From an uncultured Gammaproteobacteria bacterium (GTDB lineage: Bacteria; Patescibacteriota; Patescibacteriia; UBA1558; GWA2-36-10): a stretch of DNA of 64,000 nucleotides. Both the position numbers and the translations under genes were made by a program. Of this stretch, positions 1-64,000 are shown piece after piece. Every line of letters starts with the position of its first letter. Position 1 is the first letter of the stretch. Under the pieces are notes generated by a model. That model ran no database searches. It saw nothing but the letters and a program-made list of their open reading frames with translations, and was not told the origin of the DNA. The stretch covers positions 525 through 64,524 of the forward strand of contig CAYRIU010000046.1 of assembly GCA_964424615.1 (NCBI GenBank). The letters are read 5' to 3'.

Positions 1-1138
1 CCAAAGTAAATATCAATTTGAAGGCTATGATATCGCTAGGTATAAAAAATAAAGCAAAATAAATCAATAAAATTGCCAATAGTTTGCCCAAAACTAAACT
101 CATTTCAAAAAATACTACTTTGGTCATGATGTGCTGATGACTATCACTATGCACTATCTTGGCCCTATCATAAGTGATGGCCGTCAATGGCACGCTGAGA
201 GTATTTTTACCCAAACGTGAAAAAGTATCTAGAAAAAATACACCAGTAGCATTGGCAACAAATATTCTAATAAACCAAGATAGAGAATAAAAAGCACTAC
301 TTAAGGACAAAATATTTTTTTTATTGTGCTGATCGGTCAGCTGACCGACATACATAGTGATCAAAGCCGTCACCAAAGTAGCCAAGGCAATAATAGCACC
401 CATATCAAAAGCATCAGCTATAATAGTAGAGATAAACACTGGCCAAATAACCAAAACTATAAACTCCTCACCAAAACCTAGGTAAGCCAATAATTCTTGT
501 CGGCGTTCTTTTTTGAAAAGTAATTTGAAACTATTGGTATAGCTAAATGATTCTGGTGTAAAAACTTCCTTGGTCAATAGTGGTGGTATATTTGATACAA
601 AAAATATTATAGAAACCACAACAAACAGCACATTGAAACCAAACTGCGAGATGATCAAACCAGCTAAAGCTGGACCGATGATATACATCAAGGAAGTAGC
701 TACATTCATAAAGCTAACTTCTTTGCCCTCCTCTGTCTTGCCAATATACTTAGCAAAGTTGGCATGATAAGCTGGCCAATAAAATAATTTTTGCAAAGTC
801 AAAATGATGGCAGCCACATAAAACAACGATGGCACAAACTGCACAAAATACAAACTAATATAAAATAAAGCATATAGACAACTGCCTACTGCTAGACTGG
901 CCTCATAACCATAACGCTTCGCAAATTTGGCACCAAATGGCACCAAAAAAAGATAGCCCACATAGGTCACCAAATAAAACAACACTATTTTTTGTAAAGA
1001 ATACCCTATATCATATAGATATATAGGCTCCCAAAACATGACCATGGCCAAACCAAAATTGACAATAATAGTAGAAATATATAGTTCACGCACTTCTTGA
1101 CGCACCTTAGATGGAAATAGTGATGTAAAAAAACCCAT
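1..1138 (-). CDS. MFS-type multi-pass membrane transporter. Start ATG at 1136-1138 on the minus strand; the C-terminus runs off the left window edge.
   Basis: My own translation of the minus strand from 1138 gives MGFFTSLFPSKVRQEVRELYISTIIVNFGLAMVMFWEPIYLYD..., continuous to base 1, with about 12 hydrophobic helices. It is not in the ORF track because it is truncated at the edge. Confidence 0.6.
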   Translation of the reverse strand, partial: MGFFTSLFPSKVRQEVRELYISTIIVNFGLAMVMFWEPIYLYDIGYSLQKIVLFYLVTYVGYLFLVPFGAKFAKRYGYEASLAVGSCLYALFYISLYFVQFVPSLFYVAAIILTLQKLFYWPAYHANFAKYIGKTEEGKEVSFMNVATSLMYIIGPALAGLIISQFGFNVLFVVVSIIFFVSNIPPLLTKEVFTPESFSYTNSFKLLFKKERRQELLAYLGFGEEFIVLVIWPVFISTIIADAFDMGAIIALATLVTALITMYVGQLTDQHNKKNILSLSSAFYSLSWFIRIFVANATGVFFLDTFSRLGKNTLSVPLTAITYDRAKIVHSDSHQHIMTKVVFFEMSLVLGKLLAILLIYFALFFIPSDIIAFKLIFTL

Positions 1139-1171
1139 GTGTAGCATATGCTTGCCTATTTAAAAAAAATA

Positions 1172-1777
1172 TTAATTAATAATAATTTTACCCTGACGCA
1201 AAACCTCCACTGCGCCTGCTTCTATTTTGATGATAGTAGAAGGTGGGGTCAATGGTAGATTGCCAGCATTGATCAATAAATCTGGCTGTATATCTAGGTG
1301 AGCAAATTGCTCTTTGATGTGATCCACGCTGTACAATGCCTCTCTACCAGATATATTGGCCGAAGTACTGACCAAGGGCATCTGACTGATACGAGTCAAT
1401 TTTTGACAAAAGGTATTACTAGAAATACGCAAACCCAAAGTCTCAGGAAAATATTTTTTCTGACCATAAAAGCGACAAGGTAAAACCATGGTCAAAGCAC
1501 CTGGCCAATATTTGGCAGCCAACTGCCTAGCCTGATCATCAAAAATTACCAATTTTTCAGCCATGGCTAAATCAGAGACAATAGCTGTCAAAAATTTATT
1601 CTCTGCCCGTTGTTTTATGGCATATACTTTGGCTACTGCCACATCACTAAAATAATCAGCGCCCAAACCATAGGCAGTCTCAGTAGGATAGACAATCACT
1701 CCCCCCGCAGCCAAAACCTTGACCGCCTCAGCAATTATCTCGTCTAAATTATTGTGCTGCAAAAATATTTCCCTCAT
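1172..1777 (-). CDS. tsaC: L-threonylcarbamoyladenylate synthase (TsaC/YrdC/Sua5 family).
   Basis: 201 aa with the VYPTETAYGLG motif typical of YrdC; TAA stop. Start overlaps the leuS stop by one base at 1777. Confidence 0.8.
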   Translation of the reverse strand: MREIFLQHNNLDEIIAEAVKVLAAGGVIVYPTETAYGLGADYFSDVAVAKVYAIKQRAENKFLTAIVSDLAMAEKLVIFDDQARQLAAKYWPGALTMVLPCRFYGQKKYFPETLGLRISSNTFCQKLTRISQMPLVSTSANISGREALYSVDHIKEQFAHLDIQPDLLINAGNLPLTPPSTIIKIEAGAVEVLRQGKIIIN

Positions 1778-2553
1778 TAGACCACTAAACTAATAATTTT
1801 ATTTTTGACGTAAATAAATTTTTTTACACTAGCACCATTCAAAGCTTGTTTGACTTTTTCCCTAGACAAAATTTGCTCCTGCAAATCGGTACTATCCTCT
1901 GTATCCAAAGGCAACTCAATGGTATCGCGTAGCTTGCCATTGATCTGAATACCGACGGTGATCAATTTATTTTGTAATAAAGCTTGATCAAACTTTGGCC
2001 ACTGAGCTTTCACAATACTATCTTGGTGACCAAGTTGTTGCCACAATTCTTCTGTGATATGTGGAGCAAAGGGGCTGAGCAAGATAATAAATTTTTCAAA
2101 AACATCCTGTGATACCTGCTCTAATTTATCAAAAGTATTCAACAAAATCATCAGCTGAGAAACTGCGGTATTAAAACGCATAGCCATGATATCATCGCCT
2201 ATTTTTTTGATACTCTGATGCAACAAGCGTTCTACTTCTTGGTCTAGCTGGACATCAGGAGCTATCCTGTCTTGCCAATCCCAAACTCTGTTCAAAAATC
2301 TGACCAAACCAGACACGCCTTTGTCATCCCAGGCCATCGACTGATCAAAAGGTCCCATGAACATGATATACATACGTAAAGCATCTGCCCCGTACTGCTT
2401 AACATAATCGTCTGGATTGACGACATTGCCACGAGATTTTGACATTTTGACACCACCACTACCCAAAATCATGCCTTGAGCAGTGCGCTTGCGATATGGC
2501 TCTGACCCTACTTCTTTTGGTATCGCGCCAATGTCATACAAAAACTTAAACAC
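1777..2553 (-). CDS. leuS: Leucyl-tRNA synthetase C-terminal portion (KMSKS and anticodon-binding domains). It is a GTG-initiated ORF in the same frame, 9 nt downstream of the TAG.
   Basis: FKFLYDIG...GMILG...KMSKSRGNVVNPDD is the canonical continuation of LeuRS after HLLYSRFW. The intervening 9 nt encode SRF in frame. Confidence 0.8.
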   Translation of the reverse strand: MFKFLYDIGAIPKEVGSEPYRKRTAQGMILGSGGVKMSKSRGNVVNPDDYVKQYGADALRMYIMFMGPFDQSMAWDDKGVSGLVRFLNRVWDWQDRIAPDVQLDQEVERLLHQSIKKIGDDIMAMRFNTAVSQLMILLNTFDKLEQVSQDVFEKFIILLSPFAPHITEELWQQLGHQDSIVKAQWPKFDQALLQNKLITVGIQINGKLRDTIELPLDTEDSTDLQEQILSREKVKQALNGASVKKFIYVKNKIISLVV

Positions 2554-2562
2554 AAAACGAGA

Positions 2563-4236
2563 CTACAAAAGGTGCAAAGTAGTATGATCATTGCCACCGT
2601 TGTACCAATCAACAGGTAGCCAATATTTGATTTTTTTTGGATCAGCTAGCTGCTTATCATTCTTGGCATCAGTATAGCGTATAAAATACCAATTTGAGCC
2701 AGCCCAATTTGGCATGGTGTCGGTTTCTCTCCTGGCTTCACCACCACATTTTGGACAAGTAGTCTTAGCCCAATCCTCTAGCTTGGCTAATGGTGACTGG
2801 CCTTCTGGACCTGGCTTGAAATCTTTGATATCTGGCAAGACTAGTGGCAAATCTTTTTCAGATAATGGCTGCCAATCACATTTACTACAATAAACCATAG
2901 GGATAGGCTCGCCCCAATATCTTTGTCTAGAAAATATCCAATCATGTAGACGATAGTTGACTGTCACTTTGCCAACTTTATTTTTTTGTAATAAATTCAA
3001 AATTTTTATCTTAAAATCATCGACAGTCAAACCAGTAAATTGACCAGAATTTATCATCACTCTACCATTGAGTGCCGGATAAGCCTCAACCGTAAGATCT
3101 CCTCCCTCTATCACTGGCACGATAGGTAGGTCATATTTTTTGGCAAACTCCCAATCCCTCTGATCATGAGCTGGTACAGCCATGATAGCTCCAGTGCCAT
3201 AGCCCATAGTCACATAGTCAGCTACAAAAATAGGTATTTCTTCTTTGCTGACAGGATTGATGGCTTTGAGGCCTTTTAGCTCCACACCAGTTTTATCTTT
3301 GGTGTTATCTGCTCTTTCTAGATCAGATTTTTTGGCAGCTTGATTGATATAGTCCTCTACTTCTGAAAAATTACTAATCTTATCAGCCAGCTGTCTGACT
3401 AGAAGATGCTCAGGAGCTACCACCATAAAAGTCACACCAAATAATGTATCTGGACGAGTAGTAAATACTTTTAATTTTTCGCCCGAATCACTCAGTGCAA
3501 AATCAATCTCTGCACCCTCAGAGCGACCGATCCAATTTCTCTGCTGAACTTTGATCTGCTCCAAAAAATCTACTTTATCCAAATCTTCAATCAAACGATC
3601 GGCATACTTGGTAATTCTCAAGAGCCACTGCTCTTTTTCTTTTTTCTCCACTGCACTACCACAACGCTCACAATTACCACTGATCACTTCTTCGTTGGCG
3701 AGTCCTATCAAACAAGAAGGGCACCAATTTATCTTTTCTTTGGCTTTGTAAGCTAAACCATTTTTCCACATTTGGATAAAAATCCACTGTGTCCAGTGAT
3801 AATAGCTTGGATCAGTAGTCTCCAAAAATCTAGACCAATCAAAACTATAGCCAACCAATCTTAACTGACGAATGTAATTATCAATATTTTTTCTAGTGGT
3901 CTCTTGGGGTGGGATATTTTTTTTGACTGCATAGTTTTCAGCTGGCAAACCAAAAGCATCCATACCCATAGGATAAAGAACATTCTTACCCAAAAAACGC
4001 TGATAACGAGCAATCACATCCATAGCAGTATAGGAGCGCAAATGACCAGCATGCAAGCCCTCGCCAGATGGATAAGGAAATTCTACTAAACCATAAAATT
4101 TCTCAGATCCCTGATCGGCTGATAAAAAAGTATTGTTTTCTTGCCAATATTTTTGCCACTTTGACTCTATTTTACTTGGCTGATATTTTGAAAATTTACC
4201 CATAATAATGCAAAAATTATGAAATAATTCTACCAT
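2563..4236 (-). CDS. leuS: Leucyl-tRNA synthetase, N-terminal 557-aa portion, ending ...HTTLHLL at an in-frame TAG (2563-2565).
   Basis: HIGH-type motif (HAGH), CP1 editing domain, Zn-finger-like CxxC pairs. The ORF stops at TAG exactly where LeuRS normally has Tyr in HLLY. Confidence 0.85.
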   Translation of the reverse strand: MVELFHNFCIIMGKFSKYQPSKIESKWQKYWQENNTFLSADQGSEKFYGLVEFPYPSGEGLHAGHLRSYTAMDVIARYQRFLGKNVLYPMGMDAFGLPAENYAVKKNIPPQETTRKNIDNYIRQLRLVGYSFDWSRFLETTDPSYYHWTQWIFIQMWKNGLAYKAKEKINWCPSCLIGLANEEVISGNCERCGSAVEKKEKEQWLLRITKYADRLIEDLDKVDFLEQIKVQQRNWIGRSEGAEIDFALSDSGEKLKVFTTRPDTLFGVTFMVVAPEHLLVRQLADKISNFSEVEDYINQAAKKSDLERADNTKDKTGVELKGLKAINPVSKEEIPIFVADYVTMGYGTGAIMAVPAHDQRDWEFAKKYDLPIVPVIEGGDLTVEAYPALNGRVMINSGQFTGLTVDDFKIKILNLLQKNKVGKVTVNYRLHDWIFSRQRYWGEPIPMVYCSKCDWQPLSEKDLPLVLPDIKDFKPGPEGQSPLAKLEDWAKTTCPKCGGEARRETDTMPNWAGSNWYFIRYTDAKNDKQLADPKKIKYWLPVDWYNGGNDHTTLHLL

Positions 4237-4258
4237 TTAGCTTAGCAAAAATCAACTT

Positions 4259-5719
4259 ATGACTAATTCCCACTCCTCGACAAAAAGACCTGATTATGAT
4301 ATAGTAGCTATTGCTAATAGTGCCTTATCAATAAGTTATAATATTATTAGTATATTCATCAAAAAGATATTTACCAGATTGGCTATCAAAATAGCTGATT
4401 TTTTGATTTGGTCAAAAAGAAAAATGCCATTTGTTTTTCGACCATTGTTTAAACTTATTTCACTAATACTCAAAATAATTTTTTTACCTTTTGTACTTTT
4501 GATTTATAAAAATATTGTTTTGATAAAAATAAAACTAAAGAATAAAAAAATAAAGGATACTGCCTTAATAATATTTATCCAAAAATATTTAGCTGGCACT
4601 GTCATTGCTCTCATCATCATAGGTACTACTACTAGCAATATCTTTGCCCAAAACTATAGTACTGATGAATACGCCCAAAAGACACTACTCTCTACTTTGG
4701 TAAAAAATGACTCAGCTAGCTGGAGTGAAATCATAGAGGAAAAAGCGCCTGTCGCTAGAGTAGTCACTAGTCCCAACTATATTGCTGGTACTGATGTACT
4801 ACAAGAACCGCTGAGCAACAATACTGGTAATAGCAATAGTGGTGAAATTATCACCCTATCACCAGACGCCACTAGCTTGGTCATGCTCAATTCTGATGAA
4901 GATATACTGGATGTGCCTGTGCCTGGTCGCACTGAAAACATAGACTATATAGTACAAGCTGGTGATACCTTGAGTGGTATTGCTCAAAAATTTGACATCA
5001 CAGTCAACACCATACTCTGGTCAAACAATCTAACATGGAATAGCACCATAAAGCCAGGCGTCAAACTAGTCATACTACCATCCTCTGGCTTGAGCTACAC
5101 CATACAAAAAGGAGACAACTTAGCGGCTGTTGCCAAAAAATATCAAGCTGATGTTGATAAAATATTAGCCTACAACAACCTAGACAGTGTCTCTGCTATC
5201 AAAGCTGGCAATACCATATTCATCCCTGATGGCATCAAGCCAACGCAAGTTGTCTCATCTTACAAGGCACCAAGCTTGGCTAGCCAACCAAAGCCTACTG
5301 CTAATACAGCTACCTATGGCGATGATGAGTTGCCTCCAGCTAGCGATCTATCAGCCAATACAAAATTCTTGTGGCCAACACTTAGCCACAGAATCACTCA
5401 ATACTTTAGTTGGGTACATACTGGTCTAGATATCGGCGACAAAGTCGGCAACCCAATCTACGCGGCGGATGATGGCAAGGTGCAGATATCTGGCTGGAAT
5501 AGTGGCGGTTATGGTAACTATGTAATCATCAACCATGGTAATGGTCTACATACTGTCTATGGACACGCTAGTAAACTTCTAGTAAAAACTGGCGAAGTAG
5601 TCACTCGTGGACAAGTGATAGCTCTCATAGGCTCCACTGGCAGATCAACCGGCCCACACTTGCACTTGGAAGTCAGGCTCAATGGTACTAGGAAAAATCC
5701 TATTAACTACATCAAATAA
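4259..5719 (+). CDS. Membrane-anchored LysM-repeat M23-family metallopeptidase. The annotated N-terminus may be over-extended; alternative start near MPFVF.
   Basis: Two LysM-like repeats (YIVQAGDTLSGIAQKF, YTIQKGDNLAAVAKKY) plus a C-terminal M23 domain (HTGLDI...GPHLHLEV). Confidence 0.8.
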   Translation: MTNSHSSTKRPDYDIVAIANSALSISYNIISIFIKKIFTRLAIKIADFLIWSKRKMPFVFRPLFKLISLILKIIFLPFVLLIYKNIVLIKIKLKNKKIKDTALIIFIQKYLAGTVIALIIIGTTTSNIFAQNYSTDEYAQKTLLSTLVKNDSASWSEIIEEKAPVARVVTSPNYIAGTDVLQEPLSNNTGNSNSGEIITLSPDATSLVMLNSDEDILDVPVPGRTENIDYIVQAGDTLSGIAQKFDITVNTILWSNNLTWNSTIKPGVKLVILPSSGLSYTIQKGDNLAAVAKKYQADVDKILAYNNLDSVSAIKAGNTIFIPDGIKPTQVVSSYKAPSLASQPKPTANTATYGDDELPPASDLSANTKFLWPTLSHRITQYFSWVHTGLDIGDKVGNPIYAADDGKVQISGWNSGGYGNYVIINHGNGLHTVYGHASKLLVKTGEVVTRGQVIALIGSTGRSTGPHLHLEVRLNGTRKNPINYIK

Positions 5720-5782
5720 AAAGCTAAAATAAAAATCACCCAAAGATTTATCAATGGGTGATTTTTTATTAAATTATATTCA

Positions 5783-6175
5783 TTAGCTCTGCAACCACAA
5801 CAACAAAATACCTAACCAAGAAACATTAAACAGTAAAAAGCTAAACCAAGGTTTGACATTGAATCTTTTATTGATCGGAATCACCAAAAAAGACCAAGCA
5901 ATCAACAAAAATAATATACCTAGGCTATTAATCCCGCGATCAATGTATATACCAGAAAAATAATATATCACCAAAACAAATAATATAGTATTAATCAAAG
6001 CAAAAACAGCAGCCACAATATCATATCGTGTCTGCATGTTTCTCTTGAGTAGATCCATACTCATTTCTAAAAATGTAGAAACAAAAAAATAAAAAAATAA
6101 ACTAACAAATATAGCCCAAAAAACAAAACTCAAATAATCACGATAATCTAGATAAAAATTTACTAGCCACAACAT
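5783..6175 (-). CDS. Hypothetical small integral membrane protein.
   Basis: 130 aa, about 4 hydrophobic helices, no recognisable motif. Confidence 0.4.
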   Translation of the reverse strand: MLWLVNFYLDYRDYLSFVFWAIFVSLFFYFFVSTFLEMSMDLLKRNMQTRYDIVAAVFALINTILFVLVIYYFSGIYIDRGINSLGILFLLIAWSFLVIPINKRFNVKPWFSFLLFNVSWLGILLLWLQS

Positions 6176-6270
6176 ATATTTATAAAATAATTATACCATA
6201 AAATCATTGCTTATCAAAAAACCAGATCACACTATAGGAGTTTGATCTGGCGGTAAATATTTATCAAAAA

Positions 6271-6735
6271 TTATGGTTTGACCACGGTCCAAAGATTATT
6301 GACATTCTGACCGTTGGTATCTCCGGGTTTTAAGTCTTTGACATAGAGATATAGAGGCTTACCCATATAGCTCACTTGTAAAGTTTTATCCTCTCTCTCA
6401 AAAGTTCCCAAGGCACCAGGAGCTGATTTATCAGCTAGACCATTGTGCAGGGTCAAAAATGGTGGCCAATTTTTAGCACATTCGCCAGTGCAGCTACTCT
6501 TACCGTTTTTATCAGTTTTGAACTGATAAAGAGTGCGACCTTGTTTATCAACCAAGAAAGATCCCAAGGTAGCATTACCACCGGTTTTTAAGAATACAAT
6601 TTTGGCATTCTTGACTTTATTTTCGTAGCTATTGCGAAGACCTGGTACTAGTGACCAGAGCAAAAAAGCTGCACCAACAAAAGCAAAGAACAAAGCCATT
6701 GTTTTCCAAAAATTAAATTTAACTTTTTTTGCCAT
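6271..6735 (-). CDS. Secreted protein/lipoprotein with Y-x-(F/W/Y)-x-x-D repeat motifs (COG4315-like).
   Basis: Signal peptide, repeated TLY.F..D..G motifs, and the CxxxCAxxWPP segment typical of this family. Confidence 0.55.
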   Translation of the reverse strand: MAKKVKFNFWKTMALFFAFVGAAFLLWSLVPGLRNSYENKVKNAKIVFLKTGGNATLGSFLVDKQGRTLYQFKTDKNGKSSCTGECAKNWPPFLTLHNGLADKSAPGALGTFEREDKTLQVSYMGKPLYLYVKDLKPGDTNGQNVNNLWTVVKP

Positions 6736-6886
6736 AAATATTTGTTTTAATTATTTATTTTTATAAAAGGATCGACCTTTCAACGTCGATAATATTATAA
6801 CATTTTTTTGAAAATAAAAAAATAGCTACCAATAGATAGCTATCTTTAATAACACATTACTAACAAAATTTTTATAATTTACTAAT

Positions 6887-7276
6887 CTATTCAGCCTTAA
6901 AATTTAAAGCTACCGAATTGATACAATATCTCTTGTGAGTAGGTTCTGGACCATCATCAAACACATGTCCCAAATGTGAGTCGCATCTAGCACACAAAAC
7001 TTCGGTGCGTTTCATGCCCAGAGAATCATCTGGACGCTCTATGATATAATTTTGGTCCAATGGTGAAAAATAGCTTGGCCAACCAGTGCCAGAATCAAAT
7101 TTGGCTTCCGAACGAAACAATGGTAAATCGCAAGCTGCACAATGATATGTGCCCAATTCTTGCTTTTCCCAAGCACATGAAAAGGGAGCCTCTGTACCAT
7201 GCTGACGCATGACGCTATACTGCTCCGGAGTCAATATAGCCTGCCATTCTGCTTCCGTTTTATTTATCTTATCCAT
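6887..7276 (-). CDS. msrB: Peptide-methionine (R)-S-oxide reductase MsrB.
   Basis: Two CxxC pairs, GTGWPSYF and RYCINS motifs. The stop codon is TAG, which shows TAG is used as a terminator in this genome. Confidence 0.9.
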   Translation of the reverse strand: MDKINKTEAEWQAILTPEQYSVMRQHGTEAPFSCAWEKQELGTYHCAACDLPLFRSEAKFDSGTGWPSYFSPLDQNYIIERPDDSLGMKRTEVLCARCDSHLGHVFDDGPEPTHKRYCINSVALNFKAE

Positions 7277-7284
7277 AAAATATA

Positions 7285-8601
7285 TTAGTTAAACAAGGTG
7301 TAAAATAAACCTACAACTGCAGCGGTCATAAAAATAAATGTCAACCAAACTAAAAAGCGTGATAAAAAATTACCACTATAATTACCCAATATTTTTTTAC
7401 TGCCATTTATCTTGGCTACTACAAACAACAATGGTACTGCTGCTACACCATTAAATACTGCTGTAAATACCAAAGCTTTAAATGGATTAATGCCAATAAA
7501 ATTAATCAATAAACCAATAAAAGTAGAAGCGACAATCACGGCGTAGAAACCCTTGGCTTGACTAAATCTTCTATACAGGCCTTCTTTCCAGCCCATAGCC
7601 TCTGCCAAAGCATAGGCAGCTGAACCAGCTAAGACTGGAATACCTAGTAGACCCAAACCTATAATACCCACCGCAAAAATATCTTTGGCTATCTGTCCAG
7701 AATTGGGAAATGACTGTACTAATGGCTCTAGAGCCCTAGCAGCATCGGCAGCTGAGTTGATATCCGTGATACCATTTTTGAAAAATACGGAAGCTGCAGT
7801 AATGACTATAAACCACTGACCAATCTGTGACCACAGCATACCAACAGCCGTGTCTACTCTCATGTTGCGTAAAAATTTTTTCAAACCATGGGGCTTACCA
7901 CCTTTTTGTGGTAAATTGTGATGTTCTATCTCCTCTTCCACCTCTTCAGAAGCCTGCCAAAAAAACATGTATGGTGTGATAGTGGTACCAAATACACCAG
8001 TGATAATAAATAAATAATCAAAATTAAACTGTATATTCGGTACAAAAGTAGCTACCCATATTTCTGACCAAGAATGTTCTATGATCAAAGCAGTAAAAAT
8101 ATAAGCTACCAATATCATGGCCAACCATTTCAAAAATTTTACATATTTTTTGTAGCTGACAAAAACTTCTAACCAAACTATCAAAACTGAAAAAATAATA
8201 GCATAAAAAGCAAAAGGTAAATTCCAAACTAATTCTGCGGCCGACGCCATAGCACCTATGTCAGCTCCGATATTTATAGTATTAGCAATGACTACCAAAA
8301 ATACCACCGCTGATAATACTTTTTTGGAAAAATTTTCTTTGACCACTCCAGCTAGACCCTTGCCAGTCACTGCACCGATACGCGCACAAGTCTCTTGGAT
8401 AGCAATCAAAAGCGGTAGCTGATACAAAGAAGCCCACAACTGACCAAAACCAAATTGCGCACCAGTCTGTGAGTAGGTGGCAATACCAGACGGATCATCA
8501 TCAGCTGCACCAGTAATAAGGCCCGGACCCAAAATACGTAAAAAACGACCCATCTTAGTAGATCTTTTTTCATTTAAATTTTTTTCTTTATTTTTAGACA
8601 T
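7285..8601 (-). CDS. mntH: NRAMP-family divalent metal (Mn/Fe) transporter.
   Basis: GPG...DDPSGIATYSQTGAQFG motif region of Nramp; multi-pass membrane protein of 438 aa. Confidence 0.7.
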   Translation of the reverse strand: MSKNKEKNLNEKRSTKMGRFLRILGPGLITGAADDDPSGIATYSQTGAQFGFGQLWASLYQLPLLIAIQETCARIGAVTGKGLAGVVKENFSKKVLSAVVFLVVIANTINIGADIGAMASAAELVWNLPFAFYAIIFSVLIVWLEVFVSYKKYVKFLKWLAMILVAYIFTALIIEHSWSEIWVATFVPNIQFNFDYLFIITGVFGTTITPYMFFWQASEEVEEEIEHHNLPQKGGKPHGLKKFLRNMRVDTAVGMLWSQIGQWFIVITAASVFFKNGITDINSAADAARALEPLVQSFPNSGQIAKDIFAVGIIGLGLLGIPVLAGSAAYALAEAMGWKEGLYRRFSQAKGFYAVIVASTFIGLLINFIGINPFKALVFTAVFNGVAAVPLLFVVAKINGSKKILGNYSGNFLSRFLVWLTFIFMTAAVVGLFYTLFN

Positions 8602-8684
8602 AAATAATGTTTATTCAAGCATCTAAAGTATAACAAAAAACTGCCTTTTTGGGCAGAGTCTATTCATAATAAACAATTTAAAAA

Positions 8685-9584
8685 CTAAATCAAAATAATA
8701 TACACACCTATAAACATAATGGCTGCACCTATGATTTTCTTAATCAATATCAAAGCGGAAATATCTTCTTTGATAATATTGGGTATCAAAAGAGTTAAAA
8801 TCGCACCAATAATAATGGAATAAAATGACTGTACCTGCATCAATACTGTGACCAAACCTACAGACGGGGCAATAACCAAGGCTTTTTTTATACTCATTTG
8901 ACCAAAAAAATCTAAAATATTATTCCAAAAAAACCAAATATATTTTCCGGTTGATGCTGTTGTTATGCCCCTGATAACTTGTCTTCTTATAGATGGAATA
9001 ATAAATAATAACAATCCTGCCAAGGCTGAGCCTAAATTATCAAGCATAAAATAATGCCAAAATGACATTTTGGTTAAACCATAATCAATGAATAAGGTCA
9101 TCACCGACCACATGATGATCGCTATCAGTATCATACCAAAACCTTTAATAAAAATTTTACCAATTCTTTCAAAGGAAATTGCAGTTGCACCAACTAGAAC
9201 AATTATAAATCCAACGAGCTCATTTGATGAGAGTGTTTGTCCTAAAAATATAAAAGCCAAAATTACAGTGATGACTGGTACAAGTTTAAAAAGAATAACC
9301 AAAGATGAAGTGTCACTTTGTTCCAGTGCTTTACCATAAAAACCATAAGAATAAATGAGTATTATGCCAGTCGCGATTGGTATTAGAGAATAAATATTTA
9401 ATACTGGCAGGCCGACAAACATAAAAATCAGAACAAAAAAAATCCAACTGGTAATTGTTGAAAAAAAAATAAAATCAAAAATTCCTTTAGTATACCTACC
9501 CAGTATATACTTATCAACAAAATTAGATAAGGCCCAAAATAATGGCGCAAGTAAGGATAAAAAAACCCAATTCATATTATACAA
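8685..9584 (-). CDS. DMT-superfamily (EamA-like) permease.
   Basis: 299 aa, about 10 TM helices in two EamA-like halves. Confidence 0.5.
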   Translation of the reverse strand: MYNMNWVFLSLLAPLFWALSNFVDKYILGRYTKGIFDFIFFSTITSWIFFVLIFMFVGLPVLNIYSLIPIATGIILIYSYGFYGKALEQSDTSSLVILFKLVPVITVILAFIFLGQTLSSNELVGFIIVLVGATAISFERIGKIFIKGFGMILIAIIMWSVMTLFIDYGLTKMSFWHYFMLDNLGSALAGLLLFIIPSIRRQVIRGITTASTGKYIWFFWNNILDFFGQMSIKKALVIAPSVGLVTVLMQVQSFYSIIIGAILTLLIPNIIKEDISALILIKKIIGAAIMFIGVYIILI

Positions 9585-9699
9585 ATACTATGTCTTAAAA
9601 TTAAAATTTTACTGGTGGAGGCACTTGCCTGCCGGCAGACAGGAAAGCCCACCGACGCCCTACGAACTTTGATGGGTAAATATTCTCACCTATTTTTTA

Positions 9700-9790
9700 T
9701 GGCGGTGGGAGAGGGATTTGAACCCCCGATACCCTTGCGGGTATACCGCATTTCGAGTGCGGCGCCTTCAACCAGCTCAGCCATCCCACC
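9700..9790 (-). tRNA. tRNA-Ser (anticodon CGA), class II with a long variable arm; CCA encoded.
   Basis: Hand-folded: acceptor GGTGGGA/TCCCACC, anticodon loop CTCGAAA, T-arm GGGGGTTCAAATCCCTC. Confidence 0.75.
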
Positions 9791-9946
9791 AATTAATGTG
9801 ATATAAATTATCTTAATAATATTGTTTTTTTAGTGTATTGTAAAGTCAAATACTATACTTTATAATAACAAAGAGGATCAAAGCCCTTAGTTGTCTATAA
9901 ACTACCGAGCAAGTCGTCCATGTTCTACACAACCCAAGGAGAAAAA

Positions 9947-10129
9947 ATGCTACTGCGCATCACCACCCACAGCGATTTGCCTGTGTGCTACTTTCACAAC
10001 AACCGTGTCTATCAATACTATCTCAAGAAGGGCACTTATCTGTGCCGCAAAATCGTCCATCCTTTTGGAGGTGGATTCGATGACTTGATCGTGCTATACA
10101 AGATCCGTCTGCTAGCGACCCTGCACTAG
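9947..10129 (+). CDS. Hypothetical 60-aa protein in the GC-rich island.
   Basis: AAGGAG SD 6 nt upstream of the ATG at 9947; GC-rich codons; no recognisable family. Confidence 0.35.
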   Translation: MLLRITTHSDLPVCYFHNNRVYQYYLKKGTYLCRKIVHPFGGGFDDLIVLYKIRLLATLH

Positions 10130-10499
10130 CACCTGATGCTTTGATTGGCCTCAGCCACTCAGCATTGATGACGCATGCCCATCGCTACAGCCAGTTTCCC
10201 GACCAAACCGTTCACATCGAAGAAGTTGCTGATACTCTGATCGCAGAAGTTCTGCTTGCAGCGAGCTCGACAGCTGCGACCAAGCCAATCGGCAAAGTCA
10301 TCCCTATGCCTCTCAGGTCCACACCCAGATTCGCACAAGCCGGAAAAAGTATTCGCTACCAAATCAAAACCACCCAGGTGTCGACTAGACACCGCGTCCA
10401 GAGATTTCACCCAGCTGCCCGTCGAGCTTGCTGAGAAATATCAGTAGGCAAACTTCTCCTTGACCATGGCCACCGAGACTCACATCGGTGGCCCTTTCT

Positions 10500-10540
10500 T
10501 TTTCAAAAAAAGGAGACCATCCGTAGACGATCTCCTAAAA
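10500..10540 (-). terminator. Rho-independent terminator for the island gene at 10572..10946.
   Basis: Minus-strand reading GGAGATCGTCTACGGATGGTCTCC followed by TTTTTTT. Confidence 0.5.
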
Positions 10541-10571
10541 ACCAAGTTACCAAGCGAACTGATACCCTGTC

Positions 10572-10946
10572 CTAAGCTGTCTTAGCCACCAGCTCGGCAA
10601 TTGCCTGTCTAGCCACACCCTCCTTGGGCTCGATCCAAACTATGTCGCTCAGTGGCAATACCTTGAAGGTATCGTGACAACAGACGGCGATGGAGCCCCG
10701 GAATCCAGCGGCCTGCAAGGCTGCCAAAAATTTCTCACCAGTATTTGGCAAGAACCCAAAGCCACCGCCCAAGACAACCCAGTTGGGATTGATGCTGACA
10801 ATCCCGTCAACCAGAGAATCAAAATGCAGACTAAACTGCATCACCAAAAGGTGACACGGCATGACTGCTGGGTCTCCCACCTGGAGCAAAGACCGCATGT
10901 GCCTAGGATCTTTATCCAAGACAACCACGGTAGAACGAGTAGCCAT
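10572..10946 (-). CDS. Hypothetical 124-aa protein in the GC-rich island (MATRSTVVVLDKDPRH...).
   Basis: Perfect GGAGG SD 5 nt upstream of the ATG at 10946. The track ORF is longer only through a TTG start. A minus-strand terminator hairpin (GGAGA...TCTCC plus T7) follows at 10500-10540. Confidence 0.5.
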   Translation of the reverse strand: MATRSTVVVLDKDPRHMRSLLQVGDPAVMPCHLLVMQFSLHFDSLVDGIVSINPNWVVLGGGFGFLPNTGEKFLAALQAAGFRGSIAVCCHDTFKVLPLSDIVWIEPKEGVARQAIAELVAKTA

Positions 10947-11076
10947 TGGAACCTCCTGTGACAACAACTCAAACAGGTGACTCACACACTTGATAACTTG
11001 CGAAGGGAACAAAACAGACAATTATTCTAATAAAATAAATCCTGAAAGTCAATAGAAAAACAGCTTAAAAGCTGTC

Positions 11077-11142
11077 TTGGTGCCGAAGGGGAGATTTGCC
11101 ACCGCCCGCGGGCGGGGTCCCGCTCGTGGCGGGAAACTCCCC
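11077..11142 (-). repeat. Partial copy of the tRNA-Leu 3-prime end (T-arm plus CTTCGGCACCA) with a GC-rich double-hairpin element inserted in the T-loop.
   Basis: Reads GGGGAG-TT[TCCCGCCACGAGCGGGACCCCGCCCGCGGGCGGTGG]CAAATCTCCCCTTCGGCACCA, compared with the intact GGAGGTTCAAATCCTCTCTTCGGCACCA 15 nt upstream. Confidence 0.7.
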
Positions 11143-11153
11143 AAAATTATTAT

Positions 11154-11240
11154 TGGTGCCGAAGAGAGGATTTGAACCTCCACAGCCTCACGGCTACACG
11201 GCTCTGAACCGTGCGTGTCTACCAATTTCACCACTTCGGC
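11154..11240 (-). tRNA. tRNA-Leu (anticodon CAG), long variable arm; CCA encoded.
   Basis: Hand-folded: acceptor GCCGAAG/CTTCGGC, anticodon loop TTCAGAG, T-arm GGAGGTTCAAATCCTCT. Confidence 0.75.
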
Positions 11241-11357
11241 TAGTCTAAAATCTATATCATATTATTATATTTATGCCTTGCTGTCCATATAGCATCAAAT
11301 AAAAATAGCTCCATTTTTTGGAGCTATTATTTTAAACTAGTTGTACAAAAATTATAA

Positions 11358-12500
11358 TTATTTTTTTGACAAAATATCATGATACAAGTCTACCATCCTA
11401 TCAATCATATTATCGGCTTTGAACATGATGGCTGTCTGACGAGCCTTGAGAGCCATGGCGTTTCGTAAATCTGTATCATGTAGCAATAGATTTATCTTAT
11501 CCTCTGCTTCTGCTAGACTATGGACAATAAAACCATTTTCACCATCACGGATAATCTCAGGCGCCACGCCCACTGGATAGCTGATCGGTACTAGCTGCTG
11601 GGACATGAGCTCAATGAGACTCAGAGAAAAACCTTCATATCTAGACAACAACAAAGCGATGCTGCCAGCTTGCTTTTGCAAAATTGCCGGTATCGTATCT
11701 TTGGCGGCATTGTCTAGGACTACATGCTTATCTATATTATGTTGCAACCATGATACCAATTTTTTATTTCTAGACATCACTATTGATAGCTTGGGGACAT
11801 GAGGAAATTTACGCAAAAGATAAATAAGCCTATCTACACCCTTGAGCTTAAAAGTAAAAGCATCTTCACCCATCCTACCAAGAAAAATAATACTAGGTTC
11901 TTGGACTGGCACTCTATCCAAATCATCAAACCAGTAATCTTCAATGGCGTTGTGTATGATGGTAATTTTTTTAGGATCGACACCAGCACCCACTAGATCA
12001 TCTTTGACTATCTGCGAGGTAGCTATGATGTAGTCAACATGATCAGCAGCATATTTTTCAATAGAAAAAATATCATTCAATGGTCTGCGAGTCTGGATAT
12101 TCACCTCCTTGAGTACGGCGTCTTTTTGTAGCTGATACAATATGTCAGCACAACCCTCTTCTAAAAGAGAAGTCTTGGGCACGGCTCTCAAAAATCCAAT
12201 AGTAGTAGAACCAAAATGAGATACTATGGGTCTAGAAAATCTTAAAAAAGCTAATGGTGTATAGGTGGTGCCCTGAATAATATCACATTTCAAAAATTCG
12301 TCGCGCTTTTCTAATAATGAATAAAAAAATAAAATATTATTTATACCTTTAAAATGCACAGGAGCATCATTGAGCAAAAATTTGGGATAAAAATTGCGTA
12401 CATCGACATGACGACTACGCAATTTAGAAACAATTAAATCATTGATAATATTGGCTCCTGTGCCAATCTTTTTTTCATTATGTATAAAAGCAATTTTCAT
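11358..12500 (-). CDS. Family-1 (GT4-like) glycosyltransferase.
   Basis: 380 aa; C-terminal GT-B fold region with EGFSLSLIE...GENGFIV resembling the E-x7-E motif of GT4 enzymes. Confidence 0.65.
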   Translation of the reverse strand: MKIAFIHNEKKIGTGANIINDLIVSKLRSRHVDVRNFYPKFLLNDAPVHFKGINNILFFYSLLEKRDEFLKCDIIQGTTYTPLAFLRFSRPIVSHFGSTTIGFLRAVPKTSLLEEGCADILYQLQKDAVLKEVNIQTRRPLNDIFSIEKYAADHVDYIIATSQIVKDDLVGAGVDPKKITIIHNAIEDYWFDDLDRVPVQEPSIIFLGRMGEDAFTFKLKGVDRLIYLLRKFPHVPKLSIVMSRNKKLVSWLQHNIDKHVVLDNAAKDTIPAILQKQAGSIALLLSRYEGFSLSLIELMSQQLVPISYPVGVAPEIIRDGENGFIVHSLAEAEDKINLLLHDTDLRNAMALKARQTAIMFKADNMIDRMVDLYHDILSKK

Positions 12501-12530
12501 TTTTTCTACTTAATGATAAAAAATATCCAG

Positions 12531-13121
12531 CTACCTTCTTTTGCTCTCCAACCAATCTGGTACTGGAATAAAAGTAATATTTGGCCAAGCATCTACCTCA
12601 GCCTCACTCACATCATAATATGTTTGATAAGCATTTTCTACACTACCATGAATAGCTTTTGTCCAATCTAAACTAAGTTGCTTCGCTATTTTTTGTAAAA
12701 TTTCTTCGCTTTTTCCTTCTAATTCCACAAAAGTTGGCAGCCAAGGCCAGGTATCTATTGTCACCTCTACTCCCTCTAGATCCCACCTTTCTCTCTTTGT
12801 TTCTTGATAAGATTTATTTTCCAAACCTATAGTGGAAAGTAAACTACAAATTTTATCAAAATCTTCGACTATCAGGGAAAGCTCTTTAGTGCCATCTATA
12901 TTTCTATTTAGTAGTTGTTTATAAGCTAATGTGACTTTGTCACCTTCATCACGTACCCTGATCCAGCCACCAATTTTTTCTAAACGACTATCAGGATAGT
13001 CAAAATTTTTACGGCGCATCAATCTTTCTTCGTGAACCAAAACAGCGCCATTTTTTTTCAAAATATCTCTCAAGCCATCTGGATTAATATCCAAAAATTT
13101 TGCTTCAATTTCTACTTGCAT
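12531..13121 (-). CDS. CYTH-domain protein (triphosphate tunnel metalloenzyme, class IV adenylyl cyclase-like). Start taken at the internal Met (MQVEIEAKF).
   Basis: The hallmark ExExK motif (EIEAKF) is at the N-terminus. The track ORF extends upstream only through a GC-hairpin repeat, so the shorter start is preferred. Confidence 0.65.
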   Translation of the reverse strand: MQVEIEAKFLDINPDGLRDILKKNGAVLVHEERLMRRKNFDYPDSRLEKIGGWIRVRDEGDKVTLAYKQLLNRNIDGTKELSLIVEDFDKICSLLSTIGLENKSYQETKRERWDLEGVEVTIDTWPWLPTFVELEGKSEEILQKIAKQLSLDWTKAIHGSVENAYQTYYDVSEAEVDAWPNITFIPVPDWLESKRR

Positions 13122-13142
13122 AAAATTTACTTGGTCGACCGT

Positions 13143-13159
13143 GTCCCGCAACGCGGGAC
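13143..13159. repeat. GC-rich palindrome GTCCCGCAACGCGGGAC (single-hairpin member of the tRNA-associated GC element family).
   Basis: Perfect 17-nt palindrome in AT-rich context immediately downstream of tRNA-Ala. The same core recurs at 14128-14146. Confidence 0.6.
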
Positions 13160-13199
13160 GACCTCTTACAAAAATGCCAGGCACTCTCCCAATATTGTC

Positions 13200-13276
13200 T
13201 GGTGGACCAAGTGGGATTCGAACCCACTACCTCTGCAATGCGAATGCAGTGCTCTACCAAATTGAGCTATTGGCCC
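13200..13276 (-). tRNA. tRNA-Ala (anticodon CGC) with a G3:U70 identity pair; CCA encoded.
   Basis: Hand-folded: acceptor GGGCCAA/TTGGTCC with G3-T70, anticodon loop TTCGCAT, T-arm GTGGGTTCGAATCCCAC. Confidence 0.75.
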
Positions 13277-13287
13277 CTCAAATAAAA

Positions 13288-13355
13288 TTGGGCGAATGCA
13301 GCGCTCTAGCCTCCGCCTCCGCCAGTTGGCGGATGGCGGATGAGCTAACGGCCCC
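13288..13355 (-). pseudogene. Degenerate 5-prime-half copy of tRNA-Ala (acceptor, D-arm, anticodon stem) with a GC-rich palindrome inserted in the D-loop. The copy is truncated after the anticodon loop.
   Basis: Minus-strand reading GGGGCCGTTAGCTCA[TCCGCCATCCGCCAACTGGCGGAGGCGGAGG]CTAGAGCGCTGCATTCGCCCAA, compared with the intact GGGCCAATAGCTCAATTTGGTAGAGCACTGCATTCGCAT. Confidence 0.65.
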
Positions 13356-13362
13356 TCAAAAG

Positions 13363-13439
13363 TGGTCGGGGTGATCAGACTCGAACTGACGACCTCAGCG
13401 TCCCGAACGCTGCGCGCTAGCCAACTGCGCTACACCCCG
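13363..13439 (-). tRNA. tRNA-Pro (anticodon CGG); CCA encoded.
   Basis: Hand-folded: acceptor CGGGGTG/CACCCCG, anticodon loop TTCGGGA, T-arm GTCAGTTCGAGTCTGAT. Confidence 0.7.
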
Positions 13440-13520
13440 CCTAAGCCAATTGACGATGCATCTTACAACAAAACAACAAATTTGTAAACAAATTTATCAG
13501 CTAAAAAATTTATTTTAATT

Positions 13521-13982
13521 TTATTTGTTTAGAAAAAAATTTGCCAACACTTGAAAAGTCAGTATCTTTGACATGAATAAAGCGCCCAAAACAATCAACA
13601 CTGCTCCAAAGGCAGCGCTCCATGTAAATTTTTCTCCCAAAAAAATAACAGCCAACACAAAAACGAAAACTATACTCAAGCGATCAATAGCCGAAGCCGT
13701 AGAAGCCTGACCTTTTTGAATGGCATAAAAATAAAACAACCAAGACAGTGCTCCTGCCACACCGCTCAAAATAATAAATAATAAAGCCTTACCTTCTATA
13801 GTATGTAGCAGTGAAGTTTTTTTCAAAGATACTGACACCAAGACCAAAAAAATAGCCATAACCACCGAACGAACAGTGGTAGCCAAGGTACTGTCAATAT
13901 TTTTTAAACCAATTTTACCAAAAATAGCAACTAATGCTGCAAAGATAGCTGAAAATAAAGCATAAATAATCCACAGTGGCAT
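13521..13982 (-). CDS. Small EamA-like (DMT family) membrane protein. Start taken at the internal Met (MPLWIIY), because the upstream extension overlaps tRNA-Gly.
   Basis: About 150 aa with 4-5 TM helices. The track ORF N-terminus runs through the tRNA-Gly gene and is therefore implausible. Confidence 0.5.
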   Translation of the reverse strand: MPLWIIYALFSAIFAALVAIFGKIGLKNIDSTLATTVRSVVMAIFLVLVSVSLKKTSLLHTIEGKALLFIILSGVAGALSWLFYFYAIQKGQASTASAIDRLSIVFVFVLAVIFLGEKFTWSAAFGAVLIVLGALFMSKILTFQVLANFFLNK

Positions 13983-14008
13983 AAATTTAATATTAATTTT
14001 TATATTAC

Positions 14009-14084
14009 TGGAGCGGGCAACCGGATTCGAACCGGCGATCTCTTGCTTGGGAAGCAAGCATTCTACCAACTGAACTATACCCGC
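14009..14084 (-). tRNA. tRNA-Gly (anticodon CCC); CCA encoded.
   Basis: Hand-folded: acceptor GCGGGTA/TGCCCGC, anticodon loop TTCCCAA, T-arm GCCGGTTCGAATCCGGT. Confidence 0.75.
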
Positions 14085-14114
14085 CTAAATCTTTTTTTAA
14101 TACACTGAAATTAT

Positions 14115-14231
14115 ACGGGTGGCGGGCAATCCCGCAACGCGGGACGATCTCTTGCTTGGCCCCGCCACGCGGGGTACCAACTGCCACCGCCACGGGCGGG
14201 GTCCCGCCAACGGCGGGAAACTATACCCGCC
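14115..14231 (-). pseudogene. Degenerate tRNA-Gly copy carrying three GC-rich hairpin insertions (one double-hairpin element in the D-loop plus two single hairpins). The anticodon arm and T-arm are lost.
   Basis: Minus-strand reading GGCGGGTATAGTT[TCCCGCCGTTGGCGGGACCCCGCCCGTGGCGGTGG]CAGTTGGTA[CCCCGCGTGGCGGGGC]CAAGCAAGAGATC[GTCCCGCGTTGCGGGAT]TGCCCGCCACC, compared with the intact tRNA-Gly 30 nt away. Confidence 0.7.
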
Positions 14232-14238
14232 TCAAAAA

Positions 14239-16827
14239 TCACGCTGCTTTGACGGTAATTTTTTTATTTGAATGTGCGCTAATATCAAAATCATATTTTT
14301 TGTAAAACAAACGCTTGCCAATCTCGATAAACATAAAATAAACAAAGACAATCAAGAAAATCGCCAAGACCATATATAGAGGTGGACGACCAAATTGGAA
14401 ATACTCACCTATCGCTGTGTATGGTATGATCCAGCCCAAAGCTACGCAAGTAAAAGTACTAAACAACAAATATTTACTAGGCCTACTCTGAATAAATGGT
14501 AATTTTTTGGTCCTGATAAAATGAATCACCAAAGTCTGAGTAGCTATAGACTCCATGAACCAACCCGCCTGAAACACTGACTGACTAGCATGAAAAACAC
14601 TATACAAAATATAAAAGGTTGTAAAGTCAAACAAGGAGCTAATCGGTCCAATCCACAACATAAAACGCTTGATAAACTGCATATTCCAACGCCTGGGTTT
14701 TTGTAGCCAATCCAGGTCAACATTGTCAGTCGGTATAGTCACCTGAGAAAAGTCATAAATAAAATTATTAAGCAAAATCTGTATAGGCAACATCGGCAAA
14801 AACGGTATAAAAAATACTACCAAAGTCATGCTGACCATATTGCCAAAATTTGAACTCAGACCCATCATGACATACTTCATGGTGTTGCCAAAAGATTTTC
14901 TACCTTCTAGCAAGCCCTCTTTCAAAATTTCCAAATTTTTGTGAGTCAAGACGATATCCGCTGACTCTTTGGCTACATCGACAGCATTGTCTACCGAGAT
15001 CCCAACGTCAGCTGCCTTGAGCGAAGGAGCGTCATTGATACCATCACCCAAGTAGCCCACCACATGACCATTGGCTCGCAGAGCATTGATCACTCTATTT
15101 TTTTGCTCCGGTGAAAAACGAGCAAAAATAGTAGTCTTCTCTACCATCACTGCCAAAGCATCATCAGTCAGATGCTCTACTTCGCTACCCATGATAGTAC
15201 CTTGGATCACCAAGCCGACTTCACGACAAATTTTGTTAGCCACTAGCTCATTGTCTCCGGTGATGACCTTCACTCGCACACCGACATTTCTCAAGTCTTC
15301 CAAAACTTGCTTTAAGCCTTTGCGTGGTGGATCAAGAAAAGCCACAAAACCACAAAGCTCTAGATCATTTTCATCCTGCTTGGTGTAGGATCTTTTTTTA
15401 CCAACAATTTTCTTGGTAGCGACAGCCAAAACACGATAGCCATCCCTACTCAAGCTCTCATAATACTCATGTGCTTTTTTGTGCCAAACTTTTCCAAATT
15501 TGGAAATCTTTTTGCCCTGTCTGAAGGTCTGACATTTTTTGAAGATCTCCTCTGGAGCACCCTTGGTGATCAACACTCTACCCTCTGCTCCCTCGACTAC
15601 GATACTCATCAAACGCCTGTTAAAATCAAATGGTATTTCGTCAATTTTTTTGTAGTGAGTGAGGGATATTTTTTTGAAATTAATAATAGCTGCGTCTAAG
15701 GGATTTTTTACACCAGTCTGAAAAAATCCATTGAGATAAGTATATTTGAAAACCTGCTCGTCATTTTCTCCTAGCAAGTTTGTATAGGTGACCAAAACTA
15801 TCTTGTCCTCGGTCAGTGTACCGGTCTTATCCGTACACAAAATATCCATACTACCAAAATTTGGAATGGCGGCTAATTTTTTGACTATCACTCCTTTTTT
15901 GGACATGCGTAGAGAGCCACGAGCCATAGTGATAGACATGATCATGGGTAGCAGCTCTGGCGTCACACCGACAGCCACTGCAATAGCAAACATAAAAGAA
16001 TCCAGAATCTGATGATTGATAAGAGAGTTAAATAAAAATATAAAAAGTACTAAAAAGAAGATTATCTTCATCACAAAATAACCAAAACGTGAAACACCAA
16101 TTTCAAATTCACTTTTTTCTTCTTTTTTGACTAGCTTGTTGGCTATCTGACCAAATTGAGTTTGGTTGCCAATCTTCAAAACTACAGCCGTAGCCGAACC
16201 GCTGACTACACTGGTGCCGGCAAATATAATATTACTCAAATCCACCAAAGGTATATCTTGGCCACGCAAACGCTTGGTATCTTTGGCATTGGGATATGAC
16301 TCACCAGTGAGAGCAGATTGATTGACATAAAAATCTTTGGCTTCGATAATGCGTGCATCAGCTGGCACTAGATTGCCGGCACTGATACTGATGACATCTC
16401 CTACACAAATACGAGAAGCTTTTACTTCTTTTTTCTGACCATCGCGTATGACTGTGGCCATAGTGCGAACTTTTTCTTTGAGGCGCTTGGCCGCTTGGCC
16501 AGCATTACGCTCTTCAAAAAAATCCAAAACCACACTCAAGAGTACCATGATAAATACAATGATAGCATTGCGCATCTCCCCAAAATAAGCAGAAATAGCG
16601 GTCACTATCAATAATATGATCACTAGAGGACTTTTGAAATATGAGAGAAATTCCAATACTACATTGAGCTCCTTTTTTTCTTCTATAGTATTGTAGCCAC
16701 AGATAGCGTGTCTTTTTTGAGCCGAACTATCTGATAAACCTTTGGCACTACTTTCTAATAATGAAAAAATATCGGCTATATCAAGCGTAGCAAAATATTC
16801 TAGCTTTTTATCTAATATATCTTTCAT
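14239..16827 (-). CDS. mgtA: Mg2+-importing P-type ATPase (MgtA-type). Start taken at the internal Met, because the track's 28-aa N-terminal extension overlaps the tRNA-Ile fragment.
   Basis: DKTGTLT phosphorylation motif, TGDN, GDGINDAPSLKAADVGI, 10 TM segments. Confidence 0.85.
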   Translation of the reverse strand: MKDILDKKLEYFATLDIADIFSLLESSAKGLSDSSAQKRHAICGYNTIEEKKELNVVLEFLSYFKSPLVIILLIVTAISAYFGEMRNAIIVFIMVLLSVVLDFFEERNAGQAAKRLKEKVRTMATVIRDGQKKEVKASRICVGDVISISAGNLVPADARIIEAKDFYVNQSALTGESYPNAKDTKRLRGQDIPLVDLSNIIFAGTSVVSGSATAVVLKIGNQTQFGQIANKLVKKEEKSEFEIGVSRFGYFVMKIIFFLVLFIFLFNSLINHQILDSFMFAIAVAVGVTPELLPMIMSITMARGSLRMSKKGVIVKKLAAIPNFGSMDILCTDKTGTLTEDKIVLVTYTNLLGENDEQVFKYTYLNGFFQTGVKNPLDAAIINFKKISLTHYKKIDEIPFDFNRRLMSIVVEGAEGRVLITKGAPEEIFKKCQTFRQGKKISKFGKVWHKKAHEYYESLSRDGYRVLAVATKKIVGKKRSYTKQDENDLELCGFVAFLDPPRKGLKQVLEDLRNVGVRVKVITGDNELVANKICREVGLVIQGTIMGSEVEHLTDDALAVMVEKTTIFARFSPEQKNRVINALRANGHVVGYLGDGINDAPSLKAADVGISVDNAVDVAKESADIVLTHKNLEILKEGLLEGRKSFGNTMKYVMMGLSSNFGNMVSMTLVVFFIPFLPMLPIQILLNNFIYDFSQVTIPTDNVDLDWLQKPRRWNMQFIKRFMLWIGPISSLFDFTTFYILYSVFHASQSVFQAGWFMESIATQTLVIHFIRTKKLPFIQSRPSKYLLFSTFTCVALGWIIPYTAIGEYFQFGRPPLYMVLAIFLIVFVYFMFIEIGKRLFYKKYDFDISAHSNKKITVKAA

Positions 16828-16901
16828 AACTAAAATAATTTTAGCATATTTCAGCAAAACAAAAAAACTGCCGAAGCAGTCTTGTTCTCTACTCAATGAA
16901 A

Positions 16902-16978
16902 TGGTGGGCATAGATTTTTGATACTTGCCACCGCGTAGCGGGGTCCCGCTCTGCGGGAAACCATCGACCCCGACTTTA
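16902..16978 (-). pseudogene. Degenerate 3-prime-half copy of tRNA-Ile (anticodon loop to CCA) with a GC-rich double-hairpin element replacing the T-loop.
   Basis: Minus-strand reading TAAAGTCGGGGTCGATGG-TT[TCCCGCAGAGCGGGACCCCGCTACGCGGTGG]CAAGTATCAAAAATCTATGCCCACCA, compared with the intact ...GTCGGGGTCGATGGTTCAAGTCCATCTATGCCCACCA. Confidence 0.7.
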
Positions 16979-17025
16979 CCTGCCCGCCGAACTAAGCACC
17001 TAAATCATATTATAAGATAAAAGTA

Positions 17026-17102
17026 TGGTGGGCATAGATGGACTTGAACCATCGACCCCGACTTTATAAGAGTCGTGCTCTAACCGACTGAGCTATATGC
17101 CC
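17026..17102 (-). tRNA. tRNA with anticodon UAU, probably tRNA-Ile reading AUA; CCA encoded.
   Basis: Hand-folded: acceptor GGGCATA/TATGCCC, anticodon loop CTTATAA, T-arm GATGGTTCAAGTCCATC. Confidence 0.6.
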
Positions 17103-17147
17103 TCGCAAAAAGTATTATAATTAAAGATTGATGTTTTGTGAAGTAGT

Positions 17148-18302
17148 CTATTCCTTACCCAAAAATTTCATCGCCTCTGCTAGCTTGTTGATCAATAAAT
17201 CTCTGGATTTGTCCAAAGAAAAATCTATCAACAATTTTACCATATTCTTTGACCCTTGGGGATTCAAATCTCGCACTAGATTCCACACATTGATATTATC
17301 TACAGCATAAATCCAGGCTTCAGTTTTTTCTAGCTCTACTTGATAAAAAATAATAGCCAACCTAGTGTCCGGAGTAGAGAGCATCAAATCTTTGACTAGC
17401 TCTTGAAAATCTTGGGGTAGAGTATCTATGTCGGCATGCTCTAGGTGAGAATATATGATCTGCCCCTTTTGCTTCAAACGAGACAAGATGCGACCCCAAT
17501 TTTTCAAAGTCATGATATCCTTCGTGCGATACAAGCCCTCGATGATAGACTGTCTATCTGCTCCTCCCACTATCAGCTGACTAGCTATCTCCAAAAGCTC
17601 TGGTGTCACTAGTGGTGACTGAAAACTATTGGTCGCAGCTATGATACCTGACAATAGGCAAGTAGACAATTCTTTGCTGAGCTGACTTTGAAAAAAATAA
17701 TAGCTAATCTCTGCCAAAGCAGTAGAGCTCAGCTCCACTATATTGAGCTGACCAAAATTTTCATTCAATATTGAACGATCAATATTGATAATATTGGTAT
17801 CATGAAAAAATCTTTTGTGCTCTGCAAATAAATTACCCAAAGAGTCCAAGCTACTCACACCCAAAGTGATGATCAAATTATAGGTCAAATGACCTTTTTC
17901 TATTTTGACATCTTGGCTATCAAAATTACCATCCTCTGGCAAAATATTTATACGCAATTCCTTATCTACTATATCATAGCTCAATTGCTTGACTCCTACT
18001 TTAGCAATATCCAAAACAATCTGAAACTTGTTGGCACTACTCAAGTCATTTTTTATCTCCAAAGTCTTGGGAAAAAAATTCCACACCTGATATTTTCCAG
18101 TCAAATAAATATCAGCCACCTTGCCTTGCTGACGCAAAAAAATCTGCCAAGCTGCAGCGGTGGCCACAATATCTATACTGGGATCTTGCGGTCCAGTGAT
18201 CAAAATACTATTAGCCTGGGAGATTAAGTTATTCAATTCTTTTACCGGAATTTGCATTTTTATCTTGTTTTGAACAAGTAAATCTATCCCAACACAAGAC
18301 AA
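17148..18302 (-). CDS. DHH/DHHA1-family (NrnA-like) protein with a degenerate catalytic motif (DHH replaced by DRS; no GGGH). Probably non-catalytic.
   Basis: INIDRSILN aligns with the INIDHHxxN of NrnA at 23466. LLSGIIAATNSFQSP aligns with LITDTGGF. The DHHA1 GGGH motif is absent. Confidence 0.5.
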   Translation of the reverse strand: MSCVGIDLLVQNKIKMQIPVKELNNLISQANSILITGPQDPSIDIVATAAAWQIFLRQQGKVADIYLTGKYQVWNFFPKTLEIKNDLSSANKFQIVLDIAKVGVKQLSYDIVDKELRINILPEDGNFDSQDVKIEKGHLTYNLIITLGVSSLDSLGNLFAEHKRFFHDTNIINIDRSILNENFGQLNIVELSSTALAEISYYFFQSQLSKELSTCLLSGIIAATNSFQSPLVTPELLEIASQLIVGGADRQSIIEGLYRTKDIMTLKNWGRILSRLKQKGQIIYSHLEHADIDTLPQDFQELVKDLMLSTPDTRLAIIFYQVELEKTEAWIYAVDNINVWNLVRDLNPQGSKNMVKLLIDFSLDKSRDLLINKLAEAMKFLGKE

Positions 18303-18350
18303 ATGTCAATGTCTTGCTTGCCTTTTTGGCAAGCAAACGGCTGTATTTCC

Positions 18351-18379
18351 TTGACTTTTTCTCGAAAATATAGTAAATT
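18351..18379 (+). promoter_or_regulatory. Sigma70-like promoter for infB (TTGACT, 17 nt, TAAATT). Two perfect palindromes lie just upstream (18290-18340).
   Basis: Sequence match. Palindromes CAAGACAAATGTCAATGTCTTG and TTGCTTGCCTTTTTGGCAAGCAA lie between the divergent genes. Confidence 0.4.
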
Positions 18380-18400
18380 ATGGGCTAATATAACAGCCAA

Positions 18401-20371
18401 ATGAATACAAGTGCCTTAGCTAGACAACTTAAAGTAACTACCAACGAGCTTCTGGAAAAATTACCAGAGCTTGGTTTTGATATAGGCGCCAAAGCCATCA
18501 AGGTCAATGATCATTTGGTCCCCAAAATCATCGATGCTTGGAAAAAGGCTGAGAGAAAAAAAGCCTTCAAAGAAAGTCAATCCAGTATCACTGAGATCCG
18601 CACCAAAGATCAGACTACTCCTCTCCAGCAAAAAGAAGTCACTATCGGTGATACTATTGTGGTCAAAGACATGGCTGAGCTGATGAAGATACCAGTCGCT
18701 CGTCTGATGGGTGAGCTGATGAAAAATGGTGTCATGGTCTCTCTCAATGAAAAAGTAGATTTTGATACAGCTACTATCATCGCTGAAGATCTAGGTTTCA
18801 AAGTAGTCAGGAGTAATGCCATTGCTGAAGAAGAGTCAAACAATAAAGAAAAACTCATTCAACTACTATCCACTCGCCAAGCTTCTGATGCCAAAGCTCC
18901 AGTCGTTGTAGTCATGGGCCATGTCGATCATGGTAAGACCAAGCTCCTTGATGCTATCCGCTCGACCAATGTCGTAGCCCAAGAAGCTGGCGGTATCACT
19001 CAGCACATCGGTGCCTACCAAATAGTCGCTCATGATAGACCTATTACTTTTTTGGATACTCCTGGACATGAAGCTTTCAAAGCTATGCGCTCTCGTGGTG
19101 GCCAAGTCGCTGATATCGCTATCCTAGTAGTAGCTGCTGACGATGGCCTCCAGCCACAGACTCTAGAAAGTATTGCTGTCATCCAAAAAGAAAATCTCCC
19201 ATTCATCATCGCTATCAATAAGATAGACAAAGAAGGTGCTGATATCGACCGTCTCAAACAACAACTAGTCGAAATCAATCTGACACCAGAAGACTGGGGT
19301 GGCAAAGTCATCTGTCAGCCAATCTCTGCTTTGAAAAAAGAAGGTATCTCCGAGCTACTAGACATGATACTTTTGATCGCTGATATGGAGAATCTCAAGG
19401 CCGATGCCAAGGGACCAGCTATCGGTACTATCATCGAGTCTCACCTAGATCCAGGCGAGGGACCAGTGGCTACAGTAGTAGTCCAAGCTGGTACTTTGAA
19501 AATTGGTGATATGATCGTCGTCGGCCAAGTACCGGGCAAGATCAAAATGCTCAAAGACTGGAAAGGCCAAAACAAAAACTCAGCTGGACCAGCTACTCCT
19601 ATCAAAATCCTAGGTCTCAGACAACTGCCACAGATCGGTGAAATCCTAGAAGTGATTGTCGACAAAAAAGAATACAACAACAAAATCAAAAATATCGACA
19701 GCAACTTCCGTCCAGCCGGTATCAACAACAGCCAAAACAACAACAAGAACGAAATCGGCGAAGAAGACGCTACTATCTTACGCCTCTTCATCAAGTCGGA
19801 TGTATTAGGATCTGCTGAAGCTATAGAAGAATCTCTAGGCAAAATATCAGTCTCCGGTGCCAAGATACAAGTAGTCAAAAAGGGCTTGGGCCTCTTCAAT
19901 GAAGCTGACATCCTCAATGCTGCTGCTCAAGGTGCTCTACTAGTAGGCTTCCATATCAAAGAAAACAAAAACATCGTCAGTCTCGCCCAAGAAAAAGGCG
20001 TCACTGTCCTCTACTTTGATGTCATCTACAAGCTACTAGAAGATATAGAAAAACGATTGATCACCATCAAAGCCAAAAAGACCGTCCACAAGATCATTGG
20101 CAAGATGGAAGTCTTGGCCATATTCAAGTCACTGAAAAACAGCATGATAGTCGGTGGTAAGATAGTCGAAGGCATGATCACCAAAAAATGTGGGGTCAAA
20201 GTCATGAAAAATGGTGAGATGGAAGCCATCGGTAAAATAATCGAGCTCCAATCAGGAAAACAAGCTATGAATGAAGTGGTGGCTGGCAATGAAGCTGGTA
20301 TCGAGTACCAAGGTGATCCCATCATTGCTGTCGGCGATACTTTAGAATTTTTTGAAGAGACCTATGAGTAA
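18401..20371 (+). CDS. infB: Translation initiation factor IF-2 (short form, 656 aa).
   Basis: G-domain VVVVMGHVDHGKTKLLD, DTPGHEAF, NKIDK; C-terminal beta-barrel domains. Confidence 0.9.
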   Translation: MNTSALARQLKVTTNELLEKLPELGFDIGAKAIKVNDHLVPKIIDAWKKAERKKAFKESQSSITEIRTKDQTTPLQQKEVTIGDTIVVKDMAELMKIPVARLMGELMKNGVMVSLNEKVDFDTATIIAEDLGFKVVRSNAIAEEESNNKEKLIQLLSTRQASDAKAPVVVVMGHVDHGKTKLLDAIRSTNVVAQEAGGITQHIGAYQIVAHDRPITFLDTPGHEAFKAMRSRGGQVADIAILVVAADDGLQPQTLESIAVIQKENLPFIIAINKIDKEGADIDRLKQQLVEINLTPEDWGGKVICQPISALKKEGISELLDMILLIADMENLKADAKGPAIGTIIESHLDPGEGPVATVVVQAGTLKIGDMIVVGQVPGKIKMLKDWKGQNKNSAGPATPIKILGLRQLPQIGEILEVIVDKKEYNNKIKNIDSNFRPAGINNSQNNNKNEIGEEDATILRLFIKSDVLGSAEAIEESLGKISVSGAKIQVVKKGLGLFNEADILNAAAQGALLVGFHIKENKNIVSLAQEKGVTVLYFDVIYKLLEDIEKRLITIKAKKTVHKIIGKMEVLAIFKSLKNSMIVGGKIVEGMITKKCGVKVMKNGEMEAIGKIIELQSGKQAMNEVVAGNEAGIEYQGDPIIAVGDTLEFFEETYE

Positions 20372-20690
20372 GCGTCCCGCCCAAGTAGCTGAATACTTGC
20401 GTCAACAAATCAACAACATCATCCTCCGTGACTTCGAGCCACCTATGGGTACATTGATATCTGTCACTGAGGTCACTATCTCTCCGGATCTCAAAAACGC
20501 TACTGCCTATGTCAGTATCATCCCGACCAATCATCTTGGCTCTGGTCTACAAGCTATCAAAAGATTTGCTGGTCATATCCAAAAAGAAGTTGGTCGCAAT
20601 CTGACTATGCGTGGCACTCCTCATATAGACTTTCTGCTCGATGAGAGAGATATAAAGTATGGGAAGATTGATGAAGCCTTGAAACAATAA
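20352..20690 (+). CDS. rbfA: Ribosome-binding factor A.
   Basis: 112 aa KH-like RbfA (ISVTEVTISPDLKNATAYVS) directly following infB with a 20-nt overlap. Confidence 0.8.
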   Translation: MKRPMSKRPAQVAEYLRQQINNIILRDFEPPMGTLISVTEVTISPDLKNATAYVSIIPTNHLGSGLQAIKRFAGHIQKEVGRNLTMRGTPHIDFLLDERDIKYGKIDEALKQ

Positions 20691-20693
20691 ATA

Positions 20694-20751
20694 TACCCCC
20701 CTCTTTTTCTCCCCCTAAATTAGGGGGAGATGTCCGCTAAGGACAGTGGGG
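20694..20751 (+). repeat. 58-nt palindrome-containing dispersed repeat (copy A): TACCCCCCTCTTTTTCTCCCCCTAAATTAGGGGGAGATGTCCGCTAAGGACAGTGGGG.
   Basis: About 90% identical to the reverse complement of 33812-33868. Internal palindrome CCCCCTAAATTAGGGGG and complementary termini CCCCCTCT/AGAGGGGG. Confidence 0.75.
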
Positions 20752-20758
20752 ATAATAA

Positions 20759-20790
20759 AAAAACACTCCAGGAAATTGTAGTGTTTTTTT
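20759..20790 (+). terminator. Rho-independent terminator after rbfA (AAACACTCCAGG...TAGTGTTTTTTT).
   Basis: Hairpin plus T7. A near-identical terminator is at 21158-21187. Confidence 0.55.
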
Positions 20791-20884
20791 CTTGAAATTA
20801 ATATGCTTGACAATTGATGCTTATTTGTTTAGGATTATTTTGTTTTCCTGGCACTAGATAATCTTGACTCAAGGAGGACACACC

Positions 20885-21073
20885 GTGAACAAAAAAAAGA
20901 GACAACGCCCACGGCGTAAACATCTTGGCCGAGTGTCACCTGGCAAGCGAGCCATCAAGTTGGCGAGACGCTTAGCTAAGCGTCAATTGGCAAATGAGAA
21001 GTTGGCCAACACCATGACCACCAGACGACGCGCGGAAGCCTACCTCAAAACCCGCGATGACGGGTTTGCGTAG
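20885..21073 (+). CDS. Hypothetical small, highly basic (K/R-rich) 62-aa protein in a GC-rich mini-cassette. GTG start 6 nt after an AAGGAGGA SD.
   Basis: Canonical SD at 20871-20878. Bounded by terminators on both sides. The composition is much more GC-rich than its neighbours. Confidence 0.45.
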   Translation: MNKKKRQRPRRKHLGRVSPGKRAIKLARRLAKRQLANEKLANTMTTRRRAEAYLKTRDDGFA

Positions 21074-21098
21074 CCCTATCGGCGTCACATAGACGCTT

Positions 21099-21146
21099 TC
21101 TGCCTCTTCAAGATACCTCCAATGGTACTATAGAGGCAGATTTTTT
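21099..21146 (+). terminator. Rho-independent terminator (CTGCCTCT...AGAGGCAG plus T7).
   Basis: 10-bp stem followed by ATTTTTTT. Confidence 0.5.
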
Positions 21147-21157
21147 TCTAAAAAATT

Positions 21158-21187
21158 ATTAGTCAAAAAACACCCCAGAAAATTGGA
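21158..21187 (+). terminator. Rho-independent terminator, near-duplicate of 20759-20790.
   Basis: AACACCCCAGAAAATTGGAGTGTTTTTTT. Confidence 0.5.
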
Positions 21188-21238
21188 GTGTTTTTTTGAT
21201 TTAAAAAATATGCAGGGATTAATACATAGATAAAATAT

Positions 21239-23077
21239 TTATGATTGTAATTTTATTTCAATTTGTTCCACTAATTTTTTCAACGATGGGAAATTTTCTT
21301 CAAAGGCACTTTTACTTGGAGAAAAATCGTCTGATATTTTATTTTTAAATTTTTCTATAATTATTTCATTAAATTTATTTTCTTTCTTTAGAAAAATTTT
21401 TATTTGCTCAATAAATGGAGCATCTGTTAACATTATCACACAGTCATCTAAAAACTCCTCTTTATAAAATTCTTTGAATTTGCTTTCTACAAAATCTTTT
21501 TCTAATAAATCTTCTATAGTACCTTCGTTCTTAAAGCTAGCTACTAAATCTCTAATGGTAAAAACAGAATTTTTATCATAAACGCCGGCAATTTTTAGAA
21601 TTTTATCCCTATATCCTTTTCCCTCCAAATCATCGTCAGTTACTACTAAAATTTTTATATCATCATAATTAAATTTAGTAGCAATTTGAACAATATTACT
21701 ACCAATTCCATTAGTAATACCGAATTGCAATCCTTTTAAATGCAATGATTTTTGTAATATTATTTTATCAGACTGCCCCTCAACAAGAATCCTGTGTGGT
21801 ATCAACAAATCTTTATAAACATTTATGCCAAATGCCAACTCCAATACTTCGTCATCCCTAAGATCCTCTTCACTTCTTATTTCTTTTTTTTCGGTTATTG
21901 CCGCATTATTTTTTCTAATAATTATATTTCTTTCTTTGGTTTTTTGATCTACTAAAAATGGGGAATGAGTAGAAATAAATACATAATTATCTTTACCTAT
22001 ACTTAATAACTGCTCTTTTAAATCCCTAATACCCGATGGATGTAGATGTGCCTCTGGTTCGTCGATGATAATTAGTTTATCTTTTTTCCTAAACTTTTCA
22101 GTTTCTATAGATAAGGACAAAATTAAAGACATAAACTGTTTGAAACCCTCACTTCTTACATTCATTTTATAAAAATTATGTTCATTTTTTTTACCATCAT
22201 CTACTATTGAGACATTACATTTCTTACTATCCGTTATTTCTATATCGATTTTAATTTTATGTTTCCATTTATTATTGATGTATTTTGTAGCCTCATCTGA
22301 CAGTGTTGTGCTCAGTTTTCTTCTTAAATTAAAATCCGAAGTACTGTCTATTTCTTTTTTTATCTTATCTTCCGTGTCATACCCAGCTAAAGCAAAAATG
22401 TTTTTAAGTGGTTTATTTTTATTTACATCTGCTTTAAATTCTTCTAAATTAACCTCCGTAATTAAATATTCGTCAGATGGCTTCCAAAAAGATGTCTGTG
22501 GTTCATACTTCTGAATTATGTCAATAATTTTATTTTCAAAATATTCTTTAAACACATCTTTTGTAAACTCTACATATGTATTCTGAATATCATTAAATTT
22601 ACTAACCTCATAAGACTTACTATTTATATTTTGACCATCAACATTATTAGTTATTAATTCTTTAATAAATATATTCTCCGTTATTTCCTCTATATTGAAA
22701 GTATATTCTACTTCAAAATGGTTTGCTCCTTCCTGCAAATACACATGCTTAACAATACTATTAATTTTAAAATTAAAAATTTTATCATTTAATATTTCTT
22801 TTTTTATTAAACTAGAATATGTTTCTACTTGTTCAAAACTTAAATAAAACCATAAATCAATGGGTTTTTTCTGTTCATCTTTTTGATTATGCATGTCATT
22901 ATAATCAAATTCTTCGTTAGGAACATTAAAAAAAGACATAGCCTGTAAAATATTACTTTTACCAGACTCATTAATTCCTAAAAACATGGTAGTATAACTA
23001 TTACCGTATTTCTTTACATCAAACTCAATATGTTGAATTGATTTAAAATTCTCAATAATAATTTTTGTAATCTTCAT
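21239..23077 (-). CDS. OLD-family ATP-dependent endonuclease, class 1 (N-terminal ABC-type ATPase fused to a C-terminal TOPRIM domain). Candidate anti-phage defence gene.
   Basis: Walker A GINESGKSN; ABC signature-like SEGFKQF; Walker B/H-loop LIIIDEPEAHLHP. TOPRIM motifs RILVEGQSDKIIL and VVTDDDLEGK. 612 aa. Extremely AT-rich coding sequence. Confidence 0.75.
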   Translation of the reverse strand: MKITKIIIENFKSIQHIEFDVKKYGNSYTTMFLGINESGKSNILQAMSFFNVPNEEFDYNDMHNQKDEQKKPIDLWFYLSFEQVETYSSLIKKEILNDKIFNFKINSIVKHVYLQEGANHFEVEYTFNIEEITENIFIKELITNNVDGQNINSKSYEVSKFNDIQNTYVEFTKDVFKEYFENKIIDIIQKYEPQTSFWKPSDEYLITEVNLEEFKADVNKNKPLKNIFALAGYDTEDKIKKEIDSTSDFNLRRKLSTTLSDEATKYINNKWKHKIKIDIEITDSKKCNVSIVDDGKKNEHNFYKMNVRSEGFKQFMSLILSLSIETEKFRKKDKLIIIDEPEAHLHPSGIRDLKEQLLSIGKDNYVFISTHSPFLVDQKTKERNIIIRKNNAAITEKKEIRSEEDLRDDEVLELAFGINVYKDLLIPHRILVEGQSDKIILQKSLHLKGLQFGITNGIGSNIVQIATKFNYDDIKILVVTDDDLEGKGYRDKILKIAGVYDKNSVFTIRDLVASFKNEGTIEDLLEKDFVESKFKEFYKEEFLDDCVIMLTDAPFIEQIKIFLKKENKFNEIIIEKFKNKISDDFSPSKSAFEENFPSLKKLVEQIEIKLQS

Positions 23078-23270
23078 AATTTTATTAATTTATTACGCGT
23101 GGTGCCCTATGCCCACATCTTAAAAAGACAACATGCTTTGATTTATAAAATAATCGCTATCAAATAAAAAATAAGCAAAGCCGTATTCCCAACTAACAAT
23201 GTATCTTTATACCTACTGCCATCTTACTCCCAATACAAAAAAAGACAATATATGACGTAAATAGTATATA

Positions 23271-23421
23271 GGACGAAAGACGCCGAATGTTTCTATCGTC
23301 ATTGCGAGCGAACGCAGTGAGCGCGGCAATCTACCAACTTATAGATTGCTTCGTCTCCGCCATCCGCCCACTGGCGGAGGCGGATCCTCGCAATGACGGT
23401 AAATAGACTAGGCGTCTTTCC
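23271..23421. repeat. About 150-nt nested inverted-repeat structure. Outer stem GGACGAAAGACGCC/GGCGTCTTTCC, inner stem CGTCATTGCGAG/CTCGCAATGACG, and an embedded GC palindrome CTCCGCCATCCGCCCACTGGCGGAGGCGGAT. Candidate structured RNA or complex MITE.
   Basis: The stems were found by eye. The embedded palindrome is one mismatch different from the element inserted in the tRNA-Ala pseudo-copy (13311-13340). Confidence 0.5.
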
Positions 23422-23428
23422 TTTAATA

Positions 23429-23457
23429 TTGACTCTCCCGCAATCTCAGGCTATAAT
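23429..23457 (+). promoter_or_regulatory. Consensus sigma70 promoter (TTGACT, 17 nt, TATAAT) driving a leaderless or near-leaderless nrnA transcript.
   Basis: The -10 ends 8 nt before the nrnA ATG at 23466. Confidence 0.55.
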
Positions 23458-23465
23458 ACTCGGCT

Positions 23466-24428
23466 ATGTTGAATTACCATAACATCAGTCAATCTATACT
23501 ACAGGAGATAAAAAAAGCTGAAAAAATCTTGATCATCTCCCACCAAAAGCCCGATGGTGACACCCTAGGGGCGAATTTAGCTTTGCGCAAATATCTCTCC
23601 AATATAGGTAAGGATGTTCACTCTTTTTGTGATAGCGATATACCTGACTATTTAAAATTCTTGCCCGGCAGTCATCTAGTCACTAGCGACCATCTACTTT
23701 TTACCAAAAAATTTGATCTAGTCATCACTGTGGACTGCGCTACTATAGAGCTGACTGCTGCTCAGCATCTGCTGGCAGTCATGCCCCAGCATCTACTCAT
23801 CAATATAGATCACCATAGCTCCAATCCTGAGTACGCTGATATCAATCTCGTCCTGACTGAGGCATCATCTACTGCTGAGGTCATCTACAGACTACTCGAT
23901 GATTGGCAGGCGACTTTTGATCAAGAGATAGCGACCAACCTCGCCTGTGGTCTGATCACTGATACTGGTGGTTTCAAAAATCCAGCTACTAGCTACAGCT
24001 CACTAAATATTGCAGCTAGGCTATTTGACCACGGTGCCAATCTACACCAGCTATTAAAGATCACCAATCGCGGACAAAATATCGACCATCTCATCCTCTG
24101 GGGCAGGGCTCTCGAGCGTCTCCAAAAAGTAGACAAGTACAATTTGGTTTTTACCTACCTGACTCAAGACGATCTAGCCGAGACCAACAATGACGAATCA
24201 GCCATCGGTGGCATTTCCAATTTTTTACATATCTTGAAAGAAGGAAAAATCATATTGGTCCTGACTGAGACAAAAAATAATCTGATCAAAGGATCACTAC
24301 GCACAACTTCTGAAATAGATGTTGCCAAAATAGCTCAACTGTTTGGCGGTGGTGGCCACAAAAAAGCTGCTGGCTTTTCCTTGCCAGGCAAGCTGGTATG
24401 TGATAATAATAAATTGAAAGTGGTATAA
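23466..24428 (+). CDS. nrnA: Bifunctional oligoribonuclease/pAp-phosphatase NrnA (DHH-DHHA1).
   Basis: DHH motif (NIDHHSSN), DxD (DGDTLG), DHHA1 GGGH (FGGGGHKKAAG). Confidence 0.8.
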   Translation: MLNYHNISQSILQEIKKAEKILIISHQKPDGDTLGANLALRKYLSNIGKDVHSFCDSDIPDYLKFLPGSHLVTSDHLLFTKKFDLVITVDCATIELTAAQHLLAVMPQHLLINIDHHSSNPEYADINLVLTEASSTAEVIYRLLDDWQATFDQEIATNLACGLITDTGGFKNPATSYSSLNIAARLFDHGANLHQLLKITNRGQNIDHLILWGRALERLQKVDKYNLVFTYLTQDDLAETNNDESAIGGISNFLHILKEGKIILVLTETKNNLIKGSLRTTSEIDVAKIAQLFGGGGHKKAAGFSLPGKLVCDNNKLKVV

Positions 24429-24494
24429 ACCACTGTCATCCCGAACTTGTTTCGGGATCCCAATTAAATACCTGATAATAAAAATAATACTCAT

Positions 24495-25067
24495 ATGTTA
24501 ATACCTACAGTAATAGAAAAAGTCCAAGGTGGCGAAAGAGCTTATGATATCTACTCTCGCCTCTTGAAAGATCGCATCATATTTTTGGGTGATGCTATCG
24601 ATGATCATATTGCCAACCTAGTAATTGCTCAGCTACTTTTCCTCGATGCTCAGGACAATACTCGCCCAATCAAGATGTATATCAATTCACCTGGTGGCTC
24701 AGTCACTGATGGCCTGGCTATCTATGACACTATGCAGCATATCAAGAGTCCAGTCTCTACTATCGCTGTGGGGCTAGCTGCTTCTATGGGCGCCTTGCTG
24801 CTATCTGGTGGCGCCAAGGGTCAGAGATTTGCTTTGCCCAACTCCGAGATACTCCTACACCAAGTCATGGGCGGCGCCCAAGGCCAAGCATCGGATATCA
24901 AAATCAAAGCAGAACAAATTTTGAAGCTCAAAGATAGACTCAACCAAATCTTACACAAACACACTGGACAGCCATTGAAAAAAATAGAAGTCGATACTGA
25001 TCGCGACTACTACATGACTCCCGATGAAGCCAAAAATTATGGCGTCATTGATAAGATCATAAAATGA
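24495..25067 (+). CDS. clpP: ATP-dependent Clp protease proteolytic subunit.
   Basis: 190 aa; [19 protein letters not shown], catalytic Ser in the GLAASMGA context, His/Asp present. Confidence 0.9.
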
Positions 25068-25091
25068 GGTTCAAATAAAACTTAAAAAATT

Positions 25092-25116
25092 CATCCGCCT
25101 TTGGCGGATATTTTAT
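25092..25116 (+). terminator. Rho-independent terminator after clpP (CATCCGCCTTTGGCGGATATTTTAT).
   Basis: CCGCC-N3-GGCGG palindrome plus T-run. Confidence 0.55.
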
Positions 25117-25379
25117 CCACAACAAAGAGATTATTCACTTTTGAAATTATTTGTGCTATTATTTTTCACAAGGTGAGTTTTGAGGATCAAAACATCCTCA
25201 TTTCTAAATTCTCATCCCTAAGACCATCGGTGTATAGCACCATTCATAGCCGAAAGACTTTGGACAATGCTATGCTTAAGCCGATGGTCTTTGTTTTGAA
25301 ATAAAAAAAGAGCGGCGCCTCCTACACCGAAGTGTAATGGATGGCGCCGCTTCTGGTCAGCCAGTAGCAGTGTGTGCTA

Positions 25380-25940
25380 CTAGCTGATCAACTTGCGCTT
25401 GGCGATGATGTTGTGTTCACCGCGAAACTCGAAGACCACTGCCTCCAGAATGTCCAGGGTATGGACATCGCGAAGACCGCAGAGATACGCGGCCAGAATG
25501 ATGAAGGAGCTGTGAAAGACACCAACTCCCATCTCGCCGTCCTCCATGCAGGAGAACATCTGGTGAATGGCCCCCATGGCCTCGACTTCGAAGACGTGCT
25601 GTGCATCGCAGTCGTGAGAAGCCGTGAAAGCCTCCATGACCGAAACGCCGCCAGCGATCAGATCTTCGAACTTCTCGTTGTGCAAGTGCATCAGGGCAGC
25701 ATCGCTACCCAAGCCATCGATCACGGGATGACGACAGCTCTGCGAGAAGGCCGGATTCTCGACCACCATGACCGCAGCTGTCTCGATAGTCGCCACCAGA
25801 GGCGACGTGAAAATGTGCTGCACCATCTGGTTGCGATGATGGAAGGCTCCAAAGCCATGAGCCATATCCAGGCCCATGGTGGAAATGTGCCGACCGTCCT
25901 CAGCCAGCTCGGAGTGAACGTGCAGAGTCAAGATTTTCAC
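25380..25940 (-). CDS. Hypothetical His-rich (putative metal-binding) 186-aa protein in a GC-rich cassette. GTG start with a GGAGGA SD.
   Basis: SD 5 nt upstream of the GTG start. A minus-strand terminator (AGCGGCGCC...GGCGCCGCT plus T-run) lies at 25306-25360. The overlapping plus-strand ORF 25374..25985 is judged an artefact of the high GC content. Confidence 0.45.
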   Translation of the reverse strand: MKILTLHVHSELAEDGRHISTMGLDMAHGFGAFHHRNQMVQHIFTSPLVATIETAAVMVVENPAFSQSCRHPVIDGLGSDAALMHLHNEKFEDLIAGGVSVMEAFTASHDCDAQHVFEVEAMGAIHQMFSCMEDGEMGVGVFHSSFIILAAYLCGLRDVHTLDILEAVVFEFRGEHNIIAKRKLIS

Positions 25941-26069
25941 AGAAATCCTCCGTGTTTACTGTCCATGCCCACCCTAGATTACTAGGGATCCAAGTCGTCA
26001 ATGACTCAGAATTGAGTATTATATGACATTTATGCTATTTTGTCAATACTAGAATTCAAACTCCCTTGA

Positions 26070-26098
26070 TTGACTTTTTACCCAATATTAGGTATAAT
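26070..26098 (+). promoter_or_regulatory. Sigma70-like promoter (TTGACT, 17 nt, TATAAT) upstream of rny.
   Basis: Consensus hexamers with 17-nt spacing. Confidence 0.5.
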
Positions 26099-26104
26099 GC
26101 TAGA

Positions 26105-26279
26105 TGAGAGTAGAAATATTCTCACTTATTTAAATACCATTTTAATAATAATTTACTGTTTTCAAGTTCAATCAAGATTATATTGAACCAACAAGTGCCT
26201 AATCTTCCAATGGAATTAAAATTATCTGATAAAAATTTAATAACATTCAGCAAGCTCAATCACTTGCTCAGGTTTTTTA
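26105..26279 (+). ncRNA. Candidate about 175-nt small RNA or attenuating leader, running from the promoter at 26070-26098 to an intrinsic terminator (AGCAAGCTCAATCACTTGCT plus T6 at 26249-26278) 38 nt before rny.
   Basis: A promoter and a terminator bracket a region with no ORF. No family was recognised. Confidence 0.3.
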
Positions 26280-26316
26280 TCGCCTCTACAAAACAGTAAA
26301 CTGGAAAGTTTAATTT

Positions 26317-27831
26317 ATGGACATTATTTTGTCAGTCGTCGCCCTAATTATAGGCGTAGTTTTTGGCTATATTATAAAAAAATTACTCAGTAGCCAAAAC
26401 ATCAATTCAGCCGAAAAAAAAGCTGAGAGCATCATCGCTGATGCCAAGCAAAAGCAAAAAGATTTGCTCCTAGAGGCCAACAACAAGGCTCTAGCCCTCA
26501 TCGAAGAGTCAAAGACCGAAGAGCGTGATCGTCGCCGTCAAATGCAAGATTTGGAAAATCGCTTGACCAAACGCGAAAGTATGTTTGACCGCAAAATCAT
26601 GGAATTTGAGGATAGCAAACAAAAACTAGAACATAGCCAAAAACAAGTCGAGGCTAGTCGTGAAGAAATCAAAAAAATCAAAGCTGATCAAATAGAGAAA
26701 TTAGAAAAAATTGCTCAATTGACCAAAGATGAAGCTCGTGATGTCCTGCTCAACAATACTGAGCTGCGTATGAAAGACGAGCTACTTCATCGTATCCGCA
26801 AATTAGAAAATGAAGCTCAAGAAGAGCTAGAAGAGCGTGCCAAAAAATTACTCACCTCTGTCATTGAGCGTGTGGCTGCTCCTCATACTGTCGAGACTAC
26901 TACCACTTCTGTTACTTTACCAAACGAAGAAATGAAAGGCCGCATCATCGGTCGTGAAGGTAGAAATATCAAAACCATAGAGCAACTCACTGGTGTCGAA
27001 ATCATCATCGATGACACACCAGAAACTATATTGGTCTCCGCTTTCAATCCTATCCGTAGACAGCTAGCCAAGCGCTCTCTGGAGAAGCTGATGGCTGATG
27101 GTCGTATTCATCCGGGTCGTATCGAAGAAGCTATCGCCCAAGCCAAAAAAGACTTGGCTCTAGATATCAAAAAAGCTGGTGAAGATGCTGCCTATCAGGC
27201 TGGCATCATAGGTCTGGATAGCAAATTATTACAAATCCTTGGTCGCTTGAAATATAGAACTAGCTATGGCCAAAACCAATTACAACATGCCTTAGAAGTA
27301 TCTACCTTGGCAGGACTACTCGCTGCTGAGCTAGGTGCTGATGTCAATATTTGTAAAAAGGGTGGCTTGCTCCATGATATTGGCAAGGCTCTAGATCATG
27401 AAATCCAAGGCTCTCATCCAGAGATTGGCTATGACCTTTTGAAAAAATTTGGTCTACCAGAAGAGGTAGCCTATATGTCAACAGCCCATCACGAAGACCA
27501 ACCAAAAACTCTAGAAGGCATCATAGTCAAAATTGCTGACGCCATCTCAGGTTCCAGACCTGGCGCTCGTCGCGATTCATTCGAAAACTATATCCAACGT
27601 TTGACTGAGCTTGAAGACACTGCCAAAACTTTTCCTGGCGTGGAAAAGGTCTATGCCATCCAAGCTGGCCGTGAGATCAGAGTCTTTGTCTCACCAGATG
27701 AGATTGATGACTACAAAGCTACAATTTTGGCTCGCGATATTGCTAACAAAATAGAAACTGAGCTAAAATACCCAGGTGAGATCAGGGTGACAGTCATCCG
27801 TGAAAAAAGAGTAACCGAATATGCCAGATAA
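26317..27831 (+). CDS. rny: Ribonuclease Y.
   Basis: N-terminal TM, coiled coil, KH domain, HD domain (LLHDIGKALDHE). Confidence 0.9.
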   Translation: MDIILSVVALIIGVVFGYIIKKLLSSQNINSAEKKAESIIADAKQKQKDLLLEANNKALALIEESKTEERDRRRQMQDLENRLTKRESMFDRKIMEFEDSKQKLEHSQKQVEASREEIKKIKADQIEKLEKIAQLTKDEARDVLLNNTELRMKDELLHRIRKLENEAQEELEERAKKLLTSVIERVAAPHTVETTTTSVTLPNEEMKGRIIGREGRNIKTIEQLTGVEIIIDDTPETILVSAFNPIRRQLAKRSLEKLMADGRIHPGRIEEAIAQAKKDLALDIKKAGEDAAYQAGIIGLDSKLLQILGRLKYRTSYGQNQLQHALEVSTLAGLLAAELGADVNICKKGGLLHDIGKALDHEIQGSHPEIGYDLLKKFGLPEEVAYMSTAHHEDQPKTLEGIIVKIADAISGSRPGARRDSFENYIQRLTELEDTAKTFPGVEKVYAIQAGREIRVFVSPDEIDDYKATILARDIANKIETELKYPGEIRVTVIREKRVTEYAR

Positions 27832-28615
27832 TAAAATAAAAATATTATTTTTTGGTGATGTGGTGGGCTCTATTGGTCGCCAAGGCATCAAAAATATATT
27901 ACCCATTTGGCGTAAAAAATATCAGCCTGATTTAGTCATAGCCAATATCGAAAATCTAGCTCATGGCTCAGGTCTGACTCAAAAAACAGTAGAAGATATA
28001 CAAGACCTAGGTATCCAAATATACACTGGTGGCAATCATATCTGGCGCAAAGAAGATTTGTCTAATTTTCTCAATCTCAAGATCGCCACTCCTATCAATG
28101 ATATCCGCACTCTACCAGAGCATCGCTACCAAAAGATAGAGACCAAAGGTGCTGGTATCACTGTCGTCAATCTCATGGCTGATAGCCTAAACAAAGACGA
28201 GACCGTGAGCAACCCTTTTACTCTGATGCAAGATTTGCTACCAGAGCTAGCCGACCAAATCATCATAGTCGACATCCACGCTGAGTTTACTAGTGAAAAA
28301 AGAGGCATGGGCTTTTTGCTAGATGGCAAAGCTAGCGCTGTCATTGGGACGCATACTCATGTACCAACTGCCGATGCTCAGATATTGCCCGGTGGTACTG
28401 GCTACATCACTGATGTCGGTATGGTAGGTGCTTTCCAATCCAGCCTAGGCATCGACAAAGACTTGATGCTACAAAAATTCTTGACTGGTGAAAAAATAAC
28501 TCATGAACTACCAGAACCTAGTCAAATCGAGATAAATGCTTTATTATTAGAAGTAGATAAAAGCAGTAAAAAAACTACCCAGATAGAGCATTTGCGAGAA
28601 ATAATTTCTGCCTAA
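27821..28615 (+). CDS. ymdB: YmdB-like metallophosphoesterase (2',3'-cyclic-nucleotide 2'-phosphodiesterase, TIGR00282 family).
   Basis: ILFFGDVVG...ANIENLAHGSG...GNHIW motifs; conserved position immediately downstream of rny. Confidence 0.75.
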   Translation: MPDNKIKILFFGDVVGSIGRQGIKNILPIWRKKYQPDLVIANIENLAHGSGLTQKTVEDIQDLGIQIYTGGNHIWRKEDLSNFLNLKIATPINDIRTLPEHRYQKIETKGAGITVVNLMADSLNKDETVSNPFTLMQDLLPELADQIIIVDIHAEFTSEKRGMGFLLDGKASAVIGTHTHVPTADAQILPGGTGYITDVGMVGAFQSSLGIDKDLMLQKFLTGEKITHELPEPSQIEINALLLEVDKSSKKTTQIEHLREIISA

Positions 28616-28638
28616 AATCTAGCTTAATAAATAAACAT

Positions 28639-28917
28639 ATGAACAAAGCACAACTAATCGAAAGCCTAAGCATCAAAGCTGGCGTCAGCAAAAAAGAAAC
28701 TGAAGATGTCTTGAAAGCTTTTGAAAACCTAGTCATCGAAAATCTAAAAGCCGGCCAAGAAATCACTCTCACTGGCTTTGGCACATTTTCTGCCAAAAAA
28801 AGATCTGCTCGTAATGGAGTCAATCCCCAAAAACCCAGCGAGATCATCACTATACCAGAGGTCATAGTGCCAAAATTCAAAGCCGGCAAAACTCTCAAAG
28901 ACTCTCTTAAAAAATAA
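28639..28917 (+). CDS. hup: HU-family DNA-binding protein.
   Basis: 92 aa; MNKAQLIE...GFGTF...RNGVNPQ signature of HU/IHF. Confidence 0.85.
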   Translation: MNKAQLIESLSIKAGVSKKETEDVLKAFENLVIENLKAGQEITLTGFGTFSAKKRSARNGVNPQKPSEIITIPEVIVPKFKAGKTLKDSLKK

Positions 28918-28971
28918 ATCTAAATTATCCAGTTCTTCTCAAAATGCTGGATAATTTTTTATCAAAAAAAT

Positions 28972-29637
28972 ATGTCACTAACTTTAAAAGAAATAAAAAA
29001 AGATAATCGCATCAATGCTTTCATAGATCAGACTGAAGTCTATCTTAAAAGTCTGGGCTACACCGACCATGGACCTAGGCATCTCAATATAGTCAGCGAA
29101 AGGGCACAAAAAATAGCTAGGCATTTACATCTTTCTGCTCACGACCAAGAGCTAGCTGCCATTGCTGGCTGGTGTCATGATATGGGTAATTTTTTGGGAC
29201 GCACTCAGCATCACTACTGGGCAGCTATGCTATTTTCCCAATGCTATATAAACCAAGCTAATCCGGTGGATGTCTCCAAAATCATCCAAGCTATCACTTC
29301 TCATGACAAAGACGAATTAAAGATAGTAGATAAAATCACCGCTTGTCTGATCATCGCTGACAAGTCCGATGTCCATCGTACTAGAGTCATAAGTAAAGAC
29401 AAGAAAAAAATCAAAGAAGACATCCATGACCGTGTCAATTATGCCGTCACTGATAACAAGCTTTTTATAGACGACAAAAAAAAGACCATTACTTTGGCCT
29501 TAAAACTAGACACTAGTTTTACCGATATTTTAGATTATTTTGCTATCTTTGTAGAACGTATGACTTATTGCCAAAAAGCTGCTGATTTTCTCCAGTACGA
29601 ATTCAAGCTCAAAATAAATAATACTACCTTAGCGTAA
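28972..29637 (+). CDS. HD-domain phosphohydrolase.
   Basis: HD motif (WCHDMG) and His-rich metal site; 221 aa. Confidence 0.5.
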   Translation: MSLTLKEIKKDNRINAFIDQTEVYLKSLGYTDHGPRHLNIVSERAQKIARHLHLSAHDQELAAIAGWCHDMGNFLGRTQHHYWAAMLFSQCYINQANPVDVSKIIQAITSHDKDELKIVDKITACLIIADKSDVHRTRVISKDKKKIKEDIHDRVNYAVTDNKLFIDDKKKTITLALKLDTSFTDILDYFAIFVERMTYCQKAADFLQYEFKLKINNTTLA

Positions 29638-30433
29638 ATACCAAACCTACCTTGCCGCCAGTGGCGGCATTTTTGTTGACATCCCAATCAGCTAGAGAAT
29701 ACATCAGATTGTCTTGAGTATAGATAAAGTCTGCTCCTAGTCTAGTACCGGGATCATTGGTGATAAATTTATCGCCAGTAAAACCCTTGATCACTAGCAT
29801 ATGATAGACTGGACCACCATTACGAAAATTTGGATTATCAAGCTTCTTACCATCAGCTGGTACTATCACCGGTCTCCCCTGCCTCAAAAAATCTTTTATT
29901 TTTTCTACTGTCAAATTATTCACTATCTCCGTCTTTTGATTATACATAGCTAGAGCCAGATCAGCCTCCTGACTGACTGGCAATTCTCCGTGCACTCCCC
30001 AATTTTGCACTTGCCAATCTACCATATCTAATATCATTTGTTCTACTGCCAACTTATCTGGCATTTTTTTATTTTCATAATAATATTCCACCATGATCAG
30101 ACTAGCTTCTTCGCAAGCATCCTGAAATGGCTGAGCCCAATTGGCTGTCGGAGCCTGAGAAGTAAACGGCACAGCTAGATTAATAGCTTCGACATTATCT
30201 ACTGGCTTAACTACTCGCTCCTCAGTTGGCGTAGCTTCATTTTTGATAGGAGTAGTAGTGTCCGCTGGATCATCTACTTGTTCTGCTGTATCTACTTGCG
30301 CTTTTATTTCTTCATATGTCTGAGCGGCGGGCAATTGTATATTGCGTTGATTAGATTTTGTCCAAAAAAAATAAACAAAAACCAGAACTCCCAAAAACAA
30401 TATGGCTAAAAAAATATATCTCTTGTATTTCAT
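29624..30433 (-). CDS. Secreted/membrane-anchored peptidase C39-like (papain-fold) domain protein.
   Basis: N-terminal TM; Q-DACEEASLIM cysteine motif resembling Peptidase_C39_2. Confidence 0.45.
   Translation of the reverse strand: MKYKRYIFLAILFLGVLVFVYFFWTKSNQRNIQLPAAQTYEEIKAQVDTAEQVDDPADTTTPIKNEATPTEERVVKPVDNVEAINLAVPFTSQAPTANWAQPFQDACEEASLIMVEYYYENKKMPDKLAVEQMILDMVDWQVQNWGVHGELPVSQEADLALAMYNQKTEIVNNLTVEKIKDFLRQGRPVIVPADGKKLDNPNFRNGGPVYHMLVIKGFTGDKFITNDPGTRLGADFIYTQDNLMYSLADWDVNKNAATGGKVGLVFTLR
29652..29676. terminator. Bidirectional GC palindrome terminator (TGCCGCCAGTGGCGGCA plus T5). It overlaps the 3-prime end of the minus-strand gene 29624..30433.
   Basis: Perfect palindrome followed by TTTTT. 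Confidence 0.45.
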
Positions 30434-30564
30434 AAAATTATAATAACAGCTTTATTTATTATTTACAACAAAATTGATGACTCAAAAAAAGAAAAGAACC
30501 AAAGTGTTGAAACTTCGGTCCTTCGCGTGTTGCTCTAGCGACCATCCATATTTTGGATAGTGGG

Positions 30565-30750
30565 CTAGAAGGTAGGTGTTGAACTGCCGTAGTTCGACAA
30601 GCCATTGTTGACAATGGTCAGAATAGTGGTGATCAAATTGATCAGCAGTTCATAAATCCCGGGTGCGAATATCTTGAATAAGATAAGCAAGAAGACGAGT
30701 TGGAAAAAAGCTCCCATGGCTCTAAACATATGTTTGCTTATTAGCTTCAA
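30565..30750 (-). CDS. Hypothetical 61-aa hydrophobic peptide inside a 500-bp structured intergenic region.
   Basis: Single long hydrophobic stretch. A minus-strand terminator lies at about 30490-30520. Confidence 0.3.
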   Translation of the reverse strand: MKLISKHMFRAMGAFFQLVFLLILFKIFAPGIYELLINLITTILTIVNNGLSNYGSSTPTF

Positions 30751-30933
30751 GGCCTGAAAGAAGAACTCTCAAGGACTACGACTATTGTCCTTCTTTGGCC
30801 CATAGGCCTTATTCAAGTTCTCTCCAGGCAGCTTTACTCAAAGACCCTTTAAATAAGGCTGGCTGGAGAGAAATTCGCTTGTTTTAAGGTACTTACCCCT
30901 CTTATATATAAAGACGGCTAAAAATAGCCAAAA

Positions 30934-32445
30934 TTACAGCTCTGACCATATTTTATTGCGATACTGGAGGGCTTCTAAAATGTGCTCTTCCTCGATATTT
31001 TCACAATTGGCTAGGTCAGCTATGGTCCTAGCTACTTTCAAAATTTTAAAATATGCTCTGGCTGATAGCTGCATATTTTCGCTAGCCGCCAGCAAAATTT
31101 TTTCTACTTTTTTGGATGCCAGACAATATTGCCGAACCTCCTTTGAGGATAAATTACTATTTAACAAATTTTGCTGGCGGACTTTTTGATTAGTCCTAGC
31201 TTTTAGCACTCTGGTCAAAATACTTTGAGAACTTTCCGCTGCACGACTACTATGTATGAGATCGTTGCTTTTGACTTTTGTGACTGATAGGTGCAAATCT
31301 ATGCGATCAAGCAATGGTCCTGATAATTTTTTTCTATATTTCAAAATTTCCTGTGGTGTACAATGACATTCGTGAGTCGGATCAGTCAGATAGCCACAAG
31401 GACAGGGATTGGCAGTCGCCAAAAATATAAAATCAGCTGGATAATCTACCGAGCCCTTGATTCTAGAGACCGTAATTATTTTATCTTCTAGGGGCTGACG
31501 CAAGGCCTCAAGGACCGCGAGCGGAAACTCCAAAATCTCATCAAAAAATAAAACATTTTTGTGAGCCAAAGATATTTCTCCGGACTTGGGGCTACTACCA
31601 CCACCGACAATCGCTGAGACCGAAGCCGAGTGATGAGGGCTACGCAAAAAACGACTGCGCACTAAATAATTTTCTTCATTGAGCAAGCCAGCTAGGCTAT
31701 GTATCTTGCTGACAGCCAATGCATCTGACAAAGATAGTGGCGGTAAGATAGACAAAAAGCTTTTGGCCAGCATAGTCTTGCCAGAGCCTGGTGGTCCGAC
31801 CATTAAGATATTGTGTCCGCCAGCTGCCGCAATCTCCAAAGCTCGCTTAGCCTGAGTTTGACCCTGGACTTCTTGAAAATCAAAACTAGCCTGACTAGGT
31901 AAATCAAAAAAATCTACTGGCTTTTGTGCTAAAATTTTCTGTTGATCATTGAGGTGTCTGACTAGCTGAGCTAAATCAGTCACTGGATAGATATTTACAC
32001 CATCTATCACGCTAGCTTCTTTGGCATTTTTTTGTGGCACAAAAATATCCTCAAAGCCAAGGTCTTTGAGGGCCGCGACCATGACCATAATACCTGGCAC
32101 CGCCTTGACCAGACCAGTCAACGACAGCTCGCCAATAAAAGCTGAGTGTTCACTAATACTTTTTAGCTCGCTACTAGCTTGCAAGACACTGATAGCCATA
32201 GACAGATCATAAGCTCCCCCACTTTTTTGGACTTGAGCTGGTGCTAGATTGATGACAACTTTTTGCCGAGGAAAAACAAAACCACTATTTTCAATAGCGG
32301 CCCAAACTCTTTCCCTGGCTTCTTGTACAGCTGTATCTGGCAAGCCAACAATAATAACCTTAGGCAAATGCCTAGACAAATTAGTCTCCACTTCTACCAA
32401 GTTGCCTTTCAAACCCTGAATGGCAACTGTATAAATATTAGCCAT
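30934..32445 (-). CDS. comM: ComM/YifB family Mg-chelatase-like AAA+ protein.
   Basis: Walker A GPPGSGKT, ChlI-like domain, C-terminal Mg-chelatase subunit ChlI C-terminal domain. Confidence 0.8.
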   Translation of the reverse strand: MANIYTVAIQGLKGNLVEVETNLSRHLPKVIIVGLPDTAVQEARERVWAAIENSGFVFPRQKVVINLAPAQVQKSGGAYDLSMAISVLQASSELKSISEHSAFIGELSLTGLVKAVPGIMVMVAALKDLGFEDIFVPQKNAKEASVIDGVNIYPVTDLAQLVRHLNDQQKILAQKPVDFFDLPSQASFDFQEVQGQTQAKRALEIAAAGGHNILMVGPPGSGKTMLAKSFLSILPPLSLSDALAVSKIHSLAGLLNEENYLVRSRFLRSPHHSASVSAIVGGGSSPKSGEISLAHKNVLFFDEILEFPLAVLEALRQPLEDKIITVSRIKGSVDYPADFIFLATANPCPCGYLTDPTHECHCTPQEILKYRKKLSGPLLDRIDLHLSVTKVKSNDLIHSSRAAESSQSILTRVLKARTNQKVRQQNLLNSNLSSKEVRQYCLASKKVEKILLAASENMQLSARAYFKILKVARTIADLANCENIEEEHILEALQYRNKIWSEL

Positions 32446-32595
32446 AATAAAAATCGCTTTTCTTTTCTTATGGCTATCTTACTACTAGCTATAAATAGAA
32501 GTCAAGAGCACTAAAAAACCACTCTAGTCTGAGTGGTCTTTTCATAATTTTATTTTAAATATTTTAATTCAACTACCAAATTTAAACAAAAATAA

Positions 32596-32886
32596 TTATT
32601 GAATATACCCAGTATAAACATACAAATAAAGTCCCACTGCTTGTATTGTTATCATTATTGTTGATAATATATAGAACTTCCTTTTACTTGGTAATTTATA
32701 AACTTTACTTAAAGCCGAATTAAAAAATGACCAAGCTATTACAAATGGGACAATATAAACAATAAAAAAGTATGGTACCAATGCCCCGATCTCACTATCA
32801 GCCTCTGACAACATTATATATATGAAGTAAAGTACAAATGGTATGGCTATAAAATTAGCTAAGAAAAAAAATAATTTAATTTTCAT
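32596..32886 (-). CDS. Hypothetical small membrane protein.
   Basis: 96 aa, 3 TM. Confidence 0.35.
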   Translation of the reverse strand: MKIKLFFFLANFIAIPFVLYFIYIMLSEADSEIGALVPYFFIVYIVPFVIAWSFFNSALSKVYKLPSKRKFYILSTIMITIQAVGLYLYVYTGYIQ

Positions 32887-32900
32887 AATTTTATTTAAAT

Positions 32901-33380
32901 TTATTTATTCAGCTGCCAAATAGTATAGTTCAAATAACCAGCAAAACTCACCCAGAGTAAATATGGAATCAATAAAGCGCCGGCCTTTTTATCCAGGCGG
33001 AAAAACCACAAAATCAGAGTCAAAATCATAAGCCACAAAACAATAATTTCTATAAAAGCATAAAAAGGATTGTGCAAGCCAAAAAATAACACTGACCAAA
33101 AAATATTAAACACTAAATGTACCAGAAAAAATACTACTGCGCGATGAGCACTCTTGGAGTGACTAGCCTTTTGCCAGATGAGAAACAAGGCAATGCCCAT
33201 CAAGATAAAAAGCGTGGTCCAGACTGGACCAAAAAGCCAAGATGGTGGATTCCAAGTTGGTTTGTTTATCGTCTGATACCAGGTAGCTATCTCAGGAGTA
33301 GTAAAAAAAGAGCCTACAAAACCAGCTCCCAAACAAATCAACACGGCCGAAAATAATTTTACAATACTTTTTGTTTTCAT
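32901..33380 (-). CDS. tspO: TspO/MBR family tryptophan-rich sensory protein.
   Basis: WNPPSWLFGPVWTTLFILMGIA motif; 5 TM; 159 aa. Confidence 0.75.
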   Translation of the reverse strand: MKTKSIVKLFSAVLICLGAGFVGSFFTTPEIATWYQTINKPTWNPPSWLFGPVWTTLFILMGIALFLIWQKASHSKSAHRAVVFFLVHLVFNIFWSVLFFGLHNPFYAFIEIIVLWLMILTLILWFFRLDKKAGALLIPYLLWVSFAGYLNYTIWQLNK

Positions 33381-33401
33381 CCGGTTTAGAAATTAAATTT
33401 A

Positions 33402-33800
33402 TTAATTTACTTTTTCATTATTATATAAAATATCTTTTTCTCTAGACCCTATCTTATTAAGTATATCATCATAAACGCCTTCGATACTACTCAAAACTTC
33501 ATTGTTCCAATATCTTATAACTAATATATTCATTGACTTAAAATATTCTGTTCTAGAATTATCATATTCTATATTTTCTAATTGATTGTGCTGACCACCG
33601 TCAATTTCTATGACTAATTTTAACTTTGGACAGTAAAAATCTACTATAAATGGGCCTATGCCATATTGCCTACGAAATTTATAATTAATAAGCTTCTTAT
33701 TTTTTATCTTTGACCATAGCAATGATTCTGCTTCGGTCATTTGCTTCCTTAAATCCCTACGAATAAATTTAAATTTTGGATTATTAAAAATAAAACGCAT
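33402..33800 (-). CDS. DUF559/Vsr-like endonuclease-fold protein. Start taken at the internal Met (MRFIF).
   Basis: FIVDFYCP...VIEIDGGQH core of the DUF559 restriction-endonuclease-like fold. Confidence 0.55.
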   Translation of the reverse strand: MRFIFNNPKFKFIRRDLRKQMTEAESLLWSKIKNKKLINYKFRRQYGIGPFIVDFYCPKLKLVIEIDGGQHNQLENIEYDNSRTEYFKSMNILVIRYWNNEVLSSIEGVYDDILNKIGSREKDILYNNEKVN

Positions 33801-33811
33801 ATTGTTTTGTA

Positions 33812-33868
33812 CCCCCTCTGTCCTAGCGGACATCTCCCCCTAATTTAGGGGGAGAAGAAGAGGGGGTA
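33812..33868 (-). repeat. 58-nt palindrome-containing dispersed repeat (copy B), in inverted orientation relative to copy A at 20694-20751.
   Basis: The reverse complement reads AATACCCCCTCTTCTTCTCCCCCTAAATTAGGGGGAGATGTCCGCTAGGACAGAGGGGG. Confidence 0.75.
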
Positions 33869-34269
33869 TTTCTCAATTGTCTAATTAAAAAATAGCATAC
33901 TCCGAGGAAAATATAAATATCACTAAGGTTAAAAACCGTAAAAAATGGCACATTAAAATAATCTATCACTCCACCATAAAACAAGCGATCCCAGATATTG
34001 CTAGCCGCACCGATAATGATCAAAGCATAGGGCCAAATATATTTTTTCTCATGGCCAAAATCTCTATACCACAAAAAAATTAAAATAAAAAATACCAAAA
34101 ATAAAATAGGATATAGTAGTAGCGGTGATACAGGCAGAGAAAAAGCTATGTTCTTATTGATATACAAAGCAAAAACACCATCCTCTAAGGACAATGTTTT
34201 TACAAAAAATATTTTCAAGAATCTATCTAGGATTATGAGTGATATCAATCCCAAATAGTATTTTGTCAT
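33823..34269 (-). CDS. lspA: Lipoprotein signal peptidase (signal peptidase II). The C-terminal 15 aa are read through the repeat.
   Basis: GAASNIWDRLFYGGVIDYF and FNLSD motifs; 4 TM. Confidence 0.75.
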   Translation of the reverse strand: MTKYYLGLISLIILDRFLKIFFVKTLSLEDGVFALYINKNIAFSLPVSPLLLYPILFLVFFILIFLWYRDFGHEKKYIWPYALIIIGAASNIWDRLFYGGVIDYFNVPFFTVFNLSDIYIFLGVCYFLIRQLRNTPSSSPPKLGGDVR

Positions 34270-34275
34270 AATGAT

Positions 34276-34638
34276 TTAAAGAGATTTTCTCTTGCAATCC
34301 ATACAAGCAGTAGCTGATGGAAAGGCTTCCAAACGCTTTGGGTCTATTGGTTTACCACAAGTTTCACAAAGACCATAGTTACCTTCGTCTATTTTTCTCA
34401 AAGCTTTATCAACATTGAATAAAGATATTTCTAAAGTCTTTTCTAAAGATAAATTTTTCTCAAAATCAACAACCTCAGCAGCATTCTCATCTTCTTTGTC
34501 ACCATAATCTTCGAATTTTGCACTAAAATCATTACCCTCTACTGGCACTGTATCTACGTTTAGCTCGCGCAATATTTCTTCTCGCCTTTTTTCTAATTCA
34601 CTCTTACGAGTGGCCAAAAATTTTGCATCAAATGTCAT
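34276..34638 (-). CDS. DksA/TraR-family C4 zinc-finger protein.
   Basis: CETCGKPI...ACMDCK four-Cys finger and preceding acidic coiled-coil region. Confidence 0.7.
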   Translation of the reverse strand: MTFDAKFLATRKSELEKRREEILRELNVDTVPVEGNDFSAKFEDYGDKEDENAAEVVDFEKNLSLEKTLEISLFNVDKALRKIDEGNYGLCETCGKPIDPKRLEAFPSATACMDCKRKSL

Positions 34639-35312
34639 GTTTTATGGTTTAATTACCCCAAAATAATAGCAAATATTGACTACTTTGGCAAGATATATGG
34701 GGCATTTTTCAATTTTTTGCCAAAAAAAACAGGACACATCCGAGCACCCCTAATAGCATGTAGCTTTGTGGGCCGTAAGTGCGTCCCGTAGCGTCTTCAC
34801 ACGTAGCTTTTGACGTATTTGTTACGCCTGTAAGTTTTATTGGCTCCAAAGCATATGTGCTTGTGAAAACGTCATGTGATTCATTCCGACTCAGAATCAA
34901 TTGTAGAACTCCACCATTTAGTGGAAAGATCTCGTTACCTATCCGGCAACTAGGATTTTCCTTTTTTTATTTTGTTTTTGTTTTGCTTGTTTTCAAGCGT
35001 CGGTGGCTTGATGATCAAAACAGTGAAGCTCTTAGAGCTATACACTACTTTACTAGTAATGTGCAGTTCCAAGGAATGTATGAAGGTACTTATTTATCTA
35101 CAATATAAGTATATCACATTTTAGCCTTTGTGTCAAAGCTACTTATTGGCTAAAATTAGCATAAATAAAAATATATTTTTCTATATGTTGACAATTTTGT
35201 CAATAATAATCCACAATCATCAACAACTTATCCACAGATATTAAAAAATGCCCGTAATTTGGGCATAAAAATAAGTTCTACTATAGTGTAGAAGATAAAT
35301 AAAACTTAAAAA

Positions 35313-36674
35313 TTACTTTACACAAGCTTTTAATCCTATTTGGGCATTACTTTCATAGGACAAAACTGTCAAATAATTGATATTTTTTTTCTGCAAAGCT
35401 TCTTTGATGGTGTCATTTTGTATTTTAGCAGTATTGACCTGAGCCAAATCGATGATTTGGTAATCCCCAGCTATCTGGCATCCTCCCAAATAGCTTTGGA
35501 TATTGTATTTACTCAGCAAAGTCGACTGTATCAGGGTCTCACTATTGGATAAATAGTAATATGCTCCGATCTGTGTGCCATAAAACTGGCCAAAATGCCA
35601 ATAGTCATACTGCTGATAATGCAAAGACTCTACCTCTGCACCCTCATCACTGACAAATTCGGTATATACAGTGCCATCTGGCAATCTATTTTTAGATTCT
35701 TTGACTTTGAGGTTTGGGACCCAATCATTGATACGAGATTGCCAGTCCACTGGACTGACCATTAGCCAATTATTGTGGGACAAATATATAAAATTATTCT
35801 TCAAAATCTGCTCCTCTATCTTTTGATCAGACAATCTATAATATGGCAATTCTGTAAATAGTGTTTGAATGATGTTTTGACTGACTACGCCCTGCCATTT
35901 ATCAGATTTGTGCTCACCAAAACCAAAAACCAGGTCAGCATTCAGGGGAAATTTAGCTTGATTGGGCCAAGCTACAGTGCTACTAGCATTGATCACCTGT
36001 CTTAGCTTGTCCTGCCAAATATGAACAGCTACTTGTCCATCCCTCTGCTTATATATATTGGCATAAATACTTGGCAGGCCATTGTCTAGTTGTAATAATT
36101 TTGTAAGATCAGCTAGAAAAATAGGGGCTTCATTTTTTGACCAAAAAATATTGACACCTACACCCAAATTATTAGTATCAAAATCTATTTTATCTTGTGT
36201 GGCATAGTGATTTGGCAGCCAATCATCAACGCTAAGCAACAAAACACCGTCATCAACCAATAAATAGCTGTATTCTGGTCTATTCGCTACTAGCCATTTG
36301 ACTGTTTCTTTACCTTTATCCAAGCGCAACAAAAAATTGTCATCACTAGAACCCCCCGTCTTAAACCAAATGACTTCTTGTGTGTTCAAAAAACCGTTTT
36401 GCAAGATTTTTTTCAATTCTGCAATCTTGGCAGTGGGCTCTTGGGTGTTTATAATCGATATTTGATCAATACCTAAATTTTCATAATAGCTAGGATCAGT
36501 CCAATTATAAAAAAACGTAGTATTGGCTGGCAAATACACTGCCAAAGGCTGACTAGATTTTCTAGTCCAGCTGATCATCACCACCACTCCCAGCAACAAA
36601 ACACCAAAAAAAAGCCACCAAGCTTTACTTGGTAAAAAAGTAAATTTAATTGGCAGCTTTTTTATTGTAACCAC
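35313..36674 (-). CDS. Hypothetical membrane-anchored secreted protein (453 aa).
   Basis: N-terminal TM anchor; W/Y-rich; no recognised domain. Confidence 0.35.
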   Translation of the reverse strand: MVTIKKLPIKFTFLPSKAWWLFFGVLLLGVVVMISWTRKSSQPLAVYLPANTTFFYNWTDPSYYENLGIDQISIINTQEPTAKIAELKKILQNGFLNTQEVIWFKTGGSSDDNFLLRLDKGKETVKWLVANRPEYSYLLVDDGVLLLSVDDWLPNHYATQDKIDFDTNNLGVGVNIFWSKNEAPIFLADLTKLLQLDNGLPSIYANIYKQRDGQVAVHIWQDKLRQVINASSTVAWPNQAKFPLNADLVFGFGEHKSDKWQGVVSQNIIQTLFTELPYYRLSDQKIEEQILKNNFIYLSHNNWLMVSPVDWQSRINDWVPNLKVKESKNRLPDGTVYTEFVSDEGAEVESLHYQQYDYWHFGQFYGTQIGAYYYLSNSETLIQSTLLSKYNIQSYLGGCQIAGDYQIIDLAQVNTAKIQNDTIKEALQKKNINYLTVLSYESNAQIGLKACVK

Positions 36675-36676
36675 TC

Positions 36677-38902
36677 TTATTTCTTGAAAAATGGTTTTTT
36701 ATTATATGGTTTTTTGAAAGGAGGACGCTCAACGTAACCCTCTGGCTTTGGCAACAGGTCTTTGATAGACAAACTGATCTTATTATTAGCTGTATCAACG
36801 TCTACAACTTTGACTTTGGCAGTATCACCAATATTCAAAACATCACTGACCTTCTCTACACGATTGTAGGCTAGCTGAGAAATATGCACCATGCCATCTT
36901 TACCAGGGACTAGCTCGACGATAGCGCCAATCTCATTGCCAGTGTTTCTATCTTTTATAATCTGAGTCACCTTACCATCATATATTTCACCGATCATGAT
37001 ATCTTTTACAATATTTTCAATCCATTGTTTGGCACGTTGGGCACCATCACTGTCAGTGGAAGTGATCAAAACCAAACCAGTTTGTTCAATATCGATTTGG
37101 ACATTACACTTGGCGATAATTTCATTGATGATCTTACCACCAGTGCCGATGACGTCTCTTATTTTATCTGGATTGATAGTCAAAGTAATGATGCGAGGAG
37201 CATATTGAGACAACTCCACTCTAGGAGTAGCAATAGCTTTTTTCATGACTTCCAAAATCTGCAATCTAGCCACTCGAGCTTTCTCTAAAGTCTCTCTGAC
37301 GATACCATAGCTGATACCGCCAAGTTTGATATCAAGCTGTATAGCAGTGATACCAGCTTCTGTGCCAGCCACTTTGAAATCCATGTGTCCAGCATGATCT
37401 TCTATGCCCTGGATATCAGTAAGTAATTGATAGCGGTTCTTATCTTCTTCATCCAAAACCAAACCCATAGCAATACCAGCAACTGGTGCTGTGATAGGCA
37501 CGCCAGCATCCATCAATGATAATGTGGAACCACAGATTGAGGCCTGTGAGGATGATCCGTTGGATTCTAATACTTCTGATACTACACGAATAGTATAGGG
37601 GAAATTTTCATCCTTTGGTAACACTGGCACCAAAGCTTTTTCAGCTAAAGCACCATGGCCAATCTCACGTCTACCTGGGCCACGCAAAGGCTTCACCTCA
37701 CCCACAGAAAATCCTGGGAAGTTGTAGTGATGCATATATTTTTTGGCGCCAGATTCTTCCATCGAGTCTAGAGTCTGTTCGTCACCAGGTGCTCCCAGTG
37801 TCACGACTGACAAAACTTGGGTCTCACCACGAGTAAACAAGCCACTACCATGAGTACGAGGCAAAAGTGCTACTTCAGCAGCCAGTGGTCTGATCTCATC
37901 CATCTGACGACCATCTGGTCTTTTCTTCTTATCCAAGACTAGAGACTTAAAAGCTTTTTCCAAGGCCATATCAAACATAGAAACACCCATGGCTCTACCA
38001 TCTTTACTAACTTCATTGTCACTTTTAAGTAATTGGTCTAGCTCAACTTTGACTTCTTCTATAGCCTTCTTTGTTTTTGATTTGTCAGCATGAAAACAAG
38101 CGCTCAAATCTCTGCTCTGCAAAAAATTTACAACTTTTTCTTCAATCATTTTTTGCATAGCCTGCTTATCAGCGTCTACTATCACTTCACGTTTTGGCAC
38201 GCCAGCTTGCTTGATCACATCCTCAATAAAAGATATTAATTTTTTGATATGTTTACCAGCAAAATCAATAGCTCCTGCCATGTCTTCTTCTTTGACTTGG
38301 TGAGCTCCAGCTTCAATCATCACTACTTCTTCGGCAGAGCTGACCACAAACAAATCCAAATCACTCTTTTGTCTAGCTTCGACAGTAGGGTTGATCACTA
38401 GCTCATTATTGATACGACCAATTTTGACAGCTCCTACTGGACCATTCCATGGTATGGGTGATATACCCAAAGCTATAGAAGCAGCTATCAAGCTAGGAAA
38501 TTCTGGATCATTGATACCGTCATAACACAAGACTGTCAAAACCACCTGCACATCAGCACGATCTGTTTCTTTGAATAGCGGTCTGATAGAGCGATCAATC
38601 AAGCGTGAAGTCAAAACAGCTTCGTCAGTTGCCCGACCTTCTCTTTTGATAAAGCGTGAGCCTTTGATTTTACCAGCAGCATAAAGACGCTCTTCATAAT
38701 CCACTAGTAGTGGAAAATAATCCACTCCTTCTCTAGCCTGTGAGGCCATGACGCTCGTAGCCAAAACTACTGTATCCCCATAGGAAACAGTACAAGAACC
38801 ATGAGCTTGTTTTGCTAGCTTACCGATCTCTACTTTGAGCTCTCGGCCAGCCACTTCGGTAGTAAATTGTTTACTAGCCATATTATTTTCTTTCTCTGGC
38901 AA
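36677..38902 (-). CDS. pnp: Polyribonucleotide nucleotidyltransferase (PNPase).
   Basis: Two RNase PH domains, KH and S1 domains; 741 aa. Confidence 0.95.
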   Translation of the reverse strand: MPEKENNMASKQFTTEVAGRELKVEIGKLAKQAHGSCTVSYGDTVVLATSVMASQAREGVDYFPLLVDYEERLYAAGKIKGSRFIKREGRATDEAVLTSRLIDRSIRPLFKETDRADVQVVLTVLCYDGINDPEFPSLIAASIALGISPIPWNGPVGAVKIGRINNELVINPTVEARQKSDLDLFVVSSAEEVVMIEAGAHQVKEEDMAGAIDFAGKHIKKLISFIEDVIKQAGVPKREVIVDADKQAMQKMIEEKVVNFLQSRDLSACFHADKSKTKKAIEEVKVELDQLLKSDNEVSKDGRAMGVSMFDMALEKAFKSLVLDKKKRPDGRQMDEIRPLAAEVALLPRTHGSGLFTRGETQVLSVVTLGAPGDEQTLDSMEESGAKKYMHHYNFPGFSVGEVKPLRGPGRREIGHGALAEKALVPVLPKDENFPYTIRVVSEVLESNGSSSQASICGSTLSLMDAGVPITAPVAGIAMGLVLDEEDKNRYQLLTDIQGIEDHAGHMDFKVAGTEAGITAIQLDIKLGGISYGIVRETLEKARVARLQILEVMKKAIATPRVELSQYAPRIITLTINPDKIRDVIGTGGKIINEIIAKCNVQIDIEQTGLVLITSTDSDGAQRAKQWIENIVKDIMIGEIYDGKVTQIIKDRNTGNEIGAIVELVPGKDGMVHISQLAYNRVEKVSDVLNIGDTAKVKVVDVDTANNKISLSIKDLLPKPEGYVERPPFKKPYNKKPFFKK

Positions 38903-39044
38903 GGGCTAGATATAGTTGATGTGACAAATTACAGACAACTTGATTAAGCTATCTACAATCTGCCAACCAACCCCACACTAGCTGCATCTTGCCTTAATTA
39001 ATTTTTATACAAGAGCCCTGTAAAAATACAGGGCCTTTGTTTAT

Positions 39045-39401
39045 TTACTCTTTATCTTTTTCTTCTTCCTCACCACTCTCTTCTGGAGCACCGAGCACAA
39101 TCTCATCTCGTAAAGCGTCATTCTTTTCTTTCTTGCTAAACTTCAAACCCAAGGTGTTTAACAATTTAGTAAAGCGTTTTTCATCCTCACGCTCCAAATA
39201 ACGCAATAATTTGTGACGAAGAGACACTTTGGCGATCAAACCACGGCGAGAAGAAAAATCTTTTTTATTCTCTTTCAAATGTCTGGTCAATTCTTTGATC
39301 TCCTCGGTAAGGATAGCAATCTGCACCTCTGGAGAACCAGTGTCGTTTTTGTGAGTCTTAAACTTTTCAATGAGTTTAAGCTTCTTTTTCTTGTCCAACA
39401 T
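39045..39401 (-). CDS. rpsO: Ribosomal protein S15 with an approximately 36-aa acidic C-terminal extension. Start taken at MLDKKKK.
   Basis: KTHKNDTGSPEVQIAILTEEI...HKKDFSSRRGL...LGLKF matches S15. The tail ...APEESGEEEEKDKE is extra. Confidence 0.8.
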   Translation of the reverse strand: MLDKKKKLKLIEKFKTHKNDTGSPEVQIAILTEEIKELTRHLKENKKDFSSRRGLIAKVSLRHKLLRYLEREDEKRFTKLLNTLGLKFSKKEKNDALRDEIVLGAPEESGEEEEKDKE

Positions 39402-39552
39402 GTTTTTTCCCTTTATTACCATGTAGCCGAGCAAACCTCTATAGTCAGACTATTGTCAGGTCAAACCAAGCTATAGGTATCAATAATTAAGTGAATGGAT
39501 ATTACCACTTTTAAGCATAAAAGTCAATTTAATAGAGATTTAAGTTCTACTA

Positions 39553-39581
39553 TTGACAAAATAGCTAAAATATGCTATTAT
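39553..39581 (+). promoter_or_regulatory. Sigma70-like promoter (TTGACA, 17 nt, TATTAT) upstream of the small-peptide array.
   Basis: Hexamer match. Confidence 0.35.
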
Positions 39582-39697
39582 TATATATTAATTGCAGTAC
39601 CTTAAAAGTAGCAAATATACAGTTATAGCGCCTAGATTAGCTAATATTCTAGCTAATTTAAGTGCTGTAACTGTAAACAAGACTCAATTCTCTATCC

Positions 39698-39710
39698 TTA
39701 CATGGTGTAA
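39698..39710 (+). promoter_or_regulatory. Palindromic operator-like site TTACATGGTGTAA upstream of peptide a. A paralogous site TTACACAATGTAA lies at 39957-39969 upstream of peptide b.
   Basis: TTACA-N3-TGTAA inverted repeats. Each is followed about 15 nt later by a conserved 20-nt leader GAGTCAGACCAAGT(A/G)CGAGG. Confidence 0.45.
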
Positions 39711-39747
39711 GAGCAAAGAAGCGAGTCAGACCAAGTACGAGGAAGAA

Positions 39748-39915
39748 ATGAAGAACATTCTCAAGGCTTCATTCCTGACCATTGGATATGTCGTGATGAG
39801 CGTCCTGACCGGAATCAAGAACGACAGCCCCATCGTCCTTGTTTTCATAGGGTCGCTAATTTTCTTTGAGGTGCGGGCGCTTCACGACAAACTCGAGCGC
39901 TTGCCCAAGAACTAG
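39748..39915 (+). CDS. Small membrane peptide a (55 aa; MKNILKASFLTIGYVVMSVLTGIKNDSPIVLVFIGSLIFFEVRALHDKLERLPKN).
   Basis: First of three tandem GC-rich cassettes with a shared leader; hydrophobic core and charged tail. Confidence 0.5.
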   Translation: MKNILKASFLTIGYVVMSVLTGIKNDSPIVLVFIGSLIFFEVRALHDKLERLPKN

Positions 39916-40007
39916 CCAGATCCTTCGCCGAGCCTAACAACTCAACTCCAATTTTCTTACACAATGTAAGGATAAAGGAGTGAGTCAGACCAAGTGCGAG
40001 GGTAAAA

Positions 40008-40094
40008 ATGTCGTGGTCAGACGTCGCCTGTCTCATCGTCGGCATCATGCTGGGGATCATCACGAGAATCATTCGGACGCGCCCCAGGGACTAA
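40008..40094 (+). CDS. Small membrane peptide b (28 aa; MSWSDVACLIVGIMLGIITRIIRTRPRD).
   Basis: Single TM helix plus Arg-rich C-terminus. Preceded by an operator-like IR and the conserved leader. Type I toxin-like architecture. Confidence 0.5.
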   Translation: MSWSDVACLIVGIMLGIITRIIRTRPRD

Positions 40095-40161
40095 CCCTTT
40101 CCTTCGCCGCTATTCGCGAGTAACCAGCCAGCTCACCGACCAACAAAAGTGCGAGAGAGCA

Positions 40162-40260
40162 ATGTCGCTGACAGATTTCATCTGTCTCCTCTGCGGGACA
40201 GTTCTGGGGTTCGTCATTGGCCACACACTCAAGAACCGCCGCAAGAACCGCCGGAGGTAA
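40162..40260 (+). CDS. Small membrane peptide c (32 aa; MSLTDFICLLCGTVLGFVIGHTLKNRRKNRRR).
   Basis: Single TM helix plus poly-basic tail. Leader AAGTGCGAGAGAG is related to the a and b leaders. Confidence 0.5.
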   Translation: MSLTDFICLLCGTVLGFVIGHTLKNRRKNRRR

Positions 40261-40297
40261 CAACCTCGCTCGTCCATTGCGCACACCTGGCGCATCA

Positions 40298-40345
40298 GAC
40301 CTCGGTAGCATCACACATATGTGAGTGCCGAGGTCTTTTTCTTTT
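40298..40345 (+). terminator. Rho-independent terminator closing the peptide array (GACCTCGG...CCGAGGTC plus TTTTTCTTTTT).
   Basis: 8-bp GC stem plus T-run. Confidence 0.6.
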
Positions 40346-40396
40346 TGTCAAAAACTCTAGCTACATTTTTGTGTCGTTTTATGATAATATGTATGT

Positions 40397-41215
40397 ATGG
40401 AAAAAAATTCTTTAGCTAAATACAAATTATATTTAAAAAGTAAAGACTTGAAGCCCAGCACCATCAAAAATTATAGCTGGCATGTGGGGCAATTTTTGCT
40501 ATGGTCTGAAAATAAGTCCGCCAGAGGCGGGTCCGCCTCTGGCGGAAAAATAACCGCTCCCCTTTTAAAAAAATATAAAGAATTTTTACTAGCCAAACAA
40601 AAAAATATTGGTAGTATCAATCTACGCCTTATCATCATAAATAACTACCTACACTTTATTGGTATCAGATACTCTTTTGAGCTCCTGACTGAGCACAAAG
40701 ATAGACTAGCTGCTCTCACACCTTTGCAATTACAAAATTTTTTGGACCAACCCTTGAAAAAAAATAACCCTGTTGGTCACAGAGACAAAGCTTTATTAGA
40801 AATTTTATATGCTAGCGGTCTCAAGGTCAGCGACCTAGTCAATCTCCAAAAAAACCAAGTTGATTTTTTGAGTCGCGAAATAATACTAGACAAAAAACAC
40901 ATTACTCTACCACCCTATGCTCTGCACTATCTAGAAAAATATATTAATTTCAGAAAAGATAAAAGTCCTTGGCTATTTATAAACTTTGATCGCAGTAAAA
41001 AAGCTGGCGAAAAACCACTTTCTGTCCGCTCAGTCGAAAGAATGGTAGAAAAATATGCCTTGGCACTACGACCAAGACTAAAAATCACTCCCCAAATACT
41101 GCGCAACACCCTAGCCTACAATCTCAAAAGCCAAGGCGTGACTGGCTCTGGACTCAAAGAAGCTCTACACTTCAAAACAAAAGTAGGCGCCGGTAATTAT
41201 CTAAACAGATTATAA
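40397..41215 (+). CDS. Tyrosine site-specific recombinase (XerC/XerD/integrase family), with a GC-palindrome-encoded insertion SARGGSASGG in the N-terminal domain.
   Basis: Core-binding-like N-terminus; GLKVSDLVNLQ patch; C-terminal R...LRNT...H...Y arrangement. 272 aa. Confidence 0.65.
   Translation: MEKNSLAKYKLYLKSKDLKPSTIKNYSWHVGQFLLWSENKSARGGSASGGKITAPLLKKYKEFLLAKQKNIGSINLRLIIINNYLHFIGIRYSFELLTEHKDRLAALTPLQLQNFLDQPLKKNNPVGHRDKALLEILYASGLKVSDLVNLQKNQVDFLSREIILDKKHITLPPYALHYLEKYINFRKDKSPWLFINFDRSKKAGEKPLSVRSVERMVEKYALALRPRLKITPQILRNTLAYNLKSQGVTGSGLKEALHFKTKVGAGNYLNRL
40517..40546 (+). repeat. Perfect 14-bp-stem GC palindrome (TCCGCCAGAGGCGG-GT-CCGCCTCTGGCGGA) inserted in frame within the recombinase ORF.
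   Basis: Self-complementary 30-mer of the CCGCCA-N-TGGCGG family. It encodes SARGGSASGG without breaking the frame. Confidence 0.65.
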
Positions 41216-41252
41216 AAAAAGCCCCACTTGCTGGGGGCTATTTTTGATAAAA

Positions 41253-41615
41253 TTATTTCAGATCTCCTATGTAAAAGGCTGGCAATTGCTCTTTAGACTG
41301 TCTGGCATGCATAGTGTTAAAAAATTCTGTCATATCCTTGCCGCAACCTTGTAAAATCTTATCGCCACCTGGATGATTGGGGATAAAACTAGTTACATCA
41401 TAAACCTTGCCATTTGATGCTAGCCAACAATCCTCTCCGGAGGCGTGTTGAGCAACCTCATCCAAGGTGTAGCTAGCAGCCGATGGAGCTTGATTAGTGT
41501 TTTCCATATTTTCTTTATTTTGATTATCCTCTGGTATGGAAATATTATTATTTGCTTTGATTCCACACCCTGTAAGTACCACAGCCATTGCTATGATTAA
41601 TATATATTTTTTCAT
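41253..41615 (-). CDS. Lipoprotein with a cytochrome b5-like heme/steroid-binding domain.
   Basis: Lipobox LTGC; HPGG motif (FIPNHPGGDKIL) in a b5-like domain. Confidence 0.65.
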   Translation of the reverse strand: MKKYILIIAMAVVLTGCGIKANNNISIPEDNQNKENMENTNQAPSAASYTLDEVAQHASGEDCWLASNGKVYDVTSFIPNHPGGDKILQGCGKDMTEFFNTMHARQSKEQLPAFYIGDLK

Positions 41616-41686
41616 ACGATATATTTAACTAATAATTAATAATTTTTGTATTATAGCACAGTTTTTTACTCTACAAAATATGCTTT

Positions 41687-42976
41687 TTAGCTATCCCTCA
41701 AATAACCCCAAGTGTTGAGCTTGTCACTATCTTCATACCAACGATCACCAATATCAGTGCGATAATACATATTGGGTATCATCAGATTGCCGACACGATT
41801 GTAGACGTGCTTTTGGGCTTGCTTCATAGTCAAACCACTACCCGTGATAGTCAATACTACACCTGCCTCACCAGCCACCAACCACTCGCCCTTTTCCATT
41901 TTAGCATCTTCAAAATGCACACCGTCATAATGTGGCTTGCGAAAAAGGATCACGGCGTTTTTGGAAAAAGAATCAAAAGTTGCTGGATCAACAAATGGAT
42001 ATTGAGGCACTATGATCATGACGCCAATCTGAAAACCTTTTTTGGTCTTGATGACAAAATCTTCTCCCGCCGCCATCTTATAAAAAAATTCTCCCATAGG
42101 CATAGCCACACCTTCTTGTTGGATAAAAATAGTAGGGTAGCCAAAACGAGAAGTAAATTCCAAAGGATAGATGCCATTACCATTGACTATACAATTGATA
42201 TCTATATAGCCGACAAAATGCTCCTCGGCTAGTTTGGTTTCCAATTTCTTTAAAGTAGCGTTAAATATTTTGTTGGGCTGACTCCAAAACATACTAGTAC
42301 CCATCTCACCAGTAGATGGTCCCAAATTACCAGGGAATAATTTTTTGTGTTCAAAATTGACATTGATGGGATTCAAAAATTTCTGCCCATTAAAAAAAGC
42401 CCCAATAGCCACCTCTACACCAACTACTCTTTTTTGCAATTGTAACTCAGCTACCTGCTCTGAAAAAACCTTTTTATAGGCCTCAAGCATATGCAAGACA
42501 TCTTGACCATCCTCCTCTTCTCCGATGAATAAAAAAGATTTTGAAACATGAGACTCACCGCTAGATTTGATCACATAGCGACCTGGATTTTTTTTCACAA
42601 AATCAATAGCTTGATCAAAAGAGGTAAATATCTGATAAGGGATGATAGCTATACCAACTTTTTTCATCTCTTCTTGACCAAAGCTACGATCATCTTCTAG
42701 CTTGTCTGTATAGCTAGTACCGCCTATGACTAATTTACCTTTTTTCCTCAGACCCTCAGCTATAGCACCCTGTCCCAAGGTATCATCAAAAACAATCACA
42801 TCGGCCCAGTCTACCCAGTCCTCCCACTTATCGATACGATCTACAAAACCAGTGCCAATGTCGGCAGAGTTTTTATCGCTGATATAGACTTTGACTTGAT
42901 TACCCTCCTTGGCTATGAGCCAAGCGATATCGCACAATAGACCTTCGATACTGATAAATAAAAACTTTTTACCCAT
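41687..42976 (-). CDS. ATP-grasp enzyme of the PurD (phosphoribosylamine-glycine ligase) family, divergent N-terminus.
   Basis: EFTSRFGYPT aligns with EFNCRFGDPE. The C-terminal KQAQKHVYNRV...YRTDIG aligns with the PurD C-domain. 429 aa. Confidence 0.5.
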   Translation of the reverse strand: MGKKFLFISIEGLLCDIAWLIAKEGNQVKVYISDKNSADIGTGFVDRIDKWEDWVDWADVIVFDDTLGQGAIAEGLRKKGKLVIGGTSYTDKLEDDRSFGQEEMKKVGIAIIPYQIFTSFDQAIDFVKKNPGRYVIKSSGESHVSKSFLFIGEEEDGQDVLHMLEAYKKVFSEQVAELQLQKRVVGVEVAIGAFFNGQKFLNPINVNFEHKKLFPGNLGPSTGEMGTSMFWSQPNKIFNATLKKLETKLAEEHFVGYIDINCIVNGNGIYPLEFTSRFGYPTIFIQQEGVAMPMGEFFYKMAAGEDFVIKTKKGFQIGVMIIVPQYPFVDPATFDSFSKNAVILFRKPHYDGVHFEDAKMEKGEWLVAGEAGVVLTITGSGLTMKQAQKHVYNRVGNLMIPNMYYRTDIGDRWYEDSDKLNTWGYLRDS

Positions 42977-43085
42977 AAAATCGACTAATATTTAGACCCT
43001 TAAATTATATCACTTTGGTCAAAAAAAAGAATAGAGTAAAACAAAAAACCACCTAAAAAATAGCTGGTTCTTTGTCTCAAATAAT

Positions 43086-44855
43086 CTATGAAATAAATCC
43101 ACCAACCTGCTTGGACCACAAGCGCTTATAAAAACCATTGCGAGCCAATAATTCTTGATGTGTGCCCTGCTCTACTATCTGGCCACCCTCTATGACCACT
43201 ATCCTATCCATTTTCATTATAGTAGATAGACGATGAGCAATGACAATCACTGTCTTATTCTTCATGAGATTGGCTAGGGCTTTTTGAATCAACTCTTCAG
43301 ACTCAGAGTCTAGGCTGCTTGTTGCTTCATCCAACACCAAAATTGGTGCATTTTTGATGATAGCTCTTGCTATAGCTATACGCTGTCTTTCACCACCAGA
43401 AAGACGGACTCCTCGTTCACCCACAAAAGTATCATAGCCCTCAGTGAAGCCTTTGATAAACTCATGGCAATGGGCCATCTTGGCTGCTTTGACCACTTGA
43501 TCCTGACTAGAGCCCCAAAGACCATAGGCAATATTTTCACTCAAAGTCCTATGAAACAAAATCGGGTCTTGATTGACCAAGGCAATGTTGGACCAGAGAC
43601 TTTCCTGAGTAACGCGACTTATATTTTGTCCATCGATAGCGATCTGCCCATCACTCAAATCGTGCTGTCTCAGTAAAATACTAGCAATAGTAGATTTACC
43701 ACCACCAGATGGACCGACTATGGCTACTTTTTCTTTTGGCTGAATAGCCAGATTCAAGTCTTTGATGATTTGCCTAGTTTGATTGTAGCTAAAGCTGACT
43801 GCAGAAAATTCTATCTGACCAGCTGTCACTTTTAGTTGCTTAGCTTTTGGCATATCGACAATATCATGAGGAGTTTCCAAAACCTCGGTCATCTCTTGAG
43901 CATCGGCCATAGCTTCATAGTAGTATCTGATGATACGACCGAAATCCCACAAACGATCAAACATATTAATCAAATAAGTTTGGATCAAGACAAAGTCACC
44001 AATGGTCACCAAACCTAATCGCCATAGATGCAGAGCATAAAACATCAGGCCGATTTCCAAGCCAATCATCATCAATGTCTGAACAGATTCAAAATAATTG
44101 GTCAGGTTCCAAGAAAAATTACGTGCTGCTTGAAGCTGGCTAGTTATTTTACGAAAGGCATTATTTTCTCTATTATAGCCGTTGAACAATTTTATATTGA
44201 GCTGATTAGTAATCGTATCAGCCAAAGCACCACTCACTTTAGAATCAAGCTCACTACGCCTAATGTCATATTTTAATTTATAACGACTAAAAACAAAATT
44301 AATAACACAAAATATTATTACCCACAATAACACAGCCATACCTACTAAGATATTACGTCTTGATAAAACGTAAACTATCAGGGAAACATTTATCACTATA
44401 GGTATTAGGTTCCAAGCAAAGACATCCATGATGGAGCCAAAAGAATAAACAAAACGATTTACTTTTTTGACTAGTGAGCCGGCAAAATTATTATTAAAAA
44501 AAGAAACCGAATGTTTATGCAGATAGGCAAAGCAATGATTAAATAAATCCGCCATCACGTGTGTCTGGGCATGACTAGCTGTAAAACTCAAAACCCGCCA
44601 ACATACCCAAGAAAGTAGCTCAAGAACCAAAATCACTAATAATACTTCTGTAAATTGTCCGGAGCTAGCTGCCTCTCCACTCTTGGTCAACAAATCAAAG
44701 AATTTTTTGTAATAAATGGGCACTGCCACCCGCGCCGCTGAAGCCAAAATAATAAAAATCAAGATAACTAAAAAAGAAATACGGTATTTCTTTGCGTATT
44801 GAAAATAATAAGAAAAAGTCTGTTTAGTAAAAGTTTTATTTTTTGTGTCTGCCAT
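43086..44855 (-). CDS. ABC exporter, fused permease-ATPase (MsbA-like).
   Basis: 6 TM plus NBD with Walker A GPSGGGKST, signature LSGGERQRIAIARA, Walker B ILVLDEATS. Confidence 0.85.
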   Translation of the reverse strand: MADTKNKTFTKQTFSYYFQYAKKYRISFLVILIFIILASAARVAVPIYYKKFFDLLTKSGEAASSGQFTEVLLVILVLELLSWVCWRVLSFTASHAQTHVMADLFNHCFAYLHKHSVSFFNNNFAGSLVKKVNRFVYSFGSIMDVFAWNLIPIVINVSLIVYVLSRRNILVGMAVLLWVIIFCVINFVFSRYKLKYDIRRSELDSKVSGALADTITNQLNIKLFNGYNRENNAFRKITSQLQAARNFSWNLTNYFESVQTLMMIGLEIGLMFYALHLWRLGLVTIGDFVLIQTYLINMFDRLWDFGRIIRYYYEAMADAQEMTEVLETPHDIVDMPKAKQLKVTAGQIEFSAVSFSYNQTRQIIKDLNLAIQPKEKVAIVGPSGGGKSTIASILLRQHDLSDGQIAIDGQNISRVTQESLWSNIALVNQDPILFHRTLSENIAYGLWGSSQDQVVKAAKMAHCHEFIKGFTEGYDTFVGERGVRLSGGERQRIAIARAIIKNAPILVLDEATSSLDSESEELIQKALANLMKNKTVIVIAHRLSTIMKMDRIVVIEGGQIVEQGTHQELLARNGFYKRLWSKQVGGFIS

Positions 44856-44900
44856 ATTTATATAGACGGCTATAAAGTCTACTAATTACAGCGCCCCAAT

Positions 44901-45521
44901 CTACTTTATAATATTAACGGTGCTAGATAGCTTCCCTCGGATAACACCCAAGTCTACTTCCGAATAGTGATTACCTGAGATATCTAAAGTTTTTAAATTT
45001 TTAAGATTGCCTATTTCATAGGGCAAGCCAGTCAATTTATTATTAGACAAATTTAATATTTGTAAATTTTGAAGCTGACCAACTTCGGCTGGTACACCAG
45101 TCATGTTATTGTTGTGAGCGTCCAATATTTTTAATTTACTCATCTTACGAATTTCAGCTGGCAAAGCACCTTCTAGTAAATTATTGTCCAAATATAATTC
45201 TTCCAAACTAGTCAACTGACCAATCTCGGCTGGCAAATTTTTTAAATTATTATTAGATAAAATCAATTTACGGATTTTAGTTTTGGACAACAAACTTACA
45301 GGCAGACTATTCAAGCTCTGAGCACGTAAATCTACGGTATCTGATGAGCTGTCCTGTAAACCAGAATTCGCATTATTATTTGGCTGATTAGTATTAGCAT
45401 TATTATTGGTATTAGTATCAGTCTCTACTCTTGAACTACCAGAGCCCCATAGGCTACAAGCACTGAGTAAAAATAAACTAGAAAATAAAGTAACTATTAT
45501 TAAATATCTTTTGATCATCAT
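44901..45521 (-). CDS. Leucine-rich-repeat lipoprotein.
   Basis: Signal/lipobox LSAC; at least 6 LRRs of LxxLxxLxLxxNxL type. Confidence 0.7.
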   Translation of the reverse strand: MMIKRYLIIVTLFSSLFLLSACSLWGSGSSRVETDTNTNNNANTNQPNNNANSGLQDSSSDTVDLRAQSLNSLPVSLLSKTKIRKLILSNNNLKNLPAEIGQLTSLEELYLDNNLLEGALPAEIRKMSKLKILDAHNNNMTGVPAEVGQLQNLQILNLSNNKLTGLPYEIGNLKNLKTLDISGNHYSEVDLGVIRGKLSSTVNIIK

Positions 45522-45582
45522 AGACTTATCTTAATATTCATAGCTTCAATATAGCACGAGCTACAAAATATGAGTAGCTCAA

Positions 45583-46236
45583 TCATTTTTGTAAAAGAGT
45601 CATGGGGTCTAGCCAGGCAGACAAATCCGCTTGCTTCTGTACATAGCCCAATAAAACTATCTGCTGACCATAGTGGATGCTCAAATGCAAATGTTTTCTT
45701 TCACCATCAGTCTCTGAGCTATACCCCTGACCCAAGACAGCCAACTGTTGTCCAGCTGACAACTCTTGACTCACTGCGCTTGTGATACTAGATAATTTAA
45801 GATGTCCATAAAGTACCGTCACTGATTGTTTATTGATTTCACAAGCCTGGACTGCTACTCCGCCATAGCCCGTAGCTTGTTTTTTAAGTAATAATTTACC
45901 AGAACAAATGGCATAAATAGGTACTTCAATATTTTGTTCTGCCTGACTAGTTTCAAAATCAACTCCCGTATGGTAGCCAGAAAATCTCTCTGGACTGACC
46001 GGTGAATCAGTAGGTGATACTTTGAGACCAAAAGGCTTTTTAGTCACCCTAGCTAGAGCGCCAGCTATGGGCTCTGCTATATCATTGATGGATACTAGTG
46101 TCGAGCTGGCTACTTGAATATTTTGGTCATTATTCTGCACAAGAGCTGTGTCTGGAGCTAGAGCTTTTTTATTGACTACCAAAAATACCAAAGCAAGCAA
46201 CAAAACAAAAATAATAACAAAAAATATTCTGCGCAT
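45583..46236 (-). CDS. M23-family (LytM-like) peptidase.
   Basis: HTGVDF...YGHL motifs; N-terminal TM. Confidence 0.65.
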   Translation of the reverse strand: MRRIFFVIIFVLLLALVFLVVNKKALAPDTALVQNNDQNIQVASSTLVSINDIAEPIAGALARVTKKPFGLKVSPTDSPVSPERFSGYHTGVDFETSQAEQNIEVPIYAICSGKLLLKKQATGYGGVAVQACEINKQSVTVLYGHLKLSSITSAVSQELSAGQQLAVLGQGYSSETDGERKHLHLSIHYGQQIVLLGYVQKQADLSAWLDPMTLLQK

Positions 46237-46241
46237 AAATA

Positions 46242-46556
46242 TTATCTACTAATAGCCAGGCCAAACATAGCTAAAAATGTAAAGATAAACAAATAAGCTA
46301 ATTTATAGAACAAGAGCTTTACGGCTTCTTTTTTTTGACCATCCAAATACCACATGATCGAGCGACCAAAAATAGTCATGCCCATCACAGCTACTGAAAA
46401 AACTAAAAGTAACAAAAAGACTACTGGACTAAACATGTTGTCATCCGGTCCAAAAATCTGATTGGCATTTCTCAAAAATAAGGCAATCAAGAAAATATAA
46501 AATACTGCTGCCAAAACCTCGCCTAAAGCATAACGCAAAATCATTTTTTTGTTCAT
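46242..46556 (-). CDS. Hypothetical small membrane protein.
   Basis: 104 aa, 3 TM. Confidence 0.35.
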   Translation of the reverse strand: MNKKMILRYALGEVLAAVFYIFLIALFLRNANQIFGPDDNMFSPVVFLLLLVFSVAVMGMTIFGRSIMWYLDGQKKEAVKLLFYKLAYLFIFTFLAMFGLAISR

Positions 46557-46635
46557 AATATATACGGTTAATAATAAATCACAACCCTATATTGATAATA
46601 ACAAAAAATCGCCTAAAAGGCGATTTTTTAAACTG

Positions 46636-47061
46636 CTATTGAGATACAGCGGGATTGTTGGGTAAATTTGGGCTTAATTGGATGCCTTTAGCACTCACAC
46701 TACCGTCAGAATTAGTAGTGCCAATCACCATAATATTATTACCAGCTGCCAAATCTTCTAATGAAGCGTCCGCCATCTTACTCACTGTGGTGGAGCTAGA
46801 TAATAAAATTATTTTTGAACCACCATCACGTAATTTCATAGTAATACTCTGAGCATCTTTACTCAATATTTCACCGTTTATAAAACCACCTGCCCCCTGT
46901 CTACTCCCAGGAGTTTGGCCACTGTTGAAATTAGCACGATTAAAATTACCAGCTTGTCGCACATTACTATTTTTCTTCATTCCATAAAGCATACCACCAT
47001 AAAATGATACGCCCCCAACCACTATACATAAAATAATGGTAATAATTAAATTTTTTTTCAT
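46636..47061 (-). CDS. Hypothetical secreted protein.
   Basis: Signal anchor; G/S/N-rich; 141 aa. Confidence 0.35.
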   Translation of the reverse strand: MKKNLIITIILCIVVGGVSFYGGMLYGMKKNSNVRQAGNFNRANFNSGQTPGSRQGAGGFINGEILSKDAQSITMKLRDGGSKIILLSSSTTVSKMADASLEDLAAGNNIMVIGTTNSDGSVSAKGIQLSPNLPNNPAVSQ

Positions 47062-47085
47062 ATTATTTAAATTAATTTTTAAATA

Positions 47086-48309
47086 TTATTCAAAACGTAA
47101 AGCATCAATAGGATTGAAACGGGCGGCTCTCTTGGCTGGATAATACCCAAAGGCAATGCCAATAAAAGCTGAAACGCCAAAAGCCAAAATAATAGATAAG
47201 CCAGAAACTTTGGTTGCTATACCACCCAGTTGTGAGGCTAACAATGCTGCCAACCAACCCAATATGACTCCCAATATACCACCAACAAATGTTAGAGTTA
47301 TAGCTTCTACCAAAAATTGATTGCTAATATCTCTACGTTTAGCACCTATAGCCTTGCGCAGACCTATTTCTCTAGTACGCTCAGTCACATTGGTAAGCAT
47401 CATATTCATAATACCGATACCACCCACCAGCAAAGAAATAGCAGCCACCGAACCCAATAAAATAGTAAAGGTGTTGGCTACAGACGAAGCAGTAGCTACA
47501 ATATCTGCTTGATTCAAAGTGCTAAAATCAGCAGCACTCGGATCACTAATATTGTGCCTCTCCAAAAGCAAAGCTGTAATTTCTTCCTGCAAATTTGTCA
47601 TAGATTTTTGGTCTTTAGCTTGCACGCTTATGGTACTAACTTTATCACTGCCTGACAAAAATTGCTGAGCTGTTGATATTGGCACAAAAAGCATATCATC
47701 TTGATTACTAAAACCAGTGCCACCCTTGGCTTTGGTTACACCAATAACTTTGAACTCTATTTGTTTGATCCTGATAGTCTGTCCAACTGGATTGACACCT
47801 TCACCAAAAATATCGTCTCGCACCGTTGGGCCCAAAACTACTACCTTAGATTTATTTTTAACATTCTGATCACTAATAAATGATCCTAAATCTATTTCTA
47901 CATTTCTGATGCTAGTATAGTCAGCATTAGTACCAACTACTGAGGTATTGGTGTTTGTGCCCTTGGCTGTCACCTGATAGCGACCAGATAATTCTGGAGC
48001 TACGGCAGCCGCCAAACTTATTTCTGCAGCAATAGCCTCTGCATCACCCTGAGTCAGAGTCTGTGCTGATCCTCTTCCTTGGCTGACTTGCATACCCACA
48101 CCTCTTTGAGCTCCTGGCATCACCAAAACTAGATTAGACCCCAACGACTGAATACTAGACTGGATATTACTTTGTGAACCCTGTCCTATAGCTATCATAG
48201 CAATCACTGAAGCAATACCAATTACTATACCCAAAATAGTCAAACTAGACCTTGCTTTGTTGGCCAGTAATGCCAAATATGTTTCATCAAATAAATCTTG
48301 TGCATGCAT
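47086..48309 (-). CDS. ABC transporter permease, FtsX/MacB family.
   Basis: N-terminal TM, large periplasmic domain, C-terminal FtsX 3-TM bundle. Confidence 0.8.
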   Translation of the reverse strand: MHAQDLFDETYLALLANKARSSLTILGIVIGIASVIAMIAIGQGSQSNIQSSIQSLGSNLVLVMPGAQRGVGMQVSQGRGSAQTLTQGDAEAIAAEISLAAAVAPELSGRYQVTAKGTNTNTSVVGTNADYTSIRNVEIDLGSFISDQNVKNKSKVVVLGPTVRDDIFGEGVNPVGQTIRIKQIEFKVIGVTKAKGGTGFSNQDDMLFVPISTAQQFLSGSDKVSTISVQAKDQKSMTNLQEEITALLLERHNISDPSAADFSTLNQADIVATASSVANTFTILLGSVAAISLLVGGIGIMNMMLTNVTERTREIGLRKAIGAKRRDISNQFLVEAITLTFVGGILGVILGWLAALLASQLGGIATKVSGLSIILAFGVSAFIGIAFGYYPAKRAARFNPIDALRFE

Positions 48310-48312
48310 AAA

Positions 48313-49011
48313 TTAAAATTTATGGGGATTCAAATTTTTTTTATCTTCCACTATCAAACCATCGCGAATTTGTATAATTCTGTCGGCACAATTAGCCACA
48401 TCATGCTCATGAGTAATCAAAATAATAGTTCTCTTTTGGGTTCTATTCAAGGATTGAAAAGTGCTCAAAACTACTTCTCCTGTTTTGGTATCAAGGTTGC
48501 CAGTAGGTTCGTCAGCTAAAATCAAATTTGGGTTATTGACTAGAGCTCTAGCAATAGCTACTCTCTGCATTTGTCCGCCTGATAGTTGATTGGAGTGATG
48601 ATAAAAATGCGACTCATCCAGGCCAGCATTTTTTAATGCTTCTCTGGCTTGAATCTCTCTTTTTTCTCTAGGTATATCAGCATACACTAGTGGTAATACC
48701 ACATTACGCAAAACCGTTGCCCTCGGCAACAAATTAAAACTTTGAAATACAAAACCTATTTTATGTTTACGAATATCGGCTAACTCATCTTCAGACAAAT
48801 CTGAAACTTTTTGTCCAGCCAAAAAATAATCGCCCGAACTTGCAGTATCCAAAGCACCCAAAATATGCATCAAAGTAGATTTACCAGAACCGGATGGTCC
48901 TATAATGGCAACAAACTCCCCGTCAGCAATATCAAAAGATACTCCTTTCAATACGGTGGTGACATTGTTACCACTTTGATAAACTTTGGTAATATTTTTA
49001 CACTCTATCAT
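48313..49011 (-). CDS. ABC transporter ATP-binding protein (MacB/LolD-like).
   Basis: Walker [37 protein letters not shown]. Confidence 0.9.
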
Positions 49012-49016
49012 AAAGA

Positions 49017-50822
49017 TTATCTAGGTATAAAACCACCGCCCGTAGCTCGAGTACCGCCTGTACTACCAGTGCTTTGCAAAATACTTTTGCCATTGGTACT
49101 GCTACTAGTAGTCTTTGAGTTGGCAGTAGTTTTGATAATCACCACATCGCCTTCCTGCAAACCACTGACAAGCTCAGTCATACTATCGTCACTTAAACCA
49201 ATTGTAATTGTTTTTTGAGTGGGCTGATTTTTCAAGGTAATAGCCTGACCAGCACTAATCACATCATCAGTGATAGTATCTGCTGGCATCTCTACATAAT
49301 AGCTATCACCAAGAGATTTGACGGCAGCATTATCAATCAATAAAACATCAGATCGCAGATCAGTAATAATAGCTGCCGAAGCTGTCATGCCTGGTTTTAC
49401 TCTATCATCTTGAGTATCTAGAGCAATCTTGGCAGTATAGGTGACGACCCCCTGACTGACAGTACCCATGGCATCCATTTCAACTACGGAGCCACTGATA
49501 CTCAAACTATCTACAGCATCAAAGGTCAGAGTAGCTTTTTGACCAATCTTTATTTGGGAAGCATCTACTTCATTAAAGGGTATCTCTACTATACTTTGTT
49601 TAGTAATCAAAGTAGCTACCGCTGTAGCAGTTGAAGCTGTGTCTCCTTTGGTGGCTGACACGGCAGCAATCACACCATCAAATGGCGCTCTCAATGTATA
49701 GTCAGCTAATTTTTCTCGTACATCACTTAAGGCATTTTGCTTTTGTTGCACTGCTAATTCCTGCGCCTGCAAATCTAAAGCATCCGTACCTGCTTGTAGA
49801 TTGGCTAGGGTCGTCTGCTTTTCCTCTATACTACGCGTAGCAGTGACTATCGTATCTTTGGCTGATTGTATGCTAGTACTAGTATTTAGTAAACTCAATA
49901 GATATGTATTACTAGTGCCAGTATAGCCATTCAAACTACTCAAATGAGTATAAGAGATAGGAGATATGGCTATATTGCGTGCATTAGATTTGTCTTGATA
50001 AAATTGAATTAAATTATTAGCATTTTTAATAGCCTCGGCTATATACTTAGTGGTGTTATAAGTTTGCAAAATCAAAGCTTCAATAGTAGCCTCATCAGAA
50101 AAACGACTAGCTGATTTATAGGCAGCAAAATTTTGATCATAAAGATTGCGAGCATTTTGATAAGACTCAGCTGCGTCATCACGATACTGCTTTACCGACT
50201 CATCGTAGTATTTGGTATTATCATTGTACCAATCTATATTATATTGATTGACGGTAATTTCATTTTTATACAAGACGTCGTGTAATCCTGTGATGACGTC
50301 TGGCAATGCCAAAAAAGCATTAGCTACATTATTAAAGCCATCCTCATAAGCTTTTTGTAGATTTTCTTCTGCTTGTTTTTTATTTTCCTGCGCACTAGTC
50401 AAGGCATTTTCTGCCTGCAATAAAGACAGGGCTTCGGCTGGTTGTTGTAATTTTTGTAAAGACAACTTTGCACTAGCCAAGTTCACTTCTGCATCACGCA
50501 AACTTTTATAAATATCAGTGGCATCAATTTGTGCTATGATATCACCACTTTTCACCTCCTGACCCTGCACTACTGCAATCTTCACCACTTCACCGCTAGC
50601 CTTGGGTGTCAAATCTATTTGATTAGAAGCCGAGACTTGACCACTACCAGAAACTGTCTTTATCAACGAACCTTTGGTGATTTTGCCCAAGGTGTAGGTG
50701 GTTTGTACATTTTTACTACTAATACTCTGCCAAATAAAATAAGCGATGCCTGCTAAAATAAGCAAAACAATCGCTCCCCAAATTTTTTTCTTTTTAGACA
50801 TAAATAATATATAAACATGCAT
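49017..50822 (-). CDS. HlyD/MacA-like periplasmic adaptor (membrane fusion protein) with a long coiled-coil.
   Basis: N-terminal TM, biotinyl-lipoyl-like hairpin, extended coiled-coil, C-terminal beta-barrel. In an operon with the ABC ATPase and permease. Confidence 0.75.
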   Translation of the reverse strand: MHVYILFMSKKKKIWGAIVLLILAGIAYFIWQSISSKNVQTTYTLGKITKGSLIKTVSGSGQVSASNQIDLTPKASGEVVKIAVVQGQEVKSGDIIAQIDATDIYKSLRDAEVNLASAKLSLQKLQQPAEALSLLQAENALTSAQENKKQAEENLQKAYEDGFNNVANAFLALPDVITGLHDVLYKNEITVNQYNIDWYNDNTKYYDESVKQYRDDAAESYQNARNLYDQNFAAYKSASRFSDEATIEALILQTYNTTKYIAEAIKNANNLIQFYQDKSNARNIAISPISYTHLSSLNGYTGTSNTYLLSLLNTSTSIQSAKDTIVTATRSIEEKQTTLANLQAGTDALDLQAQELAVQQKQNALSDVREKLADYTLRAPFDGVIAAVSATKGDTASTATAVATLITKQSIVEIPFNEVDASQIKIGQKATLTFDAVDSLSISGSVVEMDAMGTVSQGVVTYTAKIALDTQDDRVKPGMTASAAIITDLRSDVLLIDNAAVKSLGDSYYVEMPADTITDDVISAGQAITLKNQPTQKTITIGLSDDSMTELVSGLQEGDVVIIKTTANSKTTSSSTNGKSILQSTGSTGGTRATGGGFIPR

Positions 50823-50892
50823 TTAAAAACTAGTATCAAAGTCTATACACTCTATATATTACGCTAAAAAATCAAGATTTATTTCAAAAATA

Positions 50893-50920
50893 AAAACACC
50901 CCGTATTTTGGGGTGTTTTT
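50893..50920. terminator. Bidirectional intrinsic terminator (AAACACCCCGTATTTTGGGGTGTTTTT).
   Basis: Hairpin plus T-runs on both strands. Confidence 0.5.
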
Positions 50921-50941
50921 ATAAGGTGAATCATGAAAAAA

Positions 50942-51382
50942 TTATTTTGCTTGATTTTGAGTATTAGCTGTTCCTAAACCCTGTCCTCTCATACCCATAC
51001 CTCTACCTTCCATATGACCATTACCCATACCTGGTCCAAACATGCCTAGCTCATCAAAAATTGCTTTAGCCTCATCGTACTTACCATCTTGCATCAATTG
51101 ATGTGCTTGAGTTAATTTATTGAAAGTATCTTGGTTGATCTTAGCCTCTAGATCAGTGGCTTGCTGACGCATCTCGGAGACTCTAGTGGTCATGGCTGAT
51201 GACCAAGTAGTATAATCGTTGTTGGTGATAGCTTGTTGTACTTGAGCACGATTGTCGTTGTCAACTGTGCCATTACCAGTACTGTTACTCTTGCCACCAA
51301 AAGCTAAAGTGGTAGATGATACAGCTAATGTAGTGACTAACAAGCCTAGAAAAGCTGCTAATAAATATTGTTTTTTGTTCAT
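50942..51382 (-). CDS. Secreted CpxP/Spy-like periplasmic protein (LTxxQ motif).
   Basis: Signal peptide; FNKLTQAHQLMQ LTxxQ motif; G/M-rich C-terminus. Confidence 0.4.
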   Translation of the reverse strand: MNKKQYLLAAFLGLLVTTLAVSSTTLAFGGKSNSTGNGTVDNDNRAQVQQAITNNDYTTWSSAMTTRVSEMRQQATDLEAKINQDTFNKLTQAHQLMQDGKYDEAKAIFDELGMFGPGMGNGHMEGRGMGMRGQGLGTANTQNQAK

Positions 51383-51471
51383 AAATTATCTATTTAATAA
51401 TTAATTGAAGTTGGCCTAACCTCTTGCACTAGACTATACGCCAAGCATCAAAAAAATATTTCACTGTCATA

Positions 51472-52173
51472 TTATGGACGGAAAAACATAGGTGGTGGAC
51501 CAGGATTTTTGAGCCAAGGCTTGATGCTTTCACAAATAAAATTATCATCGTCGGCCATATGCCCTATCAACATCACTCTCTGCCCTACTTGGAAACTATC
51601 GGTGCTAGTACTGATGCTCCAGGATCTACCGCCAAAATCTTCTACCGTGATAAAATCTGGTGATATGACAGTGACTACACCAGCTAAATGCCCCTTGTCT
51701 GGCTCTACTAACATTCTACCACCATGTCTAAACATTTGTTTATAAAATGGGACTTGTCTGAAAAATGTTTCTTCCAGTTTTTGACCAAAACCCACAAAAT
51801 ATATAATGTACCCCAAGAGACCACTCAAAATTACACTAAACAATACTATCACTATAGGACGATATTTATAACCTCTTTTAGTGTTTTTGAAGTCGTACCA
51901 AGCTACCAAGGAAAATAAAGATAAGCTCAATAGCCAAAATAATGGTAAATTTATCCATAACCTTTCTAGCGGACTAAAACCAGGGGCCATATCTAGCCAA
52001 GCTACATGTTTAAAGACAAAAATAGTCACAGAAGATGCTAGTCCACCCAATATGATAGCCACAATAAAAATCAGCCACAACAAATAGTCTTTAAATAAAA
52101 ACTCCCAACGTTTTTTTGGCTGGATATTTTGCTCTTTTATTTTATCTAATATTTCTTTGGCGTAATTTTCCAT
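51472..52173 (-). CDS. Membrane protein, putative anti-sigma factor cognate to the ECF sigma immediately upstream.
   Basis: Located 5 nt downstream of the ECF sigma gene. Short cytoplasmic N-terminus, TM segments, C-terminal domain. Confidence 0.4.
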   Translation of the reverse strand: MENYAKEILDKIKEQNIQPKKRWEFLFKDYLLWLIFIVAIILGGLASSVTIFVFKHVAWLDMAPGFSPLERLWINLPLFWLLSLSLFSLVAWYDFKNTKRGYKYRPIVIVLFSVILSGLLGYIIYFVGFGQKLEETFFRQVPFYKQMFRHGGRMLVEPDKGHLAGVVTVISPDFITVEDFGGRSWSISTSTDSFQVGQRVMLIGHMADDDNFICESIKPWLKNPGPPPMFFRP

Positions 52174-52177
52174 ATAT

Positions 52178-52747
52178 TTATTGTTTAAATTCTTTTTGTA
52201 AGGCTATCTTGCTACGACGCAACAGGGTACCTACGGTACTTGGTGGTTTTTTGATAATATCAGAAATTTCCTCATAAGATCTATCTTCTAAATATTTCAA
52301 AATCACCACTTCTCTATATTTACTATCTAGATTGGCCAAAACTCTAGCCACTTTTTCTTTCAACAAGCTCTGATCGATGTCTTGATTGATGTCAAAATCA
52401 CTGACAAAATGCTCACAAGCTTCTAGATCTAAATCAAACAAAGAAACTTGGGGGCGACTTTTATTTTTACGATAATTACTAATAGCTTGATTACGAGCTA
52501 TACGATAAACCCAAGAAGAAAATTTCAAACTCTGATCAAAGTCATTTAAATTTTGATAAACTTTGATAAATACTTCCTGCAATAAATCTTGTGCATCGTC
52601 ATAATTCAAACCTGAGATCCTCTGAATAAAACGCAACAATTTTTTTTCGTAGCGATTGACCAAATGCAAAAAATTCTCCTGATCCAACAAGGTTAGTTTT
52701 ACTAGCTCTATGTCGCTTTTTTCAAGCAAATCATCATTCACCGCCAT
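52178..52747 (-). CDS. ECF-type sigma-70 family RNA polymerase sigma factor.
   Basis: Region 2 (LLQEVFIKVYQNL...FSSWVYRIARNQAISNYR) and region 4 HTH. Confidence 0.8.
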   Translation of the reverse strand: MAVNDDLLEKSDIELVKLTLLDQENFLHLVNRYEKKLLRFIQRISGLNYDDAQDLLQEVFIKVYQNLNDFDQSLKFSSWVYRIARNQAISNYRKNKSRPQVSLFDLDLEACEHFVSDFDINQDIDQSLLKEKVARVLANLDSKYREVVILKYLEDRSYEEISDIIKKPPSTVGTLLRRSKIALQKEFKQ

Positions 52748-52863
52748 ATATTTTAATACGCAAATAATATACTATTTATTTCAAAGATATTTATTGGCTC
52801 AAAACCTCTCACCTTGACTACAGCATAACAAAAATAGACAATAATTCAAAGTGGTTTCATTGA

Positions 52864-52892
52864 TTGACAAAAAGCAAAAATTGGCGTTATAT
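52864..52892 (+). promoter_or_regulatory. Sigma70-like promoter (TTGACA, 17 nt, TTATAT) for the PRPP-synthetase-like gene. A GGACGCCCGTCC palindrome (52926-52937) lies between it and an AGGAGG SD.
   Basis: Hexamer match; palindrome; strong SD at 52951-52956. Confidence 0.45.
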
Positions 52893-52961
52893 ATTGACAA
52901 AGTCCGCAAAGAATCACACCACACAGGACGCCCGTCCTTCACAACTGTCTAGGAGGCAAAC

Positions 52962-54026
52962 ATGGCTAACTCCGAAGAAATCATGCTGCTCTGCGGCGGT
53001 GGTGATACTAATCACCTGGCTCAAAAAATCATCGAAGTAGTCAACAACCGACGCATCGGCCAAAGAGAACTCAAGCTCTCACACACTGACTTCGGCTGGT
53101 TTGCCGACGAAGAACCAGATCATGCCTTTGACGAATGGGACAAAATTCGTAACAAGCATATCGTTTTGTTCTTGAGCACACACAGCCCAGAACTAGCCAT
53201 GGAGCTCTTGATCCTCATCCGAGCGATCAAAAAAAGATACGGTGCCAAGAGCCTGACCGTGGTCCAGCCCTTCATGGCTTTCCGACGCCAAGACCACCCA
53301 GAGATCAAAGAAGAGTTTGACATGAACCTCTGGTTCATTGAGAACTTGAAAGCCAATGGCGCTGACCGTGTCATACTCTGCGACATTCACTCCGAGCAGA
53401 CGCTAAAAAACTGCGTTGAAGTCGGCCTAGAAGCTCACCACGTCAAACCTACTCCACTCTACGCTGCTGCCCTGAAAGAACCAATTGCTCAGGCCAAGGA
53501 GCTCGGTAAGCATACCAAGATCCTGTCGCCAGACAAGGGTTCTCTACTTCGTGCTATTGCTCTAGCCAAGATCCTCAGTGTGCCGGTGTTGCTATCTCTC
53601 AAAAAAAGAAGCGAGACCGGCAACATTGTCACCAATGTCCCACCGACACCGTCCGATCTCGAGCTGATCGCAGCTATGGAGCAAAAGCACGGTATCAAGA
53701 TCGAGCTCATGAGTGAAGAAATGGTCCGAGATGCCCACATCATCATCCGTGAGGATGAGCTCGACACTGGCGGCACCGCAGCTGACACCTGTCGTGATCT
53801 GCTCCGTGCTGGAGCCTACCAAGGCATCTTGGTCGTGACACACATGAAGTGCTCTCCAGGCTGGAAACGCAAGGTCGGTCGTCGCCGGACCAGTCCTTTC
53901 ACTAGAGTAATTGCCGGTGATACCATCAATCGCTCTTACGAAGACCAGACCGGTGGTCTGGTGGTCAATGTCAGTGTGGCACCAGTCATTGCCGAGAAGT
54001 TGACCGAAATCCTAGACGCCCTGTGA
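52962..54026 (+). CDS. Divergent ribose-phosphate pyrophosphokinase (PRPP synthetase, Prs) family protein in a GC-rich cassette.
   Basis: DIHSEQ matches Prs DLHAEQ. REDELDTGGT matches VDDMIDTGGT. LAQKI is the N-terminal motif. About 50% GC, strong SD, own terminator. Confidence 0.55.
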   Translation: MANSEEIMLLCGGGDTNHLAQKIIEVVNNRRIGQRELKLSHTDFGWFADEEPDHAFDEWDKIRNKHIVLFLSTHSPELAMELLILIRAIKKRYGAKSLTVVQPFMAFRRQDHPEIKEEFDMNLWFIENLKANGADRVILCDIHSEQTLKNCVEVGLEAHHVKPTPLYAAALKEPIAQAKELGKHTKILSPDKGSLLRAIALAKILSVPVLLSLKKRSETGNIVTNVPPTPSDLELIAAMEQKHGIKIELMSEEMVRDAHIIIREDELDTGGTAADTCRDLLRAGAYQGILVVTHMKCSPGWKRKVGRRRTSPFTRVIAGDTINRSYEDQTGGLVVNVSVAPVIAEKLTEILDAL

Positions 54027-54037
54027 TCCACTAGGAC

Positions 54038-54070
54038 CACAAAACAAAACCCCCAGCGAGTCTGCTCGCT
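54038..54070 (+). terminator. Intrinsic terminator (CCCCCAGCGAGTCTGCTCGCTGGGGG plus TTTTA).
   Basis: 11-bp GC stem. Confidence 0.6.
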
Positions 54071-54099
54071 GGGGGTTTTAAATATATAAAACTAAAAAA

Positions 54100-55029
54100 C
54101 TACAACCACTTCTTTTTATAAAAAATAAACAAAAATAGTATGACAGCAATAAAAGATATAACCAACACATAAACAAAAGCTAGCGGATGTGTAGCCAGTG
54201 GCAATGTGACATTCATACCAAACAAACTAGCCACAATAGTAGGTATAGTCATAATAATAGTAAAGGCTGTCAAAAATTGGATGGTCCTATTTAGTTTATT
54301 GGTAAACAAAATCTGATATGAATCACGCAAGCTTTTGATGCTCTTTAAATTTACTTGGCAAATTTCTGTTGATTGCCTGATACTGATGATCATGTCGTTT
54401 AATAGATCGTTGTCATCTTCTTCTAGCTTGAAATAGTTGCCAGTCACCATACCCTCAAAAACATTGCGTACTGGTATCAGGGCCGACATATATTGATTGA
54501 GTAAATCCTCATATCTAATCAGTTCATTGATATCATCATCCGTGACCGATTCTATCTTTTTCTTTTGGGAGGCAACTAGGTTATTCACTTCACGCACCCT
54601 AGAGCTAAATCTCTGAGAAATCTTCAAAAAAATGTGAATCAACAATTTGGCTTTTTGGCTAGTAGCAATAGCTAGACTATTTTTCAAAATATCTTTGATC
54701 ACCTTGTCCTCAAAAAGAGCCAAACTAATAAAATATTTTTCTGTGACGATAAAAGTCAATGGTGTAGTATGAATCAAATCTTTGGCATTGATCTGCTCAC
54801 GAGGAATACGTATAAAAAATAACAGCGTTTTTTCTTGTCTCTCTATACGTGGCAACTCGTGCAAGTCCAAAACATCTTGTAAATCTAACAAATCTAGATC
54901 TGACATCTTGGCTAGTTTCTCCAAATCATCATGCTCTAGATGACTAGCATTGATCCAAACATTATCTTGAATCTGATCAAAATTTTCTATGCGATTACTT
55001 TCCTGATCTTTGAAATAGATATTTAACAT
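54100..55029 (-). CDS. corA: CorA-family Mg2+/Co2+ transporter.
   Basis: C-terminal two TM with the GMN motif (LFGMNVTLP). Confidence 0.85.
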   Translation of the reverse strand: MLNIYFKDQESNRIENFDQIQDNVWINASHLEHDDLEKLAKMSDLDLLDLQDVLDLHELPRIERQEKTLLFFIRIPREQINAKDLIHTTPLTFIVTEKYFISLALFEDKVIKDILKNSLAIATSQKAKLLIHIFLKISQRFSSRVREVNNLVASQKKKIESVTDDDINELIRYEDLLNQYMSALIPVRNVFEGMVTGNYFKLEEDDNDLLNDMIISIRQSTEICQVNLKSIKSLRDSYQILFTNKLNRTIQFLTAFTIIMTIPTIVASLFGMNVTLPLATHPLAFVYVLVISFIAVILFLFIFYKKKWL

Positions 55030-55066
55030 AGCTATATTATAACAAAAATTATACTATAATGATATC

Positions 55067-56578
55067 TCAAAATTTAAAAATAGTTTGCTCTCTATCTGGC
55101 CCCACAGAAATGACCTGTATCTGCCCACCAGTATACTGCTCTATAAATTCTACTATAGTCTTGATAGGCTGTGGCAAATTTTCATAATCTGCAATCTCAG
55201 AGATAGCTGATTGCCAACCAGCAAATTCTTTGTATATCGGCTCACAATGATAAAGTATTTCTGAAAAGCGTGGGAAAAAATCTATACTCTGACCAGTTTT
55301 GAGCTCTTGTCCAGCATAAAAGATATCTGGACCATTATACTTATATGCCACTGCTAATTTTATTGTGGAAAATTTATCTAATACATCTACCTTGGTCAAA
55401 GTAATACTAGGCCCATTATACTGCATAGCATACTTGAGGGCGACCAAGTCTAACCAACCATTCCTTCTGGTGCGACCAGTGGTAGCACCATACTCATCGC
55501 CCAACAAACGTACAGCTATACCTAGTTTGAACTGATCGTCGCCAACTAAATATTCCTCCACTCTACTGCCGTGTTCGACTTTTTCTTGCTCTTTGGTAAT
55601 GCCTCGAGAGCAATACTCCTCACTTATACTGCCACCAAATTCTGTAGGAAATGGTCCATTGCCAACTCTGGTCATATAAAAAGCTTTGGCAATACCAAAA
55701 ACATGATCCACATCACCCTCCCTCAAGCCAGCACCGCGAGCTAAGCCATCAATAGTACAATCTGAAGAAGTCTGAAACTTGGTAGTACCAAAGTCAATGC
55801 TAAGTAAGGTGCCTTGCGCTCCCTCTAATAAAATATTTTTGCCACTTGAAAGAGAGTCTCTTACAAAACTCTCAAGATCTATCACGTGTGGCTTGAGCCT
55901 ATTGGCAAAATCACCAGTGTACTTCTCCACTATAGCTTCCACATCCAAAACATTTTCCGGATGAAAATATATTCCTGAGCCCAAATGTGGATGCGCCAAA
56001 ACCTCCTTGGCCATATCTTTGTCCAAAGTAGCTAAAATATTTTTTTTGCTCTCTAGATACTTGGTTAATTTTTCTCTGAATATTTCTGGATTAAAAATAT
56101 CATTGAGAAATAAGGAGTGACGAGCAGTGTAGTCAGTATAGAGAGGTCCGATGCCACGACCAGTTGTGCCGATCTTTTGAACTTTGTCTCCCATGCGGTC
56201 AATCAAAATATGATATGGCAAGACCAACGGTGCTTGGTGACTTATTTTCAAATATTTGATTGATAGGCCAGCATTTTCTAAAACACCCATCTCATCTATC
56301 ACTGCCTGAGGATCAAAAGCTACGCCCCGACCAATAATATTTATCTTGCTACCACTATCATGTAAAATGCCAGATGGTAAAAGATGAAAAATATGTTTCT
56401 GACCATTGACCACTATGGTATGACCAGCATTGGCCCCACCAGTACCACGGATGATAATATCTGCCCAGGTCGATAAGAGGTCGACCAATTTACCCTTGCC
56501 CGTATCACCCCACTGATTACAGACTACTGCTACACAATGCTTATCGCTCAAAAATTTGTTCAATAAATCTTGCCGCAT
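55067..56578 (-). CDS. purA: Adenylosuccinate synthetase (long form with insertions).
   Basis: GDTGKGK P-loop, GTTGRGIGP, TKVDVLD motifs. Confidence 0.85.
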   Translation of the reverse strand: MRQDLLNKFLSDKHCVAVVCNQWGDTGKGKLVDLLSTWADIIIRGTGGANAGHTIVVNGQKHIFHLLPSGILHDSGSKINIIGRGVAFDPQAVIDEMGVLENAGLSIKYLKISHQAPLVLPYHILIDRMGDKVQKIGTTGRGIGPLYTDYTARHSLFLNDIFNPEIFREKLTKYLESKKNILATLDKDMAKEVLAHPHLGSGIYFHPENVLDVEAIVEKYTGDFANRLKPHVIDLESFVRDSLSSGKNILLEGAQGTLLSIDFGTTKFQTSSDCTIDGLARGAGLREGDVDHVFGIAKAFYMTRVGNGPFPTEFGGSISEEYCSRGITKEQEKVEHGSRVEEYLVGDDQFKLGIAVRLLGDEYGATTGRTRRNGWLDLVALKYAMQYNGPSITLTKVDVLDKFSTIKLAVAYKYNGPDIFYAGQELKTGQSIDFFPRFSEILYHCEPIYKEFAGWQSAISEIADYENLPQPIKTIVEFIEQYTGGQIQVISVGPDREQTIFKF

Positions 56579-56781
56579 AATTTTTTAGATAATAATCAAC
56601 TTAAGTAGTATAACAAAATATAAAATAAAAAACAGCTACCCAAACTAGCAATTTTATATCTCTTGGTTATTTTTATGATTTAGGCTATAATACTAAAGAT
56701 GTACAAAAAATTGCACAAAAGACATTTGTACCCTAGTCTGAATATCAGACTTTTATTTTTTCAAAAAATACTTAGTTTACC

Positions 56782-56810
56782 AATATCCCGTCATTGACGG
56801 GATATTTTTT
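56782..56810 (+). terminator. Intrinsic terminator-like hairpin (ATATCCCGTCATTGACGGGATAT plus T7) in the purA upstream region.
   Basis: Palindrome plus T-run; no obvious upstream plus-strand gene. Confidence 0.3.
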
Positions 56811-56869
56811 TAGTCTTTTTTATGAAACTCCTAAACTAGCTCACCCCCCCTACCACTGGAGGCTTAGTC

Positions 56870-57085
56870 ATGAAGCAGGTCGTTCTTTTCAAGCGTCAGG
56901 TCACCATCAAAGGATTCACTTTCCAGGCTCAGGAGGACTATAGTTTTCAAATCGTCACTCTGCAAGACACCAAGTGGCTCTATTACCAGCGTCAAAAAAT
57001 CATGACTCTCAGTCTGTTTGCGGTGCTGTTTGTAGACCAAGGACACGCTCAATGGATTGACGATGAAAAATATCGGGTAGCCTGA
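56870..57085 (+). CDS. Hypothetical 71-aa protein in a GC-rich mini-cassette (GGAGG SD, own terminator).
   Basis: SD CTGGAGGC 8 nt upstream. A terminator CCGCCCAACCCTTGGTCAAGGGTTGGGCGG follows at 57086-57125. Richer in GC than the flanks. Confidence 0.4.
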   Translation: MKQVVLFKRQVTIKGFTFQAQEDYSFQIVTLQDTKWLYYQRQKIMTLSLFAVLFVDQGHAQWIDDEKYRVA

Positions 57086-57143
57086 CAAAAACCGCCCAAC
57101 CCTTGGTCAAGGGTTGGGCGGTACCAAATGTAAAACTATTTCT

Positions 57144-57551
57144 CTAAAAAATTCCGTGCTGATTAAAATACTCAGAGTATTCCATATCAGTTTTGATAAT
57201 GTGATTGGTCCACCAATTTTTCAAAAAATTGAAAATATCTTCTATCATTTGAACATCTAATCTCTCTGAGGCTGCTGTTTTTAATTCTACTAATTTATCT
57301 TTATATGCATTATGCTGCTTGATATGAAAATCTTTATCTGGATATGCTGTAGACTCAAAAAAATCTTCCTCCGTCTTAAAATGATAGATTGAATAATCCT
57401 CAATCTCCCCTAAAATCATAGCCACCTGTTCTTTGTAGTCTTGGGATTTTTCAAAAGACTGTAGTCTATTCATCAAATCAAAAATATTTTGATGTTGTGA
57501 ATCTATTTTTTTAATATTAACAGAGTAAATTTCCTTCCATTCTAATGACAT
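57144..57551 (-). CDS. Bacteriohemerythrin (HHE cation-binding domain).
   Basis: WKEIYSVNIKKIDSQHQNIF...H...EE...H...H...WWTNHI pattern of hemerythrin. Confidence 0.7.
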   Translation of the reverse strand: MSLEWKEIYSVNIKKIDSQHQNIFDLMNRLQSFEKSQDYKEQVAMILGEIEDYSIYHFKTEEDFFESTAYPDKDFHIKQHNAYKDKLVELKTAASERLDVQMIEDIFNFLKNWWTNHIIKTDMEYSEYFNQHGIF

Positions 57552-57820
57552 AATGGTATGGTTAATTATTCTATATAAAAAAATACCCTACAAAAATAAG
57601 GTATTCTAAAATGTTAATCAATTTTATTTCTTGTGTCTTTTAGCGGCTTTGGCCTCTAGCATCAATCTCTTGATTTCCAATCTTTTCTTAGTTTTTTTGG
57701 AACGAGACTTTTGTCTAGGACCACCGACTGCGATTCTTTGCATATAGATTCTTTTACTTATACTTAATAGCCATACTATACATGATTATCAGAATAAAAT
57801 CAAGATGCTAGCCAGCCATT

Positions 57821-58648
57821 TTAATCATCGTCGCTCCTGTCTGTCCTACTATTTTGCTCTGATGGTGTATTGTCGGTATTGAAATTATTGTTGAGATTGT
57901 TGGGCAAATATTTTCTTTGCTCACTACGATCATTGTTTTGGTTTAGCTCATTATCTTTGGGAGCCACTCGAATATGCACATCACGATCTCTATCAAGCAC
58001 CTGATCATATTTATTTATAGCCTTTTTAGCTTCATCAACTTTTTTGACCATATCTTCGTTGTCCTTGATGACATTGCTGATATCATCCAAATATTTGACC
58101 ATGACTTCTTGCTTCTTTTTCAAGGCATCCTTGGTCTTTTGAGAATTTTTGGTATTATCTATTTTTTGTGAAGTCTCCACAGCTGAGTCAAAATTATTTA
58201 CTGCTTCATTGATACTTTGTTCAATATTATTATTTAATTGGTGTTGCTGATCACTTTCTGATGTGTCATTGTGCTCGGCCAAATTCAAAGCTTCTTTCAA
58301 GCGACGCTCTGAGAGCTTGTTCAAAGTATCTACCTTGGCAGCATTACTCAAAGATAGTTGCTGTTCTACATTCTCAATGGTTTTTTTCAAGGGATAAAAG
58401 GTGTGTCCAGGTGCTATATGATCATTGTTGACCGCATACACAGCTGTACTACCCAAAACGACAAAAACAGCCAAGGCATTCAAGGATATCTTACTCAATA
58501 AAGAATGGGGGTGAAAAAAATATTGACCAATTTTTTGTAAATTTTGTGTAAAAATAAAACTATAGATTTTGAACTTAATTTTAAAATCAGCTTTTTTGCT
58601 CAGTTCAAATCTTGGTAATTGTGATAATTTTTTTTCTAAATCTTCCAT
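57821..58648 (-). CDS. Membrane-anchored coiled-coil protein, putative anti-sigma factor for the adjacent ECF sigma.
   Basis: Directly downstream of a sigma gene (2-nt gap). One TM; long charged coiled-coil. Confidence 0.35.
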   Translation of the reverse strand: MEDLEKKLSQLPRFELSKKADFKIKFKIYSFIFTQNLQKIGQYFFHPHSLLSKISLNALAVFVVLGSTAVYAVNNDHIAPGHTFYPLKKTIENVEQQLSLSNAAKVDTLNKLSERRLKEALNLAEHNDTSESDQQHQLNNNIEQSINEAVNNFDSAVETSQKIDNTKNSQKTKDALKKKQEVMVKYLDDISNVIKDNEDMVKKVDEAKKAINKYDQVLDRDRDVHIRVAPKDNELNQNNDRSEQRKYLPNNLNNNFNTDNTPSEQNSRTDRSDDD

Positions 58649-58649
58649 A

Positions 58650-59162
58650 TTATCTATCTAATATTTCTCTTAACTTACTCAAGGCTCGACTCATCTTGGT
58701 GCGTATAGCTCCTTCATCTTTTTCTAGCAAGTAGGCAATTTCTGAATTTGAGAAATCATTCACAAAGCGTAATAATAATATTTCTCTATCGCTATCGGAC
58801 ATGGTGTTGATGATGCTCATCACTCGGTCCAGCTCTTGTTTTTGGTCTACTTGATCAATCTCTTGCTTGGTTACAAATTGATCCTCCAGGAGCTCTGTCT
58901 CTCTATGGGCTACTCTATAGTGATTGACCAGATGGTTGTGAGCAATGGTAAAAATCCATGATTGAAATGACCTGGTGTCATCAAAGCCATCAAAATGCTT
59001 CAAAGCCTTCAAAAAAACCTCAGAAGTCAAATCTTCAGCTACAGTATGGTTAAAATTGACTCTATATAAAAAATAGACAAAAACCTTGTTTTTATACTGT
59101 TCATAATAGCCTGTAAAGCTACTTTTTGACTCTGTCATAAATACTATACAAATATAGGGCAA
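58650..59162 (-). CDS. ECF-type sigma-70 family sigma factor.
   Basis: Region 2 (LTSEVFLKALKHF...FQSWIFTIAHNHLVNHYR) and region 4 (ILLLRFVNDFSNSEIAYLL). Confidence 0.75.
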   Translation of the reverse strand: MPYICIVFMTESKSSFTGYYEQYKNKVFVYFLYRVNFNHTVAEDLTSEVFLKALKHFDGFDDTRSFQSWIFTIAHNHLVNHYRVAHRETELLEDQFVTKQEIDQVDQKQELDRVMSIINTMSDSDREILLLRFVNDFSNSEIAYLLEKDEGAIRTKMSRALSKLREILDR

Positions 59163-59285
59163 TAATGTTTCACCCCCACTAAAAGGCTATTATAGCAAAA
59201 TTTATACCTTTGTCTAAGGATGTAACAAAATGGTAATAGCTTTGTATTAATTTATATCAAGCTAATTATTAAAACAAAAAAGCTT

Positions 59286-60533
59286 ATGAAAAAAATACTC
59301 GGTATATTGGCGATGATGATAATCGTCGTCTCCACGATTGCCTTGGCTCGTACAGCTGAAGCTACTAGCTATACCCTAGCCCAAGTGCAAACTCATAATA
59401 CTAGTACTGATTGCTGGACAATCATCAACAACAAAGTCTACAACCTCACTAGCTATATTAGCTCACACCCTGGCGGATCAAGCGCCATAATCTCTCTCTG
59501 TGGCACTAATGGCACGAGTGCTTTTACAGCTCAACACTCTGGCAATACCAACGCCAACAATACTGTAGCTAGTTACTATATCGGTGACCTGAGCATTCCA
59601 GATACTAGCGCTCCTAGCATACCAACGAATCTAGCTGCTACTCCAATATCACCAAGTCAAATTAATTTAAACTGGACAGCAGCTACTGATAATGTCGCTG
59701 TCACTGGCTACGCTATTTTCAGAGATGGCAATGAGCTAGCCACAACTACTCTGACAAATTTTCAGAACACTGGTCTGACTGCCTCTACTACCTACAGCTA
59801 TCTAGTCAAAGCCTACGATGCCGCTGGTAATAGATCAGCCAGCTCAACACCAATCACTGCTACTACATTAGCCACCTCTACTGATGCCACAGCTCCATCG
59901 ACGCCAATGAATTTATCAGCTAGCGTCATTTCTGCCTCCCAGATTAATCTCAACTGGTCAAGCTCCACTGATAATATCGCTGTCACTGGCTACGCTATTT
60001 TCAAAGATGGTGTAGAAATAGCTAATGTCACCACTAACAGCTATAGCAATGTGGGTCTTACTGCTTCTACTACTTATGCCTATACTGTCAAAGCCTACGA
60101 TGCCGCTGGCAATAGATCATCCAGCTCTAACACTGTCTCGGCTACTACCCTAGCTAGCTCTACAGACACAACTAGTCCAACTGCACCACAAAAATTGAAA
60201 GCTCACCTAATATCTTATAAACATGTCAATCTGGAATGGAAAAAATCTAAAGATAATAAAAAAGTAGTGGCTTATAAAATTTTTCGAGATGGTGTAGAAA
60301 TCGCTACTGTCAAAAAAAATCACTACAATGACATCGGTCTCACTGCTGCTACTACCTACACCTACACTGTCAAAGCAGTAGACCAAGCTGGTAATCTATC
60401 TGCTGCTTCCAATACCTTGACTGTGACTACTAGAGCCAAAAAGGTCAAAGAAAACAAACCTCAGCATGAAAATGAGCATGAGGACAAAGATAAAAATAAT
60501 AACGAATCAAAAAATAAATCTAAAAAAGATTAA
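59286..60533 (+). CDS. Secreted protein: N-terminal cytochrome b5-like domain followed by three fibronectin type-III repeats and a basic tail.
   Basis: Signal peptide; HPGG b5 motif; three about 85-aa repeats of P...NL.A...S...I.L.W....DN.AVTGY.IF.DG......T.......GL.ASTTY.Y.VKAYDAAGN.S. Confidence 0.6.
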   Translation: MKKILGILAMMIIVVSTIALARTAEATSYTLAQVQTHNTSTDCWTIINNKVYNLTSYISSHPGGSSAIISLCGTNGTSAFTAQHSGNTNANNTVASYYIGDLSIPDTSAPSIPTNLAATPISPSQINLNWTAATDNVAVTGYAIFRDGNELATTTLTNFQNTGLTASTTYSYLVKAYDAAGNRSASSTPITATTLATSTDATAPSTPMNLSASVISASQINLNWSSSTDNIAVTGYAIFKDGVEIANVTTNSYSNVGLTASTTYAYTVKAYDAAGNRSSSSNTVSATTLASSTDTTSPTAPQKLKAHLISYKHVNLEWKKSKDNKKVVAYKIFRDGVEIATVKKNHYNDIGLTAATTYTYTVKAVDQAGNLSAASNTLTVTTRAKKVKENKPQHENEHEDKDKNNNESKNKSKKD

Positions 60534-60693
60534 AATATAGACAAACAGAGTCAAAATTTACTTACATAAAAACAGCTTCCTCAGTGGAGCTGTTTTTATC
60601 ACCTAGGCAAAACTGGATCAGCTGCTAGGCTACCCAAAGTCGATATAATAGTGTAGAATACAGGATACTTAATTTACATAAACTAATTTATAT

Positions 60694-62040
60694 ATGGAAG
60701 AAAATATACTCACCACCAAACCCATACCAGCTTTGATCAGACAAATAGCCATCCCTGCTAGTATCGGTTTCTTTTTTAATACTATGTACAATGTAGTAGA
60801 TACCTACTATGGCAGTATGATATCTACTCAAGCTGTCGCTGCTATGTCTTTGTCTTTTCCTGTCTTTTTTGTAATCATAGCTATGGGCTCTGGCATATCC
60901 ACGGGAACTAGCGCTCTCATATCACATGCTCTAGGTGAAGGAAAAAAAGATGAGGCTAAAAAATACCTTAGCCAAGCCATAGTATTTACTGTCTTGATAT
61001 CTATAATACTAACTATCCTTGGCTGGCTCAGTGGCACATTCTTAGCAACACTACTGGGCGCTACTGGAGAATACTTGACTATGACATTAAGCTACATCAA
61101 TGTCATATTTGGTGGCGTAGTACTTTTTGCTCTGTCTTTTGTCCTCAATGCTAGTTTGACTTCGCAAGGTGATACTAAAACTTTTAGAAATTTTTTGATC
61201 TTTGGTTTTTTCTTGAACCTAATATTAGATCCTTGGTTTATGTCCGGTGGCTTTGGCTTGCCGGCACTAGGCTTGCCAGGCTTGGCCTATGCCACTTTAG
61301 TCGTACAGCTATTCAGTGTCATGTATATGGGCTACAAGTCTATCAAAAGCGGTATCTTGTGTAAAAATTGCTGGTCTATGTTTAAACCAGAGAAAAAATA
61401 TTTTACTCAAATCAGCCAACAAGCTTTCCCAGCTTCACTCAATATGATGACCATGGCTATTGGTATTTTTATCATCACTTATTTTATATCCTCCTACGGC
61501 AAAGAGGCCGTGGCCGCCTATGGTATTGCTACACGCGTTGATCAAATATTTTTACTACCGACTATAGGACTCAATATTGCTAGTCTGACTCTCATCGGTC
61601 AAAACAATGGCGCCAAAAAATATGACCGCGTCAGAGAGGCCTACCACAAAAATCTAAAATATGGATTTGGGACAATAGTAATAGGCATGACTTTGGTCCT
61701 ACTATTTGCCAAATACTTGATGCAATTTTTTTCCCACGATCCTATGGTCATAAATACTGGCGTTCATTATCTCAAAATTTCTGCTTTTACTTATTTTACC
61801 TACATGATATTGTCCATATCAATTTCGGCTTTGCAGGGCTTGAAAAAACCAACCTTTGCAATCTGGGTGGGATTGTATAGACAACTCCTGGCACCAGCTG
61901 TGATATTTTGGCTACTAGCCAAAGTACTGGGTTGGGGCTTATCTGGTATCTGGTGGGGAATTTTTCTCATCAATTGGTCGGCAGCAATTTTCACATTACT
62001 TTATACCAGACGATATCTGAAACATAAACTAGCTAACTAA
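60694..62040 (+). CDS. MATE-family multidrug/oligosaccharidyl-lipid exporter.
   Basis: 12 TM, 448 aa, MATE-like N-terminus (PIPALIRQIAIPASIGFFFNTMYNVVDTYYG). Confidence 0.75.
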   Translation: MEENILTTKPIPALIRQIAIPASIGFFFNTMYNVVDTYYGSMISTQAVAAMSLSFPVFFVIIAMGSGISTGTSALISHALGEGKKDEAKKYLSQAIVFTVLISIILTILGWLSGTFLATLLGATGEYLTMTLSYINVIFGGVVLFALSFVLNASLTSQGDTKTFRNFLIFGFFLNLILDPWFMSGGFGLPALGLPGLAYATLVVQLFSVMYMGYKSIKSGILCKNCWSMFKPEKKYFTQISQQAFPASLNMMTMAIGIFIITYFISSYGKEAVAAYGIATRVDQIFLLPTIGLNIASLTLIGQNNGAKKYDRVREAYHKNLKYGFGTIVIGMTLVLLFAKYLMQFFSHDPMVINTGVHYLKISAFTYFTYMILSISISALQGLKKPTFAIWVGLYRQLLAPAVIFWLLAKVLGWGLSGIWWGIFLINWSAAIFTLLYTRRYLKHKLAN

Positions 62041-62078
62041 AAAAACAACCCCGAAAAATTATCGGGGTTGTTTTTTGT
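62041..62078. terminator. Bidirectional intrinsic terminator (AAAAACAACCCCGAAAAATTATCGGGGTTGTTTTTTG).
   Basis: Hairpin flanked by A/T runs. Confidence 0.55.
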
Positions 62079-62304
62079 CTCAACAATAATAAATCTACAT
62101 CTGTAAAAATCCCATCAACTTGTAAATCAAAAAAGCTGGCCAAAATAAAGCCTTGAAAAAACCAACTACGCCCAACCAAAAAGTAGTAGCATGTTGAATG
62201 TTGTAAACTAAGGCACCTATAAAAGCCAAACCATAAACTCCACTTGATACTCCTCCTTTTTTATTCATAATATAAAAGGTTAATTATAATAAAAAAATTA
62301 TTTA

Positions 62305-62709
62305 TTATTGAGCAAGACAATCTTTAGCTTTCAAAAAATCTACCACACTAGGAGTAGAACCATTAATTATTTCTTTGGTCCTATTTTCCCCTAATTTTTT
62401 GACAAAACAATCTTGCATGGCTGGGGTCAATTCTTGGGGTAAGGACTCTACATTTACACCTATATTTTCCAAAGCTCTTTCCTGATCTGCGCTCAATAAA
62501 GGATTCTTATCAACAGCGACGCCAGTATTGCTTGGCACAATATCGAGTGATGTAGGCACATAACCATTGATATTATTACTCAAATAACTATTAATAATAT
62601 TGGCTACTATACGATTTCTTAAATTCATTGGATTGGTCAAAAATATAATAACCAAACAAACAATCGCTACTAAAATTGCTAGCCATAAAATCCTAATAAT
62701 TTTTTTCAT
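62305..62709 (-). CDS. Hypothetical secreted protein.
   Basis: Signal anchor; 134 aa; two Cys. Confidence 0.3.
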   Translation of the reverse strand: MKKIIRILWLAILVAIVCLVIIFLTNPMNLRNRIVANIINSYLSNNINGYVPTSLDIVPSNTGVAVDKNPLLSADQERALENIGVNVESLPQELTPAMQDCFVKKLGENRTKEIINGSTPSVVDFLKAKDCLAQ

Positions 62710-62738
62710 AATATAAAAAATTAATTATAATAAAGATC

Positions 62739-63374
62739 TTATCTGCTACGTTTAGTTTTGATAATCTCTGACAATATAGGCACTACAGACAATATAATAA
62801 TAGCTATAACGACCAAAGAAAAATTTGCTTTGACTAATGGTATGTTACCAAAAAAATAACCTAGTAATGTAAAGCTAAACACCCACACCAAAGCTCCACT
62901 GATATTGTAAGACAAAAATTTTCTATAATCCATCTTGCCCAAGCCGGCTACAAAAGGAGCAAAAGTCCTGACCACAGGAACAAAACGAGCCAAAAAGATA
63001 GTCTTGCCACCATGCTGTTCATAAAATTGGTGGGTTTTTTGGAGATGCTTTTGGTTGATAGGAAACTTGGGGTGATCAATCAACTTTTGACCAAAATAAT
63101 GCCCAATCCAATAATTGACCGTGTCGCCCACAAAGGCAGCAACCCATAATACAAATAATAAAATCCAAATATTGAAAGAACCAATGGCTGAAAAAGTACC
63201 AGCGGCAAACAATAAAGAATCACCAGGTAAAAATGGTGTCAACACAAAACCAGTTTCCGCAAAAATAATAGCAAACAAGATAATATAGGATGCTATACCA
63301 TAATGACTAATCACCTCACCGAGATGTACGTCAATATGTAAAATAAAACTGACCAAATTAATCAATATATTCAT
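62739..63374 (-). CDS. DedA/TVP38-family membrane protein.
   Basis: F..G.S....G motif region (LPGDSLLFAAGTF), 211 aa, DedA topology. Confidence 0.7.
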   Translation of the reverse strand: MNILINLVSFILHIDVHLGEVISHYGIASYIILFAIIFAETGFVLTPFLPGDSLLFAAGTFSAIGSFNIWILLFVLWVAAFVGDTVNYWIGHYFGQKLIDHPKFPINQKHLQKTHQFYEQHGGKTIFLARFVPVVRTFAPFVAGLGKMDYRKFLSYNISGALVWVFSFTLLGYFFGNIPLVKANFSLVVIAIIILSVVPILSEIIKTKRSR

Positions 63375-63452
63375 AAAAAAATATTGTAAGAATACTTCTA
63401 TTATACCAAAAAATCACTTCTTAGCGAAGTGATTTTTATACCACATTATAAA

Positions 63453-63968
63453 CTAATTACCTTGCCTACGACGCCCACCTTGCATATCTGTGCCCTGCTC
63501 ATTGGCAGAATTAATAATTTGACTATATGTATCATTTGTCAAATATTGTGGTTGATAATCATGGCCCTGATTTTGCATATTACGTACAAAAGCGCGTAAA
63601 TGATTACGGGAACCACGCATTAAATTATCATAAATAAGCTGAATGTCTGCTTTATCTGTTTGTTTGAGTCTCTTTTCTAAATCTAAAATATCAATCTCTT
63701 CAACGGCAGCGCCCACCTTCAAGGCATCCACCAAAGAATTAGCCCCTTGCTGAGTTAAATTATTATAAAGCTTCTGTAAATCAGTGTTTACAAAAATACC
63801 ACTATTAGATAAAGTAGTTGGCAAATTAATATCGTATTTCTCTAATAAAGACTTGACAGCACTAACATGAGTGGATTCTCTTTGTCCAATATTACCAAAA
63901 ACCTGCTGATTCCACTTTTGATATAAGAATCCATATACATCTTGAGCCAATTTTTCCTCTTCTACCAT
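63453..63968 (-). CDS. Ferritin-like/DUF2202-type four-helix-bundle protein.
   Basis: Paired E..H-like helical repeats; 171 aa; Gln/Gly-rich tail. Confidence 0.35.
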   Translation of the reverse strand: MVEEEKLAQDVYGFLYQKWNQQVFGNIGQRESTHVSAVKSLLEKYDINLPTTLSNSGIFVNTDLQKLYNNLTQQGANSLVDALKVGAAVEEIDILDLEKRLKQTDKADIQLIYDNLMRGSRNHLRAFVRNMQNQGHDYQPQYLTNDTYSQIINSANEQGTDMQGGRRRQGN

Positions 63969-64000
63969 AAATAATAAACCATCCTCTTCTTCTTTACTTA

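What the first reader, a model, noticed from the sequence alone, without database searches (positions are those of the whole stretch)
21239..23077. Stand-alone class-1 OLD-family ATPase/TOPRIM nuclease: candidate anti-phage defence gene in a reduced genome
The 612-aa protein is a fusion of two domains. The N-terminal half is an ABC-type ATPase (GINESGKSN, SEGFKQF, LIIIDEPEAHLHP). The C-terminal half is a TOPRIM nuclease domain (VEGQSDK, TDDDLEGK).

This is the architecture of P2 Old and of class-1 OLD nucleases. It is related to Gabija GajA and PARIS AriA/AriB, which are established defence modules. No UvrD-like partner is adjacent, which argues for class 1 rather than Gabija.

Its coding sequence is even more AT-rich than the flanks. 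It is bracketed by a GC-rich small basic-protein cassette on one side and the 150-nt structured inverted-repeat element on the other. This suggests acquisition as part of a small defence islet.
Basis: partly seen in the sequence, partly recalled or inferred. Interest (0 to 1): 0.55.

Follow-up and report, generated by a model that had tools for sequence, protein, structure and literature searches.

The report
Stand-alone OLD-family defence nuclease gene
This is an intact, recently acquired single gene for an OLD-family ATPase-nuclease, most likely an anti-phage defence protein, sitting in a variable slot of a small Patescibacteria (CPR) genome; it is a solid but ordinary member of a known kind of system.

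Summary
Window 21239-23077 (-) encodes a 612-aa protein with an ABC-type ATPase (Pfam AAA_15, E 6e-24) followed by a TOPRIM nuclease. Single-sequence TOPRIM hits are sub-threshold. The domain is nonetheless secured by seven conserved catalytic-type positions across 74 homologues (six invariant, T520 at least 90% conserved), a confident AlphaFold model and Foldseek top hits to GajA and Thermus OLD.

The gene is accessory. It has the lowest GC of 36 long ORFs (25.8% vs 38.6%). It is absent from all 82 related infB loci examined, about 50 of which keep the full gene order, including relatives with 95-97% identical RNase Y. Those relatives carry unrelated cargo in the same rbfA-DHH slot.

Eleven homologue contexts show no UvrD/GajB helicase or retron RT. 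Four are next to or inside R-M operons. By context the gene is Class 1 (stand-alone). By sequence and C-terminal architecture it is closer to Class 2 GajA.

The "defence islet" idea is not supported. The inverted-repeat element belongs to the host backbone, the small basic ORF is an orphan, and no other defence gene lies nearby.

Verdict: new member of a known kind. Defence function is inferred, not shown. Interest is modest.

The parts
21239..23077 (-). Complete CDS of the 612-aa OLD-family ATPase-TOPRIM nuclease (stop codon included)
   Evidence: ORF list and translation. Pfam AAA_15 6e-24 and AAA_21 1e-15. PADLOC Old 6.9e-30, AriA 3e-27, GajA 4e-20. 600+ full-length homologues. AF2 model pLDDT 89.4.
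21878..23077 (-). ABC-type ATPase region (residues 1-400): Walker A K40/S41, signature R308-S309-E-G, Walker B D339-E340, H-loop H371
   Evidence: All of these residues are invariant in 74 homologues. AAA_15 spans 1-376. Foldseek hits to Rad50/SMC heads and to the GajA/TsOLD ATPase.
22268..22768 (-). Insertion in the ATPase (residues ~104-270): four beta-strands plus a helical bundle. It occupies the position of the OLD dimerisation domain.
   Evidence: AF2 secondary structure. The position matches the dimerisation-domain insertion described for TsOLD and GajA (PMC10568477). The oligomerisation role is inferred.
21545..21793 (-). TOPRIM core (residues 429-511): E433, D437, D481-x-D483
   Evidence: These residues are invariant in the family. 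Alternating beta/alpha elements 429-511 in the model. Pfam OLD-like_TOPRIM and Toprim hits at 430-503 are sub-threshold. GajA alignment runs through 499-509. The P2 Old alignment includes the EG motif.
21239..21520 (-). C-terminal helical domain (residues 520-612) carrying T520-x-E522 (metal B-type ligands), D523 and K578
   Evidence: Six helices in the model. E522, D523 and K578 are invariant and T520 is at least 90% conserved. The spacing mirrors BpOLD T506-x-E508 and K562 within its 505-594 helical domain (PMC6755086). The correspondence rests on motif and spacing, not on a residue-level structural superposition.
23078..23224 (-). OLD-specific 5' flank (presumed promoter/leader). No clear Shine-Dalgarno sequence.
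   Evidence: No homology to relatives L015, L099 or L100 until about 23225-23281. Sequence. Promoter function is not shown.
21165..21197 (.). A-tract/hairpin/T-tract bidirectional terminator 42 nt downstream of the OLD stop. It corresponds to the ancestral rbfA terminator.
   Evidence: Inverted repeat and direct-repeat copy. 85% match to the hairpin that directly follows rbfA in L015.

Best explanation
The gene encodes a functional, single-gene OLD-family nuclease. This Patescibacteria lineage acquired it horizontally into a hypervariable slot between rbfA and the DHH-phosphoesterase gene. It most likely acts as a stand-alone anti-phage / anti-mobile-element defence.

Shown here: the ABC-ATPase + TOPRIM + C-terminal helical domain architecture with every catalytic residue conserved, the accessory status, and the lack of any conserved partner gene.

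Inferred from characterised OLD proteins (TsOLD, BpOLD, GajA, Vc OLD, P2 Old): the protein oligomerises through the domain inserted in the ATPase. The ATPase acts as the nucleotide- or infection-sensing switch. When triggered, the TOPRIM site cleaves nucleic acid by two-metal catalysis (metal A: E433/D481/D483; metal B: D437/T520/E522; K578 stabilising the transition state). That stops phage replication directly or through abortive infection.

Because the catalytic region is GajA/BpOLD-like, DNA nicking or degradation is the more likely activity (my estimate ~55%). tRNA cleavage as in P2 Old or PARIS AriB is less likely (~25%).
For: Domain calls: AAA_15 6e-24, AAA_21 1e-15. PADLOC top hit Old 6.9e-30.

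Conservation: K40, S41, R308, S309, D339, E340, H371, E433, D437, D481, D483, E522, D523 and K578 are invariant in 74 homologues; T520 is at least 90% conserved. This pattern equals TsOLD metal A E377/D431/D433 and metal B D381/S478/E480 (PMC7049728). It also equals BpOLD E400/E404/D455/D457/T506/E508/K562 (PMC6755086).

Structure: AF2 pLDDT 89.4. Foldseek gives GajA 7e-17, TsOLD 3e-16, retron-Eco8 OLD 4e-11. hhalign to P2 Old gives 97% probability, E 7e-11.

Accessory status: there is no OLD homologue in any of 80 relatives' infB loci, about 50 of which keep the full up384-infB-rbfA-DHH-clpP-rny-ymdB order. The closest relatives carry different cargo in the slot: L099 (IF2 90%, Rny 95%), L100 (Rny 97%) and L015. 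The CDS has the lowest GC in the window (z -3.05). It is also lower in GC than the flanks in all 8 other genomes checked.

Defence association: homologues sit next to Tsp45I R + MTase (L005/6), inside an R-M/Fic/HsdS islet that splits a V-ATPase operon (L007), between hsdM/rhuM and hsdR (L012), and between hsdS plus an AriAB-like gene and hsdR (L101). One is near Cas1 and a recombinase in Nitrosomonas (L010).

Single-gene OLDs are known to defend: Vc OLD (PMC12392090) and P2 Old (PMC12445682).
Against: There is no experimental evidence for this clade or for this organism. Seven of the 12 contexts (the window included) have no defence neighbour, so guilt by association is only partial. The gene has no recognisable Shine-Dalgarno sequence or validated promoter, so expression is unproven. 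Not all OLD proteins are defensive: archaeal Cran1 is an essential cell-cycle nickase (PMC12796447). The substrate (DNA vs tRNA) and the trigger cannot be deduced from sequence. No close homologue is found on known phages, plasmids or IMG/VR contigs, so the vehicle of transfer is unknown.
Confidence: 0.75

Rival explanations
1. It is an orphaned or decaying Gabija GajA (Class 2 OLD) that has lost its GajB helicase and is no longer an effective defence.
For: Among solved structures the family is closest to GajA by sequence (profile E 1.3e-15, against 1.8e-6 for Class 1 TsOLD). It has the Class-2-type T-x-E/Lys pattern and a C-terminal helical domain. In Gabija both genes are needed for defence (PMC10568477).
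Against: None of the 12 independent contexts has a UvrD/PcrA-like gene next to it. The family comprises 327 clusters at 50% identity with E <= 1e-30, nearly all full length, and all catalytic residues are invariant. That indicates a stably maintained single-gene family under selection, not decay. Identity to GajA is only 16-18%.
Confidence: 0.07
2. It is a housekeeping genome-maintenance or cell-cycle ATPase-nickase (RecF/SbcC-like, or Cran1-like), not a defence gene.
For: Weak N-terminal similarity to SMC_N/RecF and Foldseek hits to Rad50/SMC heads. It is embedded among housekeeping genes (infB, rbfA, clpP, rny). Cran1 shows that OLD proteins can be co-opted (PMC12796447).
Against: It is absent from all 82 related loci examined, including relatives with 95-97% identical RNase Y. 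GC is anomalously low here and in 8 other hosts. Its phyletic distribution is patchy, from CPR to Nitrosomonas. It is repeatedly embedded in R-M operons. RecF/SMC scores are far below their cut-offs.
Confidence: 0.05
3. It is a selfish addiction or competition module (a toxin-like nuclease that stabilises a mobile element, or is used against competing elements or the host bacterium of this likely episymbiont), rather than a classical anti-phage defence.
For: The gene is horizontally acquired, AT-rich, single-gene and sits in a hypervariable slot. AAA_21 is shared with AbiEii-type toxin families. An identical copy (L003) appears joined to a different upstream gene.
Against: No integrase, transposase, antitoxin-like partner or element boundaries surround it. 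The L003 junction ends exactly at the terminus of a repeat unit and may be an assembly join. No close relatives occur on plasmids or viral contigs.
Confidence: 0.08

Closest known systems
Class 1 OLD nucleases (P2 Old; Thermus scotoductus OLD, PDB 6P74; Vibrio cholerae Vc OLD)
   Same: Single stand-alone gene in variable neighbourhoods. N-terminal ABC ATPase with an inserted domain, plus a C-terminal TOPRIM. Two-metal ligand set conserved. Homology to P2 Old is supported (hhalign 97%). Foldseek to 6P74 gives E 3e-16.
   Different: Only remote sequence similarity: no tblastn hit to any phage, P2 included, and TsOLD profile E only 1.8e-6. The protein is longer, 612 aa against the 500-600 aa used for Class 1. 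It has a ~90-aa C-terminal helical domain with a conserved Lys, whereas TsOLD lacks that domain and uses an Arg. The ABC signature R-S-E-G is invariant here, whereas it is degenerate in Class 1.
Class 2 OLD / Gabija GajA (B. cereus GajA, PDB 8SM3; B. pseudomallei OLD CTR, PDB 6NK8)
   Same: Best sequence and fold match among solved structures. Same catalytic pattern E / +4 acidic / DxD / T-x-E / Lys ~55 residues later, with a six-helix C-terminal domain. Similar length.
   Different: No GajB (UvrD/PcrA-like) gene here or next to any of 11 sampled homologues. Only 16-18% identity. PADLOC GajA models score lower than the Old model.
Class 4 OLD / PARIS (AriA + AriB) and fused AriAB
   Same: The ABC ATPase matches the AriA models strongly (3e-27). 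Like PARIS and other embedded systems, homologues are often found inside Type I R-M loci.
   Different: ATPase and TOPRIM are fused in one 612-aa protein. No DUF4435-type TOPRIM hit. The AriAB fused model scores only 2.7e-12. In L101 a separate AriAB-like gene sits beside the homologue, which shows they are distinct families.
Class 3 OLD (retron Eco8 effector)
   Same: Same overall fold (Foldseek 9lp9_B, 4e-11) and weak NCBIfam similarity.
   Different: No reverse transcriptase or ncRNA nearby. The NCBIfam score of 31.8 is far below the 250-bit cut-off.

Membership tests
OLD family (ATPase-TOPRIM nucleases) | N-terminal ABC-type ATPase with Walker A Lys, Walker B acidic residues and an H-loop | tested here: met
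   AAA_15 6e-24 over residues 1-376. K40, D339, E340 and H371 are invariant in 74 homologues. Foldseek hits to ABC/SMC/Rad50 heads.
OLD family (ATPase-TOPRIM nucleases) | C-terminal TOPRIM domain with a conserved Glu and a DxD motif | tested here: met
   E433 and D481-x-D483 are invariant. Alternating beta/alpha fold at 429-511. The full-length Foldseek alignments to GajA and TsOLD span ~580-680 columns and therefore include this region. Caveat: the single-sequence Pfam OLD-like_TOPRIM (19.6 bits, cut-off 23.2) and Toprim (17.5 bits, cut-off 23.1) hits are below threshold.
OLD family (ATPase-TOPRIM nucleases) | Second (metal B) site and a basic transition-state residue | tested here: met
   D437, E522 and K578 are invariant and T520 is at least 90% conserved. 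Their spacing matches BpOLD E404/T506/E508/K562 and TsOLD D381/S478/E480. This rests on motif correspondence, not on structural superposition or biochemistry.
OLD family (ATPase-TOPRIM nucleases) | Metal-dependent nuclease and ATPase activity | not testable with these tools
   Requires purified protein.
Class 1 OLD | Stand-alone gene with no conserved partner (the definition used by Schiltz 2019/2020 and Dot 2023) | tested here: met
   The window plus 11 homologue contexts contain no adjacent UvrD-like helicase, RT or separate TOPRIM gene.
Class 1 OLD | Shorter protein (~500-600 aa) lacking the helical domain of Class 2 | tested here: not met
   612 aa here, and the family is mostly 600-621 aa. 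The model has a six-helix domain at 521-611. Class 1 length range from PMC12392090. TsOLD lacks the helical domain.
Class 2 OLD / Gabija | [quoted passage not shown] | tested here: not met
   Downstream of the gene are a terminator and a convergent 62-aa ORF, then rbfA. No helicase follows any sampled homologue.
Class 2 OLD / Gabija | TOPRIM plus a C-terminal helical domain supplying T-x-E and a catalytic Lys | tested here: met
   T520-x-E522 and K578 lie in a helical region 521-611. GajA is the best PDB sequence hit, 1.3e-15.
Class 3 OLD (retron) | Adjacent reverse transcriptase and msr/msd ncRNA | tested here: not met
   No RT ORF in the neighbourhood. No Rfam hit above threshold at 20600-23600. 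NCBIfam retron_eff_Eco8 scores 31.8 bits against a cut-off of 250.
Class 4 OLD / PARIS | Separate AriA ATPase and AriB (DUF4435 TOPRIM) genes | tested here: not met
   A single fused ORF with no DUF4435 hit.
Anti-phage defence system (functional category) | Confers protection against phage or plasmid | not testable with these tools
   Only indirect support is available: accessory distribution, R-M association of homologues and the PADLOC Old model hit.

The most novel reading that the evidence does not exclude
This protein represents an uncharacterised clade of about 300 clusters at 50% identity. The clade would consist of single-gene OLD nucleases that pair a GajA/Class-2-type catalytic C-terminal region with helicase-independent function. 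Its recurrent embedding between the hsdM/hsdS and hsdR genes of Type I R-M operons (L007, L012, L101) would reflect a functional coupling. In that reading it is a back-up that fires when restriction is disabled by phage anti-restriction proteins, analogous to PARIS, and it can also work alone in minimal CPR genomes.
Probability: 0.15. Interest if true: 0.55.

Novelty: new member of a known kind. Interest (0 to 1): 0.3.

Why it matters
Whether single-gene OLD nucleases defend cells on their own was posed as an open question in a 2023 review (PMC10568477). Only a few have since been tested: Vc OLD, E. coli YbjD and P2 Old. None of the characterised examples compared here (P2 Old, TsOLD, GajA, YbjD) is close to this clade. 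The clade blurs the Class 1 / Class 2 boundary, because it is stand-alone by context but has a GajA-like catalytic region. It is also compact (1.8 kb) and keeps every catalytic residue, which makes it a convenient candidate for testing helicase-independent OLD defence. For CPR biology it is a clean example of a lone defence gene that differs between very close relatives at a defined hypervariable slot in a ~1 Mb genome. Otherwise the finding is a routine annotation.

Tried and rejected
1. L003, an identical OLD copy next to a PfkB gene, looked at first like evidence of mobility. Alignment showed that identity ends exactly at the terminus of the 103-nt inverted-repeat unit. A repeat-mediated or assembly join is therefore at least as likely, and I do not count it as evidence.\n\n2. 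Inverted-repeat element as part of an OLD cassette: rejected, because it is present at the same site in OLD-less L099.\n\n3. Small basic ORF as a partner gene: no Pfam or PADLOC hit, absent next to all homologues, and only 2 homologues overall.\n\n4. Rfam scan of the flanks: only sub-threshold chance hits, Phe_leader and STnc370.\n\n5. Phage, plasmid and IMG/VR searches for a transfer vehicle: no close relatives.\n\n6. The genome-contig scan with the DHH protein gave only one short, uninformative relative. The metagenome scan with IF-2 was needed instead.\n\n7. E. coli YbjD comparison: only the N-terminal P-loop aligns (75% probability), which is not informative.\n\n8. Other low-GC ORFs in the window, and the alternative cargo genes in relatives, are not defence genes by PADLOC. 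The slot is therefore a general variable region, not a defence island.\n\n9. The profile search did not reach the BpOLD/XccOLD CTR entries. The Class-2-like C-terminal assignment therefore rests on motif spacing and predicted helices, not on a residue-level alignment.
Full report
**1. The observation**

The ORF is at window 21239-23077 on the minus strand. It starts with ATG and encodes 612 aa.
- GINESGKSN, residues 34-42
- SEGFKQF, 309-315
- LIIIDEPEAHLHP, 335-347
- VEGQSDK, 432-438
- TDDDLEGK, 480-487

The CDS has 25.8% GC and 19.7% GC3. The 36 ORFs of at least 200 aa in the window average 38.6% GC (sd 4.2) and 35.6% GC3. The OLD CDS is the lowest of them all, at z = -3.05.

**2. What the protein is**

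*Sequence searches.*
- Pfam gives AAA_15 (E 6e-24, residues 1-376) and AAA_21 (1e-15).
- The two TOPRIM models hit residues 430-503 only below their gathering scores: PF20469 at 19.6 bits against a cut-off of 23.2, and PF01751 at 17.5 bits against 23.1. On a single sequence the TOPRIM domain is therefore suggestive but not proven.
- PADLOC ranks the Old model first (6.9e-30), then AriA (3e-27) and GajA (4e-20).
- NCBIfam hits are all far below their cut-offs. That includes RecF at 15.5 bits against a cut-off of 172.

*Conservation.* The family is large. More than 600 full-length homologues of ~600-621 aa share 48-67% identity with the query. In the 50%-identity representative library, 327 clusters match at E <= 1e-30. 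An alignment of 74 members shows these invariant residues:
- ATPase: K40, S41, R308, S309, D339, E340, H371
- C-terminal region: E433, D437, D481, D483, E522, D523, K578
- T520 is at least 90% conserved.

The C-terminal set reproduces the experimentally defined OLD two-metal site:

| Role | This protein | TsOLD (PMC7049728) | BpOLD (PMC6755086) |
|---|---|---|---|
| Metal A | E433, D481, D483 | E377, D431, D433 | E400, D455, D457 |
| Metal B | D437, T520, E522 | D381, S478, E480 | E404, T506, E508 |
| Basic residue | K578 | an Arg | K562 |

*Structure.* An AlphaFold2 model built from the alignment is confident, with mean pLDDT 89.4 and pTM 0.77. It shows:
- an ABC head, with a beta-rich plus helical insertion at ~104-270
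- a beta/alpha TOPRIM core at 429-511
- a six-helix C-terminal domain at 521-611

Foldseek against the PDB puts GajA first (8sm3_A, E 7e-17), then Thermus OLD (6p74, 3e-16) and the retron-Eco8 OLD (9lp9_B, 4e-11). Rad50/SMC/PtuA heads follow. Global TM-scores are low (0.3-0.4), as expected when multi-domain proteins differ in how their domains are oriented. The family profile aligns to P2 Old with 97% probability (E 7e-11) from Walker B through the TOPRIM EG motif.

Conclusion: this is a bona fide OLD-family ATPase-TOPRIM nuclease with an intact catalytic apparatus. The first refutation criterion, RecF/SbcC-like with no TOPRIM, fails.

**3. Which class**

OLD classes are defined mainly by gene neighbourhood (PMC10568477; PMC12392090; PMC12796447):
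- Class 1: stand-alone gene
- Class 2: followed by gajB
- Class 3: associated with a retron
- Class 4: split into AriA and AriB

*Context in the window.* The gene is convergent with rbfA and a 62-aa ORF, and divergent from a DHH/DHHA1 phosphoesterase gene.

*Context of eleven homologues:*
- L005/6: directly after a Tsp45I-type R gene and an N6_N4 methyltransferase.
- L007: in a type IIG-like R-M / Fic / OLD / HsdS block that interrupts a V-ATPase operon.
- L008: alone, after tsf.
- L010 (Nitrosomonas ureae): near Cas1 and a serine recombinase.
- L011: alone.
- L012: hsdM - rhuM - OLD - ... - hsdR.
- L095 and L096: alone.
- L101, the closest homologue at 67% identity: hsdS - AriAB-like fused ATPase-TOPRIM - OLD - hsdR.

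None has a UvrD-like helicase, an RT or a separate TOPRIM partner. By context the gene is Class 1.

*Sequence and architecture lean towards Class 2.*
- The family profile hits GajA at 1.3e-15, but the Class 1 structure TsOLD only at 1.8e-6.
- The T-x-E plus Lys (+56) pattern, and a ~90-aa helical domain after the TOPRIM, mirror BpOLD (T506-x-E508, K562, helical domain 505-594). TsOLD lacks that domain.
- At 612 aa the protein is above the 500-600 aa window used for Class 1.

This is not contradictory. Published phylogenies place Class 2 within Class 1 diversity and show many unclassified clades. I file the protein as a stand-alone OLD of a distinct, uncharacterised clade with a GajA-like catalytic region.

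**4. Is it accessory?**

The host is a Patescibacteria (CPR) bacterium. RNase Y homologues at 75-95% identity are named Patescibacteria, Parcubacteria or Komeilibacteria. Relatives sit on 0.8-1.0 Mb contigs.

I fetched 80 infB loci from relatives with IF-2 identity of 36-84% and mapped the window's neighbouring proteins onto them.
- About 50 loci keep the order up384(-) - infB - rbfA - DHH - clpP - rny - ymdB.
- None contains an OLD homologue (tblastn, E 1e-5).

The rbfA-to-DHH gap is 2,775 nt in the window. In relatives it ranges from ~70 nt to 1.9 kb and holds maf, glmS, a GT39-like membrane protein, small zinc-ribbon ORFs or nothing.

The closest relatives are decisive:

| Relative | Identity to window | Content of the rbfA-DHH slot |
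|---|---|---|
| L099 | IF-2 90%, RNase Y 95% | four unrelated minus-strand genes |
| L100 | RNase Y 97%, DHH 92% | a PEP-utilising-enzyme-like gene |
| L015 | IF-2 84% | a 231-aa membrane ORF |

DNA homology to these relatives stops at 20692, which is the rbfA end. It reappears briefly at the terminator 21165-21211 and resumes at ~23225-23281. The OLD-specific DNA is therefore ~21214-23224: the CDS plus ~150 nt of upstream sequence.

The homologues are also lower in GC than their flanks in all eight other genomes checked, by 4-15 points.

The second refutation criterion, universal syntenic conservation, also fails. The gene is a recent, lineage-specific acquisition in a hypervariable slot.

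**5. The "defence islet" idea**

This idea is not supported.

*The inverted-repeat element (23266-23429).*
- It is real and strongly structured, with dG -83 kcal/mol and z -7.2.
- It has an inner 103-nt unit bounded by perfect 12-nt terminal inverted repeats.
- It lies at the same position upstream of the DHH promoter in OLD-less L099. There one internal hairpin differs in sequence but stays paired.
- It therefore belongs to the host backbone.

*The 62-aa basic ORF (20885-21073).*
- It has a GTG start, an AAGGAGG Shine-Dalgarno sequence, 22 K/R residues and 54% GC.
- It is flanked by an 80%-identical direct repeat of the rbfA terminator hairpin.
- It has no Pfam or PADLOC match.
- It is not found next to any OLD homologue.
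- It has two homologues in 5.8 billion proteins.

*The rest of the neighbourhood.* Other low-GC ORFs in the window are transporters or LRR proteins. The alternative cargo in relatives has no PADLOC match.

*The L003 contig.* It joins an identical OLD copy to a PfkB gene. Its identity with the window ends exactly at the repeat unit's terminus, so it may be a repeat-mediated or assembly join.

**6. Mechanism**

*Shown:* an intact ABC ATPase, an intact two-metal TOPRIM site with a conserved Lys, a single gene with no partner, accessory status, and frequent physical association of homologues with R-M systems.

*Inferred from characterised relatives:*
- oligomerisation through the inserted domain (TsOLD dimer, GajA tetramer)
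- an ATPase that gates or senses
- a TOPRIM nuclease that nicks or degrades DNA, as in TsOLD, BpOLD, GajA and Vc OLD, or that cuts tRNA, as in P2 Old

The GajA/BpOLD-like catalytic region makes DNA the more likely substrate. The trigger is unknown.

*Speculative:* the clade recurs inside Type I R-M operons, a known pattern for embedded defences (PMC11411939). That suggests it may back up restriction, as PARIS does.

**7. Novelty and verdict**

This is a correct and well-observed finding, but it is ordinary in kind. The gene is a new member of the OLD family, and source databases already label homologues "predicted ATP-dependent endonuclease of OLD family". Mildly interesting aspects:
- its position between Class 1 (by context) and Class 2 (by architecture)
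- the clean presence/absence contrast between near-identical CPR genomes
- the embedding of its clade in R-M operons

No close relatives occur in phage, plasmid or IMG/VR collections.

Scores: interest 0.3. Confidence 0.75 that it is a functional stand-alone defence nuclease, and above 0.95 that it is an accessory OLD-family ATPase-TOPRIM protein.

Noticed in passing
window 20691-23465, compared with L015, L099, L100 and ~50 other loci: The rbfA-to-DHH (nrnA-like) intergenic slot is hypervariable across this Patescibacteria lineage. Each close relative carries different, mostly minus-strand and low-GC cargo, or almost nothing (~70 nt). None of the alternative cargo matches PADLOC.
   Followed up: yes
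window 23266-23429 (inner unit 23297-23398): A highly structured inverted-repeat element (dG -83 kcal/mol, z -7.2) with perfect 12-nt terminal inverted repeats CGTCATTGCGAG/CTCGCAATGACG, just upstream of the DHH promoter. It is present at the same site in L099 with a different but still paired internal hairpin. It is absent in L100 and L015. A 29-nt partial copy lies at 13312-13340, between tRNA-Ala and tRNA-Pro. No Rfam family matches. It could be a MITE-like element or a cis-regulatory element.
   Followed up: partly
window 20885-21073 (+), with promoter-like site 20807-20835: An orphan 62-aa, very basic ORF (22 K/R, 4 D/E) with 54% GC, a strong Shine-Dalgarno sequence (AAGGAGG) and a GTG start. 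There are only two homologues in 5.8 billion proteins, and no Pfam or PADLOC hit. It is bracketed by an 80%-identical direct repeat of a terminator hairpin (20753-20806 and 21160-21213). The second copy corresponds to the rbfA terminator of relative L015.
   Followed up: partly
window 20697-20762 and 33802-33866: A 66-nt repeat (89% identical, in inverted orientation) that contains a short palindrome (CCCCCTAAATTAGGGGG). It is also found in relatives L030, L051 and L099. It looks like a small dispersed repeat.
   Followed up: no
window 23429-23468: The DHH gene has a near-consensus TTGACT-17-TATAAT promoter that is conserved in four relatives. It ends 8 nt before the ATG, with no Shine-Dalgarno sequence, which suggests a leaderless mRNA.
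   Followed up: no
window 17026-17102 (-): A tRNA-Ile gene with anticodon UAU, which is uncommon in bacteria because most decode AUA with a lysidine-modified CAU tRNA.
   Followed up: no
window 25359-25985: A GC-rich (~49%) segment between clpP and rny with long overlapping ORFs on both strands (203 aa on +, 186 aa on -) and no Pfam hit. It is conserved in L100, where a 205-aa minus-strand gene is called, but is replaced by different sequence in L099.
   Followed up: partly
L101 336-3883; L007 4336-11187; L012 5310-15176: Homologues of the OLD gene are embedded inside Type I (or IIG-like) R-M operons. In L101 the homologue sits in tandem with a second, AriAB-like fused ATPase-TOPRIM gene. In L007 the whole R-M/Fic/OLD/HsdS block splits a V-type ATPase operon.
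   Followed up: partly
L003 1-2016, compared with window 23398: A Logan contig carries a 100%-identical OLD gene plus upstream region, joined to a PfkB-kinase gene instead of the DHH gene. The junction falls exactly at the end of the inverted-repeat unit. It could be a real rearrangement or a k-mer assembly join.
   Followed up: partly

Follow-up and report, generated by a model that had tools for sequence, protein, structure and literature searches.

Between rpsO and an xer-like gene, an uncultured Patescibacteria (CPR) bacterium carries a fast-changing gap that holds three tiny membrane-peptide genes. What these genes are, how they are expressed, and whether the neighbouring recombinase homologue has any part in their presence was examined in a 64-kb stretch of DNA (hereafter the window) and in related loci, which are designated by L numbers. 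A sequence-only reading had described the site as a GC-rich tandem array of hydrophobic peptides with operator-like palindromes, and had likened it to type I toxin-antitoxin loci or to the content of a small integrative cassette.

Three small genes in one operon

The GC content of positions 39700-40340 was 52.0%, which agrees with the earlier estimate of about 52% for the block, whereas the accompanying figure of about 33% for the genome was too low, as the 64-kb window has 38.3% GC. A promoter scan identified a near-consensus sigma-70 promoter on the plus strand at 39553-39581 (TTGACA, 17-nt spacer, TATTAT, TG extended -10). It scored 11/12, is divergent from the rpsO promoter and is invariant in relatives L008, L016 and L022; being near consensus, it implies high constitutive transcription. 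On the same strand, an intrinsic terminator was located at 40297-40346, where a fold of -23.8 kcal/mol is followed by the U-tract UUUUUCUUUUU. This terminator, correctly called strong in the sequence-only reading, works in one direction only and is conserved in L008, L016 and L017. With one promoter and one terminator, both conserved in relatives, ORFs a, b and c appear to form a single operon, and the promoter would drive a transcript of about 750 nt.

The three tandem plus-strand mini-ORFs, of 55, 28 and 32 amino acids, were recovered at 39748-39915 (ORF a), 40008-40094 (ORF b) and 40162-40260 (ORF c). Their GC contents at codon positions 1/2/3 were 0.48/0.27/0.73, 0.41/0.48/0.83 and 0.48/0.42/0.76, respectively; GC3 was thus 0.73-0.83 in the a, b and c frames, against 0.33-0.43 in pnp, rpsO, xer, cyt-b5 and purD. 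Because the antisense ORFs lacked such periodicity, the three ORFs are, on sequence grounds, judged to be coding. For ORF a, a family alignment and database searches were drawn on as well, and the codon-position signature together with conservation of the family at the orthologous locus indicated that the mini-ORFs are real, tandemly duplicated hydrophobic-peptide genes, as had been supposed. The earlier prediction of a single transmembrane helix and a cationic C terminus for each peptide held for ORFs b and c, in which one helix is followed by the basic tails RIIRTRPRD and KNRRKNRRR, respectively, but not for ORF a, which has two hydrophobic helices and a C terminus of mixed charge. The maximum 15-residue hydropathy reached 2.4-2.5 for a and b, and the hydrophobic core of c was read from the sequence. 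The ORFs would therefore encode three small inner-membrane proteins, which should insert with their basic C termini in the cytoplasm.

ORFs b and c are known from this strain only, so their coding status rests on codon periodicity, mutual paralogy and in-frame collinearity with a. Repeats D9, D5 and D2 in ORF b are collinear with ORF a, and the two genes end in frame at PKN-stop and PRD-stop. Within the window, b and c were reciprocal best matches. ORF b corresponds to helix 2 and the tail of ORF a, ORF c is a paralogue of b, and both are truncated in-frame paralogues of a. As single-helix derivatives, they would have arisen from the second helix and basic tail of a through tandem duplication and internal deletion.

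Hairpins and a leader module on the transcript

Two kinds of stem-loop were predicted on the plus strand. Hairpin 1 (39618-39675, inverted repeat I2) lies in the 5′ UTR and has a nearly perfect stem of about 25-27 bp with a predicted pairing probability of 0.95. Its consensus fold, computed from three sequences, comprised 27 pairs, of which five show compensatory double changes; the G·U pairs in this fold are possible on the plus strand only. Upstream-extended ORFs (107 aa in the window and 189 aa in L016) read through this 5′ UTR; they were rejected because the stretch carries frame-breaking indels in L008 and shows RNA-type covariation.

Hairpin 2 occurs in two copies, the first at 39681-39727 (tip CTTACA-UGG-UGUAAG, base GACUC/GAGUC) and the second between cistrons a and b at 39940-39986. 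Over 32 nt, copy 2 and the left half of copy 1 show 88% complementarity (inverted repeat I1), and a long-range duplex between the copies was predicted with a probability of about 0.97. The TTACA-N3-TGTAA palindromes noticed earlier before a and b were found as CTTACA-N3-TGTAAG, a sequence that the window contains at 39697 and 39956 only; each proved to be the tip of a longer, imperfect hairpin of about 47 nt. The apical stem was kept in 6/6 copies. Changes in it were one-sided and left G·U pairs that can form on the plus strand only (TGTGAG in L016; TTGCG/TGTAA in the second copy of L022, an orthologous copy with G·U substitutions), and the lower stem covaried. The covariation of the hairpins is drawn from three to six closely related sequences. 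Since variant copies keep their pairing through G·U, the palindromes behave as plus-strand RNA hairpins rather than as the DNA operators that the term operator-like had suggested. An attC-like or dif-like interpretation of the palindromes was also considered and rejected, as they have a 3-nt centre and lie inside the transcript before the cistrons, not at the block edges.

Hairpin 2 is joined to a leader with a Shine-Dalgarno sequence (SD), GAGTCAGACCAAGTACGAGG at 39723-39742 for ORF a and its repeat GAGTCAGACCAAGTGCGAGG at 39982-40001 for ORF b. In agreement with the near-identical 20-nt leader described earlier, the pattern GAGTCAGACCAAGTRCGAGG occurred exactly twice in the 64 kb (39723 and 39982), where none is expected by chance even with three mismatches, and the same leader was seen in L008, L016 and L022. 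The leader of ORF c, AAGTGCGAGAGAG at 40147-40159, was likewise found to be degenerate, as read from the sequence. SDs had been called canonical throughout, which is true of a and b (GAGG) but not of c, whose SD is weaker (GAGAG). The motif reported on the 3′ side of both a and b, TCCTTCGCCG, was present at 39921-39930 and 40100-40109 as part of the 27-nt repeat D2, which in ORF a spans the last codons, and it also follows the L008 ORF.

The hairpin-plus-SD unit is not tied to one type of gene. In L016 it precedes a truncated 149-aa CPR hypothetical protein, soluble and unrelated, and in L022 an unrelated second ORF, which suggests that stem-loop and SD constitute a portable module. A search of the genome collection with the leader pattern gave one match, in coding-like sequence of a GC-rich archaeon, which was judged to be chance. 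Preceding each of the first two cistrons, the module may act on RNA, with an exposed ribosome-binding site just downstream of a stem that serves in processing or stabilisation (RNase III-type or 5′-protective). Mutual pairing of the two hairpin 2 copies is also predicted to be possible in this strain and would enclose cistron a.

A hypervariable islet beside a conserved Xer-like gene

ORF a is the founder type of an orphan two-helix family of 54-72 aa, which had six matches among 5.8 billion proteins; a profile search of 1.84 billion cluster representatives added no further members or remote relatives. Members turned up in no place other than the rpsO-xer spacer, and in no organisms other than close relatives from one Komeilibacteria-like subclade. 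Its gene adjoins rpsO and/or the xer-like gene in 6/6 relatives whose contig shows a flanking gene, and in a seventh relative, L015, the xer-like gene lies downstream of it and an S15-like ORF directly precedes it. The helix-2 motif LGLAIFFQ is common to the family despite synonymous differences. An exact-protein look-up of the 55-aa ORF a returned no record, indicating that gene callers had never called it.

The sequence-only reading had seen no standard annotated family in the block, and none was found in Pfam, NCBIfam, PADLOC, PHROGs or Rfam. In Pfam, a and b had no match at E up to 1, and c gave three chance-level matches to unrelated families. PADLOC returned nothing meaningful for the block, and PHROGs no significant family, the sole match being a chance-level one of unknown function (b, E 0.054). 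Rfam yielded only tRNAs over the whole window at the gathering threshold; over the block, with E up to 10, it gave nothing beyond matches to eukaryotic miRNAs and snoRNAs at chance level. Viral contigs contained no match to the family profile, the L016 cargo or the leader pattern, and a literature search gave nothing relevant on Komeilibacteria.

Comparison of orthologous sites, including the empty-site comparison proposed at the outset, revealed that the block is absent from more distant relatives; in L012 and L014, the spacer is only 172-200 bp. Other relatives hold one to four different ORFs in the gap. Between L008 and L022, identity was 96% in the 5′ UTR, 48% over codons 1-25 and 91% over codons 26-55, and the points at which alleles cease to be homologous fall within the ORF or precisely on start or stop codons rather than at the hairpins. 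Four metagenome contigs (L001-L004), independent of one another, were 100% identical over 966 bp and in the same orientation. In L005, 20 differences were counted in 558 nt, all but one of them G-to-T or G-to-C, with an identical xer; because all lay within about 210 nt of the contig end, they were rejected as polymorphism and ascribed to assembly or sequencing error. With cargo that differs among close relatives, sharply mosaic alleles and foreign, GC3-rich codon usage, the locus is a hypervariable accessory islet. We also observed that a GC3 of 0.7-0.8 persists in a lineage-restricted family of a 38% GC genome, alongside sharp intragenic mosaicism; recombination-driven GC bias or a foreign gene pool possibly lies behind both.

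The xer-like gene (40397-41215, plus strand, 272 aa) lies outside the operon and has a conserved promoter region of its own. Its product matched Phage_integrase (PF00589, E 5.8e-16) and aligned to XerD and to an XerC-like structure, so an adjacent tyrosine recombinase homologue is indeed present. In its catalytic set, however, Lys replaces Arg-I ('GLK' vs 'GLR') and Gln replaces His-II ('QILRN' vs 'HxLRH'), and both replacements were invariant in 13/13 aligned homologues. The protein scored 96 bits against a 220-bit cut-off with the XerA/integron-integrase model and fell far under the NCBIfam cut-offs for XerA, XerC and XerD. It fits the Phage_integrase fold but not the canonical XerC/XerD catalytic set. 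The gene lies beside rpsO also in relatives without the block; a metagenome scan with the recombinase as query returned three loci only. As far as sequence comparison can tell, it is a conserved chromosomal gene independent of the block. Because the recombinase is retained irrespective of the block and two catalytic positions are occupied by Lys and Gln throughout its family, the small integrative cassette suggested earlier is unlikely.

Competing explanations and known systems

The explanation that we regard as probable is that the locus encodes accessory membrane-active small proteins under RNA-level control, expressed from a single operon in a hypervariable islet. A doubtful though reasoned alternative is a tandem type I toxin-antitoxin array, in which the products of a, b and c would act as membrane toxins, their translation repressed by small antisense RNAs that target the leaders. 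All three peptides are hydrophobic and shorter than 60 aa, and b and c, with 28-32 aa, one helix and a basic C-terminal cluster, have a shape that Ldr, PepA1 and BsrG-type toxins resemble. The genes are tandemly duplicated, strain-specific and intergenic, and their mRNA is highly structured (z -9.4); its predicted fold leaves the SDs and start codons of a and b mostly paired. Scanning of 39590-40350, however, found no minus-strand promoter of at least 9/12, and on the minus strand no convincing terminator, only one weak terminator-like site; the operon terminator is unidirectional, and the near-consensus promoter implies high constitutive transcription. Pfam holds models for several type I toxin families, yet no toxin-family match was obtained there at E up to 1, nor any in Rfam. 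That the same module also precedes an unrelated soluble protein in a relative makes the leader unlike a toxin-specific antisense-RNA target, contrary to what had been proposed, and a literature search found no paper linking type I toxin-antitoxin systems with Patescibacteria. The least credible possibility is that the block is a structured non-coding RNA or carries real minus-strand genes, the plus-strand ORFs being accidental. It would account for a GC-rich block in an AT-rich genome, for the good folding of the minus strand (z -5.3) as well as the plus strand, and for the minus-strand ORFs of 75 and 81 aa that gene callers annotated here and in L008. Nevertheless, three-base GC periodicity is limited to the plus-strand a, b and c frames, the 75-aa minus-strand ORF is flat (0.49/0.49/0.51), and all that the minus-strand 'proteins' of the window and of L008 have in common is the palindrome read in antisense. 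These overlapping ORFs are hence not conserved coding frames. Moreover, Rfam gave no match, and the plus-strand protein family is conserved across divergent DNA.

Explanations that give the recombinase or a phage a role fare little better. An integron-like or Xer-exploiting cassette array, with hairpins as recombination sites at which the neighbouring recombinase inserts or exchanges ORF cassettes, is very improbable. Repeated imperfect-palindrome modules do lie between small, same-strand, promoterless ORFs with foreign codons beside a tyrosine recombinase homologue, and the ORF behind the module varies among relatives. Against this, the recombinase is at the same place in relatives without the block and belongs to the Xer-like family with two replaced catalytic residues and subthreshold XerA, XerC and XerD scores; alleles break at positions other than the hairpins; and the leader pattern is absent from viral contigs, its sole match in the genome collection being chance. 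Neither an R''/R' pair (RYYYAAC ... GTTRRRY) nor an Xer-type site (6-8-bp spacer) was seen on reading of the sequences. At 39931, GCCTAAC stands alone with no GTTRRRY partner, and it was not conserved in the orthologous L022 spacer, and no dif-like site (two arms of about 11 bp, 6-8-bp spacer) was present at the empty sites of L012 and L014. Nor does the 272-aa protein have the full RKHRHY set, the IntI-specific insertion and the length of about 320 aa that an IntI-type integrase requires. There is even less to recommend a phase-variable segment, in which the recombinase would flip the 242 bp containing ORF a between 32-bp inverted repeats at 39681-39712 and 39955-39986. The arms are 88% complementary, and the recombinase homologue is 400 bp downstream, but a duplicated hairpin yields such an inverted repeat automatically, the assembled contigs L001-L004 are all in one orientation, L008 and L016 have one hairpin copy and cannot invert, and the recombinase family has lost two catalytic residues. 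Just as slim is the chance of a class II holin or pinholin-like lysis gene in a phage remnant. Two helices, a length of 54-72 aa and a charged C terminus in the a family would suit a holin, and one family member matched Phage_holin_3_6, very weakly (E 0.28); however, a nearby endolysin or other phage gene is absent, no significant PHROG family and no viral relatives were found, and the locus is fixed between rpsO and xer.

Accessory membrane-active proteins under RNA-level control remain our preferred explanation, and their role may be in some conflict (toxin-like, exclusion or immunity) rather than in housekeeping. It is the variability of the locus and its codon usage, and these only, that point to such a role; many harmless small membrane proteins have the same composition. 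A quite unlikely further reading is that the module is a portable expression or exchange signal for a CPR cassette-like gene pool, in which small, fast-evolving GC3-rich ORFs are swapped behind a fixed promoter, perhaps with the help of the adjacent non-canonical (Lys/Gln) Xer-like protein, or, in a milder version, that the locus is the first type I toxin-antitoxin family of Patescibacteria. If true, the exchange-signal version would amount to an integron-analogous system in this phylum, where to our knowledge none has been described. Independently of this, the analysis brings to light a genuine family of very small membrane proteins, hitherto unannotated, in an uncultured CPR lineage, at a locus that automatic gene callers mis-annotate, either with the antisense ORFs or with the versions extended through the 5′ UTR. 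Fast-evolving accessory small ORFs in such reduced genomes could be sought by means of the conserved frame of promoter, hairpin, SD and terminator, and if the peptides are toxic or protective, they would offer a first handle on membrane-level conflict systems in Patescibacteria.

Among known systems, tandem type I toxin-antitoxin loci (Ldr/Rdl, Ibs/Sib and Zor/Orz of E. coli; TxpA/RatA and BsrG/SR4 of Bacillus) resemble this block in that their peptides are very small and hydrophobic and carry a C-terminal basic cluster, and also in their tandem duplication, conserved 5′ leaders, strain-specific intergenic site and long structured mRNA leader. In those loci, each copy is its own module, whereas here three ORFs share one promoter and one terminator; the block also differs in having no detectable antisense or divergent small-RNA gene, no similarity to known toxin families, and a leader that in a relative serves an unrelated soluble protein. 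Chromosomal integron arrays, such as the Vibrio cholerae repeats, are similar in that imperfect-palindrome repeats separate small same-strand ORFs, mostly without known relatives and with foreign codons, near a tyrosine recombinase gene, and in that their content varies between strains. Unlike them, this block has no attC R''/R' boxes, its allele breakpoints are not at repeats, and its recombinase, which is also conserved where the array is missing, shows no IntI features and lacks two catalytic residues. Self-contained promoter-to-terminator units of atypical GC between conserved core genes are likewise known as phage 'morons' and flexible genomic islets, and in relatives of this strain the same gap holds one to three such units; the present block differs in lying outside any phage context and in having a cargo family limited to one locus and lineage. 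For the hairpins, the closest likeness is to the RNase III stem-loops in the early mRNA of phage T7 and to comparable processing or stabilising hairpins of polycistronic transcripts, which are imperfect intercistronic stem-loops of about 20 bp that stand directly before the next Shine-Dalgarno sequence and recur along the transcript. The T7 stem-loops are phage structures that are processed, whereas the hairpins described here are predicted, lie in a CPR chromosomal islet and conserve the sequence of their apical stem.

Coding frames and transcription signals

As the sequence-only reading had described, three plus-strand small ORFs, a (39748-39915, 55 aa), b (40008-40094, 28 aa), and c (40162-40260, 32 aa), were found in the spacer between rpsO and an Xer-like gene. 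GC contents at codon positions 1/2/3 were 0.48/0.27/0.73 for a, 0.41/0.48/0.83 for b, and 0.48/0.42/0.76 for c; the GC3 of the genes around the block was 0.33-0.43. The minus-strand frames, whose conservation as coding frames would have counted against the mini-ORFs, did not behave as such: an annotated 75-aa minus-strand ORF had flat codon-position GC (0.49/0.49/0.51), and the "proteins" read from the minus strand in the window and in the relative L008 had nothing in common beyond the antisense reading of the palindrome. ORFs a, b, and c are, as judged from their sequences, coding. Public gene calls err at this locus by running ORFs upstream through the structured 5′ UTR (107 aa at 39592-39915; 189 aa at 616-1185 of the relative L016), by placing genes of 75 and 81 aa on the antisense strand (in the window at 39845-40072, minus strand), and by missing the 28-aa and 32-aa genes b and c entirely.

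In agreement with the claim that the mini-ORFs belong to no standard family, no meaningful match was obtained in Pfam, NCBIfam, PADLOC, or PHROGs. Canonical Shine-Dalgarno (SD) sequences and one transmembrane helix per peptide had also been described; the former did not hold for c, whose SD is weak, nor the latter for a, which has two hydrophobic segments. The GC contrast stood for 39700-40340 (52.0% GC), but the window has 38.3% GC rather than 33%.

A near-consensus promoter (39553-39581; TTGACA, 17 nt, TATTAT, with TG) was unchanged in L008, L016, and another relative, L022. The strong terminator reported at the array end (40297-40346; a hairpin of -23.8 kcal/mol, then a U-tract) is the sole one and follows c, and the gaps between cistrons held no promoter-like site. 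On these predicted signals, a, b, and c form one operon.

A candidate polymorphism in the near-identical metagenome contig L005 (1-210, equivalent to 39843-40053) was rejected, as 19 of its 20 mismatches were G-to-T or G-to-C and they clustered at one end. These mismatches are an assembly or sequencing artifact, mistakable for polymorphism, in a Logan-assembled contig that is otherwise identical. Further GC-rich islands (50-56% GC) occur in the 38% GC window at 10100-11050, 25370-25990, and 52960-54030; one lies between tRNA-Ser and tRNA-Leu with ambiguous ORFs on both strands, one carries ORFs of 203 and 186 aa that overlap on opposite strands, and one a 354-aa ORF that is ribose-phosphate pyrophosphokinase-like by eye. 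They could represent additional foreign or accessory insertions.

RNA hairpins within the block

The 20-nt leader GAGTCAGACCAAGTRCGAGG recurred as described at 39723 and 39982 and at no other site in 64 kb, even with up to three mismatches; no site is expected there by chance. The motif TCCTTCGCCG was likewise present after a and b, where it ends a 27-nt repeat, and the palindrome CTTACA-N3-TGTAAG occurred at 39697 and 39956 only. Both palindromes are the tips of ~47-nt hairpins (hairpin 2; 39681-39727 and 39940-39986). At this tip, TTACA-N3-TGTAA, the apical stem was still paired in all six copies examined, and its three substitutions were all one-sided, each yielding a plus-strand G·U pair (TGTGAG in L016, and TTGCG opposite TGTAA in the second copy of L022); the lower stem showed covariation. 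In hairpin 1 of the 5′ UTR (39618-39675), 5 of the 27 predicted pairs had compensatory double changes among three sequences, and several pairs were G·U, for which the opposite strand would have A·C mismatches. Because such asymmetric changes would be intolerable for a DNA operator, the palindromes are better read as RNA hairpins than as the operator-like sites first proposed. In this strain, pairing between copy 1 (left half) and copy 2 (right half) could also give a 32-bp duplex around cistron a (predicted probability ~0.97).

The hairpin-plus-SD module also precedes a 149-aa soluble protein in L016, equivalent to positions 57-195 in a hypothetical protein (195 aa) of other CPR bacteria, and a second copy in L022 precedes an unrelated ORF (MPSKYYD...). 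The module is portable.

A variable spacer beside a conserved Xer-like gene

The block is flanked by pnp and rpsO (minus strand) and then by the Xer-like, cytochrome b5-like, and GARS-domain (purD-like) genes, and the order pnp-rpsO-[spacer]-xer-cyt-b5 was kept in relatives. The rpsO-xer spacer is ~960 bp in the window. Empty-site comparison found the block missing in relatives with short spacers, namely L012 (172 bp; xer 61% identical) and L014 (~200 bp; xer 51% identical), and closer relatives had spacers of 750-2080 bp with differing contents.

Relatives of ORF a (54-72 aa) were found in L008, L009, L015, L017, L019, L020, and L022, between rpsO and xer wherever the flanking genes are visible, each with a strong SD. 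All have in common a second helix, (L/I)G(L/S)(A/L)IFF(Q/E), with synonymous codon differences. A profile search returned only 6 proteins out of 5.8 billion, and no further members emerged when 1.84 billion representatives were searched exhaustively with HMMER. The direct repeats D1, D9, D5, and D2 are collinear in units a and b while their spacing falls from 259 to 220, 203, and 179 nt; unit b is therefore an internally deleted unit a. What the two ORFs share, in frame in each, is helix 2 and the terminal codons, PKN-stop for a and PRD-stop for b. Within the window, b and c are mutual best matches, with MS.(S/T)D..CL..G..LG in common, and L020 also has tandem pairs of a-type genes.

Between L008 and L022, identity was 96% in the 5′ UTR; within the a-type gene it was 48% for codons 1-25 and 91% for codons 26-55, a shift that marks a sharp breakpoint inside the gene. 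The L019 gap (3400-5060) holds three separate promoter-gene-terminator units, one encoding a 147-aa protein with a Cys-rich N terminus together with an a-type protein of 57 aa, another an acidic protein of 80 aa that L015 also has, and the third a protein of 101 aa; scans of this cargo against Pfam and PHROGs gave no known-family match. All cargo examined was GC3-rich (0.64-0.78). Assorted GC-rich palindromic mini-elements, such as ctgttaaat...atttaacag and gtcattgcgagg...cgctcgcaatgac, lie just upstream of relatives' xer (L009 4941-4995; L017 553-607; L018 135-190; L008 4748-4840; L016 1245-1365) and look like miniature transposable elements. Small repeats, too, appear to land in this gap.

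The Xer-like gene (40397-41215, plus strand) matches Phage_integrase, and its product, which scores far under the curated XerA, XerC, and XerD cut-offs, can be aligned with XerD and with an XerC-like structure. Homologues occur in Komeilibacteria, Parcubacteria, and other Patescibacteria, and the family (P0008-P0085) is conserved beside rpsO in the first two. In 13 of 13 aligned homologues, Lys replaces the first catalytic Arg (GLK) and Gln the first His (QILR); the family may not be an active recombinase. A conserved sequence of its own lies upstream of the gene, which is kept where the block is absent (L012, L014) and is therefore a lineage-wide chromosomal gene rather than the block's integrase. 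Its presence in blockless relatives and the Lys and Gln at two catalytic positions count against the small integrative cassette suggested earlier.

A weak match (E 2.8e-5) was further obtained between the family and the integrase-like portion of a 401-aa chain, labeled RaiA, in the P. gingivalis ribosome structure 9i5v. Within the window's Xer-like ORF, a perfect GC-rich palindrome, CCGCCAGAGGCGG-GT-CCGCCTCTGGCGG (40518-40545), encodes in frame ten extra residues, SARGGSASGG (272 versus 262 aa). L015, L019, and L020 have it within xer too; L008, with a 262-aa xer, carries a near-identical palindrome in the intergenic spacer instead. The element is reminiscent of the palindromic elements of Rickettsia, whose insertions into genes are in frame.

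Interpretation of the block

The block, which lies in a hypervariable islet, is a real small-protein operon that had escaped annotation; the family is new, but the kind of system is one already known. The composition of the peptides would also fit a type I toxin-antitoxin system, with the leader as antisense-RNA target, but the three ORFs have one promoter in common, the sequence scan found neither an antisense promoter nor a credible antisense terminator, known toxin and antitoxin families (Pfam, Rfam) gave no match, and a relative uses the leader for non-toxin cargo; we consider such a system unlikely. The operator, integrative-cassette, and toxin-antitoxin parts of the first interpretation are unsupported or contradicted.

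For the small-protein operon, we propose that a strongly transcribed polycistronic mRNA would have a long hairpin in its 5′ region and, ahead of the ribosome-binding site in both a and b, a stem-loop, and that its translation would yield three membrane peptides, one with two helices and two with a single helix, whose basic tails would lie in the cytoplasm. Given the variability, mosaicism, and foreign codon usage, its function is probably accessory and conflict-type, at the membrane. The stems would act as processing or stabilizing elements, much as RNase III sites do between the early cistrons of T7.
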